DNA of 64,000 nt. Origin: an uncultured cyanobacterium. GTDB taxonomy: Bacteria > Cyanobacteriota > Cyanobacteriia > Cyanobacteriales > Microcystaceae. A program made the position numbers and the translations under genes. The notes below the pieces were generated by a model. The model searched no databases. It was not told the DNA's origin and was given only the letters and a program-made list of their open reading frames with translations. The stretch lies in assembly GCA_963807635.1 (NCBI GenBank), contig CAWEDJ010000105.1, forward strand, positions 29,965 through 93,964. Reading direction: 5' to 3'. Positions 1-64,000 of this stretch are shown here, piece after piece (position 1 is the stretch's first letter; each line of letters opens with the position of its first letter).

Positions 1-835
1 CCAATGTCCCCATACCCAAGGCAATCATGGTGATCAGGCGGACGATTTGGCTAATTTGCACTTCTAAGGTGCTGGGTTCTCGGATGACCTTGGTGGTGAG
101 ATGAGCGACGTGGCCAAATTCCGTCTGCGCTCCCGTTGCATAGACCACACCAACTCCTCTGCCTGCGGAAATTGTGGAACCTGCTAGGACTAAATTGCGA
201 ACTTCTTCCGCTTTAACAGGATCTTGTAAGGAACTTTCTCCTGCATGAACCAATACATTCCCCCCCCGCACAGGAACCACTTCTCGAATTTGGGCAGGTT
301 CAGGAGAACGGGCAACGGGCAAAGATTCCCCCGTCATCACCGATACATCCACATACAAACTCTCTGCCGACACTAATCGCAAATCCGCCGAAATGCGATC
401 GCCTTCTTCCAGTTGCACCAGATCGCCCCGCACCAATTCCCGCGCCAGGATCGTTTTTAATTGCCCTTCTCGATAGACTTTGACTTGAACGGGTAAAACT
501 TTTTTCAGGGCATCTAGGGCTTTTTCGGCTCGAAATTCCTGACTAAAACTAAATAGGGCATTAATCCAAATCACTGCCCAAATGGCCCAACCGAGGGCGG
601 CAGTATGGGAAATAAAGGCTAAAATCCCTGCAACCCAGAGCAATAGGGCCATGAAGTGGGTTAACTGATCAGCAAATCGCAACCAGAGGGGACGACGAAT
701 CGGTTCGGGCAGTTCATTGGGGCCATAGTGTTCTAATCTCAGGGCGGCTTCTTCTTCGGATAAACCCTGGGCGGAGGTTTCCAGGCGAGCATAAACCGCA
801 TCGGTGGCGATCGACCAGACCGTTGTGTTATTCAT
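1..835 (-). CDS. Cation-transporting P-type ATPase (5' part; runs off the window start)
   Basis: Manual translation from ATG at 835: MNNTTVWSIATDAVYARLETSAQGLSEEEAALRLEHYGPNELP...QEFRAEKALDAL...LVRGDLVQLEEGDRISADLRL...DVSVMTGES, with the TGES actuator motif. Confidence 0.9.
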   Translation of the reverse strand, partial: MNNTTVWSIATDAVYARLETSAQGLSEEEAALRLEHYGPNELPEPIRRPLWLRFADQLTHFMALLLWVAGILAFISHTAALGWAIWAVIWINALFSFSQEFRAEKALDALKKVLPVQVKVYREGQLKTILARELVRGDLVQLEEGDRISADLRLVSAESLYVDVSVMTGESLPVARSPEPAQIREVVPVRGGNVLVHAGESSLQDPVKAEEVRNLVLAGSTISAGRGVGVVYATGAQTEFGHVAHLTTKVIREPSTLEVQISQIVRLITMIALGMGTL

Positions 836-1101
836 ATATTGGTTTAAAAAAAGAGTTTTAAAAAAGGTTTTATTACCTTAAATTTTAATTCCTGTTATCG
901 GATTAGGGTCAATTTATTTTGAGATGCGATCGCGTTTAAATTTCTCTGTTATGAAGCGCAACGACTTAAGCAATCTTAAATTATTAATATATATTACAAT
1001 CCGAGTCCTTTTTTAACTCATTAAAATCGTTTAATGTTCACATCCATTTTATCTGTTTTTCAGAGTAAGAGATATTAGAAAAATGTATTAAACCTAGAAA
1101 G

Positions 1102-1390
1102 TTAGGCAATAGATAAACGTTTAACTTCAATATTACCTATCGTTTTTTCAGTTTGCCAGAGATCGTATTGCATTTGTTGATTGAGCCAACTTTCAGGAGA
1201 AGTTCCAAATGCTTTTCCTAATCGAATGGCGATTTCAGGGGTGATACTTGCTCTTGCCGTTTAAAATAGCAGATAGGTTTTGCTGACTAACTCCTAATGC
1301 TTCGGCAAACTCTATCACGGTCATATTAAGAGGTTCGAGGCAAAGTTCTTTAATAACTTCACCTGGATGGGGGGGATTGTGCATTTTCAT
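1102..1390 (-). CDS. higA: HigA antitoxin (HTH), one apparent +1 frameshift near 1250-1256
   Basis: [45 protein letters not shown] / [38 protein letters not shown] and WLN.Q..YDLW motifs; TAATG overlap with higB. Confidence 0.85.
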
Positions 1391-1669
1391 TAGTGGTAGT
1401 CCTCAAGATTAACGTTATCAGCATCAACGCCTTCAAATATGAATGTAATTCGCCAGTTTCCAGAGACTTTCACTGACCAAGTTCCTTGGCGTTGTCCTGT
1501 CAATTCGTGTCAAGCTAGTCCAGGTAAATTCATATCTTGCGGGCAAGTCGCCGCGTTGAGGCGGGCTAGAATCATCCGAATACGATTTTGCCTGGGTCGA
1601 TTGAATCCCTCGAAGGGTTCCTGATTCAAAGAATTTTTCTAAACCTCGATGTTTAAAACTGACTATCAT
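1390..1669 (-). CDS. higB: HigB toxin (RelE superfamily), apparent frameshift near 1585
   Basis: [28 protein letters not shown] continues in another frame as [63 protein letters not shown]. Confidence 0.85.
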
Positions 1670-1938
1670 TTACTGATTATAATCTATAGTATTTTGAATG
1701 ACAAAGACTATTTAAACAGCAGAACACGGATTAAGATGGATTTAAGGAGCGCACGGATTATTTTTGAAGGAATTTGATCAAAAATTGGTGAAGTTTATGT
1801 AATCAGTTTTATTTGTGTTTGGAGTCGGGAATTTTAGTCGGTGTAGTTAATAAAATTTAAAGATGTAAATAACAGCAAAAAGGCGTATTTATTTCATTTA
1901 TGTACCCTGCGATCTCAAAGATTATCGTGTAAATTTTC

Positions 1939-2730
1939 TTATTTTTCTTCCATATTAAGCTCTTGACAGGTTTTTTGCCATCGATTAGTAAGATTTTGAT
2001 TTAATTGTTTAAAATCCTTACTTGAGAGTAATATACCTGCTGCTGATTTAACAGCTTCGTAGGTTGTACAAGCATTAAGAATAGTTGCAATAGCAGTAGA
2101 AGAATTTTGTCCTATTTTATGTAGAAAATGATAATAAAGTTCATCATAAATTTGTTGACAACGAACTCGAAGAATTTCAAGTTTTACCCATCCAAAAACA
2201 ATTTCACTAGAAAAAACGAATTGTGTAATCCATGTAAGTAGCTCAAGATTATTGTGACGAAAAGTAAAAGCAAGAAGCCAAAGTATTACATACATAAGAA
2301 CAATGACCCGTTTTCGCCCTAACATTGTTAAGGCAATTTCTTTGCTAAAGAAAGCATTTTCCATTGTATTAGCCCCAAGACGCTGTACTGATGGAGAAAA
2401 AGAATTATTATAGTAGAGCGATGTATGCTCTTCAGAAAGAGGAACTCCAAATGAATCAGAAAAAAACTGCTTTCTCCTTACCGACTCCGCTCTTGGTAAA
2501 AAGTATAAACTCAATAACTGAGAAAAAGTAAAGTAGATAAAAACAAAAACAACAAAAAAAATCTGAAGAATGTCTGCTCCTATTTTTCCAACGATTGAAG
2601 TTGAGTATGGAATTGCAAACGATAAAGCAGTATTAATCCAAAAAAGTGAGGTGCTAAGCATCTCAAGTTTCTCAACGGAAGTATAATATTTAGAAACTTC
2701 ATCAATTCTCTGTATATTTAGAGCCTTCAT
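1939..2730 (-). CDS. Putative 4TM membrane effector of a CBASS-type system (S-4TM-like)
   Basis: 263 aa with two pairs of hydrophobic helices; ATGA overlap with the upstream nucleotidyltransferase; AT-rich. Confidence 0.7.
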   Translation of the reverse strand: MKALNIQRIDEVSKYYTSVEKLEMLSTSLFWINTALSFAIPYSTSIVGKIGADILQIFFVVFVFIYFTFSQLLSLYFLPRAESVRRKQFFSDSFGVPLSEEHTSLYYNNSFSPSVQRLGANTMENAFFSKEIALTMLGRKRVIVLMYVILWLLAFTFRHNNLELLTWITQFVFSSEIVFGWVKLEILRVRCQQIYDELYYHFLHKIGQNSSTAIATILNACTTYEAVKSAAGILLSSKDFKQLNQNLTNRWQKTCQELNMEEK

Positions 2731-3512
2731 AATGGTGATATGATTTTTTTAATTTCTGACTCAGCAGAATAAGGCATTTGCTGGTTTTCGTAATCCTTTG
2801 CATTTTTGGCATACTGTTTAGCACGCTCAACCTTATCCTTAATATATTGAGCCGTATCGTAGGTACAACTAAATTTCGACCAACATTCATAAAAATAGTC
2901 TTTTAAAAGTGAACATCCAAAAAATGATTGATTCACAATATATTGTTCTATTGAGAATGACGGAAATGGTTGATTATTGATTGCATTCCAGTATTTAATC
3001 AATCTAACTAATGGTTTGATTTGATAATTATGATTTTTGTTTTTCTCTTGAATTAAACTATTAGTTTCTAACGGGTCTGTCCTTATCCATTCGAGCCAAT
3101 CTAAAGCTGGTGAAGGAATCTGAAAGCCATCTTGGTAAATTGTGGGGACAAGTTCAAAGTTGATGTGATTTAAAGAAAGAACAATCGTTGGATATGATTG
3201 ATAAATTTCTGAAGTATAATATTTTTTCTCAGCAAAACGTCTAAGTCGGTCAAGATAAGTCTGAGGCTTTTTCTGACCATCAGAAGTATTAAAAACAACC
3301 ATATAATCTATGTCTGAATATTTGTCTGCCTTACGAGGAAGAATTGTGCCACGAGTGCTAGAGCCAAATTGAGATTTTCCTATTATGTCCGTATCGAAAT
3401 ATAAATCCAGTCTCGACGAAAGTGTACTGATTGAAGTTGAAATACTAGACTTTTCTGCATCAGATAAGACAAGATCACTTGCCATGCTTGTTAAATAAGA
3501 GTTGACTGACAT
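2727..3512 (-). CDS. SMODS / cGAS-DncV-like nucleotidyltransferase (CD-NTase)
   Basis: FGSSTRGT...SDIDYMVVF, FELVP, RTDP, KPLVRLIKYWN, SFSIE motifs; likely start MSVNSYL at 3512 (ORF track starts at 3590). Confidence 0.88.
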   Translation of the reverse strand: MSVNSYLTSMASDLVLSDAEKSSISTSISTLSSRLDLYFDTDIIGKSQFGSSTRGTILPRKADKYSDIDYMVVFNTSDGQKKPQTYLDRLRRFAEKKYYTSEIYQSYPTIVLSLNHINFELVPTIYQDGFQIPSPALDWLEWIRTDPLETNSLIQEKNKNHNYQIKPLVRLIKYWNAINNQPFPSFSIEQYIVNQSFFGCSLLKDYFYECWSKFSCTYDTAQYIKDKVERAKQYAKNAKDYENQQMPYSAESEIKKIISPL

Positions 3513-3624
3513 AAGTTTAGAAATCTGAGACCTTTTAAGATAAACAATGTAAATACTACTAGTCTTTTCGTCAGACATAACCTTTTTCAAAGACTATTTT
3601 TAGTGTAGCTCATTCGTTAGAGTT

Positions 3625-3728
3625 GATCGCCGTTTCATCCCTCTCGATCGCAAAGCCAGACTTTTATTAATGATTAGAAATTATTATGGTGAATCCGACA
3701 AATGGTATTGTCAAGACGATTTAGTTTA
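3625..3728. repeat. Imperfect direct repeat copy 1 of the ndhF3 upstream region (copy 2 at 4332-4432)
   Basis: caaagc(c)agacttttat.aatgattaga.att.ttat.gt.aatccgacaaa..ggtattgtcaagacgattt is shared by both copies. Confidence 0.85.
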
Positions 3729-3743
3729 ATTTTCTTATTGTTG

Positions 3744-4028
3744 TTAATAAACTTCGTCATGAGTACCAAGATTAAGCAACAAAATTGATGACAAAGGCTT
3801 GTCCGAATTGTCTATAAATTGAAATAAAATTCTGTAATTATAATCAACAGAACACGACCAAACATCACTCAATTCTCCCATTAATTTATGAGTTCTCAAG
3901 CTAGGATGAAAAGCATCTTCAGCTAACTTTTGTAAAGTTTTCGCAATTAAAGGGCGTAACTGGGGATTCTTGCGAATGAGACGTTTAAAAGCTCGCAACG
4001 ATTTGGGAGTCCAACCAATTTCCCTCAA
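3744..4028 (-). CDS. RelE/YafQ-family mRNA interferase toxin
   Basis: HPSLRTHKLMGELSDVWSCSVDYNYRILF...GTHDEVY; overlaps the antitoxin stop. Confidence 0.85.
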   Translation of the reverse strand: MREIGWTPKSLRAFKRLIRKNPQLRPLIAKTLQKLAEDAFHPSLRTHKLMGELSDVWSCSVDYNYRILFQFIDNSDKPLSSILLLNLGTHDEVY

Positions 4029-4246
4029 TTATCCAACTCCTCTAAAAAATCATTAACAGAACCAAACTTAACTTGTCCTGACTTATATTCAGCTTGAACT
4101 TCCTGAATTTCGGCAAGAAGTTGTTGACGTTGAGGCAAACTAAAACGATTATTTAACGTTGCAATTAATTCCTTTTGATCCTCTAGGGATAAAGCCTCTA
4201 CCGCTTCCAATGCTTTCTGATATAGAGAAGTTTGTGTTGTAGTCAT
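4025..4246 (-). CDS. Cognate antitoxin (small acidic protein)
   Basis: 73 aa, immediately upstream of and overlapping the toxin; C-terminal GSVNDFLEEL. Confidence 0.7.
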   Translation of the reverse strand: MTTTQTSLYQKALEAVEALSLEDQKELIATLNNRFSLPQRQQLLAEIQEVQAEYKSGQVKFGSVNDFLEELDN

Positions 4247-4411
4247 TTGCTTTTTATTTTAGTAAAAAACTTAATTTCCAGAATTTTAACATATTTTTTC
4301 GATGGGTCGCTTTAAACGATTCGACAAAAGCGATCGCCTTGTCAGCCCCTCACCCAAAGCAGACTTTTATCAATGATTAGAGATTCTTATCGTCAATCCG
4401 ACAAACAGGTA

Positions 4412-4470
4412 TTGTCAAGACGATTTGTTTTACTCTATGATAAATTCCACAAGATAAATTTAAGTCTATG
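4412..4470 (+). promoter_or_regulatory. ndhF3 operon promoter (TTGTCA-N18-TATGAT) with candidate NdhR/CcmR site ATAA-N8-CTAT at 4454-4469
   Basis: The same TTGTCA...TCTATG...TCTATGG layout occurs upstream of ndhR; resembles the ATAG-N8-CTAT CcmR motif. Confidence 0.6.
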
Positions 4471-4588
4471 GTAACGGGAATAACAAACCGTCATCGATCG
4501 CATCTACATTGATAATTGAGATATATCGCATCCATATTGATATATTGAATTGATCACCATCTATTTGATCACTGAGAGGGAGTCCCAA

Positions 4589-6460
4589 ATGTTAGAGAGC
4601 CTCAGCCAGGTCGTCTGGCTAGTACCTTGCTATGCCCTATTAGGGGCAGTTTTAGCCATACCCTGGTTTCCAGGCATTATTCGCCAAACAGGGCCGAGAC
4701 CTGCGGGCTATATTAGCATCACCATGACGGCGATCGCCTTTATCCATAGTTTATTGACTCTGAAAACTATCTGGAACCAGCCCGCCACAGACCTATCTTT
4801 TCCTTGGCTTCATGCCGCCAATTTGAATATTAGCTTAGACATCGAAATTTCAACTGTCAATGTCGCCGCTCTGGTCTTAATCACAGGTATAAACCTCCTT
4901 GCTCAAACCTATGCTGTTGGCTATCTGGAAATGGATTGGGGCTGGGCTAGATTTTACTCCCTGATGGCTCTCTTTCAAGGTGGATTGTGTTCCCTTGTCC
5001 TTTGTGACTCCCTCTTCTTTAGCTATGTTGTCCTAGAAATCTTGACCTTGGGAACCTATTTACTCATTGGTTATTGGTTCAATCAATCCCTAGTGGTTAC
5101 AGGGGCAAGGGATGCCTTTTTAACCAAACGGGTGGGAGATTTAATTCTACTCATGGGAGTTGTGGCCTTACTTCCTCTGGCAGGAACCTGGAACTATCAC
5201 GGGTTAGCAGATTGGGCCGCAACCGCTAATCTTAATCCGACTTTAGCTACCTTACTTTGTTTAGCTCTCATTGCTGGCCCCCTCGGTAAATGCGCTCAGT
5301 TTCCCTTACATCTTTGGTTAGATGAAGCGATGGAAGGCCCACTCCCTGCAACTGTTCTACGTAATACCCTAGTGGTGGCGACAGGTGCCTGGGTATTAGT
5401 TAAAATTCAACCGATTTTAAGCCTTTCTCCTGTTGCTTTATCCGTCATGATTGCCATCGGTGCAACTACCGCGATCGGAGCTTCTTTGATTGCGATCGCG
5501 CAGATAGATATTAAACGTTCTTTGTCCTATACCGTGAGTGCTTTTATGGGGTTAATTTTTATTGCAGTTGGTACGGGTCAAACTGATACCGCATTGCAAT
5601 TAATTTTGACCTATACCCTCGCCATGTCAGTTTTAGTGATGTGTGTGGGCGGCATCATTTGGAATAATGTTACTCAAGATTTAACTCAATATGGTGGGCT
5701 TTGGTCACGTCGTCCGATTTCTGGTTTAAGTTATCTCGTCGGGATTGCTTCTCTCATCGCCTTGCCTCCCTTTGGAACCTTCTGGGCGTGGTTAAAATTA
5801 ACCGAATTCTTAGCAGCTCAAAATTCAATTTTACTTGGAGTTTTACTTCTTGTTAATACCCTGACGGCTTTTAATGTTACCCGCGAATTTTGTTTAATCT
5901 TTGGCGGCAAACCTAAACCCATGACCGTGCGATCGCCTGAAGCCTTATGGCTTTTAGTTGTACCCATGCTAATCACAGTGGGATTTGCCCTTCATGTTCC
6001 TTTGATTTTAAAACAAGCAAATTTATTACCCAATTTTGCCGATATTAACCTAACTGTTACAGGCTTTTTAATCGCTTCTAGTTTAGTGGGTATTTGTAGT
6101 TCTGCTTTTATTTATCTCAATCCCAGCATTACTAAACCTGTTCAATTACCCATTAAATCCCTTCAAGATTTCTTTGCCTACGATTTATACACAGCCCAAC
6201 TTTATAAAATCACCATTGTTGCTTTTGTAGGAATCATTTCTACTATTGTTAATTGGTTTGATAAATTTATTGTGGATGGAGTCGTTAATTTAGTAGGACT
6301 AGCAACGATTTTTGGAGGACAAAGTTTAAAGTATAACGTCACAGGACAAACTCAATTTTATGTTCTTTCAATGATGATGGGGATTGCTTTTATTGGACTT
6401 TTTATTGCTTGGCCTTTCCTTTCCCATCCTGACCTATTCTTAAAATTTGGATTGAGTTAA
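4589..6460 (+). CDS. ndhF3: NAD(P)H-quinone oxidoreductase subunit F3 (CO2 uptake)
   Basis: NdhF/ND5 motifs (KCAQFPLHLWLDEAMEGPLP); first gene of the ndhF3-ndhD3-cupA operon; ATG 4589 follows a GAGGGAG RBS. Confidence 0.93.
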   Translation: MLESLSQVVWLVPCYALLGAVLAIPWFPGIIRQTGPRPAGYISITMTAIAFIHSLLTLKTIWNQPATDLSFPWLHAANLNISLDIEISTVNVAALVLITGINLLAQTYAVGYLEMDWGWARFYSLMALFQGGLCSLVLCDSLFFSYVVLEILTLGTYLLIGYWFNQSLVVTGARDAFLTKRVGDLILLMGVVALLPLAGTWNYHGLADWAATANLNPTLATLLCLALIAGPLGKCAQFPLHLWLDEAMEGPLPATVLRNTLVVATGAWVLVKIQPILSLSPVALSVMIAIGATTAIGASLIAIAQIDIKRSLSYTVSAFMGLIFIAVGTGQTDTALQLILTYTLAMSVLVMCVGGIIWNNVTQDLTQYGGLWSRRPISGLSYLVGIASLIALPPFGTFWAWLKLTEFLAAQNSILLGVLLLVNTLTAFNVTREFCLIFGGKPKPMTVRSPEALWLLVVPMLITVGFALHVPLILKQANLLPNFADINLTVTGFLIASSLVGICSSAFIYLNPSITKPVQLPIKSLQDFFAYDLYTAQLYKITIVAFVGIISTIVNWFDKFIVDGVVNLVGLATIFGGQSLKYNVTGQTQFYVLSMMMGIAFIGLFIAWPFLSHPDLFLKFGLS

Positions 6461-6617
6461 CAGTCTTTATCAAATTTTCTAACACTTGATTGATCAAGAT
6501 TAAGTTTTTTACGAAAAATAAAACAAATGTCCTGGTTAATCCTAAACTAATGTCTTGAGTTATCCCTTAACAGTCTCCAGAAAATTTCAACTAAAGTTAA
6601 GTCAGGAATACTAAACC

Positions 6618-7331
6618 ATGAAAGTCAACAACAATCCTTTGAATGTTAATCGTCGTAGTCTCATCAAATACGGCGGCGGTTTTATCGGAACTAGTTTAAT
6701 CGCAACTATTGTAGGAAATAATCTGATTGATGCTCCTATCGCTGAAGCTCAGAATACAAATATCACTCCCGACCAGGCTTTAGAAAAATTACTCTCTGGA
6801 AACAAGCGTTTTGTTAATCAAAAACGTTTAAAAGGCAATCAGAGCAGAGAACGATTAACAGAAGTCGCCCAAGGACAAGAACCCTTTGCCGCAATCCTCA
6901 GTTGTGCCGATTCCCGTGTGCCTTCCGAACTAGTTTTTGATCAAGGTTTAGGTGACTTATTTGTCTGTCGAGTAGCGGGAAATATTGCTACTCCCGCAGA
7001 AATTGGTAGCTTAGAATTTGGCACCTTAGTTCTTGGCTCTAAAGTATTGATGGTCATGGGTCATCAACGTTGTGGGGCAGTTAAAGCGGCTATTAAAGGC
7101 GGAGAACTTCCTGGACAAATTGGTAGCGTAATCAAAAGTATCAATGTTGGAGATGTCCCCTCCACTAGCACAGATGAGGTAAGTTTAGAGAAAGCGGCTA
7201 AAGCTAATATTGCTCATCAGGTTGAAGTCCTTAAAAAATCTCCTGTTTTGAGCGATTTAATTGCTAAGGGAAAACTAAAAATTGTCGGCTCTTATTATGA
7301 TCTCGATACAGGTAAAGTTTCCCTTATTTAG
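6618..7331 (+). CDS. Beta-class carbonic anhydrase with Tat signal peptide (EcaB-like)
   Basis: CADSRV and GHQRCGAV zinc-ligand motifs; N-terminal NRRSLIKYGGG twin-arginine motif followed by AEA. Confidence 0.9.
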   Translation: MKVNNNPLNVNRRSLIKYGGGFIGTSLIATIVGNNLIDAPIAEAQNTNITPDQALEKLLSGNKRFVNQKRLKGNQSRERLTEVAQGQEPFAAILSCADSRVPSELVFDQGLGDLFVCRVAGNIATPAEIGSLEFGTLVLGSKVLMVMGHQRCGAVKAAIKGGELPGQIGSVIKSINVGDVPSTSTDEVSLEKAAKANIAHQVEVLKKSPVLSDLIAKGKLKIVGSYYDLDTGKVSLI

Positions 7332-7401
7332 TTAGATTGAGTTAATTTCTCTAATCATCCTAACTCCTCACTTTCTTGTTTAACTAACTTTTGAAAAAAA
7401 T

Positions 7402-8889
7402 ATGCTTAGTAATTTATTAATTTTACCAATTGTGGGAGCGGCAATCATTGGCTTTTTCCCAGGAAAGCTAGAAGCCCAAAAACTTCGACAAATCACTGAA
7501 TTTTTTGCAGTCATTACTCTTGGTTGGTCATTGTGGTTACTCTTCCAATTTGACTTAGGCAATCCGCAATTTCAGTTTGAAGAATATTTACCTTGGATTT
7601 CCCAATTAGGATTAAATTATAGTTTAGGAATTGATGGCTTATCCCTACCGTTAATTATTCTCAATTGTTTATTAACAGGAATTGCCATCTATAGCATTGG
7701 CCCCAATTTAAATCGATCGCGATTGTACTATGCCCTGATATTGTTCATTAACGCAGGAATTTCTGGGGCATTAATGGCAGAAAATCTATTATTGTTTATT
7801 ATCTTTTATGAACTAGAATTAATTCCTTTCTATTTAATGATTGCCATTTGGGGCGGAGAAAAAAGGGGTTACGCTTCCATTAAATTTTTGCTCTATACCG
7901 CCATGTCAGGGCTATTAGTTCTAGCCGCATTTTTAGGAATTGGCTTTGCAAGTAATACGACTAGTTTTGATTACAATCCTTTAGCGACCCAAAGCCTTGA
8001 TCCTAATACCCAATTAATTTTATTAGGCTTAATTGTGGTTGGGTTTGGTATTAAAATTCCCTTGGTTCCCCTCCATACCTGGTTGCCTGATGCCTACACA
8101 GAAGCGACTCCTGCGACAGCGATTTTATTAGGCGGAATCTTAGCCAAATTAGGAACCTATGGTCTCATTCGTTTCGGCTTACAACTGTTTCCCCAAGCTT
8201 GGACAATGATTGCCCCCAGCCTCGCGATTATTGGCACCATTACGGTCATGTACGGAGCCTTAGCCGCGATCGCCCAAAGAGACATTAAACGAATGGTCGC
8301 CTACAGTTCCATCGGTCACATGGGCTATATTCTTGTCGCCGCCGCAGCAGGAACCGAACTGAGTGTATTGGGAGCCGTTGCTCAGATGGTCAGTCACGGC
8401 TTAATCTTAGCTCTACTTTTCCATCTCGTAGGCATTGTCGAACGCAAAGCGGGAACTCGTGATCTAGACATTCTCAATGGTTTAATGAATCCGATTCGGG
8501 GACTTCCCTTAGTCAGTGCCTTGCTCATTACCGCAGGGATGGCGAGTGCGGGTATTCCTGGCTTGGTCGGGTTTGCGGCTGAATTTATCGTCTTTCAGGG
8601 AAGCTTTACGACTTTTCCCATTCCCACTCTGCTTTGTATTTTAGCGTCAGGATTAACCGCCGTTTATTTTGTTATTTTATTAAACCGTACTTGCTTCGGT
8701 AAATTGAATAACGATTTCGCCTACTATCCCAAAGTTTTAGCATCCGAAACGATCCCTGCTTTAGTATTAACTGCAATCATTTTATTTTTAGGAATTCAGC
8801 CCAATTTACTGGTCAAATGGATTGAACCAACAACCAATAATATCATCGCTCAATTCCCTACCTCAGAACAAATTGCACAGAAATTGTAG
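7402..8889 (+). CDS. ndhD3: NAD(P)H-quinone oxidoreductase subunit D3
   Basis: ND4 motifs KIPLVPLHTWLPDAY and AYSSIGHMG; operon context. Confidence 0.93.
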   Translation: MLSNLLILPIVGAAIIGFFPGKLEAQKLRQITEFFAVITLGWSLWLLFQFDLGNPQFQFEEYLPWISQLGLNYSLGIDGLSLPLIILNCLLTGIAIYSIGPNLNRSRLYYALILFINAGISGALMAENLLLFIIFYELELIPFYLMIAIWGGEKRGYASIKFLLYTAMSGLLVLAAFLGIGFASNTTSFDYNPLATQSLDPNTQLILLGLIVVGFGIKIPLVPLHTWLPDAYTEATPATAILLGGILAKLGTYGLIRFGLQLFPQAWTMIAPSLAIIGTITVMYGALAAIAQRDIKRMVAYSSIGHMGYILVAAAAGTELSVLGAVAQMVSHGLILALLFHLVGIVERKAGTRDLDILNGLMNPIRGLPLVSALLITAGMASAGIPGLVGFAAEFIVFQGSFTTFPIPTLLCILASGLTAVYFVILLNRTCFGKLNNDFAYYPKVLASETIPALVLTAIILFLGIQPNLLVKWIEPTTNNIIAQFPTSEQIAQKL

Positions 8890-9001
8890 TCACAAACTTC
8901 TTTTTTTTAAAGAGGCTAGGAGCGATCAAACTTTCAAAAGGTCATAAGCATATCAGCCCCTACAAAAAGATTTACTTGATTCACTGTTAAACATTAAACA
9001 T

Positions 9002-10296
9002 ATGACTGCTACCTTAATCACTCCCAAAATTGCACCGTCTAAACATCCCCACGCAGACATTATTCATCGCCTTGAAGCGGGTGGCTCTATGTTACCTGAC
9101 ACGCCTGAAAATTTGATGCAAATTATTGGTATTTATAAAGCCTACGCTGTACCGATGGATTTTTATTGGCGAGATTTATTGTACATTGCCGAACGAGTTT
9201 TTCTTGAACCGTTGCCTTTCTTTAAATACTTCTTGTCCAGGAATATTTAGACTTAGAAAATCATTATGCAGGGGATAATGCTGATCTAAGAATTTGGCGG
9301 GGTATAGGGACAGCCCATCCTGAATTATTAGAATTTATGGAAAAAGGTAAAACCCGAAAAATGCCGAAATTGTTTCATCATCTTTGGCACGATCGCATCA
9401 ATATGGAATTCGCTGAAGCCTGTATGCAAGCGATGTTATGGCATGGTCGGGATATGGGCATGGGAAAATTTGATGCCTACCTGGATAGCGACGAATACAA
9501 AGCCAATGCGGACAAGGCGATTAAAGCCTATTTTAAAAAGAATCCACCCATGTTGGCTCTCTATAAACTCTTTCCCGAAATGTTTTTAGAGCAAGTGAGA
9601 ATGATGTCCTATTACTCTAATTTAGGGCTGTTTTGGGAAGTGATGGCCCCCGTCTTTTTTGAAATGTCAGATATTTACGATGAAGGTGGTTTTAAAGGCG
9701 TTCCTGATGCCATGAATTTTTTGGTAAACGGTATTTTTGCGATCGCGGGTCGTCCTATTTATCATCATGTTTATATTGGTGATGAATGTTTTGAAATCAT
9801 TCCTAAATCTAAGGGTTTTACCTGGCTCTATGAAGCCGCTTTGCCCTACGTGGAAGCAGTGTTTTACCGCACTTCCCCCTTCCGAGGAACCAAGTCCTAT
9901 AATGCCCAGGCAAAACAAGTTCCCGAAGACCAAAAAGATTTCCATTACGGAATTTTATACGCTGATGTTTTTCCCGTTGGGACTGCTGGTATTCCTCCCA
10001 CTTTATTAATGGATGATATGTACCATTTTCTACCCGATTATTTGGTTAAATATTATCAAGAACACTGTCGCGGTGAAGATGACGTTTTGATTCAATTAGG
10101 CATTACCTTTCAGCGATCGATGTATAACGTAACTTCGGCAGTTATTCAGGCATTACGCACTGCCCTTTTGTACCCCTTAGATGATCCTAATCCCCGACAC
10201 TTAGAAAAAAATCGTCAATTTTTTGAATCCCAAATGGATCGCTTTCTACGTCCCGAAGCCCGTTTACGTGATGTTCAAAGTTCAGATTACCGTTAA
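9002..10296 (+). CDS. cupA: CO2 hydration protein CupA/ChpY (apparent frameshift near 9235)
   Basis: ORFs 9002-9250 and 9337-10296 are consecutive parts of CupA (HRLEAGGSMLPDTPENL; HHLWHDRINMEFAE; PFRGTKSYNAQA). Confidence 0.92.
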
Positions 10297-10297
10297 A

Positions 10298-10420
10298 ATC
10301 CCCCCTAACCCTCCAACTTTGGGGGGAATCAGAATCTAAGTGATTCGGTTAAGTAGATATTGCAAATTCTAAACAGTTCTTTTCTTTAAGTCCCCCAGCA
10401 TTGGGGGATTTAGGGGGCGG
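10298..10420. repeat. Cyanobacterial palindromic REP/MITE-like element
   Basis: cccccctaaccctccaactttggggggaa ... tcccccagcattgggggatttaggggg nested inverted repeats. Confidence 0.6.
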
Positions 10421-10465
10421 AAAATAAACAAAAGCTCACAAATTAATTACATTAGAGAGAAAATT

Positions 10466-10867
10466 ATGCCTGATATTGTCGATATTGCTGTTAGTAACGA
10501 AGGATTTTCTACCCTAGTTACCGCCGTTAAAGCTGCCAACTTAGTCGAAACTTTAAAAAGCCCTGGCCCCTTTACCGTTTTCGCGCCGACCGATGATGCA
10601 TTTGCCAAACTTCCCCCTGGAACGATTACTACGTTGGTACAAAATATTCCTCAATTAACGCGTATTTTGTGTTATCACGTTGTCCCAGGCAAGTTAATGA
10701 AAGCGGATTTAGAAAAATTATCATCTGTAAACTCTGTGGAAGGTTCCCCAATTTCTTTAGATTTTACCGAAGCTTTTGAAGTCAAAAATGCCACTGTTAT
10801 CGCGGCAGATATTGAAGCGGATAATGGGGTCATTCATGTTATTGATAACGTCATTTTAATGGGATGA
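10466..10867 (+). CDS. cupS: Fasciclin-domain protein CupS
   Basis: [23 protein letters not shown]; directly after cupA. Confidence 0.9.
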
Positions 10868-10978
10868 TCGATATTGACAGTGTGTTGTAATTAAATCCCC
10901 TGTGGATTAAGGACAGAATATGTTATGTCCCTACAAAAAAATTATCTGCTATTATAATGCAATTGAATTTAACTGTTA

Positions 10979-12583
10979 TTAGCATTTTTTTAATTGACTC
11001 AATAAAATAATAATAGAGTCGATCGCCTTCCTTAAAATAGGGGAAGATTGTTCACTGTTATTCACTAAAATACTAAATACTAAGGGTTCAAAATTGGGAT
11101 TATCTAAATAACCTGAAAGGGTAGAAGATCCCGATAAAGTTCCTGTTTTAGCTTTTAACTTACCTGCCACAGCCGTATCTTGAAAACGATTACTTAAGGT
11201 TCCTTTTTCAGCCGCGATCGCTAAAGATTTTCGGTAACTTTCTGCGTGAAGAGATTGGGCCATTGCGGTTAATAATTGAACAAAGATTTCAGGAGAAACT
11301 AAATTTTGTCGAGACAAACCCGAACCATCTTTTAATAGATAACCATTCGGGTCTAGCCCCAGGGATTGAAGAATATTTTTTAAACTATCCAGAGAATCAG
11401 ATTTTTCTTTAATTAAATTTAATAACGCCTCTGCATATAAATTATTACTTTCTTGATTGGTTTCCGTAATTAATTCTTGAATAGTCGGTGAAGAAATTTC
11501 TAGGAGTAATTTATCTTGGCTGTTAAGAGAAATATTACTCACCATTTCTAGTTGATCAACTTGGATTCCTACTTCCGTTAAAACTTGTTGAAAGGATTCG
11601 GCAAAATAACGAACAGGATCGGGAATGGCGATCGCCGAAACATCGGGTTCGGATGAAATACTTAATTCACCTTCTAAAACGAGGACAGATTTCCCTAGAA
11701 TGCCTTTAATTGATAGGGCTTGGGAAGGATTCCCCGCTACGGTACGAGTTTGATTAATGACTTGCCATTGTTTCCCCGCGATCGCATCAGACCAGACAAC
11801 TTTTAGCGGTTGCCCAATCCGTTGGGGAGATAGGGTTAAATTAACAGCATTTTGATTGAGAATTAACTGATTAATGGCAGGGGCATAATAAAAATGAATA
11901 TCTTCCCATTCCCAGGTTGGCTTCAAATAGTTCTGAGGAAGGGTATGATCTTCCAGAATTAATTTTGCAACTTGTTTAATTCCTTGGGATTTGAGCGTAT
12001 TTGCAACGGTTTTTAATTGCTCAATCGTTAGACTCGGATCACCTTTTCCAATGAGACTTAAACGACTTAATCTAGGGCTATTTCCCTGATAATAAATAGG
12101 GGTTTTAATCTGATAGTTTTCACCCAATTTAACTAAAGCGGCTGCTGTTGTTAAGAGTTTTGTATTAGAAGCAGGTATCAAAAATTGATTTTCATTATGC
12201 CCATAAAGAGTTATTGGTTTTTCTAGGGTTTTAATTAAAATTCCCCAATGAGCTTTTTGCAGTTTAGAATCAGTCATTAAACTATCAATTTTTTGGGGCA
12301 AATCTACAGGACAAATTGTGTTAGTTGCTTGATCGATATCTGTAGATGAATTTTGCGCGATCGCGATCGGTAAATTCTGACTCGTTGCAATTTGAACAGG
12401 AATCAATAACTCAAAAAGAATCAGTAGTATAGAAAAAATAGGGTTGATACTCGACAATGACTTCCAACATTTGTTACTATATTTCATAGGATAATGATAT
12501 AAAGTCATAAATTTTATCTTCAAAAATATGACGTAAAAAAAATCTTTTGGTTTCAAATTCAGAAAATTACGACAAATCACCAC
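10979..12583 (-). CDS. dacB: D-alanyl-D-alanine carboxypeptidase/endopeptidase (PBP4, peptidase S13); true start probably downstream of 12583
   Basis: PASNTK, SNN, DGSGLSR, KTGT motifs. Confidence 0.9.
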   Translation of the reverse strand: MVICRNFLNLKPKDFFYVIFLKIKFMTLYHYPMKYSNKCWKSLSSINPIFSILLILFELLIPVQIATSQNLPIAIAQNSSTDIDQATNTICPVDLPQKIDSLMTDSKLQKAHWGILIKTLEKPITLYGHNENQFLIPASNTKLLTTAAALVKLGENYQIKTPIYYQGNSPRLSRLSLIGKGDPSLTIEQLKTVANTLKSQGIKQVAKLILEDHTLPQNYLKPTWEWEDIHFYYAPAINQLILNQNAVNLTLSPQRIGQPLKVVWSDAIAGKQWQVINQTRTVAGNPSQALSIKGILGKSVLVLEGELSISSEPDVSAIAIPDPVRYFAESFQQVLTEVGIQVDQLEMVSNISLNSQDKLLLEISSPTIQELITETNQESNNLYAEALLNLIKEKSDSLDSLKNILQSLGLDPNGYLLKDGSGLSRQNLVSPEIFVQLLTAMAQSLHAESYRKSLAIAAEKGTLSNRFQDTAVAGKLKAKTGTLSGSSTLSGYLDNPNFEPLVFSILVNNSEQSSPILRKAIDSIIILLSQLKKC

Positions 12584-12599
12584 AAAAAAGAGGTAGTAA

Positions 12600-13955
12600 G
12601 TGAGTTACGATTTTGATTTATTTGTGATCGGTGGCGGTTCAGGAGGAATTGCTACAGCCAGACGAGCGGCGGAATATGGTGCGAAGGTGGGACTCGCAGA
12701 AAATGACCGATTAGGCGGAACCTGTGTCAATCGGGGTTGTGTTCCCAAGAAATTGTTAGTTTATGCGTCTCGTTTTGTGGATCATTTCAAAGAAGCGGAA
12801 GGATACGGTTGGAGTCCTATTCAAAGTCAATGTGATTGGAAAAAATTAATTACAGCAGTTAATCAGGAAGTTGATCGTTTAAATGGGATTTATCAACGAA
12901 TGTTAGATACTTCTCAGGTTAAAATTTTTCCAGAATTTGCGCGTTTTCTTGATCCCCATACCCTACAAGTGGGAGAGCAACAAATTACTGCTGATAAAGT
13001 TCTAATTGCCGTTGGTGGCTATCCCGTTAGACCGCCCATTCCTGGGATTGAACACGCGATTCTTTCTGATGATCTTTTTAATTTGCAGGAACAGCCGAAA
13101 CATTTCGTCGTTTTAGGGGGTGGATATATTGGCGTAGAATTTGCTTGTTTGATGAATAAATTGGGTTCTAAAGTAACGCAAATTATTCGACAGGATAAAA
13201 TTCTACGGGGCTTTGAGGAAGATCTACGGACGGAAATTCAAGAGTCCATGATTAAGCACGGAATTAATATTATTAATAATAATCAATTAATTGGCATTAC
13301 TAAGGGAGAAGAAGGGCTTTCTATCCAACTCAAGAATAAAGCGGGAGAAGATCATATTATGAGCGTGGATGCTCTCACTTTGGCGGCCTTGGGAAGAAAG
13401 GCAAAATTAGAAAATCTAGGGCTAGAAAATACTGCTGTTGAAGTTAAGAATGATACCATTATGGTGGATAAATATAGTCACACTGCCGAGCCTAATATTT
13501 TTTCCGTTGGTGATTGTACAGATCGCATTAATTTAACCCCCGTTGCCATTAATGAAGGTCGTGCTTTAGCGGATACGGAATTTGGTGGGAAGTCTCGAAT
13601 AATGAGCCATGAAAATGTTCCTTCTGCGGTGTTTAGTACCCCTGAAGCCGCTACGGTGGGATTGACAGAAATTGAAGCTAAGGAGAAGTTTGGAGAAGAA
13701 AACATTCAGATTTTTCGCAGTAAATTCCGCTCTATGTATTACACCTTACCTAATCTGGATGAAAAGACCTTAATGAAATTAGTGGTTCACGCAGAAACCA
13801 ATAAAGTGTTAGGGGCGCACATGGTAGGGGATTACGCAGGAGAAATTATTCAAGGAGTCGCGATCGCGGTCAAAATGGGGGCGACTAAAGCGGATTTTGA
13901 TGCAACGGTGGGGATTCATCCGACCTCGGCAGAAGAATTTGTGACCATGCGTTAG
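12600..13955 (+). CDS. gor: Glutathione-disulfide reductase
   Basis: GGGSGG, GGTCVNRGCVPKK, HPTSAEEFVTMR. Confidence 0.95.
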   Translation: MSYDFDLFVIGGGSGGIATARRAAEYGAKVGLAENDRLGGTCVNRGCVPKKLLVYASRFVDHFKEAEGYGWSPIQSQCDWKKLITAVNQEVDRLNGIYQRMLDTSQVKIFPEFARFLDPHTLQVGEQQITADKVLIAVGGYPVRPPIPGIEHAILSDDLFNLQEQPKHFVVLGGGYIGVEFACLMNKLGSKVTQIIRQDKILRGFEEDLRTEIQESMIKHGINIINNNQLIGITKGEEGLSIQLKNKAGEDHIMSVDALTLAALGRKAKLENLGLENTAVEVKNDTIMVDKYSHTAEPNIFSVGDCTDRINLTPVAINEGRALADTEFGGKSRIMSHENVPSAVFSTPEAATVGLTEIEAKEKFGEENIQIFRSKFRSMYYTLPNLDEKTLMKLVVHAETNKVLGAHMVGDYAGEIIQGVAIAVKMGATKADFDATVGIHPTSAEEFVTMR

Positions 13956-14086
13956 TTTGATGATTTGGAGGAACTATCTAAAAAAATTTCTCCAGATCTT
14001 CATTTTGTTCTATAGCAGACTACTGAGATAGGAGATAATCTGTATATTGGTTTGCGTTCACTCTTTGTGAGTAGTCAATTTATAGA

Positions 14087-15477
14087 ATGGTCAATCTAAC
14101 CCCGAATCCCAGCTACAGTGTTAATCTCCGCATTGAATTACCCAATCGCTCAGGGACACTTGCCAATGTTACCAACGCGATCGCCTCTGAGGGAGGGAGT
14201 TTCGGACAAATTTCTCTCATCGAAAGTACGCTTAAAATTACCCAACGAGAAATCACCGTTAATGCCTCTAGCGCAGAACACGCCGAAAGAATTGTCGATG
14301 CGGTCAAAGCCTTAGAAGACGTTAAATTAATCAGTGTTTCTGACCGTACCTTTGATTTGCACAAAAATGGGAAAATTACCGTCGAAAGTCGGATTCCCAT
14401 CACCTCTCAAGCGGATTTGGCAATGGCCTATCCCCAGGGGTCGGTCGAATTTGTCGCGCGATCGCCGATGATCCCGATCTGGTTTATTCCCTCACCATTA
14501 AAGGAAATACGGTGGCGGTTGTGACCGATGGCAGTGCCGTTTTAGGATTAGGGAATTTGGGGCAAGAGGCCGCTTTGCCCGTGATGGAAGGAAAAGCCAT
14601 GCTATTTAAGCAATTTGCAGGAATTGATGCCTTTCCTATTTGTTTAGACACCCAGGACACGGAAGAAATCATCAAAGCGGTGAAACAAATCGCACCCGTT
14701 TTTGGTGGCGTTAACCTGGAAGATATTGCGGCTCCGCGTTGCTTTGAGATCGAAGCCCGTTTGCGCCAAGAATTAAAAATTCCCGTTTTCCATGATGATC
14801 AACACGGAACGGCGATCGTCACCTTAGCCGCTTTAATTAATGCGCTGAAACTGGTGAATAAATCCTTTGATTCCGTCCGAATCGTGATTAATGGGGCAGG
14901 GGCGGCAGGATTAGCGATCGCCTCTTTATTGCAAAAAGCAGGAGCGGCGACCATCTGGGTTTGTGACTCTAAAGGGATTCTTTCTAAAAATCGGACTGAT
15001 TTGAATTCTCAAAAATTAGCCTATGCCGTCAGTGCAACAGGAACCTTAGCCGATGCGATGGAAGGAGCCGACATCTTTTTGGGAGTTAGTGCGCCTGGCG
15101 TTGTCTCACGAGAAATGGTGAAATCGATGGCAAAAAATCCCATTGTCTTTGCGATGGCTAATCCGATTCCCGAAATTCAACCTGAACTGATCATTCATGA
15201 TGTGGCAGTGATGGCAACGGGGCGCAGTGATTATCCTAATCAAATCAATAACGTTTTGGCGTTTCCTGGGGTCTTTCGTGGAGCCTTGGACTGTCGAGCC
15301 AGGACAATTACCGATAATATGTATTTAGAAGCGGCTAAAGCGATCGCCTCTCTGGTTTCGATTCATCAACTCGACAAGGAACATATTGTCCCCTCGGTCT
15401 TTGATCCCAGGGTATCCAGTGCGGTGGCGGGTGCCGTTCAACACGCGGCTCGTACCGAAGGCATCGCGGCCCAATAA
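14087..15477 (+). CDS. ACT-domain NAD(P)-dependent malic enzyme (apparent frameshift near 14432)
   Basis: N-terminal ACT domain, then DLAMAY[T]PGV, VTDGSAVLGLGNLG, FHDDQHGTA, GAGAAG. Confidence 0.9.
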
Positions 15478-15515
15478 TCTCTCATAGCGGCAATTGAATT
15501 GTCACTCTAGATACC

Positions 15516-16310
15516 ATGAAGGGGAAAGACGACCAAGTTAGAAAAAAACGATCTTCTGTTCGTTCTTTCGACGAAATTCCAGAAGTATTGCGGGATAGCC
15601 CCTCGGTAACGCCCGCACCTAGCAATAACTTTCCTCTCATGGTCACTGCTGGGTTAATGGGTTTAGGACTCTTGGCTTTATTAGGGGTTTTTCTGATTTG
15701 GAGACCCTTTTCACCGTCTGTCGAGACTCCTAACGCGATCGCGTCTCCCGATCAACCCAAGCCAACGGTTTCCCCTTCGGCTCCAGAAGTCGATAATGTT
15801 TTGGGTCATTTACCCTATAAAGAAGCTCCTGCGGCTGAATTAAAGGCAATTACACCCGATGGTAGGATCAAGCTCCGTCAAGCGGCGGCAAATCAATTTT
15901 TACAGATGCAGAGGGATGCGAGGGCGAGTGGGGTAATTTTAGTTCCTATTTCGGGTTTTCGTGGCATTCAAGAACAAAATTATCTCTTTTTTGGGGTCAA
16001 ACAACAGCGATCGCAGGATGCCCGCAAACGAGCCGAAGTTAGTGCGCCGCCTGGCTATAGTGAACACCATACGGGTTATGCCTTTGATGTGGGAGATGGG
16101 AAAAACCCAGGAGCTAATTTAAAACAAAGTTTTGATCAAACGGCGGCATTTAATTGGCTAGAAAAGAACGCCCCTAAATATAGTTTTGAAATGTCTTTTA
16201 CGAAAGATAATCCCCAGGGAGTTAGTTACGAACCTTGGCATTGGCGGTATGTCGGCGATCGCCAAAGTTTAGAAATGTTCTATAAAGCGAGAAATCTGCG
16301 TGAGCAATAA
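15516..16310 (+). CDS. M15 family D-Ala-D-Ala carboxypeptidase (VanY-like)
   Basis: SGFR, PPGYSEHHTGYAFD, EPWHWRY; N-terminal TM helix. Confidence 0.9.
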   Translation: MKGKDDQVRKKRSSVRSFDEIPEVLRDSPSVTPAPSNNFPLMVTAGLMGLGLLALLGVFLIWRPFSPSVETPNAIASPDQPKPTVSPSAPEVDNVLGHLPYKEAPAAELKAITPDGRIKLRQAAANQFLQMQRDARASGVILVPISGFRGIQEQNYLFFGVKQQRSQDARKRAEVSAPPGYSEHHTGYAFDVGDGKNPGANLKQSFDQTAAFNWLEKNAPKYSFEMSFTKDNPQGVSYEPWHWRYVGDRQSLEMFYKARNLREQ

Positions 16311-17241
16311 AACCCATCATCACGATCACCACCACGATCACGGCCACCATCATCACCATCACGCCCCCAGCAATTACAATCGCGCTTTTTTAATTGGATT
16401 GATTCTGAATGTCGCGATCGTCGTGTTACAGGTCGTTTTCGGTTTGCTCAGTAATTCTTTGGCCTTATTAGCCGATGCGGGTCACAATTTAAGTGATGTT
16501 TTGGGTTTAGTCATTGCCTGGGTTGCGAGTTGGTTAGTGAGTCGTCGTCCCACTGCTCGCTATACCTACGGTTTAAGGCGTTCTTCGATTTTGGCGGCGT
16601 TGCTCAATGCTTGTTTAATCATGATTGTGTTGGGCGCGATCGCCGTTGAAGCCATCCACCGTTTCCAAAATCCTACCGAACTCAAGGAAGGAGTCGTCAT
16701 TATCGTCGCCGCGATCGGAATGGTTTTTAATGGATTCACCGCTTGGTTATTTGCCGCCGACCACCAAAAAGACTTGAATATCAAAGGCGTATTTCTGCAC
16801 ATGATTACCGATGCGCTGGTTTCTTTGGGGGTTGTTTTGGGGGCAGTAGGAATCCTGGTAACGGGTTGGGTCTGGCTCGATCCGCTAATGAGTTTAATTA
16901 TCACCGTTTTAATTTTCTTTGGAACCTGGGATTTATTAAAAGATTCGATGAATTTATTACTCGATGCTGTCCCGAACAATATTGAAATAAAAGCTGTTCA
17001 AACCTATCTAGAAGAATTACCAGGAGTTTTAGGTATTCACGATTTACATATTTGGGCCATGAGTACCACTGAAAACGCTTTAACGACTCATTTAATTGTT
17101 TCCGACCATCCCTTAGATGATAGTTTTTTATTAAAAATTAATCAGGGATTACAGGATAATTTTGGGATTGAGCATACAACTATTCAATTAGAAAATGCCA
17201 GTAGTTCGTTAAATTGCAATGACAAAAAATGTTATTTTTAA
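16300..17241 (+). CDS. Cation diffusion facilitator (CzcD/ZitB-like)
   Basis: His-rich N-terminus, SLALLADAGHNLSD, HMITD, HDLHIW, HTTIQLE. Confidence 0.92.
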   Translation: MSNKTHHHDHHHDHGHHHHHHAPSNYNRAFLIGLILNVAIVVLQVVFGLLSNSLALLADAGHNLSDVLGLVIAWVASWLVSRRPTARYTYGLRRSSILAALLNACLIMIVLGAIAVEAIHRFQNPTELKEGVVIIVAAIGMVFNGFTAWLFAADHQKDLNIKGVFLHMITDALVSLGVVLGAVGILVTGWVWLDPLMSLIITVLIFFGTWDLLKDSMNLLLDAVPNNIEIKAVQTYLEELPGVLGIHDLHIWAMSTTENALTTHLIVSDHPLDDSFLLKINQGLQDNFGIEHTTIQLENASSSLNCNDKKCYF

Positions 17242-17309
17242 AATAAAGAGTTTTTTGAATACCCATTCAATCTGCTATCAAAAGTAAAACAACAGCAGAC
17301 TCTGCGGTT

Positions 17310-17561
17310 TTATTCCCTTTCTACGCTACCAAAAAAGATAGGTTCCACCCGAATGGCGACAATACTAGCAGGACGAACAACCATATATTCACCCTGAATA
17401 TTTTTGATGGGAACGGTGATAAATTCTTCCGAGTCGAACTTGGGAACAACCTCGTTACTGTACCACTTCTGAAATTCTTGAATAGTCATAAAACGCACCT
17501 CTTCTCGATGTCCACTCTTGAGAAAAAGATGAATTGCATATTCGTCGGCTTTTCTGGGCAT
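17310..17561 (-). CDS. Small hypothetical protein
   Basis: 83-aa ORF with ATG start and plausible globular composition, divergent from ndhR. Confidence 0.7.
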   Translation of the reverse strand: MPRKADEYAIHLFLKSGHREEVRFMTIQEFQKWYSNEVVPKFDSEEFITVPIKNIQGEYMVVRPASIVAIRVEPIFFGSVERE

Positions 17562-17746
17562 AGTTAATCTCGATAATATCCATAGTTCTCTGCTAATAAT
17601 TATGACGGATTAGGGGGACAAGTTAAAATGTTGCAGTACGATTTATCCCAAACTTGACTAACCTCAAAAAAGAGTAAATTTAACCGAACGCTCCTGCTCT
17701 TAGGACTTTTTACGCGATCGCCTAGAAAGACTTTGCAAAAATTAAA

Positions 17747-17806
17747 TTGTCAAAACATTGATTATGATCTATGATTTTAGGATAAATGCCAAGCTCTAGT
17801 CTATGG
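17747..17806 (+). promoter_or_regulatory. ndhR promoter (TTGTCA-N17-TATGAT) with candidate autoregulatory ATTG-N8-CTAT site
   Basis: Same layout as the ndhF3 promoter, with two TCTATG motifs 31-32 bp apart. Confidence 0.55.
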
Positions 17807-17854
17807 CAATTTTTTTTGTTTTTTGTGATCGACCCATCGTTAGGAAGCAAAACC

Positions 17855-18784
17855 TTGATTCAAGCGACCCTACACCAGTTAAAAGTTTTTGAAGCAACCG
17901 CCCGTCATGGGAGTTTTACTCGTGCCGCCGAAGAATTATTTATTACCCAACCCACCGTATCCAGTCAAATCAAGCAACTCTCTAAGGCAGTGGGTTTGCC
18001 GTTATTTGAACAAATTGGCAAGCGTCTTTTTCTTACCAATGCAGGGCAAGAGCTATTAGAAACCTGTCAAGATATTTTTAGTCGGTTAGAGAATTTTGAA
18101 ATGAAGGTGGCGGATTTTAAGGGGACGAAACAAGGCTCTTTACGATTAGCGGTTATTACCACTGCAAAATATTTTATTCCTCGAATTTTGGGTTCTTTCT
18201 GTCAACAATACCCAGGCATTGATGTTTCTTTAAAAGTCACTAATCATCAGCAAATCCAAGCTCGGATGCAAGAGAATAAAGACGATCTCTATATTATTAG
18301 TAATCCCCCCGAAGAACTGGATCTAAACTCCCAAGCCTTTTTAGACAATCCTTTAGTCGTGATTAGCCGCCGCGATCATCCCCTCGTTGGACTTAAAAAA
18401 ATTCCCATTGAACGATTAAATAATGAAGCTTTTATTGTGAGAGAAAAGGGATCGGGAACTCGTCAAGCCGTACAAACGTTATTTAATGAAAATAATGTTA
18501 ACGTTCATGTTCGTTTGGAACTCGGCAGTAATGAGGCCATTAAACAGGCGATCGCAGGAGGAATGGGCATTTCCGTTCTTTCTGAACATACCCTAACCTC
18601 TGAAGGTCATCAAAGTGAATTAAGCATATTAGATGTAGAGCATTTCCCGATCAAACGACGTTGGTATGTGGCCTATTTAGGGGGAAAACAACTATCAGTG
18701 ATTGCTCAAACTTTTTTAGAATATTTATTAGAAGAAAGTAAAAAAATTCCCATCTCTTGTACTAACTCAACTAAGAGAAATTAG
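17855..18784 (+). CDS. ndhR: LysR-type regulator NdhR/CcmR
   Basis: QATLHQLKVFEATARHGSFTRAAEELFITQPTVSSQIKQL... closely resembles Synechocystis NdhR as I recall it; likely TTG start at 17855. Confidence 0.88.
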   Translation: MIQATLHQLKVFEATARHGSFTRAAEELFITQPTVSSQIKQLSKAVGLPLFEQIGKRLFLTNAGQELLETCQDIFSRLENFEMKVADFKGTKQGSLRLAVITTAKYFIPRILGSFCQQYPGIDVSLKVTNHQQIQARMQENKDDLYIISNPPEELDLNSQAFLDNPLVVISRRDHPLVGLKKIPIERLNNEAFIVREKGSGTRQAVQTLFNENNVNVHVRLELGSNEAIKQAIAGGMGISVLSEHTLTSEGHQSELSILDVEHFPIKRRWYVAYLGGKQLSVIAQTFLEYLLEESKKIPISCTNSTKRN

Positions 18785-18798
18785 TCTTAGTTTCCTAC

Positions 18799-18828
18799 TA
18801 GGGGCGTAGGGGTTACGCCCTTTTTTTT
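18799..18828 (+). terminator. Hairpin plus U-tract after ndhR
   Basis: gggcgtaggggttacgccc followed by T8. Confidence 0.6.
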
Positions 18829-18848
18829 GCTACTCAAAGTCGATATTT

Positions 18849-19667
18849 TTAGTTATTTTTTCCAGTCGAAAAATCGAGAACAGGATAATCTTCCTGGCGA
18901 TAAAAATGGGTCATATCCGTAAATTGACGAAGTTCGATTTTAGGAATCTGAAGAAATTCGGGATCGACTTCTAACCAATGATCATTTAATTTTCCAAGGG
19001 TTTGGGTGCATTCTTCTCGGTCTAAATCGGCGGGAATTTCACCGAAATAGCCCAGGGTGATATGGGCAGTAAAATTGTATTGCTGTTCAATGCCAAGACC
19101 AATTAAGACTGGATTTTGGTACAGCGATCGCCGTAATTCGAGAATCGGTAAATAATCAGCTTCCTGTTGGGGGACAAGTACCACCGCGATCGCACGGGGG
19201 AAAATGCCAAACCCCAAGACTTGCCATTGAATCGTCCCGTCCTCCAAACCCGTCGGTTGATAGGCGGCAAAGGTCTCTCGAACGCAGTCCTTTAATTGTT
19301 GCTCAAATTGGGGATTTTCCGCGATCGCAGCTTTATATTGACTATCCCAAATCAAATCTGCAACGGTGAGGTGGAAACTCTCTGGAGGCAAGGGAATCAA
19401 AAATTCGCCAAACGCCTCGATCAATTTAGCTTGAGCTTTAATTAAACCTTGATAAAGCTTTTCATTGTCGGGGTCTTCACTACTGGGCGGGGTAATGATG
19501 CTATACCCAGGAAACGCGATCGGATTCCCTTCCTGAAATTTAGGAGACGCTTGAATATGGGGCAGTTGCGTTTGATAGGTAGCAGGTAAAGTCAGTCGAG
19601 CAACCCGATTGACATAAATTTGATAGGTATCGTCCAAAAGAGTTCCCTCCGAAGCCAAAACAAACAA
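18849..19667 (-). CDS. DUF1868-like 2H phosphoesterase superfamily protein
   Basis: Two HxT motifs (FHLTV, AHITL). Confidence 0.75.
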   Translation of the reverse strand: MFVLASEGTLLDDTYQIYVNRVARLTLPATYQTQLPHIQASPKFQEGNPIAFPGYSIITPPSSEDPDNEKLYQGLIKAQAKLIEAFGEFLIPLPPESFHLTVADLIWDSQYKAAIAENPQFEQQLKDCVRETFAAYQPTGLEDGTIQWQVLGFGIFPRAIAVVLVPQQEADYLPILELRRSLYQNPVLIGLGIEQQYNFTAHITLGYFGEIPADLDREECTQTLGKLNDHWLEVDPEFLQIPKIELRQFTDMTHFYRQEDYPVLDFSTGKNN

Positions 19668-19964
19668 AATAGCCTTTTATGTTAGTTTACTGGTTTTAGG
19701 CAATAACTTTATCTTCCCTCCTCCTGAATCTGATCCCCCAAAGCCAAGTGTCCCGTACAGTTGCTTTTTGAACAAAAAAAATTTCCCTCCTCAACCAAGC
19801 TATTATGTTGAAAAATGACTCATTTCTCTTGTATTTTCCTGTTTAATGACGCAATATAATTTTAAACCGACAATCAATCCGTAAAAGCCCGTCGCGATCG
19901 CCCAGAAAAGCTTAAACCATCTAAACAAGTTTTATTTGACCTAATTATTGATATTTGAATAAAA

Positions 19965-20808
19965 ATGACCCAGAATAACTCAAAGATTACTCCATCCAGA
20001 ACCATCGGAACTTACCTCTTGCTCGGCGGAATCGCGCTCATCATGCTTTTTCCCCTGTTTTGGCTCCTCAGCACCAGCCTAAAATCCCCCACAGAAGACA
20101 TTTTTGGTGCGCCCCTTCAAATCTTCCCCACTCAGCCGACCTTGGCAAATTTCCTTTCCGTTTGGCAAAATTATCCCTTTGGCCGCTATTTGCTTAACAG
20201 TACGATTGTTGCCAGCTTAACGGTAGGATTTAACCTACTTTTCTGCGCCCTGGCCGCCTATCCCTTGGCCCGTCTCAATTTTAGAGGGAGGGATCTTTTA
20301 CTCGCCCTGATTGTGGCAACTTTGATGATTCCTTTCCAGATCGTTATGATTCCCCTCTATATTCTCACTGTCCAATTTGGATTGCGAAATACCTATCTAG
20401 GCGTGATTTTTCCTGGTCTGGCTTCAGCATTTGGCATTTTTCTGCTGAGACAAGCGTTTCAAGGAGTACCAAAGGAATTAGAAGAAGCTGCCCGTATTGA
20501 TGGCTGTACGGAATTAGGCATTTGGTGGCATATTATGATTCCTGCCGTTCGTCCTGCCTTGGCGACTTTAGCGATTTTTGTTTTTATCGGAGCCTGGAGT
20601 GATTTCTTCGTGGCCCTTGATTGTGCTGGATCAACCCGATTATTTTACCCTGCCCCTCGGTGTTGCGAAATTAGCCAGTGCCTTAGATTTTGATTGGCGT
20701 TTGATTGCGGCGGGGTCTATGATTTCTATTACGCCAATTATCTTACTATTTGTCTTTTTACAACGCTATATTATCCCGACGGAAGCAGGAAGCGGTGTTA
20801 AGGGATGA
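19965..20808 (+). CDS. Carbohydrate ABC transporter permease (apparent frameshift near 20606)
   Basis: EAA loop (ELEEAARIDG); C-terminus WPLIVLDQPDYFTLPLG lies in a second frame. Confidence 0.88.
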
Positions 20809-20879
20809 TTACAATTTCCCCAGGATCTGCCATCTTTGGTAGGATCAATGATCAAGACTTCATTTTTATTTAACTCACT

Positions 20880-21401
20880 ATGCCGCGATCGCAACGTAAC
20901 GATAACTTTATAGATAAAAGCTTTACCGTCATGGCAGATATCCTCCTGAAGATGATGCCGACCAATCGTAGAGCAAAAGAAGCCTTTGTATATTATCGAG
21001 ATGGAATGTCAGCCCAAGCAGAAGGGGAATATGCCGAAGCCCTGGAAAATTACGAAGAAGCTCTGACCCTAGAAGACAATCCTAATGATCGGGGTTACAT
21101 TCTCTATAATATTGGTCTGATTCATGCCAGTAACGGTGAGTATGAAAAAGCCTTAAGTTACTATCACGAAGCGATTAATGTGAATCCCCAAATGCCTTCT
21201 GCTTTGAATAATATTGCGGTGATTTATCACTATCAAGGAGATAAAGCCAGGGAAGCAGGACAGGAAAACGAAGCAGAAGATCTGTTTGACCGAGCGGCGG
21301 AATATTGGAAACAGGCCATCCGTTTTGCGCCAAATAATTATATAGAAGCCCAAAATTGGCTTAAGATTACAGGACGTTCTGAAATGGATGTCTTTTTCTA
21401 A
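20880..21401 (+). CDS. ycf3: Photosystem I assembly protein Ycf3
   Basis: [15 protein letters not shown]...[14 protein letters not shown]. Confidence 0.97.
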
Positions 21402-21477
21402 ATCACAAAAATTTTTATTGTCTTCTAAATCCCTCAATTCTAAGAGATTTTCAATTAATTATTCCCCCCAAGGTTAA

Positions 21478-21652
21478 CTACTGTGTACACATACCTCTTT
21501 ACCTCTCTAGACGTTTGATCCCCCTGCCTACGGCATCCCCCTTAAAAAGGGGGATTCTTCTTACTGAGAGGAATTTAGCCCCCCTTATCAAGGGGGATAG
21601 GGGGGATCAAAACTTAAAAATTTAGATAGAAAGCTTTGTGTGTACGCGGCAG
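21478..21652. mobile_element. 175-bp MITE with IS4-family (IS50-like) ends, copy 1
   Basis: Ends CTACTGTGTACAC / GTGTACGCGGCAG; degenerate 10-bp flanks CCAAGGTTAA / TCAAGGTTAG; inverted homolog at 42356-42530. Confidence 0.8.
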
Positions 21653-21733
21653 TCAAGGTTAGGGGGAAAAGGAATGAAAACATCTCCTAAAATCAGCAAC
21701 GCCCCAAAATTTACGTCAATCAAAAAAAATAGA

Positions 21734-22030
21734 ATGCTTGATCAAGAACAGGTTCATAAAATCGCTCATTTAGCTCGATTAGAGATTACTGCCGAGGAAG
21801 AAACCCAATTTGCGGGTCAACTGAGTAGTATTTTGGCTTACTTTGAACAACTCAGTGAGCTAGATACCACCGATGTTCCACCCACCACACGGGCGATTGA
21901 GTTAAGTAACGTGACTCGTCCCGATCGCTCGGTGGTTTACGACCATCAGGAAGATTTATTGAGCCAAGCTCCTGAACAGGAAGGAGAATTTTTCCGCGTT
22001 CCGCAAATCCTCAATACGGATGAAGAGTGA
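21734..22030 (+). CDS. gatC: Asp/Glu-tRNA amidotransferase subunit C
   Basis: [17 protein letters not shown]...FFRVPQIL. Confidence 0.95.
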
Positions 22031-22050
22031 TCCGTGTTATACTAGTTTTT

Positions 22051-22144
22051 GACTCGGACTCATGCGATCGCAACGCCCAAATCTTGTCAGGACCGGAAGG
22101 TAGCAGCAATACGGGATGCTTACGGTAGGCGTGATCTCCGGGTC
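22051..22144 (+). ncRNA. ffs: Signal recognition particle 4.5S RNA
   Basis: Conserved TCAGGACCGGAAGGTAGCAGC loop; closing stem GACTCGGA/TCCGGGTC; TATACT -10 element just upstream. Confidence 0.93.
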
Positions 22145-22291
22145 TTTTGTTTGAATTTGGCTCAAAAAGTTCAATAATCTCAAAAAAATCTATACTTTTC
22201 CAAAATCCTCTCAATTCGGTTTAGGAAGAGAAGACCGACTAATGGTATTCTAAAAAGTGTTAACTTATGATGACAGAGAGGCAGCGAAGCC

Positions 22292-22399
22292 ATGCAGGTT
22301 AATAATTTAGGCTTTATCGCTAGTATTCTATTTGTGTTGGTTCCGACTGTGTTTTTGCTGATTCTGTATATTCAAACAGGCAAGCAGGGCCAAAGTTAA
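22292..22399 (+). CDS. psbM: Photosystem II protein M
   Basis: [35 protein letters not shown]; too short for the ORF track. Confidence 0.95.
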
Positions 22400-22579
22400 G
22401 CCATTTTTTGATACAGCTATATTAAATTATTTAACATGGGGCCAGCAGTTTAATCCTGTCACCCCATCTTTTTTTGTATAAAAAATTTGCCTTGTCACCA
22501 ATACCTAATAATTTCTAACAAGGGGCTTAAGCCCCTTGCCTATATACATTTTGAATGACGAACAGCTTATTACCCAACA

Positions 22580-23329
22580 ATGGATTTAGTTTTTTCTGAA
22601 GCTCCCAGTGTCGAAATTAGTCGGTTATTGATTTTAGTTCCCCAGGGCGCAGAATATCAGGCAGTTGTAGGAGCCATTAAAAATAAGACCTATTCCCCTG
22701 TTATTTCAGCCACTCCAGTCGGAAAACTTGCCGTTGCCAAATATCTCCACGAGTGGCGACAGAATAATCCTGATTTTTCGCCTACTGGAGTAATATTAAT
22801 GGGTTTAGGGGGCAGTTTATCGGCAGAATTTAGTTTAGGTCAAGCCGTTTTATTAGAATCCTGTCTCAACTATCAAAATGATCAAGCCGATCAGGAGCAA
22901 TACAGCGATCGCATCTTAACCGACTGGGTTGAACAAAAATTAGGTAGAAATCTTCGACGGGTTCAGGGTTTAACCAGCGATCGCGTTATTACAGACGCAA
23001 CAGAAAAACAGGCATTGGGAAAACGTTTTAACTGCCAGGTTGTGGAGATGGAAGGTTGGGCTGTTTTAAGTTTTTTTAGGGAATTAGGAATTCCTGCCGC
23101 TATTATCAGGGTGATTAGTGATGAAGTGGGCCAGTCTTTACCCGATCTCAGCAAAATTTATAATAACCAAGGCCAATTAAACGCGATCGCCCTAAGTTTA
23201 GCTTTAGGGAAACAACCGATCGCAGGATACAAACTAATTGTAGGTTCCCTCAAATCTTTGAAAACCTTAAACAAGATCACAAAAAAACTTTTATTTAGCT
23301 CTATTAACGATGATGATTTTGACCCCTAA
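22580..23329 (+). CDS. Nucleoside phosphorylase-family protein
   Basis: ILVPQGAEY, GLGGSL, VVEMEG, IRVISD motifs. Confidence 0.75.
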   Translation: MDLVFSEAPSVEISRLLILVPQGAEYQAVVGAIKNKTYSPVISATPVGKLAVAKYLHEWRQNNPDFSPTGVILMGLGGSLSAEFSLGQAVLLESCLNYQNDQADQEQYSDRILTDWVEQKLGRNLRRVQGLTSDRVITDATEKQALGKRFNCQVVEMEGWAVLSFFRELGIPAAIIRVISDEVGQSLPDLSKIYNNQGQLNAIALSLALGKQPIAGYKLIVGSLKSLKTLNKITKKLLFSSINDDDFDP

Positions 23330-23417
23330 AACAATCTGGTTAATTTTTTGACAAATCTCTAGCAATTTTATCCATCTTTCGGTAAACTCAGGGAGTCTTC
23401 TCTAAACCTCATTTCCA

Positions 23418-24491
23418 ATGAAAGCCCTCATTCTCTCTGGTGGAAAAGGAACTCGTTTAAGACCGCTCACCTACACAGGAGCCAAACAACTCGTCCCCGT
23501 TGCCAATAAACCTATTCTTTGGTATGGAATTGAGTCAATTGTAGCGGCTGGAATCATAGATATTGGCATTATTATTAGCCCTGAAACGGGAGAAGAGATT
23601 AGGGAAAAAACAGGAAATGGCGATCGCTTTGGTGCAAAAATTACCTATATCTATCAAGACCAGCCTCTAGGTTTAGCCCATGCCGTTAAAGTGGCGCGAC
23701 CCTTTTTAGGGGATTCTCCCTTCGTCATGTATTTAGGCGATAATTTGATTCAAGACGGTCTAGGGCAATTTTTACAGACTTTTACAGAAAAAAAACTAGA
23801 TGCCTTAATTTTATTACGCACAGTCAGCAATCCTACCGCTTTTGGTGTGGCGAAAGTGGATGAACAAGGTCGGGTTTTGGCATTAGTAGAAAAGCCGAAA
23901 GTGCCTCCCTCTAATTTGGCCCTCGTGGGACTTTATTTCTTTGCACCTTCCATTCATCAGGCGATCGATTCTATCCAACCTTCTGCCAGGGGAGAATTAG
24001 AAATTACTGATGCGATTCAGGCCTTAATTAATCAATCTCAAAAAGTTGAAGCACTCCAATTAGAAGGGTGGTGGTTAGACACAGGCAAAAAAGATGATTT
24101 ACTGGCGGCAAATCAAATTATTCTCGATAGTATTTTAGTCAATAGTAATCAAGGTAATATTGATGCCCAGAGTCAGATTTCGGGTCGGGTGACCATCGGT
24201 AAAAATTCTCAAATTATTAATAGTACTATTCGCGGCCCCGTGATTATTGGTGAAAATTGTCAGATCGAAAATTGTTTTATCGGCCCCTTTTCGAGTATCG
24301 GCGATCGCGTCATTCTCCAAGATGCGGATCTAGAACATAGTGTTATCTTACAATCAGCCCAAGTAATCGGTATTCAACAACGAATTGTGGATAGCGTGAT
24401 TGGACAACGGGCAAAACTGGCGATCGCGCCCCAACGTCCTAAGGCGTTAAGATTTCTGATTGGAGATGATTCTCAAATTGAGTTAGTTTAG
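23418..24491 (+). CDS. Glucose-1-phosphate thymidylyltransferase (long form)
   Basis: LSGGKGTRLRPLT, KQLVPVANKP, RGELEITD, WLDTG; C-terminal hexapeptide repeats. Confidence 0.93.
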   Translation: MKALILSGGKGTRLRPLTYTGAKQLVPVANKPILWYGIESIVAAGIIDIGIIISPETGEEIREKTGNGDRFGAKITYIYQDQPLGLAHAVKVARPFLGDSPFVMYLGDNLIQDGLGQFLQTFTEKKLDALILLRTVSNPTAFGVAKVDEQGRVLALVEKPKVPPSNLALVGLYFFAPSIHQAIDSIQPSARGELEITDAIQALINQSQKVEALQLEGWWLDTGKKDDLLAANQIILDSILVNSNQGNIDAQSQISGRVTIGKNSQIINSTIRGPVIIGENCQIENCFIGPFSSIGDRVILQDADLEHSVILQSAQVIGIQQRIVDSVIGQRAKLAIAPQRPKALRFLIGDDSQIELV

Positions 24492-24546
24492 TCTCAAATC
24501 CAGCCTGAAACAATATATTTCTTTGTTAAAATTCCCTAAAAATCGA

Positions 24547-25532
24547 ATGATACAAAATCAGATTCAATCCTCTCTAACTCCGCGCAAAGTCTTTATTATT
24601 CTTTCTTCCCGTGCCTTGCCCTACGCAGAAAAAGGCATTAGTAGTTTATTCAAAAATGTTTTAGAACCGATCAACTTGACTCTCATTACTGATACTGAAG
24701 AAGATAAAAAATTAATTTATGAAACCGTCAGTCCTCTAGAAAATCCCAGTCTTCACCCCTGGCAAATTTTTAATCAAGCAGAAGCCGATGAAAGAGCAGA
24801 AGCACAATTTAAGCAATTTACCAATTTTAAACTCTTCCGACAAGGGCATCCTTGCTGGCGAAAAATAACCGATCCTCTTCTTTTTAGTCAAGATAAAGAA
24901 GAAATGATCATCTTAGATCCAGACCTATTTTTCCCTAATCAATTTACCTTTGAAACTACACCGACAGACTCTTTATTATTAATGTGGCAACCGCCGAACT
25001 GCCTCTTTCCTCCCGAATCGGTGATTGCCGCTTTTAATGCCCCCGTCAAACTTGCTCACCATGTAGATATTGGTGTTGCCCAAGTCAGAAAAATCATTGA
25101 TCTCGAATGGCTGGATTGGTTTATCGGCCAACTTGGTGGAAAAGATATCCCCCGCATTATGCACGTCGAGGCGATCGTTTGGTACCGCCCTAGCCATGAA
25201 AATGGGAGGAGGCTATTTAGATCCTGAGCGTTGGCTTTGCTGGCACCGTAGCCACGTCAAACGAATTTTAATTAAATTAGGAACACCAGGAAGTCGCCTG
25301 CTTCAAAGAGAAAATCTCAAAAATGCCAAATGTTTTCACGCTTGTGGAATGTCAAAATGGTGGGTCAAGGAAGCCTGCGAAGCGGGACTATTAAATAGCA
25401 CCTCAAAGATTAGACCAACCTTCCCAACCCAAGCCTTTCATTGAGCTAACTCGACAAGCCTACGATTTAGAACAAAATTTGAAGGGATTACTCTGGAAAA
25501 TTGGCTATTATTCACTTATCAATCCTGATTAA
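24547..25532 (+). CDS. Hypothetical protein, possibly GT-A glycosyltransferase-like; two apparent frameshifts (about 25183 and 25410)
   Basis: ILDPD (DxD) motif; coding sequence continues across frames to YYSLINPD*; glycan-cluster context. Confidence 0.6.
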
Positions 25533-25663
25533 AATCGACTAATTGATCCTCATCCAGACTTATCTCCTTAGAATTTCTGCATAGAATTCAAAAAAATTAA
25601 ACACAAAAAGTTAAACAAAAAGTCATTTTAATAAATTACACAACTAAATTAAGGAGGGTAAAA

Positions 25664-26416
25664 ATGACAGAAAATACTGATAAAGCTTGGGAAAAATATG
25701 GAGAAATAGATCCGTATTTCGGAGTATTGAATCTAGAAAAATTTCGCAATCAAAGTTTAAATCCAGAGGTATTACAAGATTTTTTTGCTAGTGGTAATGA
25801 TCATATTGCCCAAATACTATCCAATATTCGTAAATATATTGATCCTAATTTTCAAGTAATTAATTCTCTCGATTTTGGTTGTGGAGTTGGAAGACTAGTA
25901 ATTCCTTTAGCAAAAATTTCGGAGTCCTCTGTTGGAATAGATGTCTCTGAATCAATGCTCGCCGAAGCTAGAAAAAATTGTGAATTATATTCAATTCATA
26001 ATATTGATTTAGTTAAATCAGATGATTCTTTATCGAAATTAGCAGGAAAAAAATTTAATTTAATTCATTCCTATATTGTTTTTCAACATATTACAACTCA
26101 TCGCGGTGAAGCAATTTTAGAAAAGCTCTTGGATTGTCTTGAAGAGGGTGGGGTAGGTGTTTTGCATTTTAACTATGCCAGTATTGAACCTACCTCACGC
26201 CAAATACAATACTATCTTCGTCGATTTGTTCCTGGTGTCAATGGTTTAGTGAATATTATAAAAGGAAGAAAGTTTAGTTATCCTATGATGCAAATGAATC
26301 GATATCAGTTAAATCGAATATTTAAAATATTGCAGAAAAGGAATATTACAAATTTATACGTTGATTTAACTAATGATAGTTTTAACTTAGGGGCAATCAT
26401 CTATTTTCAGAAATAA
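25664..26416 (+). CDS. Class I SAM-dependent methyltransferase
   Basis: LDFGCGVGR, GIDVSESML. Confidence 0.88.
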   Translation: MTENTDKAWEKYGEIDPYFGVLNLEKFRNQSLNPEVLQDFFASGNDHIAQILSNIRKYIDPNFQVINSLDFGCGVGRLVIPLAKISESSVGIDVSESMLAEARKNCELYSIHNIDLVKSDDSLSKLAGKKFNLIHSYIVFQHITTHRGEAILEKLLDCLEEGGVGVLHFNYASIEPTSRQIQYYLRRFVPGVNGLVNIIKGRKFSYPMMQMNRYQLNRIFKILQKRNITNLYVDLTNDSFNLGAIIYFQK

Positions 26417-26429
26417 AAACGATCTAAAA

Positions 26430-27773
26430 ATGATATCTTCTGACCTTCGAGTTTTGATAATCGCTGAACACGCATCCCTAAATTTTGGTGGTGAAGCCGC
26501 TTTACCTCTGCATTATTTTCGCGTTCTTCGTAAACGTGGCATCGAAACTTGGTTAATTGTTCATGAACGCACAAAAACAGAACTCCAATCAAGATTTCCA
26601 GACGATATTAATCGGATATATTTTGTCCCTGATACATTTTTGCATCGTTTACTTTGCAAACTAGGCAGTTCTTTGCCCCATAGGATATCTTTTTTTACTT
26701 TTGGTTTTTTATTAAGATTACTTACCCAGAGTCTTCAGAGAGGTCTGGCTAAACAAATTATTAGAGAGCAAAAAATAGATATTATTCATCAACCTATTCC
26801 TGTCTCTCCTAAAGATCCTTCAATGCTTTTTGACTTAGGCGTACCAATTATTATTGGTCCAATGAATGGGGGAATGAATTATCCCCCTGCATTTCAAAAA
26901 ATGCAAAGTAGATTGGTGGGAGCAGCAATAAGTTTTGGACGTGCTTTATCTAGCTTTATGAACGTTGTTATCCCAGGTAAAGTTAAGGCAACAACCTTAT
27001 TAGTTGCTAATGCACGAACAAGAGAAGCTCTGCCGTCAAGCGTTCGAGAGGTTCCTACGATTGAACTAGTTGAAAATGGGGTAGATTTATCCTTATGGAT
27101 CAAAGATTTATCAGAAAAAATTGAGCCAAACGAAGAAAAATTTCAGGAAAAAGATCAATCAAATTTCACTCGTTTTGTCTTTATTGGAAGGTTAGTCGAT
27201 TGGAAAGCAGTTGATTTGTTGTTAATCGCTTTTAAACAGGTATTAGAAAAAATCCCTGCTCGGTTAGATATTATTGGAGAGGGAGACCAAAAAGCTAATT
27301 TAGAAGAAATTGCTAGAAATTTAAGTTTAATATCTTCTTCAAACGAGTTAAACTCTGATTTCTCTCAAACCAACCTTCGCTTTTTGGGGTGGTTATCCCA
27401 AGCTGATTGCGCTAAACAATTAGGAGAATCCGATGTTTTGGTTTTACCGAGTTTGTATGAATGTGGTGGTGCTGTTGTGTTAGAAGCGATGGCTTTGTCC
27501 TTACCCGTCATTGCAACTAATTGGGGCGGCCCTGCGGACTATCTGGATGATTCCTGCGGAATTTTGGTCAATCCAGATTCTAGGGAAGGCTTGATTTATG
27601 GCTTGGCGACGGCCATGTTCGATTTAGCGAATTCTCCTGAACTGCGACAATCTATGGGGAAAGCGGGAGCGCAAAGGGTCGTGAATTTTTTTGATTGGGA
27701 TAAGAAGGGAGAAAAAATTCTGGAAATTTATCAGGATAGTATTGATCGATATTCTCAGACGAGAAAACTCTAG
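26430..27773 (+). CDS. Glycosyltransferase family 4
   Basis: GRLVDWKA, PSLYECGGAVVLEAMA. Confidence 0.9.
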   Translation: MISSDLRVLIIAEHASLNFGGEAALPLHYFRVLRKRGIETWLIVHERTKTELQSRFPDDINRIYFVPDTFLHRLLCKLGSSLPHRISFFTFGFLLRLLTQSLQRGLAKQIIREQKIDIIHQPIPVSPKDPSMLFDLGVPIIIGPMNGGMNYPPAFQKMQSRLVGAAISFGRALSSFMNVVIPGKVKATTLLVANARTREALPSSVREVPTIELVENGVDLSLWIKDLSEKIEPNEEKFQEKDQSNFTRFVFIGRLVDWKAVDLLLIAFKQVLEKIPARLDIIGEGDQKANLEEIARNLSLISSSNELNSDFSQTNLRFLGWLSQADCAKQLGESDVLVLPSLYECGGAVVLEAMALSLPVIATNWGGPADYLDDSCGILVNPDSREGLIYGLATAMFDLANSPELRQSMGKAGAQRVVNFFDWDKKGEKILEIYQDSIDRYSQTRKL

Positions 27774-27850
27774 CGGCGATCGCGTGTTTGATCTAAGACT
27801 AATTCGATTCGGATTTGGCGATGGTTTTTATTGTTTGGCGATCGCGTTAT

Positions 27851-27934
27851 TCAGTCAGTGATATTCTCGATTGAGGATGTACTTTTTAGACTTTTAATAT
27901 CTTTAATAAAAGTAGGAAGATAATTGGTTTTCAT
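27851..27934 (-). pseudogene. Truncated RelE/ParE-type toxin remnant
   Basis: ATGA overlap with the antitoxin; MKTNYLPTFIKDIKSLKSTSSIENITD* ends after 27 codons, next to a HIP1 site. Confidence 0.55.
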
Positions 27935-28134
27935 TCTTTTTCTAATTCAATTAGGGCTTCCTCAAGGCTTAAGGGAGTTTCGCCTTTAACGTCTATCATG
28001 GCACGATAGAGTCCTTCATCTTCGTGGGTTTCAATCATTTGTTGATAATCTTCAAAGTTAATGATGGCTTGCTGAATATGACCTTGATTATCAATAATCA
28101 ATTCTTGAGCTAAGGGATAATCTTTTATGTTCAT
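27931..28134 (-). CDS. Putative antitoxin
   Basis: 67-aa acidic protein (EDEGLYRAM...SLEEAL) coupled to the toxin remnant. Confidence 0.65.
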   Translation of the reverse strand: MNIKDYPLAQELIIDNQGHIQQAIINFEDYQQMIETHEDEGLYRAMIDVKGETPLSLEEALIELEKE

Positions 28135-28139
28135 GATTT

Positions 28140-28268
28140 TTACTCATTGTTATAGGGTTTTGAATTTTCTGCTAATGTAGCCTGAATTTTGGGTAGGAGG
28201 TCTTCGCAGTCTTGAAGGAGGGGAATTTCCAGTTGTTGAGTGAGAATGGGAGCTACTGACAAATGGCT
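28140..28268 (-). repeat. Orphan copy R3 (most diverged) of the NB-ARC-TPR gene 3' end
   Basis: Translates as LTQQLEIPLLQDCEDLLPKIQATLAENSKPYNNE*. Confidence 0.75.
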
Positions 28269-28490
28269 TTACAGATTAAGGAATTCATCAATGCTAACTT
28301 GGCATTGTTTGAGAATATTATGAAGAGTCCCTTATCGGATTTCTTTATGATGAGGAATAGTGGTTTTTAAGCGCGTTTGAGGATTAAACCAAATTTCATG
28401 ATCGCCTTTACCTGTTCGATAAAATTCAAAGCCTATTTTTCTCAGTTTGCGGATGACTTCTCGGTAAGTAAAGCCAGATAGCTTGCCCAT
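28269..28490 (-). pseudogene. hicA: HicA toxin with in-frame TAA at 28332-28334
   Basis: MGKLSGFTYREVIRKLRKIGFEFYRTGKGDHEIWFNPQTRLKTTIPHHKEIR*GTLHNILKQCQVSIDEFLNL*. Confidence 0.8.
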
Positions 28491-28492
28491 TT

Positions 28493-28732
28493 CTACGATG
28501 CCATAAGGGGAATTTGAAAGTGACTTGCGGTCGTCAAGGTGATACAGGGATGTTCAGCTTTTGTTTGATCAAGTTCCAACAGGATCGGAATCAAATCTTT
28601 AGCGATTTCGATCGCCGCGTCTATGGTATCGGCTTCGGCAACGAGTCCTTGAATGTCGGGACTGGTCGCTACAAAGTAATTTTGATTGTTTTCTTGGCAG
28701 TATTCGATATTGAGGATAATTTGGTTTTGCAT
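28493..28732 (-). CDS. HicB-like (DUF1902-type) antitoxin
   Basis: YFVATSPDIQGLVAEADT; directly upstream of hicA. Confidence 0.75.
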   Translation of the reverse strand: MQNQIILNIEYCQENNQNYFVATSPDIQGLVAEADTIDAAIEIAKDLIPILLELDQTKAEHPCITLTTASHFQIPLMAS

Positions 28733-28779
28733 ATTGATCAATATTTTAAAATGGATAGAAAAAGTCAATTTTTTTGATA

Positions 28780-28885
28780 CTAGCTATTGTCCCCTAAGTT
28801 TTCCTGAATTTTTGCTAGGAGTTCTTCGCAGTCTTTGATTAAAGGAATACCTATTTCTTGGAAGAAGGTGAGGTCAGCTTGGCAA
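28780..28885 (-). repeat. Orphan copy R2 of the NB-ARC-TPR gene 3' end
   Basis: CQADLTFFQEIGIPLIKDCEELLAKIQENLGDNS*; homology with 30440-30740 extends through 28570-28885. Confidence 0.88.
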
Positions 28886-29094
28886 TTAGAGTAAGTCTTG
28901 TTCAGACAGATTGGCAATTCTCATCAATGATTTGAGAGTACCAAGTTTTAAGTCTTGGTTACGATGGACTGGGATAGACAAAATTTGCTGACTATCTGGT
29001 TTTTGATAAATGTGGTGACTGCCTGATACTCGTTTTAAAAGCCATCCTTGTTGCTCAACAATTTTACAGAGTTTTTTCCTGAAATGGATTTCAT
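28886..29094 (-). CDS. hicA: HicA toxin, with one base apparently missing in an A-run near 29075
   Basis: MKSISGK / LCKIVEQQGWLLKRVSGSHHIY...SIPVHRNQDLKLGTLKSLMRIA; GSH motif. Confidence 0.8.
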
Positions 29095-29294
29095 AGGGCA
29101 ATTTCCACTAGCTGATCGTTGGTGCTGGGTTGACTGGATTCGTTGGCGACAGCTAACCATCCTTCAATGGCATCTTTTAAATTTTCAGTGACTTCTTCAA
29201 GGTTGTCGCCCTCGGTGATGCAACCAGGGAGAGCAGGAACCTCTGCCCAGTAGCCACCTTCTTCTGCGGGATGGATAATGGCTTTAATTTTCAT
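29091..29294 (-). CDS. hicB: HicB antitoxin
   Basis: MKIKAIIHPAEEGGYWAEVPALPGCITEGDNLEEVTENLKDAIEGWL. Confidence 0.9.
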   Translation of the reverse strand: MKIKAIIHPAEEGGYWAEVPALPGCITEGDNLEEVTENLKDAIEGWLAVANESSQPSTNDQLVEIAL

Positions 29295-29324
29295 GGTGTT
29301 GTTCACTCAAATTGAATTGATAGT

Positions 29325-29473
29325 TTATTGATTATCCCCTAAGTTTTCCTGAATGTTTGCTAGAAGTTCTTCGCAGTCTTTGACTAAAGGAATGCCAAGT
29401 TCTTGGGAGAGGGCGATCGCGTTTTGGCAATGCCTGAGAGCAAGTTGGAGTTGATTGGTTTGATGGCGATCGC
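29325..29473 (-). repeat. Orphan copy R1 of the NB-ARC-TPR gene 3' end, starting at a HIP1 site
   Basis: HQTNQLQLALRHCQNAIALSQELGIPLVKDCEELLANIQENLGDNQ*. Confidence 0.9.
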
Positions 29474-29507
29474 AGTGAGAACGATTTAAACAGAAACTAA
29501 TTCAGGT

Positions 29508-29729
29508 TCATGGATTAAGTTGTAATAGTTTAGAGCAATCAACGGTTTCCATGGCAAAGGTGTTACCTTTTTGGTCGGTAAAGTCAATCAGAAAAGCTTG
29601 TTGATCAAAGGACATTAAAACGGTTCCTAGTTGTCCACGACGCAGCAAAATGGGCTGATGGGTAATTTTATGAGTAGCCGTTACATCTTCAGTTAGGGCA
29701 ACTAAGTCATATTCTTGAATGGGTTCCAT
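29508..29729 (-). CDS. DUF4926-like small protein
   Basis: EYDLVALTED...LRRGQLGTV...FTDQKGNTFAM. Confidence 0.75.
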   Translation of the reverse strand: MEPIQEYDLVALTEDVTATHKITHQPILLRRGQLGTVLMSFDQQAFLIDFTDQKGNTFAMETVDCSKLLQLNP

Positions 29730-29765
29730 AATTGGCTTAATAGATTTTTTAAGGTTGCTAAATTA

Positions 29766-30116
29766 TTAACGATAGACTTCTCTCCGATGTTTACATTGCA
29801 AGATGAGGATAATTTGCTTCGCGTCATCAATCTCATAGCGAACTCGATAATCACCAACACGCAAGCGATATTCCTGCTCGGAATTTTTTAATTTAACAAT
29901 GCCAGGCGGACGGGGTTCTATTTCCAAACCCTTGATTTTTTCGAGAATGCGATCTTTGACGGTATTGGGTAAATTATCAATCTGTTTTTCTACAGACTTA
30001 GAAATTTTGATATAGCGGTAGTCACGTGAGTGAGGTGTATTGGAGTCTTGTACAGTAAGCCTTTCAAGAATTTTATTGCCCCTCATACGACTGAATACCG
30101 CTATAACGTAGTTCAT
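29766..30116 (-). CDS. RelE toxin carrying a 31-aa in-frame MITE insertion
   Basis: PRPPGIVKLK...YRLRVGDYRVRY...HRREVYR; removing the insertion gives MNYVIKISKSVEKQIDNLP. Confidence 0.85.
   Translation of the reverse strand: MNYVIAVFSRMRGNKILERLTVQDSNTPHSRDYRYIKISKSVEKQIDNLPNTVKDRILEKIKGLEIEPRPPGIVKLKNSEQEYRLRVGDYRVRYEIDDAKQIILILQCKHRREVYR
30011..30105. mobile_element. 93-bp MITE with TA target duplication (IS630-like)
   Basis: TATAGCGGTAGTCACGTGAGTGAGGTG ... CCCCTCATACGACTGAATACCGCTATA imperfect terminal inverted repeats; related end at 54241. Confidence 0.85.
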
Positions 30117-30123
30117 TGTAATT

Positions 30124-30357
30124 TTAGTCTTTGCTCAAGTATTGATCTAAGGTCACATAGTCGCCTGATTGATATTCGGCTCGAACTGCTTGAAGTTCTG
30201 CTAGGGTTTCCTCGTCATCTTGATAGGATTCTTCTTCTTCTTCAAAAATTTGTTGTTCTAACATTTCTAATAATTGTTGTTTTTGTGATAAGTCAAGGGA
30301 GTCAATTACTTCGGCTAAGGATTCAAAGGGGATTTTTAGATTGATTGTATTTGTCAT
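30124..30357 (-). CDS. Antitoxin paired with RelE
   Basis: 77-aa acidic protein ending EYQSGDYVTLDQYL, 7 bp upstream of the RelE gene. Confidence 0.7.
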   Translation of the reverse strand: MTNTINLKIPFESLAEVIDSLDLSQKQQLLEMLEQQIFEEEEESYQDDEETLAELQAVRAEYQSGDYVTLDQYLSKD

Positions 30358-30422
30358 GGTGCTTTTATTTTTATCTGGATAAAAAGTTAGATCCCGTTAC
30401 AGATTTCTTACAAATTAAGGAA

Positions 30423-30590
30423 TTAAAAAATTTCCAATAAAATGGGAATCAAATCTTTGACGATTTCTATTACCGCGTCTATCGTATCGGCTTCGGCAAC
30501 AAGTCCTTGAATGTCGGGACTGGTCGCTACAAAATAATTTTGATTGTTTTCTTGGCAGTATTCGATATTGAGGATAATTTGATTTTGCAT
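30423..30590 (-). pseudogene. Truncated second copy of the DUF1902/HicB-like antitoxin
   Basis: MQNQIILNIEYCQENNQNYFVATSPDIQGLVAEADTIDAVIEIVKDLIPILLEIF*, near-identical to 28493-28732; followed by a short scrap resembling the hicA 3' end. Confidence 0.7.
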
Positions 30591-30635
30591 ATTGATTAAT
30601 ATTTTAAAATGGATAGAAAAGGTAATTTTTTGATA

Positions 30636-32987
30636 CTAATCATTGTCCTCTAAGTTTTTCTGAATTTTTGCTAGGAGTTCTTCGCAGTCTTTAACTAAAG
30701 GAATACCAAGTTCTTGGGAGAGGGTGAGGGCGTTTTGGCAATGGGTGAGGGCGGGTTGGGGTTGATTGGTTTGATGGGCGATTTCCGCAAGAGCTTTTAA
30801 ACTATGGGCGATTAAATATTTAAAGTTAATCTCTTGGGAAATAACTAAGGATTCTTGAATTTTGGCTTCTGCTTCGCTGTAATTTTCAAGTTCGATCAAT
30901 ATCTCCCCTATATTGTGTAGAGCAATTGCCTCCCCTCGCCGCAAGTTAATTTTTTTACTAATGTCAAGAGATTTCTGGTTAGAGTCGATCGCCTCTGTAT
31001 ATCGCTTCAAGGAATGATAACAACGTCCTAAAGCCCATAGAGAATTTGCCTCCCCTTCCTGATGGCCGATTTTTTTACTAATGTTGAGAGATTGCTGGTT
31101 AGAGTTGATCGCCTCTGTATATCGCTTCAAGGAATGATAACAAAGTGCTAAATGCAATAGAGCGAGTGCCTCCCCTTCCTGATCGCCGATTTTTTTACTA
31201 ATGTTGAGAGATTGCTGGTTAGATTCGATCGCCTCTGTATATTGCCCTAAGAAATAATAATAAAGTCCTAAATTCCCTAGAGCAAATGCTACTCTTTTTA
31301 GATCGCCCATTTTTTCGCTGATTTCAAGAAATTCCTTGTACTTGGATCTCGCTTCTGTATACTGCCCTAAGAAAGAATAATAAAGTCCTAAATTCATTAG
31401 ACAACCTGCTACCACTTCCTGATAGTCCATTTTTTTACTAATGTCGAGAGATTGCTGGGTAGAGTAGATCGCGTCTTTATACTTCCCCAAAAGATTATAA
31501 CAATTGCCTAAATTCACTAGACAACCTGCCACTCCTTTCTGATCGTCCATTTTTTCGCTAATGCCGAGAGATTCCTTGTACTTGGCGATCGCTTTTTCAT
31601 ACTCCCCCAAGGAACAATAACAATTGCCCAGACGGTTGAACGACTTCCTATGACAATCTTGTTCCCGTTGACTCCCTGCGATCACCTGCTCGTATAATTG
31701 CGCTCTCTGACGATAAAGCCCTTGTAATTCCAAAAATTGATCAACCGATTTATTTTTTCCTTCTCCCCCTCGCTCCTCATTCAAAATATCAAAAGCTAAC
31801 TGCCATTCTCCCAATTCCCCTGCATGGTAAAACCCCTCTAAATACACCGTCAAATCCGCCAACGATTCCCAGGGAGGCGCGGGTAAATGGGCCAAAAAAT
31901 AAGCCAACGCGGACTGATGCGCCGATCGCAATAGCTCAGAATCCGTTTGCTGTTGCACCACCATCGAAATTAAAGGCAAAAACTGAAACCGTCGCCGTTT
32001 TCCCTCTTTGGGTTCGGGGGGAAACTCCTGCAACAACGACAAACGGGCCAAATCCCGTAAATCTTTCTCTGTTACCCCAGCCGTTAACCCCTGAGCTAAC
32101 CCCAGATCAAAAATCCCTCGCAATACCGATAACCGCTTTAAAATATCCCCTAACCGTGCCGATAATCGCGACAAACTGGCCGCTACCACTTCCCTGACAC
32201 AGGTTTCCGTATCACGGTGATAACCCTCCACCGTAAACAAATCTAAGCCCAAGTTTTCCGCCTCTGTCACACAAACCTCTTCCCCCAACTCCTCCCGCAT
32301 CCAACTCGATACCAGTTGCATCAAGAGGGGATGCCGCCCCATCTGGTTCACAAATTGGGCTAATTCTTTCTTCGTTCCCGTTAAACCATAGTCTTCCGTC
32401 ACCAAACGCATCGCATCGGCTTCTGCTAACCCCTTTAAGGGCAACCAATAACAACGCGATCGCAAATTGGGGGCCAACGTTGGCTGTTCCCGACTGGTGA
32501 GCAACAGCTTACTGTTACCCCCGTTCCCTAGCCATTGGCTCAAAAATTGACCATAAACCGACTTCCCTTCTGCTGGTATTACCGTTTCCATATTGTCCAA
32601 CACCAACAAACAAGGCTCGGCGATTAACCCTGCGATTATCTGCCCAATTAACGTCTCCTCGTCCCATTTTTCATCATAAGCTTGTCCTAACTGCTCCAAT
32701 AACCATCGCCCAAATTGCGCCAAGGGGTAAGGCTGAATAAAATTCACCCACAACACCCGCCAATCAGGGGTTAACTGCTCTTTGAACTTCACCGCTAAAG
32801 CCGATTTCCCATAGCCTCCTGCGGCGGTCATCCCGATTAAGCGTACTTTGTCATTGCTTAGGGCGGTTTGTAGTTCATTTATTTCATCCTGTCGTCCCTG
32901 CCATTCATCTACAGGTGGAGGTGTGGTATTCAGGGTTGCTGATTGCGTTGGGGCTAACTTTGTCTGTTTTCCATCAGACGAATCCAG
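30636..32987 (-). CDS. NB-ARC (STAND) NTPase with TPR repeats (NLR-like)
   Basis: WQGRQDEINEL..., Walker A AAGGYGKS, Walker B LLVLDNME, LLTSRE, GRHPL; TPR array. The frame is open back to the TGA at 32988-32990; the first ATG (32831) lies inside the domain. Confidence 0.88.
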   Translation of the reverse strand: MDSSDGKQTKLAPTQSATLNTTPPPVDEWQGRQDEINELQTALSNDKVRLIGMTAAGGYGKSALAVKFKEQLTPDWRVLWVNFIQPYPLAQFGRWLLEQLGQAYDEKWDEETLIGQIIAGLIAEPCLLVLDNMETVIPAEGKSVYGQFLSQWLGNGGNSKLLLTSREQPTLAPNLRSRCYWLPLKGLAEADAMRLVTEDYGLTGTKKELAQFVNQMGRHPLLMQLVSSWMREELGEEVCVTEAENLGLDLFTVEGYHRDTETCVREVVAASLSRLSARLGDILKRLSVLRGIFDLGLAQGLTAGVTEKDLRDLARLSLLQEFPPEPKEGKRRRFQFLPLISMVVQQQTDSELLRSAHQSALAYFLAHLPAPPWESLADLTVYLEGFYHAGELGEWQLAFDILNEERGGEGKNKSVDQFLELQGLYRQRAQLYEQVIAGSQREQDCHRKSFNRLGNCYCSLGEYEKAIAKYKESLGISEKMDDQKGVAGCLVNLGNCYNLLGKYKDAIYSTQQSLDISKKMDYQEVVAGCLMNLGLYYSFLGQYTEARSKYKEFLEISEKMGDLKRVAFALGNLGLYYYFLGQYTEAIESNQQSLNISKKIGDQEGEALALLHLALCYHSLKRYTEAINSNQQSLNISKKIGHQEGEANSLWALGRCYHSLKRYTEAIDSNQKSLDISKKINLRRGEAIALHNIGEILIELENYSEAEAKIQESLVISQEINFKYLIAHSLKALAEIAHQTNQPQPALTHCQNALTLSQELGIPLVKDCEELLAKIQKNLEDND
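30940..31630 (-). repeat. 120-bp (40-aa) tandem TPR-coding repeats, about 6 units
   Basis: ttttttacta/ttttttcgct motif recurs at 120-bp spacing (30951, 31071, 31191, 31311, 31431, 31551). Confidence 0.85.
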
Positions 32988-33404
32988 TCAAAAAGTTACA
33001 GGCCCATTGAAAGTATTTCCCTGAACAACATTCTTGATTTGCTCGGCTAACTTCTGAGAATTAATAACGGTTGTCTGTTGCGTCTGAGATTTAATTGAAT
33101 TCACAAGGTCTTTTAGTAAAGGTTCCGTTTCTACCATTACGACTAATTCCTGCATCCTTTGAGCTACTTCAGGATTAGCCTTTGCGGCTGCTTCCGTTTC
33201 TAATACCGCTTTCCCATAATTCAAGGGCTGTTCAGGAGCTTTTTCAATCGCTGTGACCGTATCGGGTGATTCGTTTCTTAAGGAATTCAAAAAATCACCT
33301 GTTTGTTGCCAAAGAGTTTCAGCTACTTTTTCACCCGTTTTTTCAAGGGCTTTAGTTGCTACTACTGAACCAATGGCGATCGCGGCGGTTGTGAAGGGTT
33401 CCAT
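32988..33404 (-). CDS. Small helical protein in frame with the downstream NB-ARC-TPR ORF
   Basis: 138 aa MEPFTTAAIAIG...NGPVTF*; same frame as the 30636-32987 ORF. Confidence 0.75.
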   Translation of the reverse strand: MEPFTTAAIAIGSVVATKALEKTGEKVAETLWQQTGDFLNSLRNESPDTVTAIEKAPEQPLNYGKAVLETEAAAKANPEVAQRMQELVVMVETEPLLKDLVNSIKSQTQQTTVINSQKLAEQIKNVVQGNTFNGPVTF

Positions 33405-33561
33405 CGTCTTAATCAGGAGATTTTACAGGATTTTTAAATTCTAATACATCCATATCGAAATAACCAGCGATCGCATTTTAGTAGTGGAGATTGAGAACAG
33501 CGATCGCGTTAATTTAGAAAGATATGATAGAAATGTAAGCACAGCAAGGAGTCGTAAACAA

Positions 33562-34023
33562 ATGACACAAGCCTTAAACTTAGTAAAATCGCCCACAACA
33601 CTATACGATAACGACTTCTTGCAATGGACAGAAATAACGATCGCCCAATTACAGAATAGAGACTTTAAACAACTAGATATTGCCAACTTAATAGAGGAAA
33701 TAGACTCATTGGGAAAAGCACAGAAAAATGCCTTCAAAGGACAAATTCGGGCATTAATAGAGCATATCTTAAAAAGATGTTATGTCGAGATGCCCTTGGA
33801 ATATCCTGGCTGGGAACGGACAATTCGTAACATTCGCCCCGAAATTGAAGACTTGATTGAAACTTCTCCCAGCTTGCAAAATGACTTTTCCGATGTTTTA
33901 GATAAGGTTTATCAGCAATGCCTCAAAAAACTACGGCCAGAATATAAAAATACAAACTTTCCTGATACTTGGCAATTTTCGCGATCGCTTGATGATCTTC
34001 TGAATTTAGATGTATGGGAATAA
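33562..34023 (+). CDS. DUF29 family protein
   Basis: LYDNDFLQW...LDIANLIEEIDSLGK...LIEHILK...SPSL. Confidence 0.85.
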   Translation: MTQALNLVKSPTTLYDNDFLQWTEITIAQLQNRDFKQLDIANLIEEIDSLGKAQKNAFKGQIRALIEHILKRCYVEMPLEYPGWERTIRNIRPEIEDLIETSPSLQNDFSDVLDKVYQQCLKKLRPEYKNTNFPDTWQFSRSLDDLLNLDVWE

Positions 34024-34170
34024 CGATAAACGACATTCAAGAACAGGATTTTAGCTGAAACGACCATTATTGAGCTTACTCAAAGATTTCGCCAAATCGG
34101 GACTAAAAATATTACAATGGTATATTTGCTGCGGATGTAACTGATTGCGATTCCCCGTAGGCAACAATAT

Positions 34171-35341
34171 ATGCTCAACCCAAACCTAACAGAGATAGAA
34201 CTCTCAAAAGATGAATACCAACGGTATTCCCGTCACATTATATTGCCAGAAGTAGGACTAGACGGACAAAAACGCCTAAAAGCCGCTAGTGTCCTCTGTG
34301 TTGGTACGGGGGGACTCGGTTCTCCCCTCCTGCTGTACTTGGCCCGGCTGGAGTCGGTCGGATTGGCATTGTTGATTTTGATATTGTTGACAGTTCCAAC
34401 CTACAGCGTCAGATCATTCACGGAACTTCCTGGTCGGTAAACCCAAGGTCGAGTCTGCCAAAAACCGAATTTTAGAGATTAATCCCTTCTGTCAGGTCGA
34501 TTTATACGAAACCCCCCTCAGTTCTGCCAATGCGATCGATATTATCAAACCCTACGATATCGTCATTGATGGAACCGATAATTTTCCGACCCGTTACCTG
34601 ACCAACGATGCCTGTGTCTTGCTAGATAAACCTAATATCTATGGGTCAATCTTCCGCTTTGAAGGCCAAGCAACGGTCTTTAACTACCAAGGCGGCCCTA
34701 ATTATCGTGATTTATATCCCGAACCACCCCCACCAGGCATGGTTCCCTCCTGTGCAGAAGGTGGCGTTTTAGGCGTATTACCTGGCATTATTGGTACTAT
34801 TCAGGCAACGGAAGCGATTAAGATCATTCTAGGGGCAGAAAATACCCTCAGTGGTCGATTATTGCTATTTAATGCTTGGGATATGAAATTTAGGGAGCTA
34901 AAACTGCGTCCTAATCCTGAGCGTCCTGTAATCAAAGAACTGATTGATTATGAACAATTCTGTGGGATTCCCCAGGCAAAAGCGGCAGAGGAAGCCGAAA
35001 AATCAGCAATGCAAGAAATGACGGTATCGGAATTAAAAACCTTGATGGACAATGGCCCCCAGGACTTTGTTCTGATTGATGTCCGTAATCCCAACGAATA
35101 CGAAATTGCTCGCATTCCAGGTTCGGTGCTGATTCCCCTTCCTGATATTGAAGAGGGTAAAGGGATTGAACAAGTGCGTGAACTGCTGAATGGTCATCGT
35201 TTGATTGCTCATTGTAAGTTGGGCGGGCGATCGGCTAAGGCCCTAGCAATTCTCAAAGAAGCGGGCATTGAGGGAATTAATGTCAAAGGAGGCATTACGG
35301 CCTGGAGTCAAGAAGTTGATGACCGCGTTCCCCAGTACTAA
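34171..35341 (+). CDS. moeB: Molybdopterin-synthase adenylyltransferase with rhodanese domain (apparent frameshifts near 34344 and 34432)
   Basis: [48 protein letters not shown]. Confidence 0.9.
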
Positions 35342-35465
35342 TCCAGTAGAAATCACTTTTTTGAGGTAATTTAGAAGCACGGAGGGGATACATCTTGATC
35401 TTCCGTGCGTCTTTTGTTTAAAATCCGATTGATCCAACCGTTCTCCATTTTTTGAAGAGTCCCCC

Positions 35466-36042
35466 ATGATGAAGTCCCAAATTTTTCAGTCTTGTTTGCG
35501 TAAAACTGCCTTTTTTTCCTTGCCCGTTGGCTTAATGCTCTTGAGTTTACCTATGCCCCAGGCCCAAGCGGGTAATTGGAATCAATTTGATGTTTGTGTT
35601 GGTCAATTGAAAGATAGTGGCGTTGCGGCAGATAAGGCGGGGACAGCTTGTTCGGGGGCTTTAATTCCCAAAGAATTATCCGAATGTGTGGTGATTGTTC
35701 GGAGAAATTCTCCCATTGATGCGGATAATGCTCTACAAGGTTGTTATCAAGTCCGACGACCCATCGACTTAGGGAATTGTGTGGCAGATATTCAACGTTT
35801 CGACCTTGGGGGGCTATACAGGAGACAAAACGACTACTGGAACAGCAACGGATTCTCCTTCTCTGGCGGCTTTAAATTCCTGCCGTAAAAGCCTGTTACC
35901 AGGCAGACATTCGGAATGTGTGATTGCCCTTAGTCGAGATACGGCGACCTATACACCAATTAAGGCGATGGATACTTGTCTTGCGGCGGAAGATTTTCCC
36001 AAGGATCTTTTTCCTGCCTATGTTCAACAGCCTGTTCAGTAG
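35466..36042 (+). CDS. Secreted Cys-rich hypothetical protein (apparent frameshift near 35800)
   Basis: Signal peptide ending AQA; repeated C..C spacing across ORFs 35466-35888 and 35779-36042. Confidence 0.6.
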
Positions 36043-36047
36043 GGAAT

Positions 36048-36819
36048 ATGAAATTAAAAATTGGCTGGTTATATCCGACCTTGATGAGTACCTACGGCGA
36101 TCGCGGTAACGTGATTTGTATTCAACGTCGCGCCCAGTGGCGGGGGATCACCGTAGAAATCGTTTCCTTGGATCAACAAAGTTCGGCGATGGATTTTCGT
36201 TATGTCGATATTGTGGCGGGGGGCGGCGCTCAGGATCGCCAACAGGAGATCGTTATGCGAGATCTCCAAGGCGAAAAAGCGGCGGCCTTGAAAGCTCAAT
36301 TAGAAGAAGGAACGCCTGGGGTCTTTACCTGTGGTTCTCCCCAGTTACTCGGTCATTACTATGAACCCGCTTTTGGTCAACGGATTGACGGTTTAGGGTT
36401 ATTGGATTTAGTCAGCAAACATCCCGGCCCCGATGCTAAACGTTGTATTGGCAATGTGGTTTTTGAAATTACTGCCGAACCTTTCGGCCTCTGATCTTAA
36501 AAAAATGTTAGGGGAACCGCCCATTGTTATTGGTTTTGAAAATCATGGGGGACGTACCTATCTCGATAGTGTATCTCCCTTGGGCAAGGTGCAAAAGGGC
36601 TATGGTAACAACGGCGAAGATGGCTATGAAGGCGCATTTTATCGAAACGCGATCGCCACCTATTCTCACGGGCCATTGTTACCGAAAAATCCTTTTTTAG
36701 CGGATTGGCTGATTAAAACGGCTCTAGAACGTAAATATCAGACAGAAGTTAATTTAACCCCCTTGGACGATACTTTGGCCAAGCAAGCTAGAGCCGCTAT
36801 GTTAAAACGATTAGAATAG
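36048..36819 (+). CDS. gatD: Type 1 glutamine amidotransferase GatD/CobQ-like (apparent frameshift near 36483)
   Basis: LYPTLMSTYGDRGN, GFENHGGRT, TYSHGPLLPKN. Confidence 0.85.
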
Positions 36820-36848
36820 ATCTAATTCCTCTCACGCCCCTAGTCCTT

Positions 36849-38042
36849 ATGAATGAAAATCGTTTACGCATCTGCATTTTAGGAGGAGGTTTTGGGGGAT
36901 TATATACAGCCCTCCGCCTCAGTCAATTGCCTTGGGAAACGAGTCAGGCTCCCGAAATTATTCTGATTGACCAACAGGATCGTTTTCTGTTCGCGCCCTT
37001 TCTCTATGAATTAGTGACAGGAGAAATGCAAACCTGGGAAATCGCGCCGCCTTTTGAAGAGTTACTCGCAGAAACAGGGGTTCGCTTTCATCAGGGACAA
37101 GTCACCGCGATCGCCATAGAGGAAAAACAGGTACACCTAGAGCCATCAGTTAGCCTCGGTTACGACAAACTGGTGATCGCAATGGGCGGCAAAACCTCCT
37201 TACCAACCATTCCAGGGGTGAGGGATTATGCTCTACCTTTTCGGAATCTAGAGGATGCTTATCGACTCAAGGAACGTTTAAGATTATTGGAACAATCCCC
37301 TGCCGAAAAAATTCGGATTGCCATCGTCGGGGGCGGTTACAGCGGGGTCGAGTTGGCTTGTAAATTAGGCGATCGCCTGGGAGAACGGTGCAGATTGCGA
37401 CTGATTGAACGGGGTGATAGTATTTTAAAACTGTCGCCTGAATATAACCGTAAAACGGCTCAGGATGCCCTAGCAGAGCGGGGAATTTGGTTAGATCTGG
37501 AGACCGATATTACCGAAATCACCTCTGATAGTTTGAGTCTTCGCTATAAAGGGCAAATTGATACCATTCCCGTCGATATTGTCCTCTGGACGGTGGGAAA
37601 TGACGTTTCTGAGCTTATTCGAGATTTACCTCTCCCCCATGATAAAAACGGACTACTGGAAACCAATCATTTTCTCCAGGTGACAGATCATCCCGATATC
37701 TATGCTCTGGGAGATGTAGCCGCCTGTGAGGATGCAACGGGTCAACACTTACCCGCAACGGCCCAGGTCGCTTTTCAACAATCGGATTATTGTGCCTGGA
37801 ATATTTGGGCGGGGGAAACAAATCGACCACCTTTACCTTTCCGTTATCAAGCGTTAGGGGAAATGTTAACGCTCGGTATTGATAATGCAACGATCAACGG
37901 TCTAGGCATTAAGTTAAATGGAACTCCTGCCGCGATCGCAAGACGATTAATTTATCTCTATCGTTTACCGACTTGGCAACATCAATTAACGGTTGGTTTT
38001 AATTGGTTAACGCAACCTTTATTAGAAATTTTTAAGGGATAA
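36849..38042 (+). CDS. ndbB: Type II NAD(P)H dehydrogenase / demethylphylloquinone reductase
   Basis: RICILGGGFGGLYTALRL, GGGYSGVELA, PATAQVAFQQ. Confidence 0.8.
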   Translation: MNENRLRICILGGGFGGLYTALRLSQLPWETSQAPEIILIDQQDRFLFAPFLYELVTGEMQTWEIAPPFEELLAETGVRFHQGQVTAIAIEEKQVHLEPSVSLGYDKLVIAMGGKTSLPTIPGVRDYALPFRNLEDAYRLKERLRLLEQSPAEKIRIAIVGGGYSGVELACKLGDRLGERCRLRLIERGDSILKLSPEYNRKTAQDALAERGIWLDLETDITEITSDSLSLRYKGQIDTIPVDIVLWTVGNDVSELIRDLPLPHDKNGLLETNHFLQVTDHPDIYALGDVAACEDATGQHLPATAQVAFQQSDYCAWNIWAGETNRPPLPFRYQALGEMLTLGIDNATINGLGIKLNGTPAAIARRLIYLYRLPTWQHQLTVGFNWLTQPLLEIFKG

Positions 38043-38060
38043 AATTATTCAATAATTTAT

Positions 38061-38780
38061 TTAACGCAAATATCCATCTTCTAATTCAATAATACGATCT
38101 GCCACATCTAAAATACGGTTATCGTGGGTGACAATCAAAATAGTTGAACCTTGCTCCTTAGCTAAACGTTGCATAATATCCACCACATCATGACCCGATT
38201 TACTATCCAAAGAAGCCGTCGGTTCATCCGCTAAAATCATTTTAGGGTAACTCACTAAAGCGCGGGCGATCGCGACCCGTTGTTTTTGACCGCCCGATAA
38301 ATTGTGGGGATAATAATCTAAATGTTCTCCTAATCCAACGGAATTTAACATGGCGATCGCGCGTTCCTTGGCTTGTGAAGTAGAGTATTCGGGATGTAAT
38401 TCGATAGACATCTGCACATTTTGCCGTGCTGTTAGGCATTCCAAGAGATTATGAGCTTGGAAAATGTAGCCGATAAAACGACGAATTTTAACCAACTCGC
38501 GCTTTTTTGCCCCCATCATTTCTTTCCCAAAAACCTGTAAACTGCCCGATTGGGCTGACCGCAAGGCTCCCATCAGCGTTAATAAAGTAGTCTTTCCCGA
38601 ACCCGATGGCCCCTTAAGAATAACAACTTCTCCCTTATTCAAAGTCAAATTAATGTCAAATAAAATTTGTTTTTTAAGCGCGCCTTCTCCATAAAAATGA
38701 TTGAGATTCCTAATCGCAACCATGACATTTTCTAGATTCGCTTCTTCATTGGTATCGGCATTAGAAAATAGCGTTTGCAT
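38061..38780 (-). CDS. devA: DevA-family ABC exporter ATPase
   Basis: GPSGSGKT, LSGGQKQR, ILADEPT. Confidence 0.88.
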   Translation of the reverse strand: MQTLFSNADTNEEANLENVMVAIRNLNHFYGEGALKKQILFDINLTLNKGEVVILKGPSGSGKTTLLTLMGALRSAQSGSLQVFGKEMMGAKKRELVKIRRFIGYIFQAHNLLECLTARQNVQMSIELHPEYSTSQAKERAIAMLNSVGLGEHLDYYPHNLSGGQKQRVAIARALVSYPKMILADEPTASLDSKSGHDVVDIMQRLAKEQGSTILIVTHDNRILDVADRIIELEDGYLR

Positions 38781-38794
38781 TGATAGTTTCTCCC

Positions 38795-39946
38795 TTAAAA
38801 AATATCGGCAGGATCGGCTGATCGTAATTTCCCAACGGCGATCGCCCCCGAAAGAGTACACATCAGCATTGTTAACAGTAAAATCATGATCGCTCTCGTG
38901 ACGGTCATCAAAATAGGTAAACCCGTTGCTTTGGCGGTATTGGCATAGAAAAATAGAGAAAACCCTAAACTAGGAATAAAACCAATCACCGCTAATAATA
39001 ATGCTTCTTGAAAAACTACCATCAACAAATAATTATCCCCATAACCCATTGCCTTTAAAGTGGCATATTCGGGTAAATGATCCACCACATCCGTATAGAG
39101 AATCTGGTAAACAATGATAGTTCCCACAACAAAGCCCATCACCGTTCCCAAACCAAAGACAAAACCAATGGTCGTCCGTTTTTGCCAATAATTTTTTTCG
39201 TGTTCAATCAAACCTTCTTTGGTAAAAATCTGTATGTCTTTTGACGACAATTTATCTTTTATTTTTTTAAAAGTAACGTCCAAATTAGCATTCGGTTCTA
39301 ACTGAATTACACCGACATCAATTAATCCCTTGGTACGAGTCGGAAAGATGCGAAAAAAATTGAGGTCACTGGTGACAACGGTTCCATCTGCTCCGAAAGA
39401 TGCCCCTAAAGAAAATAATCCCCCTACCGTAATTTGTCGATTGGCAACTTCAGTTTTAACAACTTTTCCTGCTTCAAAATCCTGTTTAATGGGGCCAAAT
39501 TCTCCCCTAGAACGTTCATCAAATAACACTACATCGGGTTGCTTAATGATGGGTAAAGCTTCTTCCATTCCAGGTAAGGTAAACAGATTGTTCACAGGAT
39601 TTACTCCTACCACAAAAATTCGCCTATTTCCCTTGGTAATGGGATTTTTCCAGTCAGTAACATTGATATAAATCGGGCTAACATTTTTAACGCCTTCAAC
39701 TCCCATTACTTCGTATAAACGTCTGGAGGAAAAACTTTTGCCCCCGACTAAACTATCGGTTTGGGAGTGCAGAATAAAAATATCTCCCTGTAAACTTTTG
39801 TGCAACCTGACTGAACTATCAAATAGTGCATTTTTAAAACCCAATTGCATAAACATCAAAATATCCGCAAAGGCTATTCCCGCGATCGCGACAGCTAGGC
39901 GCATTTTTTCGTGGGTCAGTTGGAGCCAGGACAGGGGAATTTTCAT
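38795..39946 (-). CDS. devC: DevC-family ABC exporter permease
   Basis: MKIPLSWLQLTHEK..AIAGIAFADILMFMQLGF; EYATLKAMGY; ADPADIF. Confidence 0.9.
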   Translation of the reverse strand: MKIPLSWLQLTHEKMRLAVAIAGIAFADILMFMQLGFKNALFDSSVRLHKSLQGDIFILHSQTDSLVGGKSFSSRRLYEVMGVEGVKNVSPIYINVTDWKNPITKGNRRIFVVGVNPVNNLFTLPGMEEALPIIKQPDVVLFDERSRGEFGPIKQDFEAGKVVKTEVANRQITVGGLFSLGASFGADGTVVTSDLNFFRIFPTRTKGLIDVGVIQLEPNANLDVTFKKIKDKLSSKDIQIFTKEGLIEHEKNYWQKRTTIGFVFGLGTVMGFVVGTIIVYQILYTDVVDHLPEYATLKAMGYGDNYLLMVVFQEALLLAVIGFIPSLGFSLFFYANTAKATGLPILMTVTRAIMILLLTMLMCTLSGAIAVGKLRSADPADIF

Positions 39947-39981
39947 GTTGATTTTTTTAGCATGGGAAAAGCAAGATCAGT

Positions 39982-41373
39982 TTAGTCAGGAAGAATTTTC
40001 ACTAAAACCTTGGCGTAGGTTAATCCTTGGACTTTTTTACTCGATTCGGGACGTAGTAGGATTTTGACTTCCACCACACGGGCATCAATATCGGCGGATG
40101 GATCGGTTCCTAAGACATCTTTTTTGCCAATTTTGAGACCAATTACCCTGACTTGTCCCTCTAATTCGTCAGGGAAACTGCCGTTTTCACTCTTAATCAG
40201 AGCGGGTTGTCCTGGCTTAATATTACGAATATCACTTTCATAAACTTCGGCCACCACCATCATTTGTTGGGTTCTGCCAATGTCCGCAATACCGTCTGCA
40301 TCGGTCACTTTTTCTCCTGGTCGGGCGTAAATCTTCAAGACTTGACCATCAATGGGAGACTTGACCAAGCTAGTTTCTAAATCCGTCTTGGCTTGATTGA
40401 ATTCTGCTAGGGCCAAATTCAGTTCGGATGAGGACTGGAGGACATCAACGTTGCGCACTTCCGACACTTTAAAAAGATTTGCCTGGGCTTCTTTTGCTTG
40501 TTGATAAAGAGTTTCTGCGTCCTTTTGGGTAATGGCTTTTTGCTGTTGAATTTGTTCTTCTAGGGTGGCTTCTGTTTTCATTAAACGGGCTTGGGCTTCC
40601 TGTAGGCGTTGTTTGGCCGTTGCTACAGCCAGATTTCGTTGTTCCAAATCCGCCAAGGCGATCGCGCCTTCTTCGGCCAAAACCCGATAACGTCGATAAT
40701 CATTAGCCGCTTGCTTGAGTTCTGCTTCTAAACGCTGGATTGTTGCCTGTTGTTCAATTTTTTCCCACTGTAATTGTTTGCCCAAAGTATTAACCGAAGC
40801 TTCATTCACCGTTATTTTTCGTCTAAATTCTGACTGAGCGCGATTCACTTCCGCTTTTTGAGCCTCGATTTCTCCAATTTTTGCCCCTGCCTTCACCACC
40901 GATAAATTTGCCATTGCCACCTTCACGGATTCCCTTGCCGCTAGCAGGGCCGCCACCTTACGGTCATAATCATCCATAATCGCAATCACTTCCCCCGCCT
41001 TGACCTTCGCCCCTTCAGGAACCAAAATCCGCGAAATCTTTGCTCCGCCCATCGTTGGAGTTGCCGCTAACTTAACCACCTCACCAACGGGTTCAATTCT
41101 CCCCAGGGCCGAAACCACTTCTGGCTCTTTTTCTTGAACAGGGGAAGCAGTGGGCGGAGTTGACTCTGATGCCCCCGTTTTGGTACTTTTTAATCCATAA
41201 ACGATAGTTCCGCCTGTGATCAATAGACCTAACACAAGGGAGACCATAACCCAACGAAAACTGGAATCTGGAAGGGCGGGTTTGGAAGATTTTAAGGATT
41301 CACCCATAGAATTGGGCAAAGGTAAACTGGATTCTGGGAGAGCAGTTTTGGCAGACTTCAAGGATTCACCCAT
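39982..41373 (-). CDS. devB: DevB-family membrane fusion protein
   Basis: VSALGRIEP, coiled coil, AEVYESDI, DARVVEVKI. Confidence 0.88.
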   Translation of the reverse strand: MGESLKSAKTALPESSLPLPNSMGESLKSSKPALPDSSFRWVMVSLVLGLLITGGTIVYGLKSTKTGASESTPPTASPVQEKEPEVVSALGRIEPVGEVVKLAATPTMGGAKISRILVPEGAKVKAGEVIAIMDDYDRKVAALLAARESVKVAMANLSVVKAGAKIGEIEAQKAEVNRAQSEFRRKITVNEASVNTLGKQLQWEKIEQQATIQRLEAELKQAANDYRRYRVLAEEGAIALADLEQRNLAVATAKQRLQEAQARLMKTEATLEEQIQQQKAITQKDAETLYQQAKEAQANLFKVSEVRNVDVLQSSSELNLALAEFNQAKTDLETSLVKSPIDGQVLKIYARPGEKVTDADGIADIGRTQQMMVVAEVYESDIRNIKPGQPALIKSENGSFPDELEGQVRVIGLKIGKKDVLGTDPSADIDARVVEVKILLRPESSKKVQGLTYAKVLVKILPD

Positions 41374-41543
41374 AGAATTGGGAAATAGGTACTAAATTGT
41401 ACTATTTTGATGATTTAGTAGAAGGGGACAAAGTTTCAACAAATTACTAGATTTTTGCTGACAACTTTTAAAAATCAATTATAACGTAAAGTTTCGTAAA
41501 CCGCTTTGGGTAATGGGACAATCAACCGTTGCTCAAGCGTTGC

Positions 41544-42281
41544 TCAAGAAGGAATATCAAAAAGCACCTGGGTCATATAACGCTCTGCCCAGTCATCTCC
41601 AAAGGCTTTTTCCAGAACTCGCCGAGTTTTATCATTTTGTTGTTGTTTGGTGCAGTAGTATTGTTGTCCTGCTAGGTGTTCTAACCGTTCTTGTTCCAAA
41701 AGTTTTGGGGATTGAATTGAAAATTGACAATGGACTCGCAAAAAATCGCTGACTCGATGGATAAAAGCGGTTTCTTCCTGGGCATCACTAGGACGGATGA
41801 ATAAGCAATATTCAGAGAAAATATCCCCCCATTCGGGTAATTCACGGGCTTGGGAAAAGTCAAAGGGAGTTAGTTCGGATAAAGCGTGACGATAGGATTC
41901 GGGTAAAATTCTCTCTGCATTGGTCGGTGATAAATCGGCGATCGCGGCACTGATGGCTCCCCGACCCGAAACAATATCACAACCAAACATGGGCAACCCG
42001 TATTCAGGATTGGGAAACATCACGCAATGGAGAATATCCAGATTACTCCCGACCTTTGCCAGTTCCAGGTGCATTTTACGAAACTGGGGGGTTTGATAGC
42101 AGCGATTTTCAATGATTAACTTTTCTCCTTCTAGCCGACCTTCGATATAACCCAAGTCTTCTGGTAATTCGTAAGGAGATAAATCCAGATATTCGTGCCA
42201 ATTGGCTAAGATGCGATCGGCTAATTGATGAATTAAAGGATGGAGTTGTTCGCGCAGATGGGGGGAAGAAGTTTCTAACAT
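41544..42281 (-). CDS. pcyA: Phycocyanobilin:ferredoxin oxidoreductase
   Basis: [36 protein letters not shown]. Confidence 0.95.
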
Positions 42282-42355
42282 AATCGGTTATTGGAGTAGA
42301 TGGGTCTTAAAAGTTATCAAATCCCTCTGTCCGACGGACACCCCTCTTATCAAGG

Positions 42356-42530
42356 CTACCGTGTACACACAAGTGTCTCTGTCTCAATTTTTAAGTTTTG
42401 ATCCCCCCTACCCCCCTTGATAAGGGGGCTAAATTCCTATCAGTAAGTAACAGTCCTCCTTTTTGAGGGGGATACCATAGGCAGGGGGATCAAATTTTTA
42501 AAGATATAAGGAGATGGGTGTACACAGTAG
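42356..42530. mobile_element. 175-bp MITE with IS4-family (IS50-like) ends, copy 2, with perfect 10-bp target duplication
   Basis: CTACCGTGTACACACAAGT ... GTGTACACAGTAG flanked on both sides by CTTATCAAGG (42346-42355 and 42531-42540). Confidence 0.88.
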
Positions 42531-42638
42531 CTTATCAAGGAAGACAGGGGGGATCGAGCGTAAAACGTATTGTCGGTTTAATATATTGTTTTGGGTCGCC
42601 ACTCAGGATTAAATTTATAATTTTTAACCCAAGCCGAG

Positions 42639-43386
42639 CTAACCAATATTCGCCGATGTATTTTCTAGCTGAATACCTTCTTCTTCCTCCTGCAACTCTA
42701 GGCAATAACCCGCCCCATAAACTGTTTTGATATAGCGGGGACGACGGGGTTCGGGTTCTAATTTTGTCCTGAGATGGCGGATATGTACCCGTATTGTTTC
42801 AATATCATCATCGGGTTCGTAGCCCCAGACCTCTTTTAAAATGGCACTGGGAGAAACCGTTTGCCCATGACGCTGTAAAAGACAATGTAATAATTCAAAT
42901 TCTAAATGGGTTAATTTAATCTTTTTACTAAACCAAATGACTTCAAATCTTTCAGGAATGAGGGTAAGCGGGCCTTGACTAAGAATTTCTGAATGTTTAA
43001 GCGGCCTGGGGAATGCGGTCTGTCCGCCGCAACAAAGCCCTAACCCTCAATAACATTTCTTCCACATCAAAGGGTTTGGTTAAATAATCGTCTGCTCCTG
43101 CATTAAACCCTTCCACCTTATCTTGAATTTGACCGAGGGCAGTCAGCATCAGTACGGGAATGTCGGCAGTTCTAGCATCTCGACGCAAGCGTTGGCAGAC
43201 GGTAAATCCATCCACCTTGGGAAGCATCAGATCCAACATGATTAGGTCGGGGGGGGATTGGAGGGCGAGAGCTTGGCCTTTAATTCCGTCTTCTGCTTGA
43301 TTTACGTCATAACCAGCCATTTCCAAGTTAATGGACACAAGTTCAGAGATTGTCGGGTCGTCGTCAATTACGAGTATTCGGGGCAT
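42639..43386 (-). CDS. rpaA: OmpR-family response regulator RpaA (apparent frameshift near 42998)
   Basis: [10 protein letters not shown]...[10 protein letters not shown] / KHSEIL...[22 protein letters not shown]...[25 protein letters not shown]...[10 protein letters not shown]. Confidence 0.92.
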
Positions 43387-43682
43387 TGCTAAAGAGAAAT
43401 AGTTGTTTGGGATTGCGAGATATTACTGAAAATATGACTCAAAAAATTTCTTATGATTATAGGATCATCTCAGCTTTTGGACGCGATCGCCTAATTTTTT
43501 ACTGAAAAAAATCAAACCCCAGTAATTAACTGAAATTTTCAATCGAGCGATCGCAGATTTGCGGATTATTTTCCCTGATCTACTTTACCGAAAAGGATAC
43601 CCTTGGGGGAGTGGAGAGCATAAAAAAATCACAATGTAGCTAATTTTACAACACTCAAGTGGGGAGAATCATCTATGATAAA

Positions 43683-43730
43683 TAACCATATCTGGCGTAA
43701 TCCCCAATCCTCTAACACCATATCTATGGT
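43683..43730 (+). promoter_or_regulatory. Tandem NrdR boxes upstream of nrdA
   Basis: TAACCATATCTGGCGT (43683) and ACACCATATCTATGGT (43715), 32 bp apart, resemble the acaCwAtATaTwGtgt consensus. Confidence 0.7.
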
Positions 43731-43785
43731 ATAGTCAGGAATAACGCTACTTTTTGACCGAAAAACCAATCGATTTTTTTGAACT

Positions 43786-46095
43786 ATGCAACCGACGTTA
43801 GCCGCGACCCTTTCCCCTCAAACCGTCCCAACATCGCCCCTTTCTAGCTCAGGATTAGCAACCACCAATGCCCACCATCGAATTCAAGTGATTCGTCGCG
43901 ATGGCACTTCAACGGCATTAAACATTAGTAAAATTCGGGCAGTAGTCGATTGGGCCTGTGCCAAACTGAATGCAAACTCGATCGCCCTAGAGGCAGGTTT
44001 AACGACTCGTTTGCGGGATGGCATTAGTACCAGGGAAATTCAGGATAATTTGGTCAATTGCGCCCTAGAAATGTGTAGTCCCGAAGAACCCGATTGGCGT
44101 TATGTGGCGGGAAGACTCCATATCTGGGGTTTGTGGAAAGATATTTTGGTCAGTCGCGGCTATCAGTACGGGCAGTATGCAACAACGGTGAAGGAAAAAG
44201 TTGCATCGGGTCAATACGATGAACGGATGTCGCTCTATTCTGTCCAGCAATTAGAAGAAGCGGGAAATTGGATTAATTCAGACTGGGATACGGACTATGA
44301 CTACGCGGGAGTCGTTTTATTGACCAGTCGCTATCTATTGCCGAACGAGTTACCCCAGGAAGCGTTATTAACCTGTGCGTTACTCTTAGCATTGCCTGAA
44401 AGTCCTGAAAATCGCTTGGCTTGGGCAAAACGGTTTTATGAAGCGATCGCGTCCCGTAAGGTTTCTTTGGCTACACCGATTTTGGCAAATTTGCGGGTTC
44501 CCAAGGGTTCTCTCACCAGTTGTTTCATCGTTGCGCTTGACGACAATTTAGAAAGTATTTTCCGAGAAATCACCAATGCAGCCAGAATTTCTAAAAATGG
44601 GGGTGGTGTCGGGGCTAATGTCAGTCGCATTCGGGCCACAGGTAGCGTGGTTATGGGCAAACCCAATGCGTCAGGCGGTGTCATTCCCTGGATAAAATTG
44701 CTCAACGATACGGCGATCGCGGTGAATCAAGGAGGTCGTCGAGCGGGGGCTGTGACAGTTGGTTTAGATATTTGGCATTTGGATGTGCCTGAATTTCTGG
44801 AAATGCAGACCGAAAATGGGGATCAAAGACGGAAAGCCTACGACATTTTTCCCCAATTAATTCTGCCCGATGAATTCATGCGACGGGTCATCAATAAAGC
44901 TGAATGGACATTAGTTGATCCCTACGAAGTTCGGACGAATTTAGGGATTGAACTTGCCGAATTATGGGGGGAAGATTTTGAAAAAGCCTACGCATTAATT
45001 GAATCTAAATTGGGTCAAGAAATCACGCTTTATAAACAAGTGAATGCCCGTGAATTGTTTAAGGAAATGATGCGATCGCAGGTAGAAACGGGAATGCCCT
45101 ATCTCGCCTTTAAAGATACGATTAATCGCGCTAATCCTAATAAACACGCGGGTTATATTCCTGGCGTAAACCTTTGTACAGAGTCATTTTCCAATGTCAC
45201 GCCAGGCCAAGATGCCCACTGCTGTAATCTCGTTTCCCTCAATCTTGCTAATATTGAAACGGCTGAATTAGAAGATTGTTGTCAAATTTCTGTACGAATT
45301 TTAGATAATACGATTGAGTTAACCAGTCCTCCCTTTGAAGATGCGGCTAATCATAATAATAAATATCGGACGATCGGCGTGGGTGCGATGGGTCTAGCGG
45401 ATTGGCTCGCTAAAAATCGTTTTTCCTACGATCATCTCACTCAAATCAGTCATTTATTTGAAGATATTGGTTATTACTGTACCCAGGCTTCAATGGAATT
45501 AGCCAAGGAACGCGCTCCTTATAATGCTTTTGCGGGGAGTGATTGGAGTAAGGGGCTTTTGATCGGCTCAAAACCTGTTGAATGGTTCCAAGAAAATGCT
45601 GCTCAACCCGAACGCTGGCTTAAGCTTTCCGATGATATTCAGACCTACGGCATTCGCAACTCCCACATCACCGCGATCGCGCCTAATACGTCTTCCTCGT
45701 TGGTGCAGGGTTGTACTGCTAGTGTTTTACCCGTTTATAGTCGTTTCTTTTACGATAAATGGGCGAAAGGAACGGTTCCGATCGCGCCGCCGTTTATCAA
45801 TAATTGCTTCTGGTTCTATCCCGAAAATAAAAATCTCGATCAAAACAAAGTCGTGAAAGCGGTGGCAACGATTCAGCAATGGATTGATACAGGTATTTCG
45901 ATGGAGTTATTGTTTAATCTCAATCATGGGGTTTATTTTCCTGATCAACCCGATAAAGGTTTAACGGCTAAAGATATTTTTGATACCTTGGTTTTGTCTT
46001 GGAAAGAGGGATGTAAGGCGGTTTATTATGTCCGCACTGTCCAGAAGGATAATTTTAAGGAATCGGAAGCGGGTTGTTCGGCTTGTGCGAATTAG
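43786..46095 (+). CDS. nrdA: Class I ribonucleotide reductase alpha subunit with ATP cone
   Basis: VIRRDG ATP cone, TSCF, GGGVG, NLCTE, APNTSS, KAVYY, C-terminal CSAC. Confidence 0.95.
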   Translation: MQPTLAATLSPQTVPTSPLSSSGLATTNAHHRIQVIRRDGTSTALNISKIRAVVDWACAKLNANSIALEAGLTTRLRDGISTREIQDNLVNCALEMCSPEEPDWRYVAGRLHIWGLWKDILVSRGYQYGQYATTVKEKVASGQYDERMSLYSVQQLEEAGNWINSDWDTDYDYAGVVLLTSRYLLPNELPQEALLTCALLLALPESPENRLAWAKRFYEAIASRKVSLATPILANLRVPKGSLTSCFIVALDDNLESIFREITNAARISKNGGGVGANVSRIRATGSVVMGKPNASGGVIPWIKLLNDTAIAVNQGGRRAGAVTVGLDIWHLDVPEFLEMQTENGDQRRKAYDIFPQLILPDEFMRRVINKAEWTLVDPYEVRTNLGIELAELWGEDFEKAYALIESKLGQEITLYKQVNARELFKEMMRSQVETGMPYLAFKDTINRANPNKHAGYIPGVNLCTESFSNVTPGQDAHCCNLVSLNLANIETAELEDCCQISVRILDNTIELTSPPFEDAANHNNKYRTIGVGAMGLADWLAKNRFSYDHLTQISHLFEDIGYYCTQASMELAKERAPYNAFAGSDWSKGLLIGSKPVEWFQENAAQPERWLKLSDDIQTYGIRNSHITAIAPNTSSSLVQGCTASVLPVYSRFFYDKWAKGTVPIAPPFINNCFWFYPENKNLDQNKVVKAVATIQQWIDTGISMELLFNLNHGVYFPDQPDKGLTAKDIFDTLVLSWKEGCKAVYYVRTVQKDNFKESEAGCSACAN

Positions 46096-46236
46096 TTATT
46101 TTAAACGCGAATAATTCTGCACTTATTTTATTAGAGAAAAGTTTCTAACTTACTTGAGAGCAATATTAGTATTTTAGAAACTTATTCTATCTATTTTCTG
46201 AGTTTTTTGAAGATTTTGATTGCTTAAAGACGCTTT

Positions 46237-48309
46237 ATGAACAGTGATTTAGATAGTTGTATTTATATTCATGGCTTGGGTATTTCTTCTTATCGAAGCT
46301 TTCCTAAAGATATTCAACAGATATATCCTTTCAAAAAAATTAACCTTTTTATCGGTCGTAATAACTCAGGGAAGTCAAATATACTAAGTTTTTTATACAA
46401 ACATTACCTTTCAATATTTCGCGGGGAAGAGATAAAATTTGAGAATGTTGATTATTATAATTTTACACCTTTTCAGAAAAATGAGATAAAAACAGAATTT
46501 TATTTTTATGCTAAAAAAGATTGGAAAGAACAATTAATTAATGAACATAAATCTATTCCAAAAAAGAATAACAATAGCTTCAGATATATACTTGAAAATG
46601 AACCTAAAAATGAAATTTTACAGAAAGTTCTAGAATCGAATCAGTTATCTGAAAATGAAGATTCTTATTTTGAGCTAACCAATCGTCAATATTCGATAGG
46701 TAGTCATTTCGAGTTTAAAAATTTAGAAATTAATGATTTTGAGAAAATAATTTCTTCAGATAAGCAATTTACAACAGAATACTTAGAAGGGCTTCATTCT
46801 GATCTAAAGAAAAACAAATTAGAGGGATGGAAAAGTTTAACTAAAAACACTAAAAAAATTGAACTTCAATCGACTACAACTAATAACGATCCTTCTCATT
46901 TTAATAGCCAAGTTGACCAATATATAGAAAATAAGAAAATAGAAAATGATAATAAGATATCGTACTTAAAAGAAATTTTGGGTTATATTTGTGATTTTAT
47001 GTTAGATTATTCAGGCTATTTTGAAAGTTATTTCAAAGAAGATTTTGGAATAAGTCTTATTCCCGCAATTCGAGAAGTTGGTAATCAAGATACAATTTTT
47101 GATGAGAATGAATTTAACGGTCAAGGCTTAATTGATGGATTAGCACAACTACAGCATCCTGACCATTTTGAGCAAGAGAAAAAAGAGAAGTTTAAGAAAA
47201 TCAATCAATTCTTAAGAACTGTTACAGATAATGAATCAGCTAAAATAGAAATTCCTCATGATAAATCAAAAATATTAGTAGAAATGGATGGAAAAATTCT
47301 ACCACTACAATCTTTAGGGACAGGAATTCATGAAGTAATTATTCTGGCGGCGGCGGCAACAATTAAAGAAAATCAAGTGATTTGCATGGAAGAACCAGAA
47401 TTACATTTGCATCCACTTTTACAAAAAAAGCTAATTAGCTATCTTCAAGAAAAAACTAATAATCAATATTTTATTACAACTCATTCTGCTCATTTTTTAG
47501 ATACTCCTGACGTATCAATATTTCATGTTAATTATGAAAATGGTTGCTCCGTCGTCAACAAAGTCGAAACAGATAATCACAAAACTACAGTTTTATCTGA
47601 CTTAGGATACAAGCCCTCAGATTTATTACAAACCAATTGCGTGATTTGGGTAGAAGGGCCATCAGATCGTATTTATCTAAACTATTGGATTCAGTGTTTT
47701 GCACCAGAACTAAAAGAAAAAATTCATTACACAATTATGTTCTATGGCGGGGGTTTATTAAGTCATTTATCGGTATCTGATTCAGAAGATGAAAATGATT
47801 CTGGTTTAGAAGATTTAGAAGATGTAAACGATTTTATTTCCTTATTGAAAATTAGTCGTAACACAGTAGTTATGTGCGATAGCGATAAAAGTAATAAAAA
47901 TGACTCTTTAAAGCCAGCTATTGAAAGAATTAAATCAGAATTTGAAAATACTGAGTTTGAAGGTTTTCACTGGATTACGGATGGTCGAGAAGTTGAAAAT
48001 TATTTAAACCCTGATATTGTTGAAGAAATTATCAAGAAAAATCATCGTAATGTTGAAAAAATAAGTAGCAAAACTATATACAGTTACTTTTGGAAATATA
48101 AAAGTAGCAAAATCAAAAAGAATCCAACTGCTGACAAAGTAAGACTTGCTAGAAAACTCGTAGAATCTTATTCTCCAGCATCCGAAGAAAATTTTGAAAA
48201 GATAACTAATTCGGCTCTTGAGAACTCATTGAAAAAATGGATTGAAGGATTAATTAATTTTATCAAAAAGTCTAATGGGATACAATTAATTCATTGGGAT
48301 AGCTTGTAA
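46237..48309 (+). CDS. OLD-family ATP-dependent nuclease (ABC-type ATPase plus TOPRIM)
   Basis: GRNNSGKS Walker A, SLGTG signature, MEEPELHLHP Walker B/D-loop, ITTHS; TOPRIM WVEGPSD, CDSD, EVENY; AT-rich. Confidence 0.85.
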   Translation: MNSDLDSCIYIHGLGISSYRSFPKDIQQIYPFKKINLFIGRNNSGKSNILSFLYKHYLSIFRGEEIKFENVDYYNFTPFQKNEIKTEFYFYAKKDWKEQLINEHKSIPKKNNNSFRYILENEPKNEILQKVLESNQLSENEDSYFELTNRQYSIGSHFEFKNLEINDFEKIISSDKQFTTEYLEGLHSDLKKNKLEGWKSLTKNTKKIELQSTTTNNDPSHFNSQVDQYIENKKIENDNKISYLKEILGYICDFMLDYSGYFESYFKEDFGISLIPAIREVGNQDTIFDENEFNGQGLIDGLAQLQHPDHFEQEKKEKFKKINQFLRTVTDNESAKIEIPHDKSKILVEMDGKILPLQSLGTGIHEVIILAAAATIKENQVICMEEPELHLHPLLQKKLISYLQEKTNNQYFITTHSAHFLDTPDVSIFHVNYENGCSVVNKVETDNHKTTVLSDLGYKPSDLLQTNCVIWVEGPSDRIYLNYWIQCFAPELKEKIHYTIMFYGGGLLSHLSVSDSEDENDSGLEDLEDVNDFISLLKISRNTVVMCDSDKSNKNDSLKPAIERIKSEFENTEFEGFHWITDGREVENYLNPDIVEEIIKKNHRNVEKISSKTIYSYFWKYKSSKIKKNPTADKVRLARKLVESYSPASEENFEKITNSALENSLKKWIEGLINFIKKSNGIQLIHWDSL

Positions 48310-48379
48310 TTGTCTAAAATTTAATGTTAAATTAGAGAGGCAATAATTATCTATTCTCTTGTTATTTTATAACATTGAT

Positions 48380-49728
48380 ATGCTACTGACTGAACCTAAA
48401 ATATCTCAAAAAATGCCCGTTACCCCGATATTTAATCCAACGGGTGATGACTCAACAGAAAACCGTTCTATTTGGTTTGGTAATACCACCAACTTGATGC
48501 AACTCAATGATGTCCGTTATACCTGGGCAGTCGGTTTGTATCAACAAATGCGTGAAAATTTCTGGATTAAATAGGCAGTCCAGTTTAAATCCCTTGAAAA
48601 CGGTGAAAACCTGTCGTTTATTATCACAGACAATACCGTGCCAAGCTTGCCCAAAAGCGAGAAGGTGTAGAGACTATCAAAAAGCAGAATAATTCTGACT
48701 GAGTAGAGTAGGCAGTAAGCGATTGACTGTCGAAGCGGGGGACTCCTTTAAAACTTAAAAGGATGATGATATAGTCCGATCTATTTGGTGACAAGTAGCA
48801 GCTTGAATAAAGCGGGTTAGGTATAGCGAACCTAATTGAACATCAATGACCTCAACGATTAGATATTACCCAAGACGTTACCGATTATTGGAATTTAACC
48901 GATGATGAACGCTATGCTTTTGATGGAATTTTATCCTATTTAACTTTTTTAGATTCCGTTCAAACCTGTAACATTCCTCACATCAAAAATAGTATTACTG
49001 CTCCTGAAATTAGTCTCTGTATGGCAGAACAAATTTCCCAGGAAGGAATGCACAACCAAAGCTATCAATATATGATAGAAACCATTATTCCGCCAGAAAG
49101 AAGAACGGCGGTTTATGAATTTTGGCGTACCGATAGAGTATTAAAAGAACGCTGTGAATTTATCGCTGGACTCTATCAACAATATGTAGATAATCCAACT
49201 CAGGAAAATTATTTTATTGCTCTTATGGCAGATTTTCTTTTGGAAGGACTTTATTTTTATAATGGTTTTATCTATTTTTATAATCTAGGATCACGGATGT
49301 TGATGCCAGGGTCAGCCGATATTTTTAAAATGATTAATCGGGATGAATTAAGTCATGTTCGGTTGTATCAAAAATTGATTCCTGAAGCAATGAAAGTCTT
49401 TCCCCATTCGCGAGAGCAAATCTATGAAATGTTTGATACTGCCGTTGAATATGAATGTCGTTGGACAAATCATATCGTCGGGAATAATATTCTAGGAATT
49501 ACGGAACAGAGTACGGAACAATACACCAAATATTTAGCCAATATGCGTCTGCGTTCTATTGGTTTAGATCCTCTTTATCGGGAGTCTAAATTTGATAAGA
49601 GTCCCTATACCCATTTAGAACGTTTTTCTGATACTAAAAAAGAAGGCCATATTAAGGCGAATTTCTTTGAGGCAACGGTAACGAGTTATGTGATGTCTTC
49701 GGGAATTTCGGGATGGGATGAAATTTAA
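48380..49728 (+). CDS. nrdB: Class I ribonucleotide reductase beta subunit; exons 48380-48567 and 48849-49728
   Basis: Joined exons give ...MRENFWIPQRLDITQD...LTFLDSVQ...EGMHNQSY...EGLYFY...RDELSH...NFFE. Confidence 0.93.
48568..48848 (+). ncRNA. ORF-less group I intron (281 nt, IA2-like) in nrdB
   Basis: 5' exon CUGGAU pairs with intron GUCCAG (P1, U.G at the splice site); P3 UCCCUUG/CGGGGGA; P4 ACGGU/ACCGU; P7 GACUA (48672)/UAGUC (48772); terminal G48848; excision restores the frame. Confidence 0.92.
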
Positions 49729-49796
49729 GACTAAAAAGGCTAAAAATGCCAAAGTAGCGATCGCCCTTTAAACTTAAGTTTTTAGAAAGGCGATCG

Positions 49797-50891
49797 CTAT
49801 AGTAATAAAGTAGCGTTATTATCCACATTTTTAGTATTCGGTGGACGATTAAAAATACTAAATTGATAGAAAAAATAGCGGATTAGGGGAGGAAATTCAG
49901 GAAAATCAAAATGTCCATCTCCCCCCGCTACATCTGCCCAGAAATATTGGAGACTCGGAATATATTTTTCGGCTTCTATTTTAGATAAACTCAACGGTGG
50001 CAGAGTCAACAATTGGGACATAAAAAAAGCAGAGCGATCGCCGAGAAATTGTCGAGAAGTAATCGATAAATCTTCCCAACCAGGAACGGATTCAACGCGA
50101 TGGGATTGGACGGTTAATTTCAATTCTCCTGGGTTTTTGTACTCCCCTTCAATGATGCGGTAGGGATGGGGATAACTGACCAGGGAACCCGTTGTCATTT
50201 CATAGATTCCATCTTGGTAGGCTAAATCCTGGACGTGTAGATGTCCCGTAAAAATTAATTTAACACCATATTTTTTAAGAATTTTGAGTAAATCCTTGGA
50301 GTTTTCTAACATATACCTACGCCCCAATTCATGTTGGGATTGTTTGGGTAAATGTTCAATTACATTATGGTGAATCATGACAAAAACTTGCTTATCTTTC
50401 AGGGTAGGCAAAAGATTTTTTAGCCACTCTAATTGTTCTTCATCTAGGCGACCAATTTGCCTTCCTTTGTCATCAAACTGATTAGAATTTAAACCGATTA
50501 ACTGTAAACCTGGCATAATTTCCTGGGTGTAATACAGTTTTTCTGGATTGTCATAACCACAGTGACCGTAATAATCTGAAAAATTATCTAAGCCGACGTA
50601 GCGATCGCGGTTTTGAGGAAAAGGGACATCGTGATTGCCAGGCACAACATAGGCGGGGAAAGGCAGTTGCTTGAGGCGTTGCTGTAACCAATCATGATTT
50701 TCCGCTTCACCATCCTGGGTCAAATCTCCAGGAATTAATAAAAAATCCAGATCTAAACCTTCTAAACGTTCAATTGCTTGCTCAAAGGCGGGAATACTGA
50801 CTTCTACGAGATGGAAACGACTTGGCACATCGTCAATCGTTTGGGGGATGGCGATATGGGGATCGCTAATAATCGCAAAGCGAAACTGCAT
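49797..50891 (-). CDS. Calcineurin-like metallophosphoesterase
   Basis: SDPH, GDLT, PGNHD, HH, GHLH motifs. Confidence 0.88.
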   Translation of the reverse strand: MQFRFAIISDPHIAIPQTIDDVPSRFHLVEVSIPAFEQAIERLEGLDLDFLLIPGDLTQDGEAENHDWLQQRLKQLPFPAYVVPGNHDVPFPQNRDRYVGLDNFSDYYGHCGYDNPEKLYYTQEIMPGLQLIGLNSNQFDDKGRQIGRLDEEQLEWLKNLLPTLKDKQVFVMIHHNVIEHLPKQSQHELGRRYMLENSKDLLKILKKYGVKLIFTGHLHVQDLAYQDGIYEMTTGSLVSYPHPYRIIEGEYKNPGELKLTVQSHRVESVPGWEDLSITSRQFLGDRSAFFMSQLLTLPPLSLSKIEAEKYIPSLQYFWADVAGGDGHFDFPEFPPLIRYFFYQFSIFNRPPNTKNVDNNATLLL

Positions 50892-50942
50892 AATGAATAA
50901 TGGAAATAGGGCATATCTAAATATAAGCAGGAGAATCAAATT

Positions 50943-51584
50943 TTGGGCAGAGTTCGTGTTCGTCAGCACGTTAATCCCCTCAGTCAGAAGTATAGTTCGG
51001 TCATTGAGGCTCCCGATTGGGCAGAGGTTTACCGCAATCCTCAGCAGCCGTTACATCTGGATATTGGTTGTGCGCGGGGTAAATTTCTGCTGCAAATCGC
51101 CCAAATTCAGCCTGATATTAATTTTTTAGGGGTTGAAATTCGGGAAGCCCTGGTAATAGAAGCTAACGAAATTCGCGATCGCCTGGAATTGAACAACTTG
51201 CATTTTCTCTTCGGTAATATGAATACTTCAGCTTTAAGTTTATTAAGCTCTTTTAATCAGCCAATTGCAACCGTTTCCATTCAATTTCCCGATCCCTGGT
51301 TTAAGCAACGTCATAGTAAACGTCGCGTCGTCCAACCCGAATTAGTCCAAGCGATCGCCCAATTTTTGGCTCCCGATGGTAGGGTATTTCTCCAATCCGA
51401 TGTGGAAAGTGTGGCAATGGAAATGCGTGATCGCTTTGCTGAAAATCCCCATTTTAAACAAACCCATCCAGAAACTTGGTTAGCGGAAAATCCCCTACCT
51501 GTGCCAACGGAAAGAGAAACCGCTTGTTTTAATCTAAATCGTCCCGTTTATCGAGTTTTATTTGAAAAAAGCAATTTACTGTAG
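50943..51584 (+). CDS. trmB: tRNA (guanine-N7)-methyltransferase
   Basis: RVRQHVNP, DIGCARG, QFPDPWFKQRH, PTERE. Confidence 0.95.
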   Translation: MGRVRVRQHVNPLSQKYSSVIEAPDWAEVYRNPQQPLHLDIGCARGKFLLQIAQIQPDINFLGVEIREALVIEANEIRDRLELNNLHFLFGNMNTSALSLLSSFNQPIATVSIQFPDPWFKQRHSKRRVVQPELVQAIAQFLAPDGRVFLQSDVESVAMEMRDRFAENPHFKQTHPETWLAENPLPVPTERETACFNLNRPVYRVLFEKSNLL

Positions 51585-51598
51585 GGGCGAATGGCGTT

Positions 51599-51700
51599 CG
51601 CCCTTTGATTGATCACTTAATTGCGATCGCCCTTTGATTAATCAGTTAATCGCGATCGCCCTTTGATTGATCAGTTAATTGTGATCGCCCTTTGGTTAAT
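51599..51700. repeat. 29-bp tandem repeat (about 3.5 units) with HIP1-like junctions
   Basis: cgccctttgattgatcagttaattgcgat units start at 51599, 51628, 51657 and 51686. Confidence 0.9.
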
Positions 51701-51742
51701 AATTTGGTTAATAATAGAAAATTAAAAACATAGAGATTAAAA

Positions 51743-52684
51743 ATGGACTTAACTGCTGCCTTACCGATCTTTGTGATAACCCTCCGTGAAGGATTTGAAG
51801 CCGCCCTTGTCGTGGGAATTGTTCTTGCGTGCCTCAAAAAAGCAGAGCAAACCCAACTCAACTCTTGGGTTTATCGGGGCATCAGTGCGGGCATCGTAGC
51901 CAGTGTGATGGTAGGCTTTTTGCTCGGTGGCGTGTTGCAAGGCGTTGAAACAGGGCAAGACCCCTACACTCCCGTCTTAAAAGAAACCTTGGGCGGATTA
52001 TTTGGTCTGATTGCGATCGTTATGCTCAGTTGGATGCTGATTTGGATGACAAAACAGGCGAAATCCCTCAAAGCCGAAGTAGAAGGCGAAATTCAATCAG
52101 CCCTAGTAGACCCAGAAAATGCCGAAAAAGTCGTTTTTTTATTAGTATTTATTGCCGTTTTACGGGAAGGATTTGAAACCGTTTTATTTATTTTGGCTAA
52201 ATTTCAGGACGGTTGGACAGTTCCCACCCTTGGCGCGATCGCGGGTTTATTAACGGCTACGGTCTTGGGATTTTTGCTCTTTGCGGTGGGAGTCAAAATC
52301 AACCTACGGCTCTTTTTTCAGGTAATGGGCGTATTTTTGCTATTAATTATCGGCGGATTAGTGATGAGTGTCCTAAAAGACGGAGATTTGGCCGTCCTTC
52401 TTCTGGGGGAACTCGATCCCCGTTATCAATCCCTATGTCTTTTTACGGGGGATTCTTGTTTACTGGGAAATCAAGTCTGGGACGGCTCCCAGGTACTACC
52501 CGATCACACCTTTCCAGGCATTTTACTCAAAGCCCTATTCGGTTATCGTCAAACCCTCTATTTAGTTCAAGTGATTGCCTATGTCTTATTTTTAGGAATT
52601 ATGGGAACCGTTTACTTTCGCAGTTTTCAATCTTCTGCTTCCACTGTTCCCTCCCCTTCTACGAAGCTAAAAAAAGCAAATTAG
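51743..52684 (+). CDS. FTR1-family iron permease
   Basis: Two REGFE motifs; multi-pass membrane protein. Confidence 0.92.
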   Translation: MDLTAALPIFVITLREGFEAALVVGIVLACLKKAEQTQLNSWVYRGISAGIVASVMVGFLLGGVLQGVETGQDPYTPVLKETLGGLFGLIAIVMLSWMLIWMTKQAKSLKAEVEGEIQSALVDPENAEKVVFLLVFIAVLREGFETVLFILAKFQDGWTVPTLGAIAGLLTATVLGFLLFAVGVKINLRLFFQVMGVFLLLIIGGLVMSVLKDGDLAVLLLGELDPRYQSLCLFTGDSCLLGNQVWDGSQVLPDHTFPGILLKALFGYRQTLYLVQVIAYVLFLGIMGTVYFRSFQSSASTVPSPSTKLKKAN

Positions 52685-52921
52685 ACTGGGATAGAGTTAT
52701 TTGTCGCAAAAATAATGATTAATTCAATTTTGCCTTGATAAAGATAAAAGAGGTAATTTAAGCTACATTTTTCGCGATTTTTAAACCTAGCAGATTAATC
52801 CTTATAGGGAAACATTGTTGTTTGAATTTTCGTCGCCTTTAGAGTATTAATGCTCATTTTTTGTTTATTCAGCTAAAAATTGCTTATTTTCATCCTCTAG
52901 ATTTGTGATTTATCGACAAGA

Positions 52922-54223
52922 TTGAAATTAAGGATCGTAAACGCCATGAAACCCCCACTTTTTTTCCGATTCATTCCCCTTCTAACGGCAAGCTTTACCG
53001 CTTTTATTGCTAATCTTCCCGTGCAGTCCGTTGATTTTCAGCAGCAGGAAGTCGAGCAAAATCAATTTGTGGCGATCGCGAGACCCTACGGTGGGAATAA
53101 ATATGACCTGCTCATTTTGCAACAAATCCCAGGAAAACGCCAGTGCTGGCAAGAAAAAGGCAATAATCCCATCGTTATTGACCCCTTATTACTGAATTTT
53201 GATTTTACGGGAAGTTGTGAACGTAGCACCGACAGCAATGGCTATTCCATTCGTCTCAATGGTCAAGATTTAGGACTGGATTATTTATTACGAGTGGTTG
53301 AACGCAATGGCGAATTGGTGTTAGTGGGAACCAGTCGCCGCAACGGGAATTCCGAAGAAATTGTGATCGGTCGGACTCACGGATTAGGTCAGGGATTGAT
53401 GAAGATTGATTTAGATGGAGGCTGGCGTTTCACTAAACGAGCTTACCAAGGACGGCCCCTTTCCCATGTGTATCTCACAGGCGATCGCAACGCCATTAAT
53501 ACTACTCAACCAGTACCCACACCCCAGCCAATTGCAAATGCCCCAATAATTTCTCCCTCTATAAATGTTTCTTCTTCAGGTTCTTCAAGTTCTTCAAGTT
53601 CTTCAAGTTCTCCAGATTCTTCAGGAAATGTCGTTAAAGAATTAACTTTCACCGCTCCTGATAGTGGCATGGGTGTTTCCCCTCAAGTTCCCCCAACAGT
53701 TCCTAATTCCCCCATTCCCCAACAACCCTTACCTCCTTTGAATGGGAATGTTATCCAATCCTCTCTTCAACCCTCCTTACCTCCTGTTGACCGCAACTTT
53801 ACCCAATCTATACCCCAAAAAGCTTTAGCCAGTTTACCAACGGTCAGTTCTGGGGGTTATCGTAATCCTAATTTACTACCGCCGCCCCCTTCGCCTAAAA
53901 TTCCTCGTTCTGTTAATTCAGGTATCCAACCTTCTAACAGTTTTCCTTCTGGTAATTCGGGCCTTAATCCTTCTTCTAACATTCTTTCCTCTGATAATTC
54001 CCCCATGAATGCTCCAATTTCGGGTGTTTCTTACCGTGTTATGGCCGCCGTTTCAGGGATGCAACAGCAAGAGCAAGTGCGATCACTTTATCCCGATGCC
54101 TTTGCGACATCCTATCAAGGACAACGGGTATTACAGGTAGGGGTTTTTAGCACCAAAGAAAATGCAACTCAAGCTTATCAAAGCCTTCAAAATGCCGGTT
54201 TACGGGCGATTATAATTCCCTGA
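52922..54223 (+). CDS. DUF3747-like secreted protein with Pro/Ser-rich linker and SPOR-like C-terminus
   Basis: LLILQQIPGKRQCW, DPLLLNFDFTGSCERSTDSNGYSIR; C-terminal LQVGVFS. Confidence 0.75.
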   Translation: MKLRIVNAMKPPLFFRFIPLLTASFTAFIANLPVQSVDFQQQEVEQNQFVAIARPYGGNKYDLLILQQIPGKRQCWQEKGNNPIVIDPLLLNFDFTGSCERSTDSNGYSIRLNGQDLGLDYLLRVVERNGELVLVGTSRRNGNSEEIVIGRTHGLGQGLMKIDLDGGWRFTKRAYQGRPLSHVYLTGDRNAINTTQPVPTPQPIANAPIISPSINVSSSGSSSSSSSSSSPDSSGNVVKELTFTAPDSGMGVSPQVPPTVPNSPIPQQPLPPLNGNVIQSSLQPSLPPVDRNFTQSIPQKALASLPTVSSGGYRNPNLLPPPPSPKIPRSVNSGIQPSNSFPSGNSGLNPSSNILSSDNSPMNAPISGVSYRVMAAVSGMQQQEQVRSLYPDAFATSYQGQRVLQVGVFSTKENATQAYQSLQNAGLRAIIIP

Positions 54224-54536
54224 TTATTCTTGAATGTTGATATAGCGGTATTCCCATAGGTGAGGGGTAATCAAGTCGTTCTCTCTCCTCATAAACAGGT
54301 GATTCACAATAACTCACAATAAAAACAAAGAGTAAACCCATAAACGAGGCGATCGCACGGCCACTGTTCCTGACCATCAAATCACTACACTTAAGTGAAA
54401 ATACCGTAGAAAAATTGCAATAAAACGTGTTAAATTCTCACAAGGATAAACTAATTAAAAAAATCTTATCCATACTGTTTAGATAGTTGAGGCGATCCCA
54501 TTTCTGGAGAACGCAATAACTCAACCTGGCCAATCA

Positions 54537-56357
54537 ATGACTCTTTTTCCCAGATTTAATCGGGTAATTATCTTTTCTGTCATAGCGATCGCATTATGTC
54601 CCTTCCAGGCGATCGCCGTACCACTGCCAAGCAAAATAAACTCTATACAACAAGTTTTAGCCGAATCAGGAAAAGCAGAAGTAGCCAATCCAAATCAACC
54701 CATCAACGAAATTCCACCATCAAGCGAAATATCCGTCCCGAAAGACCTCCCCTCTCCTGATATTTGTCCTCTGTCGGCGAATTTGACGGAAAAAGTGCCT
54801 CAAATCTTTTCCCTAACTCAACTGACAGTAGATGACCAGCCCATTACCTTGCAGCTCCAAGGTACGACGGTTTTCGATCAAGCAATGATCCTCAATGATC
54901 CAAAAATTAGCCAAATCCTGAAACAAAATCAAGAAAAAAAACTAACAAAAGCAGAATTTATCACCATCTATCAAGAAATTACCAAAGCCCTGACTCAAAT
55001 GTATCTCAATCAGGGCTATATCACCTCCAAAGCCGTTCCCCAGGAAAATTTAGAAATTCCCGTAGACCGCGTTATCACAATTCCTATTCTCGAAGGACGC
55101 TTAAAAGAAATTGTTCTGCTCAGTAGGGGAAGACTAAATCCTGATTATATTTGCGATCGCGTGGGCTTAGGCGTAGGCGTTCCCCTCAACATTATTCAAG
55201 TCGAAGAACAACTCAGACTACTCAAACAAAATCCCCTCTTGTCGGGCATCAACGGCAACCTTAAGAACTCAGGCACAGCAGGACTCAGTATTCTTGAAAT
55301 CACTGTTCAGGAAAGTCAACCTTTTAGCGCAAGTCTCAGCTTTGATAACTATTCTCCCATTAGTTTAGGCTCGGAAAGAATGGGCGTTTCCCTAGGGTAC
55401 AAAAATCCAACGGGCTTAGGGGATGACATTTCAGCAACCTACTATCGTTCCACCACAGGCGGCTTGAATCTAGCGGACTTTAGCTATCGTGTCCCTCTTA
55501 ATCCGATGGAAGGAACTCTACAATTACGCGCCATCCCTACCTGGACAAAAGTGACTCAAGCTCCTTTTGATCAATTTGAGATTACGGGAACCAATCCTGT
55601 GTATGAAATTAGTTATCGTCAGCCATTAGTACGAAGTCTTCAAGACGAATTTGCCCTTTCTCTCGGATTTCGCTATCAAGACGGAGAAACCCTCGGTTTA
55701 GGAAGACCTGATTTGTTCGGCAATAGCAGTACGAGTGTTATTCAATTTAGCCAGGATTATCTCCATCGCGATCCCGATGGTTTGTGGTTTTTCCAATCCC
55801 AATTAAACTTTGGTACGGGTCTATTTAATGCCACTCAAGAAGACGATCCCTTACCCAGTGGGAGTTTTTTTAGCTGGGTCGCTCAAGGTCAACGATTACA
55901 ACGATTAACGAAAGATCAATTATTAATTATTCAAGGCAGTTTACAACTTACACCTGACAGTCTTTTGCCCGATTATTTGTTTATTATTGGTGGCGGTCAA
56001 TCGGTACGGGGTTATGTTCAAAATGCCCGTTCGGGGGATAATGGGTTTCGTTTTTCCGTTGAAGATCGGATCACTTTAGTACGGGATGAAGAGGAGGTTT
56101 CTATTTTTGAAATTGCACCGTTTATGGATATGGGTTCGGTCTGGAATAGTGCGGAGAATCCCACTCAGTTGCCGCCTAAGACTTTTTTGATTAGTGCAGG
56201 TCTGGGACTTATTTGGAACAATGCTTTTTCTCTTAATGGATTAAATCTACGTTTTGATTATGGATTACCAATGATTGATTTACAAAGTCCCGTAAATAAT
56301 CTCCAGAATGATGGCATCTATTTTCAAGTAAATTATCAACCCTTTGTTAAGAAATAA
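54537..56357 (+). CDS. ShlB/FhaC/HecB (TpsB) secretion/activation outer membrane protein
   Basis: POTRA region (YLNQGYITSKA, ILEGRL) and beta-barrel loop IGGGQSVRGY. Confidence 0.9.
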   Translation: MTLFPRFNRVIIFSVIAIALCPFQAIAVPLPSKINSIQQVLAESGKAEVANPNQPINEIPPSSEISVPKDLPSPDICPLSANLTEKVPQIFSLTQLTVDDQPITLQLQGTTVFDQAMILNDPKISQILKQNQEKKLTKAEFITIYQEITKALTQMYLNQGYITSKAVPQENLEIPVDRVITIPILEGRLKEIVLLSRGRLNPDYICDRVGLGVGVPLNIIQVEEQLRLLKQNPLLSGINGNLKNSGTAGLSILEITVQESQPFSASLSFDNYSPISLGSERMGVSLGYKNPTGLGDDISATYYRSTTGGLNLADFSYRVPLNPMEGTLQLRAIPTWTKVTQAPFDQFEITGTNPVYEISYRQPLVRSLQDEFALSLGFRYQDGETLGLGRPDLFGNSSTSVIQFSQDYLHRDPDGLWFFQSQLNFGTGLFNATQEDDPLPSGSFFSWVAQGQRLQRLTKDQLLIIQGSLQLTPDSLLPDYLFIIGGGQSVRGYVQNARSGDNGFRFSVEDRITLVRDEEEVSIFEIAPFMDMGSVWNSAENPTQLPPKTFLISAGLGLIWNNAFSLNGLNLRFDYGLPMIDLQSPVNNLQNDGIYFQVNYQPFVKK

Positions 56358-56401
56358 TCATTTTGCCCATGAGTAGGCTTATTTATTCTATTGTCTAATC
56401 T

Positions 56402-57637
56402 ATGAACGATCTAACGAACGCCAATGACCCGCTCAACCTTGCAACCAGTCGCTATCAAACAGCTTTGAACTGTTTGGACAATACCAAGGTTAAGCTATCT
56501 GCCCAACAGGTTTTAGAAATTTTAGCGGCGCGGGATGAGCTTCAGCGAGCCTTGAAAGATGAGCAATCTATTCCTCCTGATTTACTCTCTCAGATCTATG
56601 ATTTAGACGCTAAGTTGAAAAGAAAAGCTGACAAAATTAATCGAGCGATCGCCCTAGCAGACTATCGAGAAAGTTTGCCCGAACCGCCCCAGGAGTGGTG
56701 GTGGCAACTAGACAGTAAAAATGCAAATTTATTACTCAAGGGCCTAGCGATTTTAACCTGGACAGGAAGCTTAGGATTGTTAGCAAATATTGCTAGTCGC
56801 TTTTTGAGTGGTGGAGTCGGGGTGGTGGGGGCCTCCGCTATTTTTTTTCCGAGCTTTTTGACCATGCTCCAGGCCAGAAGTGAACTCACAGAAGCGGGTC
56901 AACAGCGATTTGAAAAAACATTGATTCAATTAGGAGTTCCCCACCAGTATCGGGAAGCGATTAAATTTCTGACACTGTTGATGTTGTTTAGCTTTTTATT
57001 AGGTTTTTGGTTCCTAATTCCCACGATTTCTGAAATTTATAATCAGCAGGGGCTGCGGAGTGCTAAAAATGGTAACTTGGGAACGGCCCAGGAAAATTAT
57101 CAACGATCAATCGCCTTAGATCCAGATAACGTCGATACCCACTACAACCTGGGCAATTTATACGAAGATTTACAGGAATTTGATAAGGCGAAGACGGAAT
57201 ATCTGATTGCTGTGCAAGGAAATGTCCCAGAAGCCTATAATAATTTAGCGAGGTTATTCATCCGACAAAAACAATATCCTGAAGCCGTTTCTCTTTTACA
57301 ACAAGGTCTTTTGCTGGCGGGTCAAACCGAGGGGCCAACGGAAGTTAAATATAACTTGTTTAAAAATTTAGGATGGGCCAGATTTGAGCAAAAACGAGAT
57401 CTGGAAGCTTGGCAAGCCCTACAGGTGGCAACAGGAATCGCTAAAAATCCAGACATTGCACCTTATATCGCTAATCCAGGATCTTCCTATTGTCTTTTAG
57501 CCCAAGTCCTAGACCGACAAAAAAAGCCCGCGATCGCCGAATGGCAAAAATGTAATGAATTAGGCTCTACCCTCAATCCTGATGAGGACACCTGGTTAAA
57601 TCTTAGCTATCAAAAACTACAGGAGGTAAAACCATGA
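56402..57637 (+). CDS. Membrane-anchored TPR protein
   Basis: Central hydrophobic helices followed by TPRs (HYNLGNLY, AYNNLARL). Confidence 0.8.
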   Translation: MNDLTNANDPLNLATSRYQTALNCLDNTKVKLSAQQVLEILAARDELQRALKDEQSIPPDLLSQIYDLDAKLKRKADKINRAIALADYRESLPEPPQEWWWQLDSKNANLLLKGLAILTWTGSLGLLANIASRFLSGGVGVVGASAIFFPSFLTMLQARSELTEAGQQRFEKTLIQLGVPHQYREAIKFLTLLMLFSFLLGFWFLIPTISEIYNQQGLRSAKNGNLGTAQENYQRSIALDPDNVDTHYNLGNLYEDLQEFDKAKTEYLIAVQGNVPEAYNNLARLFIRQKQYPEAVSLLQQGLLLAGQTEGPTEVKYNLFKNLGWARFEQKRDLEAWQALQVATGIAKNPDIAPYIANPGSSYCLLAQVLDRQKKPAIAEWQKCNELGSTLNPDEDTWLNLSYQKLQEVKP

Positions 57638-58722
57638 TACGAACCAATTTTGTCTTCACGCTATTCCCTGCCCTAATTTTGGGATTGAGCTTAGAAACAT
57701 TTATTTCTCCTGCCCAGGCCCAACCCACGGCCCTCAATTTAATTTCCGACATTAAGGGCAATGTTTTACTCAAACGGAGTCAATGGAAGGATTTCAAAAA
57801 AGCCAATGTGGGTGACTTATTAAACGTTTCTGATCAATTAAAGCTAGGATCTGGGGCATCAGCAACGGTTCTTTGTAATAACCTAAAAGTTTGGAACGTT
57901 CCCAATAATAAGGCTACGTTGGTTTCCGATGGATGTGGGACTGGCGGATTAGTCGCGATGCAAGCCAATGCTTCCTTGATTCGTTCTCGTGGTAATGCCC
58001 AGCTTTATATTCTCAGTCCTCGAAATACCCACGTATTCACAGAACGCCCCCTATTTCGATGGAGTGCAGTACCAGGAGCTAAAAAATATACGGTTCAACT
58101 GGTCGAAAATGGCATAGAAACTATTTGGCAAGCAGAAACAGATCAGACTCAAATTGAGTATCCAGGCCAACCTGCTATCAAACCAGAGGTTCGTTATTGG
58201 TTAGTCATCAAGACGGATAATGGGGTTTCGTCCAGTAATCCTTCTCCCCAATTTAAGCGATTAACGCCAGAAAAAAGTCAATTACTCCAATCCCAAATTC
58301 AACAAATTCAGACGCAAAATTTGCCCCCAGAGGTGGAAGCCATTGCCCTGGCCTATTTATATCGGGTCTATGATTTGAATGCTGAAGCGATCGAGTTATT
58401 AGAAGCTCAGGTGAAACCAGAAAAATCAGGCTCTCCTTCCTACGCGACTTATAAATTATTGGGAGAAAGCTACCGACAGGTGGGATTAGTCAAGGAATCG
58501 GAAGCAGCCTATCTCCAAGCCCTAACGTTGGCCCAAGAGACTAATGATGTTTTTGCCCAGGCAGAGATTCAGTATCAATTGGGTGATATACAGTTGGATT
58601 TGAATAATCTCCCTGAAGCCAAGAAGTTAATGCTTCAGTCGCAAAAGTCTTACCAAGATTTAGGAGATAGTGCTAAAACCCAAGAAATTGATCAATTACT
58701 CGAAGAAATTGGTCATAAATAA
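57634..58722 (+). CDS. Secreted protein with C-terminal TPRs
   Basis: Signal peptide ending AQA; ILSPRNT..RPLFRW segment; C-terminal TPRs; ATGA overlap with the upstream gene. Confidence 0.75.
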
Positions 58723-58774
58723 ATCCTATTACCCGATTAACCCAATCTCCTCCTACAAATTAATTATCAAGACT

Positions 58775-61700
58775 ATGACTATCTCTACTCTCCTGACTCG
58801 ATCGCTCTTTACGGCTCTTTTACTTTCCCTGGGAATGCCCAATGTCCTCCTTGCCCAGGTTACGCCTGCCAATGATGGTACGGGAACGGTGGTAAATACC
58901 AATGGGAATCAATTCAATATTGAGGGGGGAACGCTCTCAGGAAACGGGGCTAATCTTTTTCATAGTTTGGAGAAATTGGGCTTAAATCGGGATCAAATTG
59001 CCAATTTTCTGGCGAATCCCCAGGTACAGAATATTTTGACCCGTGTGGTGGGCGGTGATGCGTCGATTATTAATGGACTCATTCAGGTTGCGGGAGGGAA
59101 TGCCAATCTCTATCTGATGAATCCTGCGGGGGTGATTTTTGGCCCGAATGCGATGATTAATGTGCCTGGGGATTTTGTGGTCACGACTGCGACGGGCATT
59201 GGTTTTGGCAATGATCAATGGTTTAATGCCGTTGGCAGTAATGATTACCAAACTTTAATTGGGAATCCGTCCCAGTTTGCGTTTGATTTGGCCGAATCCT
59301 GGGGCAATTTTTAATGGGGGGAATTTAACTGTTGGCGAAGGGAAAAATATTTCTCTTATTGGCGGCACGGTGTTGAATACGGGAACGATTAGCGCGCCTG
59401 GGGGAGATATTACCATCGCGGCAATCCCTGGAACGAGTCGGGTGAAAATTTCTAAGGCGGGTAATTTGGTCAGTTTGGAGGTGGAATTGTCACCGAATCC
59501 TGACAAAAGCCAAAAAATTAATCCTTTAGATTTACCAACTCTGTTGACGAAAGGGGCAATTTTCCTTGAAAATACGGAGACGAATTTGGCTCAGGGATCG
59601 GTAATTACGGAGGGCGTGGTTAGCGCGGCAGGAACCCAAGGCGGACAGGTGGCTCTGATTGGTCAGCAGGTCAGTGTGAGCAAGGGTTTGATTGATGTTT
59701 CGGGGGTGAATGGTGGGGGAACGGTGCGGGTTGGAGGGGATTATCAGGGTAAGGGGTCGATTCCGAATGCGGCCAAAACTTTGGTTGATGGGAAGTCGCA
59801 GATTAAGGCGGATGGTTTGGGTCTGGGTGATGGCGGTAAGGTGATTGTTTGGGCGGATGGCAATACTCAGTTTGATGGAACGATTTCGGCTAAGGGTGGT
59901 TTGTTGGGAGGAACTGGCGGTTTTATTGAAACTTCTGGAAAAAATCAATTAATGGTGGGAAACACAGCCCTGGTCGATACTAGTTCGCCTCTAGGAAATA
60001 TTGGAACTTGGCTATTAGACCCAACGGATTTAACGGTAGTTGCAATTGGAGGAACTGCCGATATAGTAGGTGGTAGCAACAGTCCAACCGATAAGTCGTC
60101 GATTAACAGTTCGACTATTGTGAATGCTCTCAATTCAACGAATGTTAATTTAAACGCTAGTAATTCGATTACGGTTAATTGGGCAATCAATGCTAGTGCG
60201 AATGCAAATCCAAGAAATTTAAGGCTAGAAGCCCCAACTGTTAATTTAAATGCACCGATTAACTTAAAGGCACGTAGCGTTTTATCGGGTACGCCGACAA
60301 CTGTAAATGTTGGTATAAGTGGATTAATTCAAAATGGGGTAGATGTTGTTGCTTCGGGTGGAACTGTCAATTTAGCAGCGGCTACTTATACGCTTTCTCA
60401 AGAGGTCGGTATTACTAAATCTTTGACTTTGAAGGGAGCAAGTAATACAACTGTTAGTGGGAATGATGCTACCCGTGTTTTTAAGATTTCACCAACAGAT
60501 ACAGGCGAAAGCACAACAGTTAATTTAGATGGATTAACTATTACCAAGGGTTTCGTAAGCAACGATAATGGAGGAAGAATAAATGAAGGAGGAGGAATAC
60601 GTGTTAATAGTGGAAGTACTTTAAGCTTAAACAACAGCACCATTTCTGGTAACACCGCTTCCTCTAATTCTGGTGCTTCTGTTTATGGAGGCGGCATCTC
60701 CAATTCTGGAACATTAACAGTTAGCAATAGCACCCTTTCTGGTAACACCGGTTCTTCTTCTTCTGCTTCTAATTCTGGTGTTTCTGTTTATGGAGGAGGC
60801 ATCTACAATTCTGGAACATTAACAGTTAGCAATAGCACCCTTTCTGGTAACACCGGTTCTTCTTCTGCTTCTAATTCTGGTGTTTCTGTTTATGGAGGAG
60901 GCATCTACAATTCTGGAACATTAACAGTTAGCAATAGCACCATTTCTGGTAACAATGCTTCTTCTTCTGGTCTTCTTTCTTCATCTTATGGAGGCGGCAT
61001 CTACAATTCTTTTCGTGGAACAGTTACAGTTAGCAATAGCACCCTTTCTGGTAACACCGCTTCTTCTTCTTCTCCTCCTGATTCTCCTGCTTCTCCTGCT
61101 TCTTTTTCTTCTGGAGGCGGCATCTACAACGTTAGTGAGGGAACAGTTACAGTTAGCAATAGCACCCTTTCTGGTAACATTGCTTCTTCTTCTTCTTCTT
61201 CTTCTGTTTATGGAGGCGGCATTTACAACGCTGGCACATTAGTAATCAACAGCAGCACTCTTTCTGGTAACAGTATTTCTTCTTCTTCTAATAATTCCAC
61301 TACTTCTGGCGGCGGCATTTACAACGCTGGCACATTAGCAATCAACAGCAGCACTCTTTCTGGTAATACAGCTAGTACAGGTGGTGGTATTCAAAATTTA
61401 GGTACTTTAAACCTAAGCAATCTAACTCTCGGTAACAATACAGCCTCTATTGGTAGTGGAATTAATAGCAATAGTTCGCTTACTTTTGATGGAAATACTT
61501 CCCTTGCATCCAACATTACAACTAATAATGGAAATCAAACCTATAACGGTGCAGTCACCTTGCAAGGAAACACAACCTTAACGGGAACTGATATTAACTT
61601 CCAAAATACAGTAGATGGAAATCAATCATTAACCGTCAACGCATCAGGAATAACCCACTTTGAAAGAGCAGTCGGTGGGACAACAAAGTTAAACTCCTTA

Positions 61701-64000
61701 ACCACCGATGCAACAGGAACCACTGAAATTAAAGATAATATTTCCACAAATGGAAATCAAACCTATAACGATGAAATAGCTTTACAAGGTAATACGACAC
61801 TTACTGGCAGTCAAATTACCCTATCTAAGGTTACAGGAACGACGGATAATCTTAGCGTCAGTGCAGGTCAAGATATTATCCTAAATGCGAATTCTGCTAT
61901 TTCAACAGGAACAGGAAATGTTCAATTTGATGCGGCTCGTGCAATTACACTAAATTCAGGTTCAAGTATTACAACGTCTAGCGGCGCAATTGACTTAAAT
62001 GCCAATCAAAAAACAACTACCACGACAGGAAGCTTTGATGGTATCTATTTTAATGATGCTGATATTAGTTCTGACACTGGCAACATTACTTTAAAAGGAA
62101 AAGCTGGAGACACGGCAGGTGAAGGAATATTACTAAAAAATGGAACACCATCTATTATTAGTAATAGCGGAAATATTACCTTAATTGGACAAGCATTCTC
62201 TAACATTTTTGTTAATGGTGGTGGGGTAGTAGAAGGAATTGCAATAAACCCAGGTACTATTTCAAGTACAGGAATAATAAATATTGATGGAAAAAATAGC
62301 CTAGCGAATAGTAATGGAGGAGGTGTATATATTAGTGCCAAAATTGGTAATGACCCAATCGCTACAGGAGCAATTAATATTAGTGGGGAAGGTTCTCAAT
62401 TTGGAGTTTTTATCGAAGGCAATCCCATTTATGATCCAACCTCTCCAATCGGTGACTCACAAAGTTCAAGAGATATTGTTATATCTAGCAATTCAATCAA
62501 ATTATCATCAACCTTAATTCAAGGTAAAGGTAAATTGTTCTTACAGCCATTAGACCCATCAGCATCTATTGGGATTGGTGACGGAGCCACAGGAACCTTT
62601 AATCTTGATAGCTCCAAATTAAGCACTATTCAAAATGGATTTAACTCAATTACCATTGGACGTAGTGATAGTAGCGGTGCGATTAATGTAGCAGGAAACG
62701 TTACTTTTAATGATCCTGTTACTTTACGTTCTCCTTCTGGTGGTAGCATTAATTTAAACTCAGATAGTACCCTCAACACTAATAATAATTTCCTGACGTT
62801 AAATGCAGGTCAAGATATTACCTTAAATGCGAATTCCGCTATCAACGCAGGAACAGGAAATGTTCAATTTGATGCGGCTCGTGCAATTACACTAAATTCG
62901 GGTTCAAAGATTGAAACAACTAGCGGAATAATTAACTTAAATGCCAATCAAAAAACAACAGCCACAACAGGAAGCTTTGATGGTATTTATCTTAATAATG
63001 CTGATATTAGTTCTGGCACTGGCGATATTACTTTAAAAGGAAAAGCTGGGAACACGGCAGGTGAAGGAATCTTTCTTACAAATGGAACCCCATCTATTAT
63101 TAGTAATAGCGGAAATATTACCTTAATTGGTCAAGCTTTTTCTAATAATGTTGTTAATGGTGTTGGAGCGATAGAAGGGATTGCAATACATTCAGGAACG
63201 ATTTCAAGTACAGGCACAATTACTATTGATGGAAAAAATACCTCAACAAATGGAGACGGCGTATTTATTAGTGCCAAAATTGGTAATGATCCATCAGCTA
63301 CAGGAAAAATTGATATTCGCGGAGAAGGCTCTCAATTTGGAGTTTCTATCACGGGATTTACTAATTCCAATTTTGATCCAACCTCTCTAATTGGTGATGC
63401 CCAAAGTTCAAGAGATATTGTTATATCTGGTAATTTAATCAATTTAGGATCAGCATCAATTCAAGGTAGAGGCAATTTATTCCTACAGCCGTTAGACGCA
63501 TTAACAACTATCGGTATTGGTGATAGTGCGACGGGAACCTTTAATCTTGATAGTTCTGAACTTAATAAGATTCAAAACGGATTTAGCTCAATTACTATTG
63601 GACGTTCAGATGGCAGTGGTGCGATTAATGTAGCAGAAAACGTTACTTTTAATGACCCTGTTACCTTACGTTCTCCGTCTGGCTCAATTACAGTTAATAA
63701 TGTAATAACAGGCCAAGGTGATGCCTCAATCACCCTTCAAGGTACAACCAATCTTAAGGCGAATCTAACAACCAATAACCAAAATATTACGATTGATGGC
63801 GATACCAATTTGGGAGCAAACAGCAGCTTAAGAGGAAGTAATGTTACCTTCAAAGGAACGATTAATGGCGCAAACTCATTAACCGTAAATGCTTCAGGCA
63901 TAACAGATTTTCAACAAGCGATAGGAGGAACAACACCCCTAGTAGCTCTTACTACGGATACAGCAGGAACAACTAAACTCAATGGAAACGTTACTACTAC
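58775..64000 (+). CDS. Filamentous haemagglutinin-like TpsA exoprotein (apparent frameshift near 59293; runs off the window end)
   Basis: TPS domain NLFHS...ILTRVVGG...[13 protein letters not shown]; the second frame from 59295 appears open to the window end ([23 protein letters not shown] repeats). Confidence 0.88.
60630..61380 (+). repeat. Tandem repeats of about 105-130 bp encoding SNSTLSGN(T/N)(S-rich)GGGIYN.GTLTV
   Basis: Near-identical agcaatagcaccctttctggtaacacc...ggaggcggcatctacaattctggaacattaacagtt units with variable TCT runs. Confidence 0.88.
61862..63682 (+). repeat. Internal imperfect duplication of about 880 bp, period 942 bp (314 aa)
   Basis: 61862-62740 versus 62804-63682 (tgcaggtcaagatatta ... 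cgttctcc.tctgg). Confidence 0.9.

Follow-up and report, generated by a model that had tools for sequence, protein, structure and literature searches.

An IA2-type group I intron in the nrdB gene of an uncultured cyanobacterium, and its relatives at the same insertion site

On the forward strand of the window, by which we mean the whole 64,000-nt stretch of DNA analysed here from an uncultured cyanobacterium of the Microcystaceae, lie the ribonucleotide reductase genes nrdA and nrdB, the second of which is split within its Ile63 codon (AT/A) by a 281-nt insert:

43786 to 46095, + strand: nrdA, uninterrupted gene of the class I large subunit (769 aa; TIGR02506, 593.6 bits), the partner gene
48380 to 48567, + strand: nrdB exon 1, 62 codons plus the AT of Ile63, matching positions 4-56 of PRK09614 (NCBIfam)
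48568 to 48848, + strand: group I intron, 281 nt, IA2-type, without P2 and without an endonuclease ORF
48849 to 49728, + strand: nrdB exon 2, the A of Ile63 plus 292 codons and the stop

Joining of exons 48380-48567 and 48849-49728 gave a single 355-aa open frame reading FWIPQRLDIT, which matched the NrdB family PF00268 with 204 bits and PRK09614 with 291 + 47 bits over the two exons, and in which the ligand motifs were located. Exon 1 holds Trp62 of the FW motif and exon 2 holds D98, E128, H131, Y135, E195, E229 and H232, the metal-ligand and radical roles of which we presume from E. coli NrdB. The gene was assumed to start at the ATG at 48380 (alternatives, TTG at 48359 and ATG at 48413); as one of the promoter matches, all of consensus level only, ends at 48402 inside the assumed exon 1, this start codon is tentative. 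Because Trp62 lies in exon 1 and gene calling places the earliest start within exon 2 at Met121, beyond Asp98, neither piece alone is expected to work. Pieces of 71 aa and 235 aa are recorded as separate proteins in the databases, a fragmentation by gene callers akin to the pseudogene call that an earlier note on this DNA had expected of automated annotation. Searching the genome, the assembly of which is 93.7% complete, found one nrdA and one nrdB and no nrdD, nrdJ or second reductase, one of which could be unassembled at that completeness; with this single nrdB, the same note's proposal that the NrdB made here depends on splicing is borne out. Codon differences in the exons were mostly synonymous (synonymous to non-synonymous, 54:5 against genome G004 and 68:14 against genome G001), and the exons are evidently under purifying selection by this comparison. 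Between nrdA and nrdB lies an unrelated gene for a 690-aa AAA_15/OLD-like ATPase (46237-48309, + strand; 29% GC) with weak PADLOC matches to GajA/AriA; since the gap holds different cargo in G001 and G004, it is a variable slot, possibly for defence genes. An ordinary bacterial small SRP RNA was also found at 22051-22147.

The borders of the insert, TGGAT/TAAAT...CAATG/ACCT, place it at 48568-48848 on the + strand. With permissive filters, the Rfam covariance model RF00028 matched 48544-48798 with 59.6 bits (E 1.9e-14) against a gathering cut-off of 50 bits, and the covariance-model check proposed in the earlier note thus came out positive; a default-filter Rfam scan of the whole window missed the intron. 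By plain folding, the folding energy of the intron is not unusual (z -0.60), and the evidence for it is therefore the covariance model together with the covariation described below. When intron-less relatives were compared, the BLAST match was interrupted at the identical place and the tblastn matches were unbroken. Many other splice borders leave the frame open, and 48568-48848 alone gives FWIPQ with a U before the intron and a G at its end. An assembly artefact was excluded by a copy in G001 identical at 278/281 positions and by 27 further distinct copies at the same site. The sense strand of the intron holds no ORF of 60 aa or more, a tblastn search with the HNH protein of relatives described below detected no free-standing helper endonuclease in the window's genome, and the Rfam scans and the ORF search near the gene detected no riboswitch family, linked aptamer or insertion sequence. 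The insert is therefore a group I intron of IA2 anatomy, a new example at a site very likely published before, and it is real and very likely functional; the class assignment in the earlier note was correct, as judged by the RF00028 score, the U.G pair, the terminal G and the covarying core.

The RNA elements, mapped by hand, are as follows:

48562 to 48583, + strand: P1, exon bases 48562-67 with the internal guide 48578-83
48572 to 48574, + strand: in-frame stop in the P1 loop, where the unspliced frame terminates after FWIK
48573 to 48575, + strand: 5' strand of P10, pairing with exon 2 at 48850-52 (68/78 cells paired)
48590 to 48742, + strand: core, from P3 to P7.2
48590-96/48736-42, + strand: P3, core
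48600-04/48635-39, + strand: P4, core
48611-14/48626-29, + strand: P5, 4 pairs; its loop holds the HNH gene in relatives
48619 to 48702, + strand: relic of an endonuclease tail (YYHRQYRAKL...SD, then stop; LHHRQYRAKL in relatives), without a start and not a gene
48640-42/48664-66, + strand: P6, core
48646-50/48657-61, + strand: P6a, core
within 48670 to 48777, + strand: P7 guanosine site, 48670 and 48672-76 with 48772-77, A48671 bulged
48677 to 48707, + strand: P7.1 region, present, of varying length and register
48708 to 48710, + strand: GUA link, invariant in 26/26 homologues
48711-16/48726-31, + strand: P7.2, 156/156 cells paired
48744-49/48758-63, + strand: P8, 90% paired
48779 to 48848, + strand: 3' domain, P9.0 through the terminal G
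48779-80/48846-47, + strand: P9.0, 3' domain
48781 to 48798, + strand: P9 with a GNRA loop
48801 to 48813, + strand: P9.1, 3' domain
48815 to 48837, + strand: P9.2, 3' domain
48848, + strand: terminal G; terminal ATG in 18/18 listed copies

Conservation of this structure was assayed on 26 homologues, which are kin and not independent, with a structure drawn from the window's own sequence; of 28 homologues, G192 and G116 were omitted for the long inserts that they have in P7.1 and P8, and P6a and P7.1, too variable to align, were excluded from the pair count. The predicted pairs were kept in 1670 of 1712 cells (97.5%), versus 90.9% in shuffled and 35-41% in slid controls, and 25 of the 66 pairs were altered on both sides, one of them an exon-intron pair. 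P3, P4, P6 and P7 were 100% paired, many of their pairs being invariant and hence of little weight by themselves. The wobble U48567.G48578 in P1, the mark of the 5' splice site, was U.G in all 26 homologues; P1 was paired in 156/156 cells, and its exon-guide pair changed from A-U (20 homologues) to G-C (6/26) on both sides, in step with an Ile to Val change in the protein. The other telling pair besides that of exon and guide lies next to the guanosine site: G48670-C48777 was G-C in 25 homologues and A-U in one, G094, and is also A-U in the RNA contigs X1, X2 and X4. P10 was the weakest helix (87% paired), and its base 48573 doubles as the first base of the RNA circle described below; thus both the P1 with U.G and the P10 claimed earlier were located. 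In P5, a pair frequent in relatives is a mismatch in the window copy. The stop before the guide was kept in 28/28 homologues (TAG in 20, TAA in 8). Subgroup IA2 has been characterized by P7.1 and P7.2 between P7 and P3', linked by GUA (in the section on the intron of PMC3428280), and by an extended P9.0/P9.1/P9.2 domain (likewise in PMC4227781); P7.1, P7.2, the GUA link and the three-part P9 domain were all mapped here, which on anatomy places the intron in IA2, as had been suggested, RF00028 being the general model and not a subgroup-specific one.

Splicing was followed in eight of 20 listed metatranscriptome runs, as assembled contigs of relatives, mostly 90-99% alike and without strand. The exact join 48567>48849 was observed in five of the eight runs (X1, X2, X3, X4 and X5), at the splice sites 48567/48568 and 48848/48849 and with the exon junction that the earlier note had predicted, and was absent from three (X6, X7 and X9). 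A back-joint 48848>48573, in which the terminal G is linked to base six of the intron and which so marks a 276-nt intron circle, was observed in four runs (X2, X3, X4 (study P1) and X7 (study P4)) and was absent from the other four, X6 and X9 having no intron cover; a shortened circle of this type forms after splicing (PMC4227781, in its part on intron circles). Neither joint was present in the genome's DNA. The RNA join reads ATA CCT CAA, as in the intron allele; ATA is missing from 38 of 40 intron-less alleles and present in two, among them L027 with ATA CCT CAA, so that the join alone could derive from an intron-less strain. In X1, the intron-less G004 allele ATT CCG CAG appeared as a separate joint, and an unspliced contig was found alongside the exact join. 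The introns of the relatives with the join or circle in RNA differ from the window's by 4-9 bases, and the X7 circle differs at 4 of its 276 bases. These results indicate that the nrdB gene likely works via removal of the intron, the RNA being that of close relatives and not of this strain. Circles in metatranscriptome assemblies thereby offer a cheap in-situ read-out of splicing.

The same site was surveyed in cyanobacteria and viruses, as the earlier note had proposed, and the intron proved to recur. Of 172 genomes with nrdB among 401 sampled from the order, at least 15 carried the codon-63 intron; in a 401-genome sample of the phylum, all 39 matches fell within the window's order. A pattern scan gave 26 genome loci, every one with an FW(I/V) exon ahead, in Snowella, Microcystis, Synechocystis, Geminocystis, Spirulina, Planktothrix, Lyngbya, Limnoraphis, Rhizonema and Scytonema, and ten metagenome loci and more members of one family are further carriers. 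The nearest named copy is that of a Snowella sp. (278/281 identical), the same-genus genome G004 lacks the intron, and the distribution is patchy. The loci L027 and L034 may be precise intron losses. Exon 2 begins (48849) with A in 24 of 28 intron alleles, as against A at the corresponding position in only 2 of 40 alleles without the intron, for which either co-conversion or selection for P10 may account. At one locus (L163, 151-491), only 5 bases separate the codon-63 intron from the end of a group II intron upstream of it, and this 5-nt exon forms most of P1.

Counted by eye, 28 distinct full introns at this site comprise nine with an HNH ORF in P5, eight with a decayed P5 insert of 94-192 nt, ten in which, as in the stripped copy of the window, the P5 domain measures 47 nt at most, and one (G192) with a LAGLIDADG_2 ORF in P7.1 and no P5 HNH gene. 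The locus of this last copy is L097 757-1647, an apparently similar case is L166, and L139 has a long insert in the P7 region without a long ORF. The HNH ORF, of 166-203 codons, lies in the P5 loop and continues through P5, P4 and P6; it matches the PHROGs HNH family phrog_2255 (E 3.7e-30), gave no HNH match in a Pfam search, and belongs to a protein cluster of 39 members, several named Microcystis. The running of an ORF into the ribozyme core has been called core creep, and the table of the paper concerned has no P5 case (PMC3073962). In the window, the tail relic overprints the ribozyme core, where RNA structure alone could preserve the frame. We read the window intron as a deletion derivative of an HNH-bearing intron. 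The description of it as lacking a homing endonuclease therefore stands for the window copy, which has no intact endonuclease ORF and on that measure is not a homing intron, and does not hold for its relatives, ten of the 28 homologues having such an ORF (HNH in 9, LAGLIDADG_2 in 1).

A single viral contig carried the codon-63 intron, an 8-kb contig (L057/L144) that ends in exon 1 and whose neighbour genes match virion structural families. The NrdB it encodes has about 70% identity to that of the window and at most 45% to those of GenBank phages. At 779 of 797 positions (98%) its intron is identical to the one in G416, which is part of a Microcystis chromosome with housekeeping-type genes on either side, versus 80% likeness over the first 200 nt of exon 2; the medians for comparison are 81% for intron cores and 75% for exons. 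In FastTree trees, which are short (205-264 columns) and unrooted, the window intron grouped with that of G094 (core 92% alike, support 0.97), whereas the exons of the two, 77% alike, fell into different groups. Among GenBank phages, 149 records matched parts of the core and none covered more than 80% of the intron; a looser core pattern gave 48 viral loci, one of them in nrdB. A review of 2014 saw, in its part on mobility, little evidence for interspecies movement of bacterial group I introns (PMC3984707); the viral contig and Microcystis pair, together with the intron-exon tree conflict, offers a direct test of such movement with cultured hosts.

Codon 63 is one of several insertion sites in nrdB. 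In other genomes, group I introns with their own HNH or GIY-YIG genes were found at codons 134, 203 and 227, and group II introns near codons 40, 61, 74, 91 and 136. In one nrdB (L195, 1429-3548), codons 63, 134, 203 and 227 each hold a group I intron without an ORF, and all four introns reach or exceed the Rfam cut-off. Exon 2 was in two or more pieces in about 37 of 172 genomes, by eye and with contig breaks possibly among them, and adding nine genomes with the codon-63 intron only gives a rough ceiling of 46/172 interrupted genes. Three-intron nrdB genes occur at L033 3353-8285, L155-L158, L198 and L199, some mixing introns of groups I and II; in L199, 13 codons lie between two group II introns, and there is a group I match as well. 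In two same-genus genomes (L004 2145-3270 and L007 1695-2820), a codon-134 intron has a NUMOD4/HNH_3 ORF and a 3' end 82-84% alike to that of the window intron over 88-92 nt, and ends of the codon-134 intron are also present in RNA run X2. In nrdA, a related group I intron is present at codon 316/317 in L102, L103, L105, L106, L107 and L116, and L105 has a second nrdA intron at 345. We lean slightly towards a joint reading in which the class I nrdB of freshwater Cyanobacteriales serves as a so far unrecognised market where introns are actively exchanged, with four group I and several group II sites, up to four self-splicing introns per essential 1-kb gene and perhaps a quarter of genomes interrupted, in which cyanophages with host-like nrdB ferry the introns from species to species, the 98%-identical phage/Microcystis pair being a recent case, and in which the P5 HNH protein is an undescribed homing endonuclease capable of driving the traffic. 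As such genes are recorded as fragments and the default Rfam scan misses the intron, reductase inventories of bloom-forming cyanobacteria are likely miscounted.

For the window itself, we consider it highly probable that an IA2 intron in the sole nrdB found removes itself to give full-length NrdB, and that it arrived by homing via phages, lost its endonuclease and stays as a near-neutral passenger; this selfish reading accords with everything observed. Following group I chemistry, ribosomes would halt at the conserved P1-loop stop, free guanosine in P7 would attack after U48567, P10 would position exon 2, and the exons would be ligated at the terminal G; the terminal G of the released intron would then attack behind base five of that intron, yielding the circle of 276 nt. 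The intron would have spread by homing with the P5-loop HNH endonuclease, probably via cyanophages with host-like nrdB, the window's lineage would then have lost the endonuclease by deletion, and the intron would persist, likely near neutrality, kept splicing-competent because the reductase is essential.

That excision needs host RNA chaperones, so that the intron is not strictly self-splicing, is improbable: P5, with 4 pairs, is short and there is no P2, host factors assist many group I introns in vivo (PMC3073962, in the sections on splicing), and the RNA contigs are compatible with assisted and unassisted splicing alike, but the core pairs are all intact and the P2-less IA2 intron of the cyanophage Pf-WMP3 self-splices in vitro (PMC3428280, in its account of splicing). 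We give considerably less credit to a host-domesticated switch, in which guanine-nucleotide level or ribosome stalling at the P1-loop stop would set the rate of splicing and so tune NrdB; the earlier note had raised the regulatory idea, and regulation by guanosine is unsupported. Such a switch would accord with the dependence of NrdB on splicing, the stop kept in 28/28 homologues, the unspliced contig and join both in X1, the description of the stop as 'indicative of translational regulation' in the passage of Fujisawa et al. on it (PMC2853384), and the precedents described for a c-di-GMP riboswitch-intron (PMC3984707) and temperature-dependent flagellin introns (PMC4853749). However, the distribution is patchy with intron-less kin in the same genus, different introns occupy four different sites, endonuclease gain, decay and loss match the homing cycle, Rfam scans brought up no riboswitch family near nrdB, and the stop is explained by keeping ribosomes off the ribozyme (PMC3984707, in the relevant section). 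A pseudogene with a dead intron, its function covered by another reductase missing from the 93.7%-complete assembly, is scarcely credible even with the P5 pair common in relatives mismatched here, as both exons lack a frame break and have a strong synonymous excess, the intron core and nrdA are intact, and the join and circle occur in relatives with introns 4-9 bases different.

In itself, the self-removing intron of the preferred reading is ordinary biochemistry; it matters in practical and evolutionary respects. For Arthrospira platensis NIES-39, a class I reductase with two group I introns was reported by Fujisawa et al. 2010 (PMC2853384), whose tables label the three gene pieces as beta chain and whose Table S8 enters '1?' for Microcystis NIES-843 and Crocosphaera. 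All six fragment ends of NIES39_L05970/80/90 fit the ORFs of locus L194 with one constant offset, where introns are placed at codons 63 and 227; the first lies at FW(V)/P and, in the parts that align, shares 76-86% identity with the window intron. From this fit, the codon-63 site has very likely been in print since 2010. Like the window's, the first NIES-39 intron has the same gene, the same cyanobacterial order and a stop just past the insertion; unlike it, it has 358 nt, a P5 remnant and a companion intron at codon 227. The text and tables on NIES-39 in that paper give no subgroup, endonuclease, splicing data or distribution. Such introns are treated as uncommon in the passages on them in PMC3984707, PMC12702839 and PMC4853749, and their rarity in bacterial chromosomes, as stated in the earlier note, was overstated, given at least 15/172 carrier genomes and a site that maps onto the published Arthrospira intron. 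In the literature outside most subscription journals, we found neither a survey of introns in cyanobacterial nrdB genes nor splicing data for them, nor any description of the P5 HNH protein. New in this work are evidence of splicing in situ, the endonuclease in P5, the pair of phage and host introns, and genes with as many as four group I introns.

For the Bacillus cereus group, introns in small-subunit genes of the chromosome are well documented; in the parts of Nord and Sjoberg 2008 (PMC2248736) and Tourasse and Kolsto 2008 (PMC2504315) on it, nrdF IVS6 with I-BthII resembles the relatives described here as an IA2 intron with P7.1/P7.2/P9.1/P9.2, an endonuclease present, decayed or lost by strain, splicing by RT-PCR and a proposed phage origin. 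It differs in its class Ib gene, its site near nt 579 and not codon 63, and its GIY-YIG endonuclease in P6a, as against HNH in P5 in the cyanobacterial introns. The Pf-WMP3 DNA polymerase intron with I-PfoP3I is alike, in its description in PMC3428280, as an IA2 intron without P2, with GUA-linked P7.1/P7.2 and an HNH ORF running into the core in a cyanobacterial setting, and unlike in its host gene, an ORF that begins in P6a and its phage location. A group I intron of Nostoc punctiforme, reported by Meng et al. 2007 according to papers that cite it, likewise lies in a chromosomal cyanobacterial reductase gene, but the enzyme is of class II and the intron carries an insertion sequence. The phage T4 nrdB intron with I-TevIII shares the gene family, the order P7-P7.1-P7.2-P3-P8-P7-P9-P9.1-P9.2 and the trait of a decayed HNH gene; unlike the window's, it lies at FYVSFAC/T (codon 221/222), has P2 and is phage-borne. 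An insertion site shared with T4, Yersinia phage fHe-Yen9-04 or B. cereus IVS6 was ruled out by position. In fHe-Yen9-04, nrdB (L160, 851-1900) appears in the annotation as two genes; an intron-like insert splits it, at a site that equals cyanobacterial codon 227.
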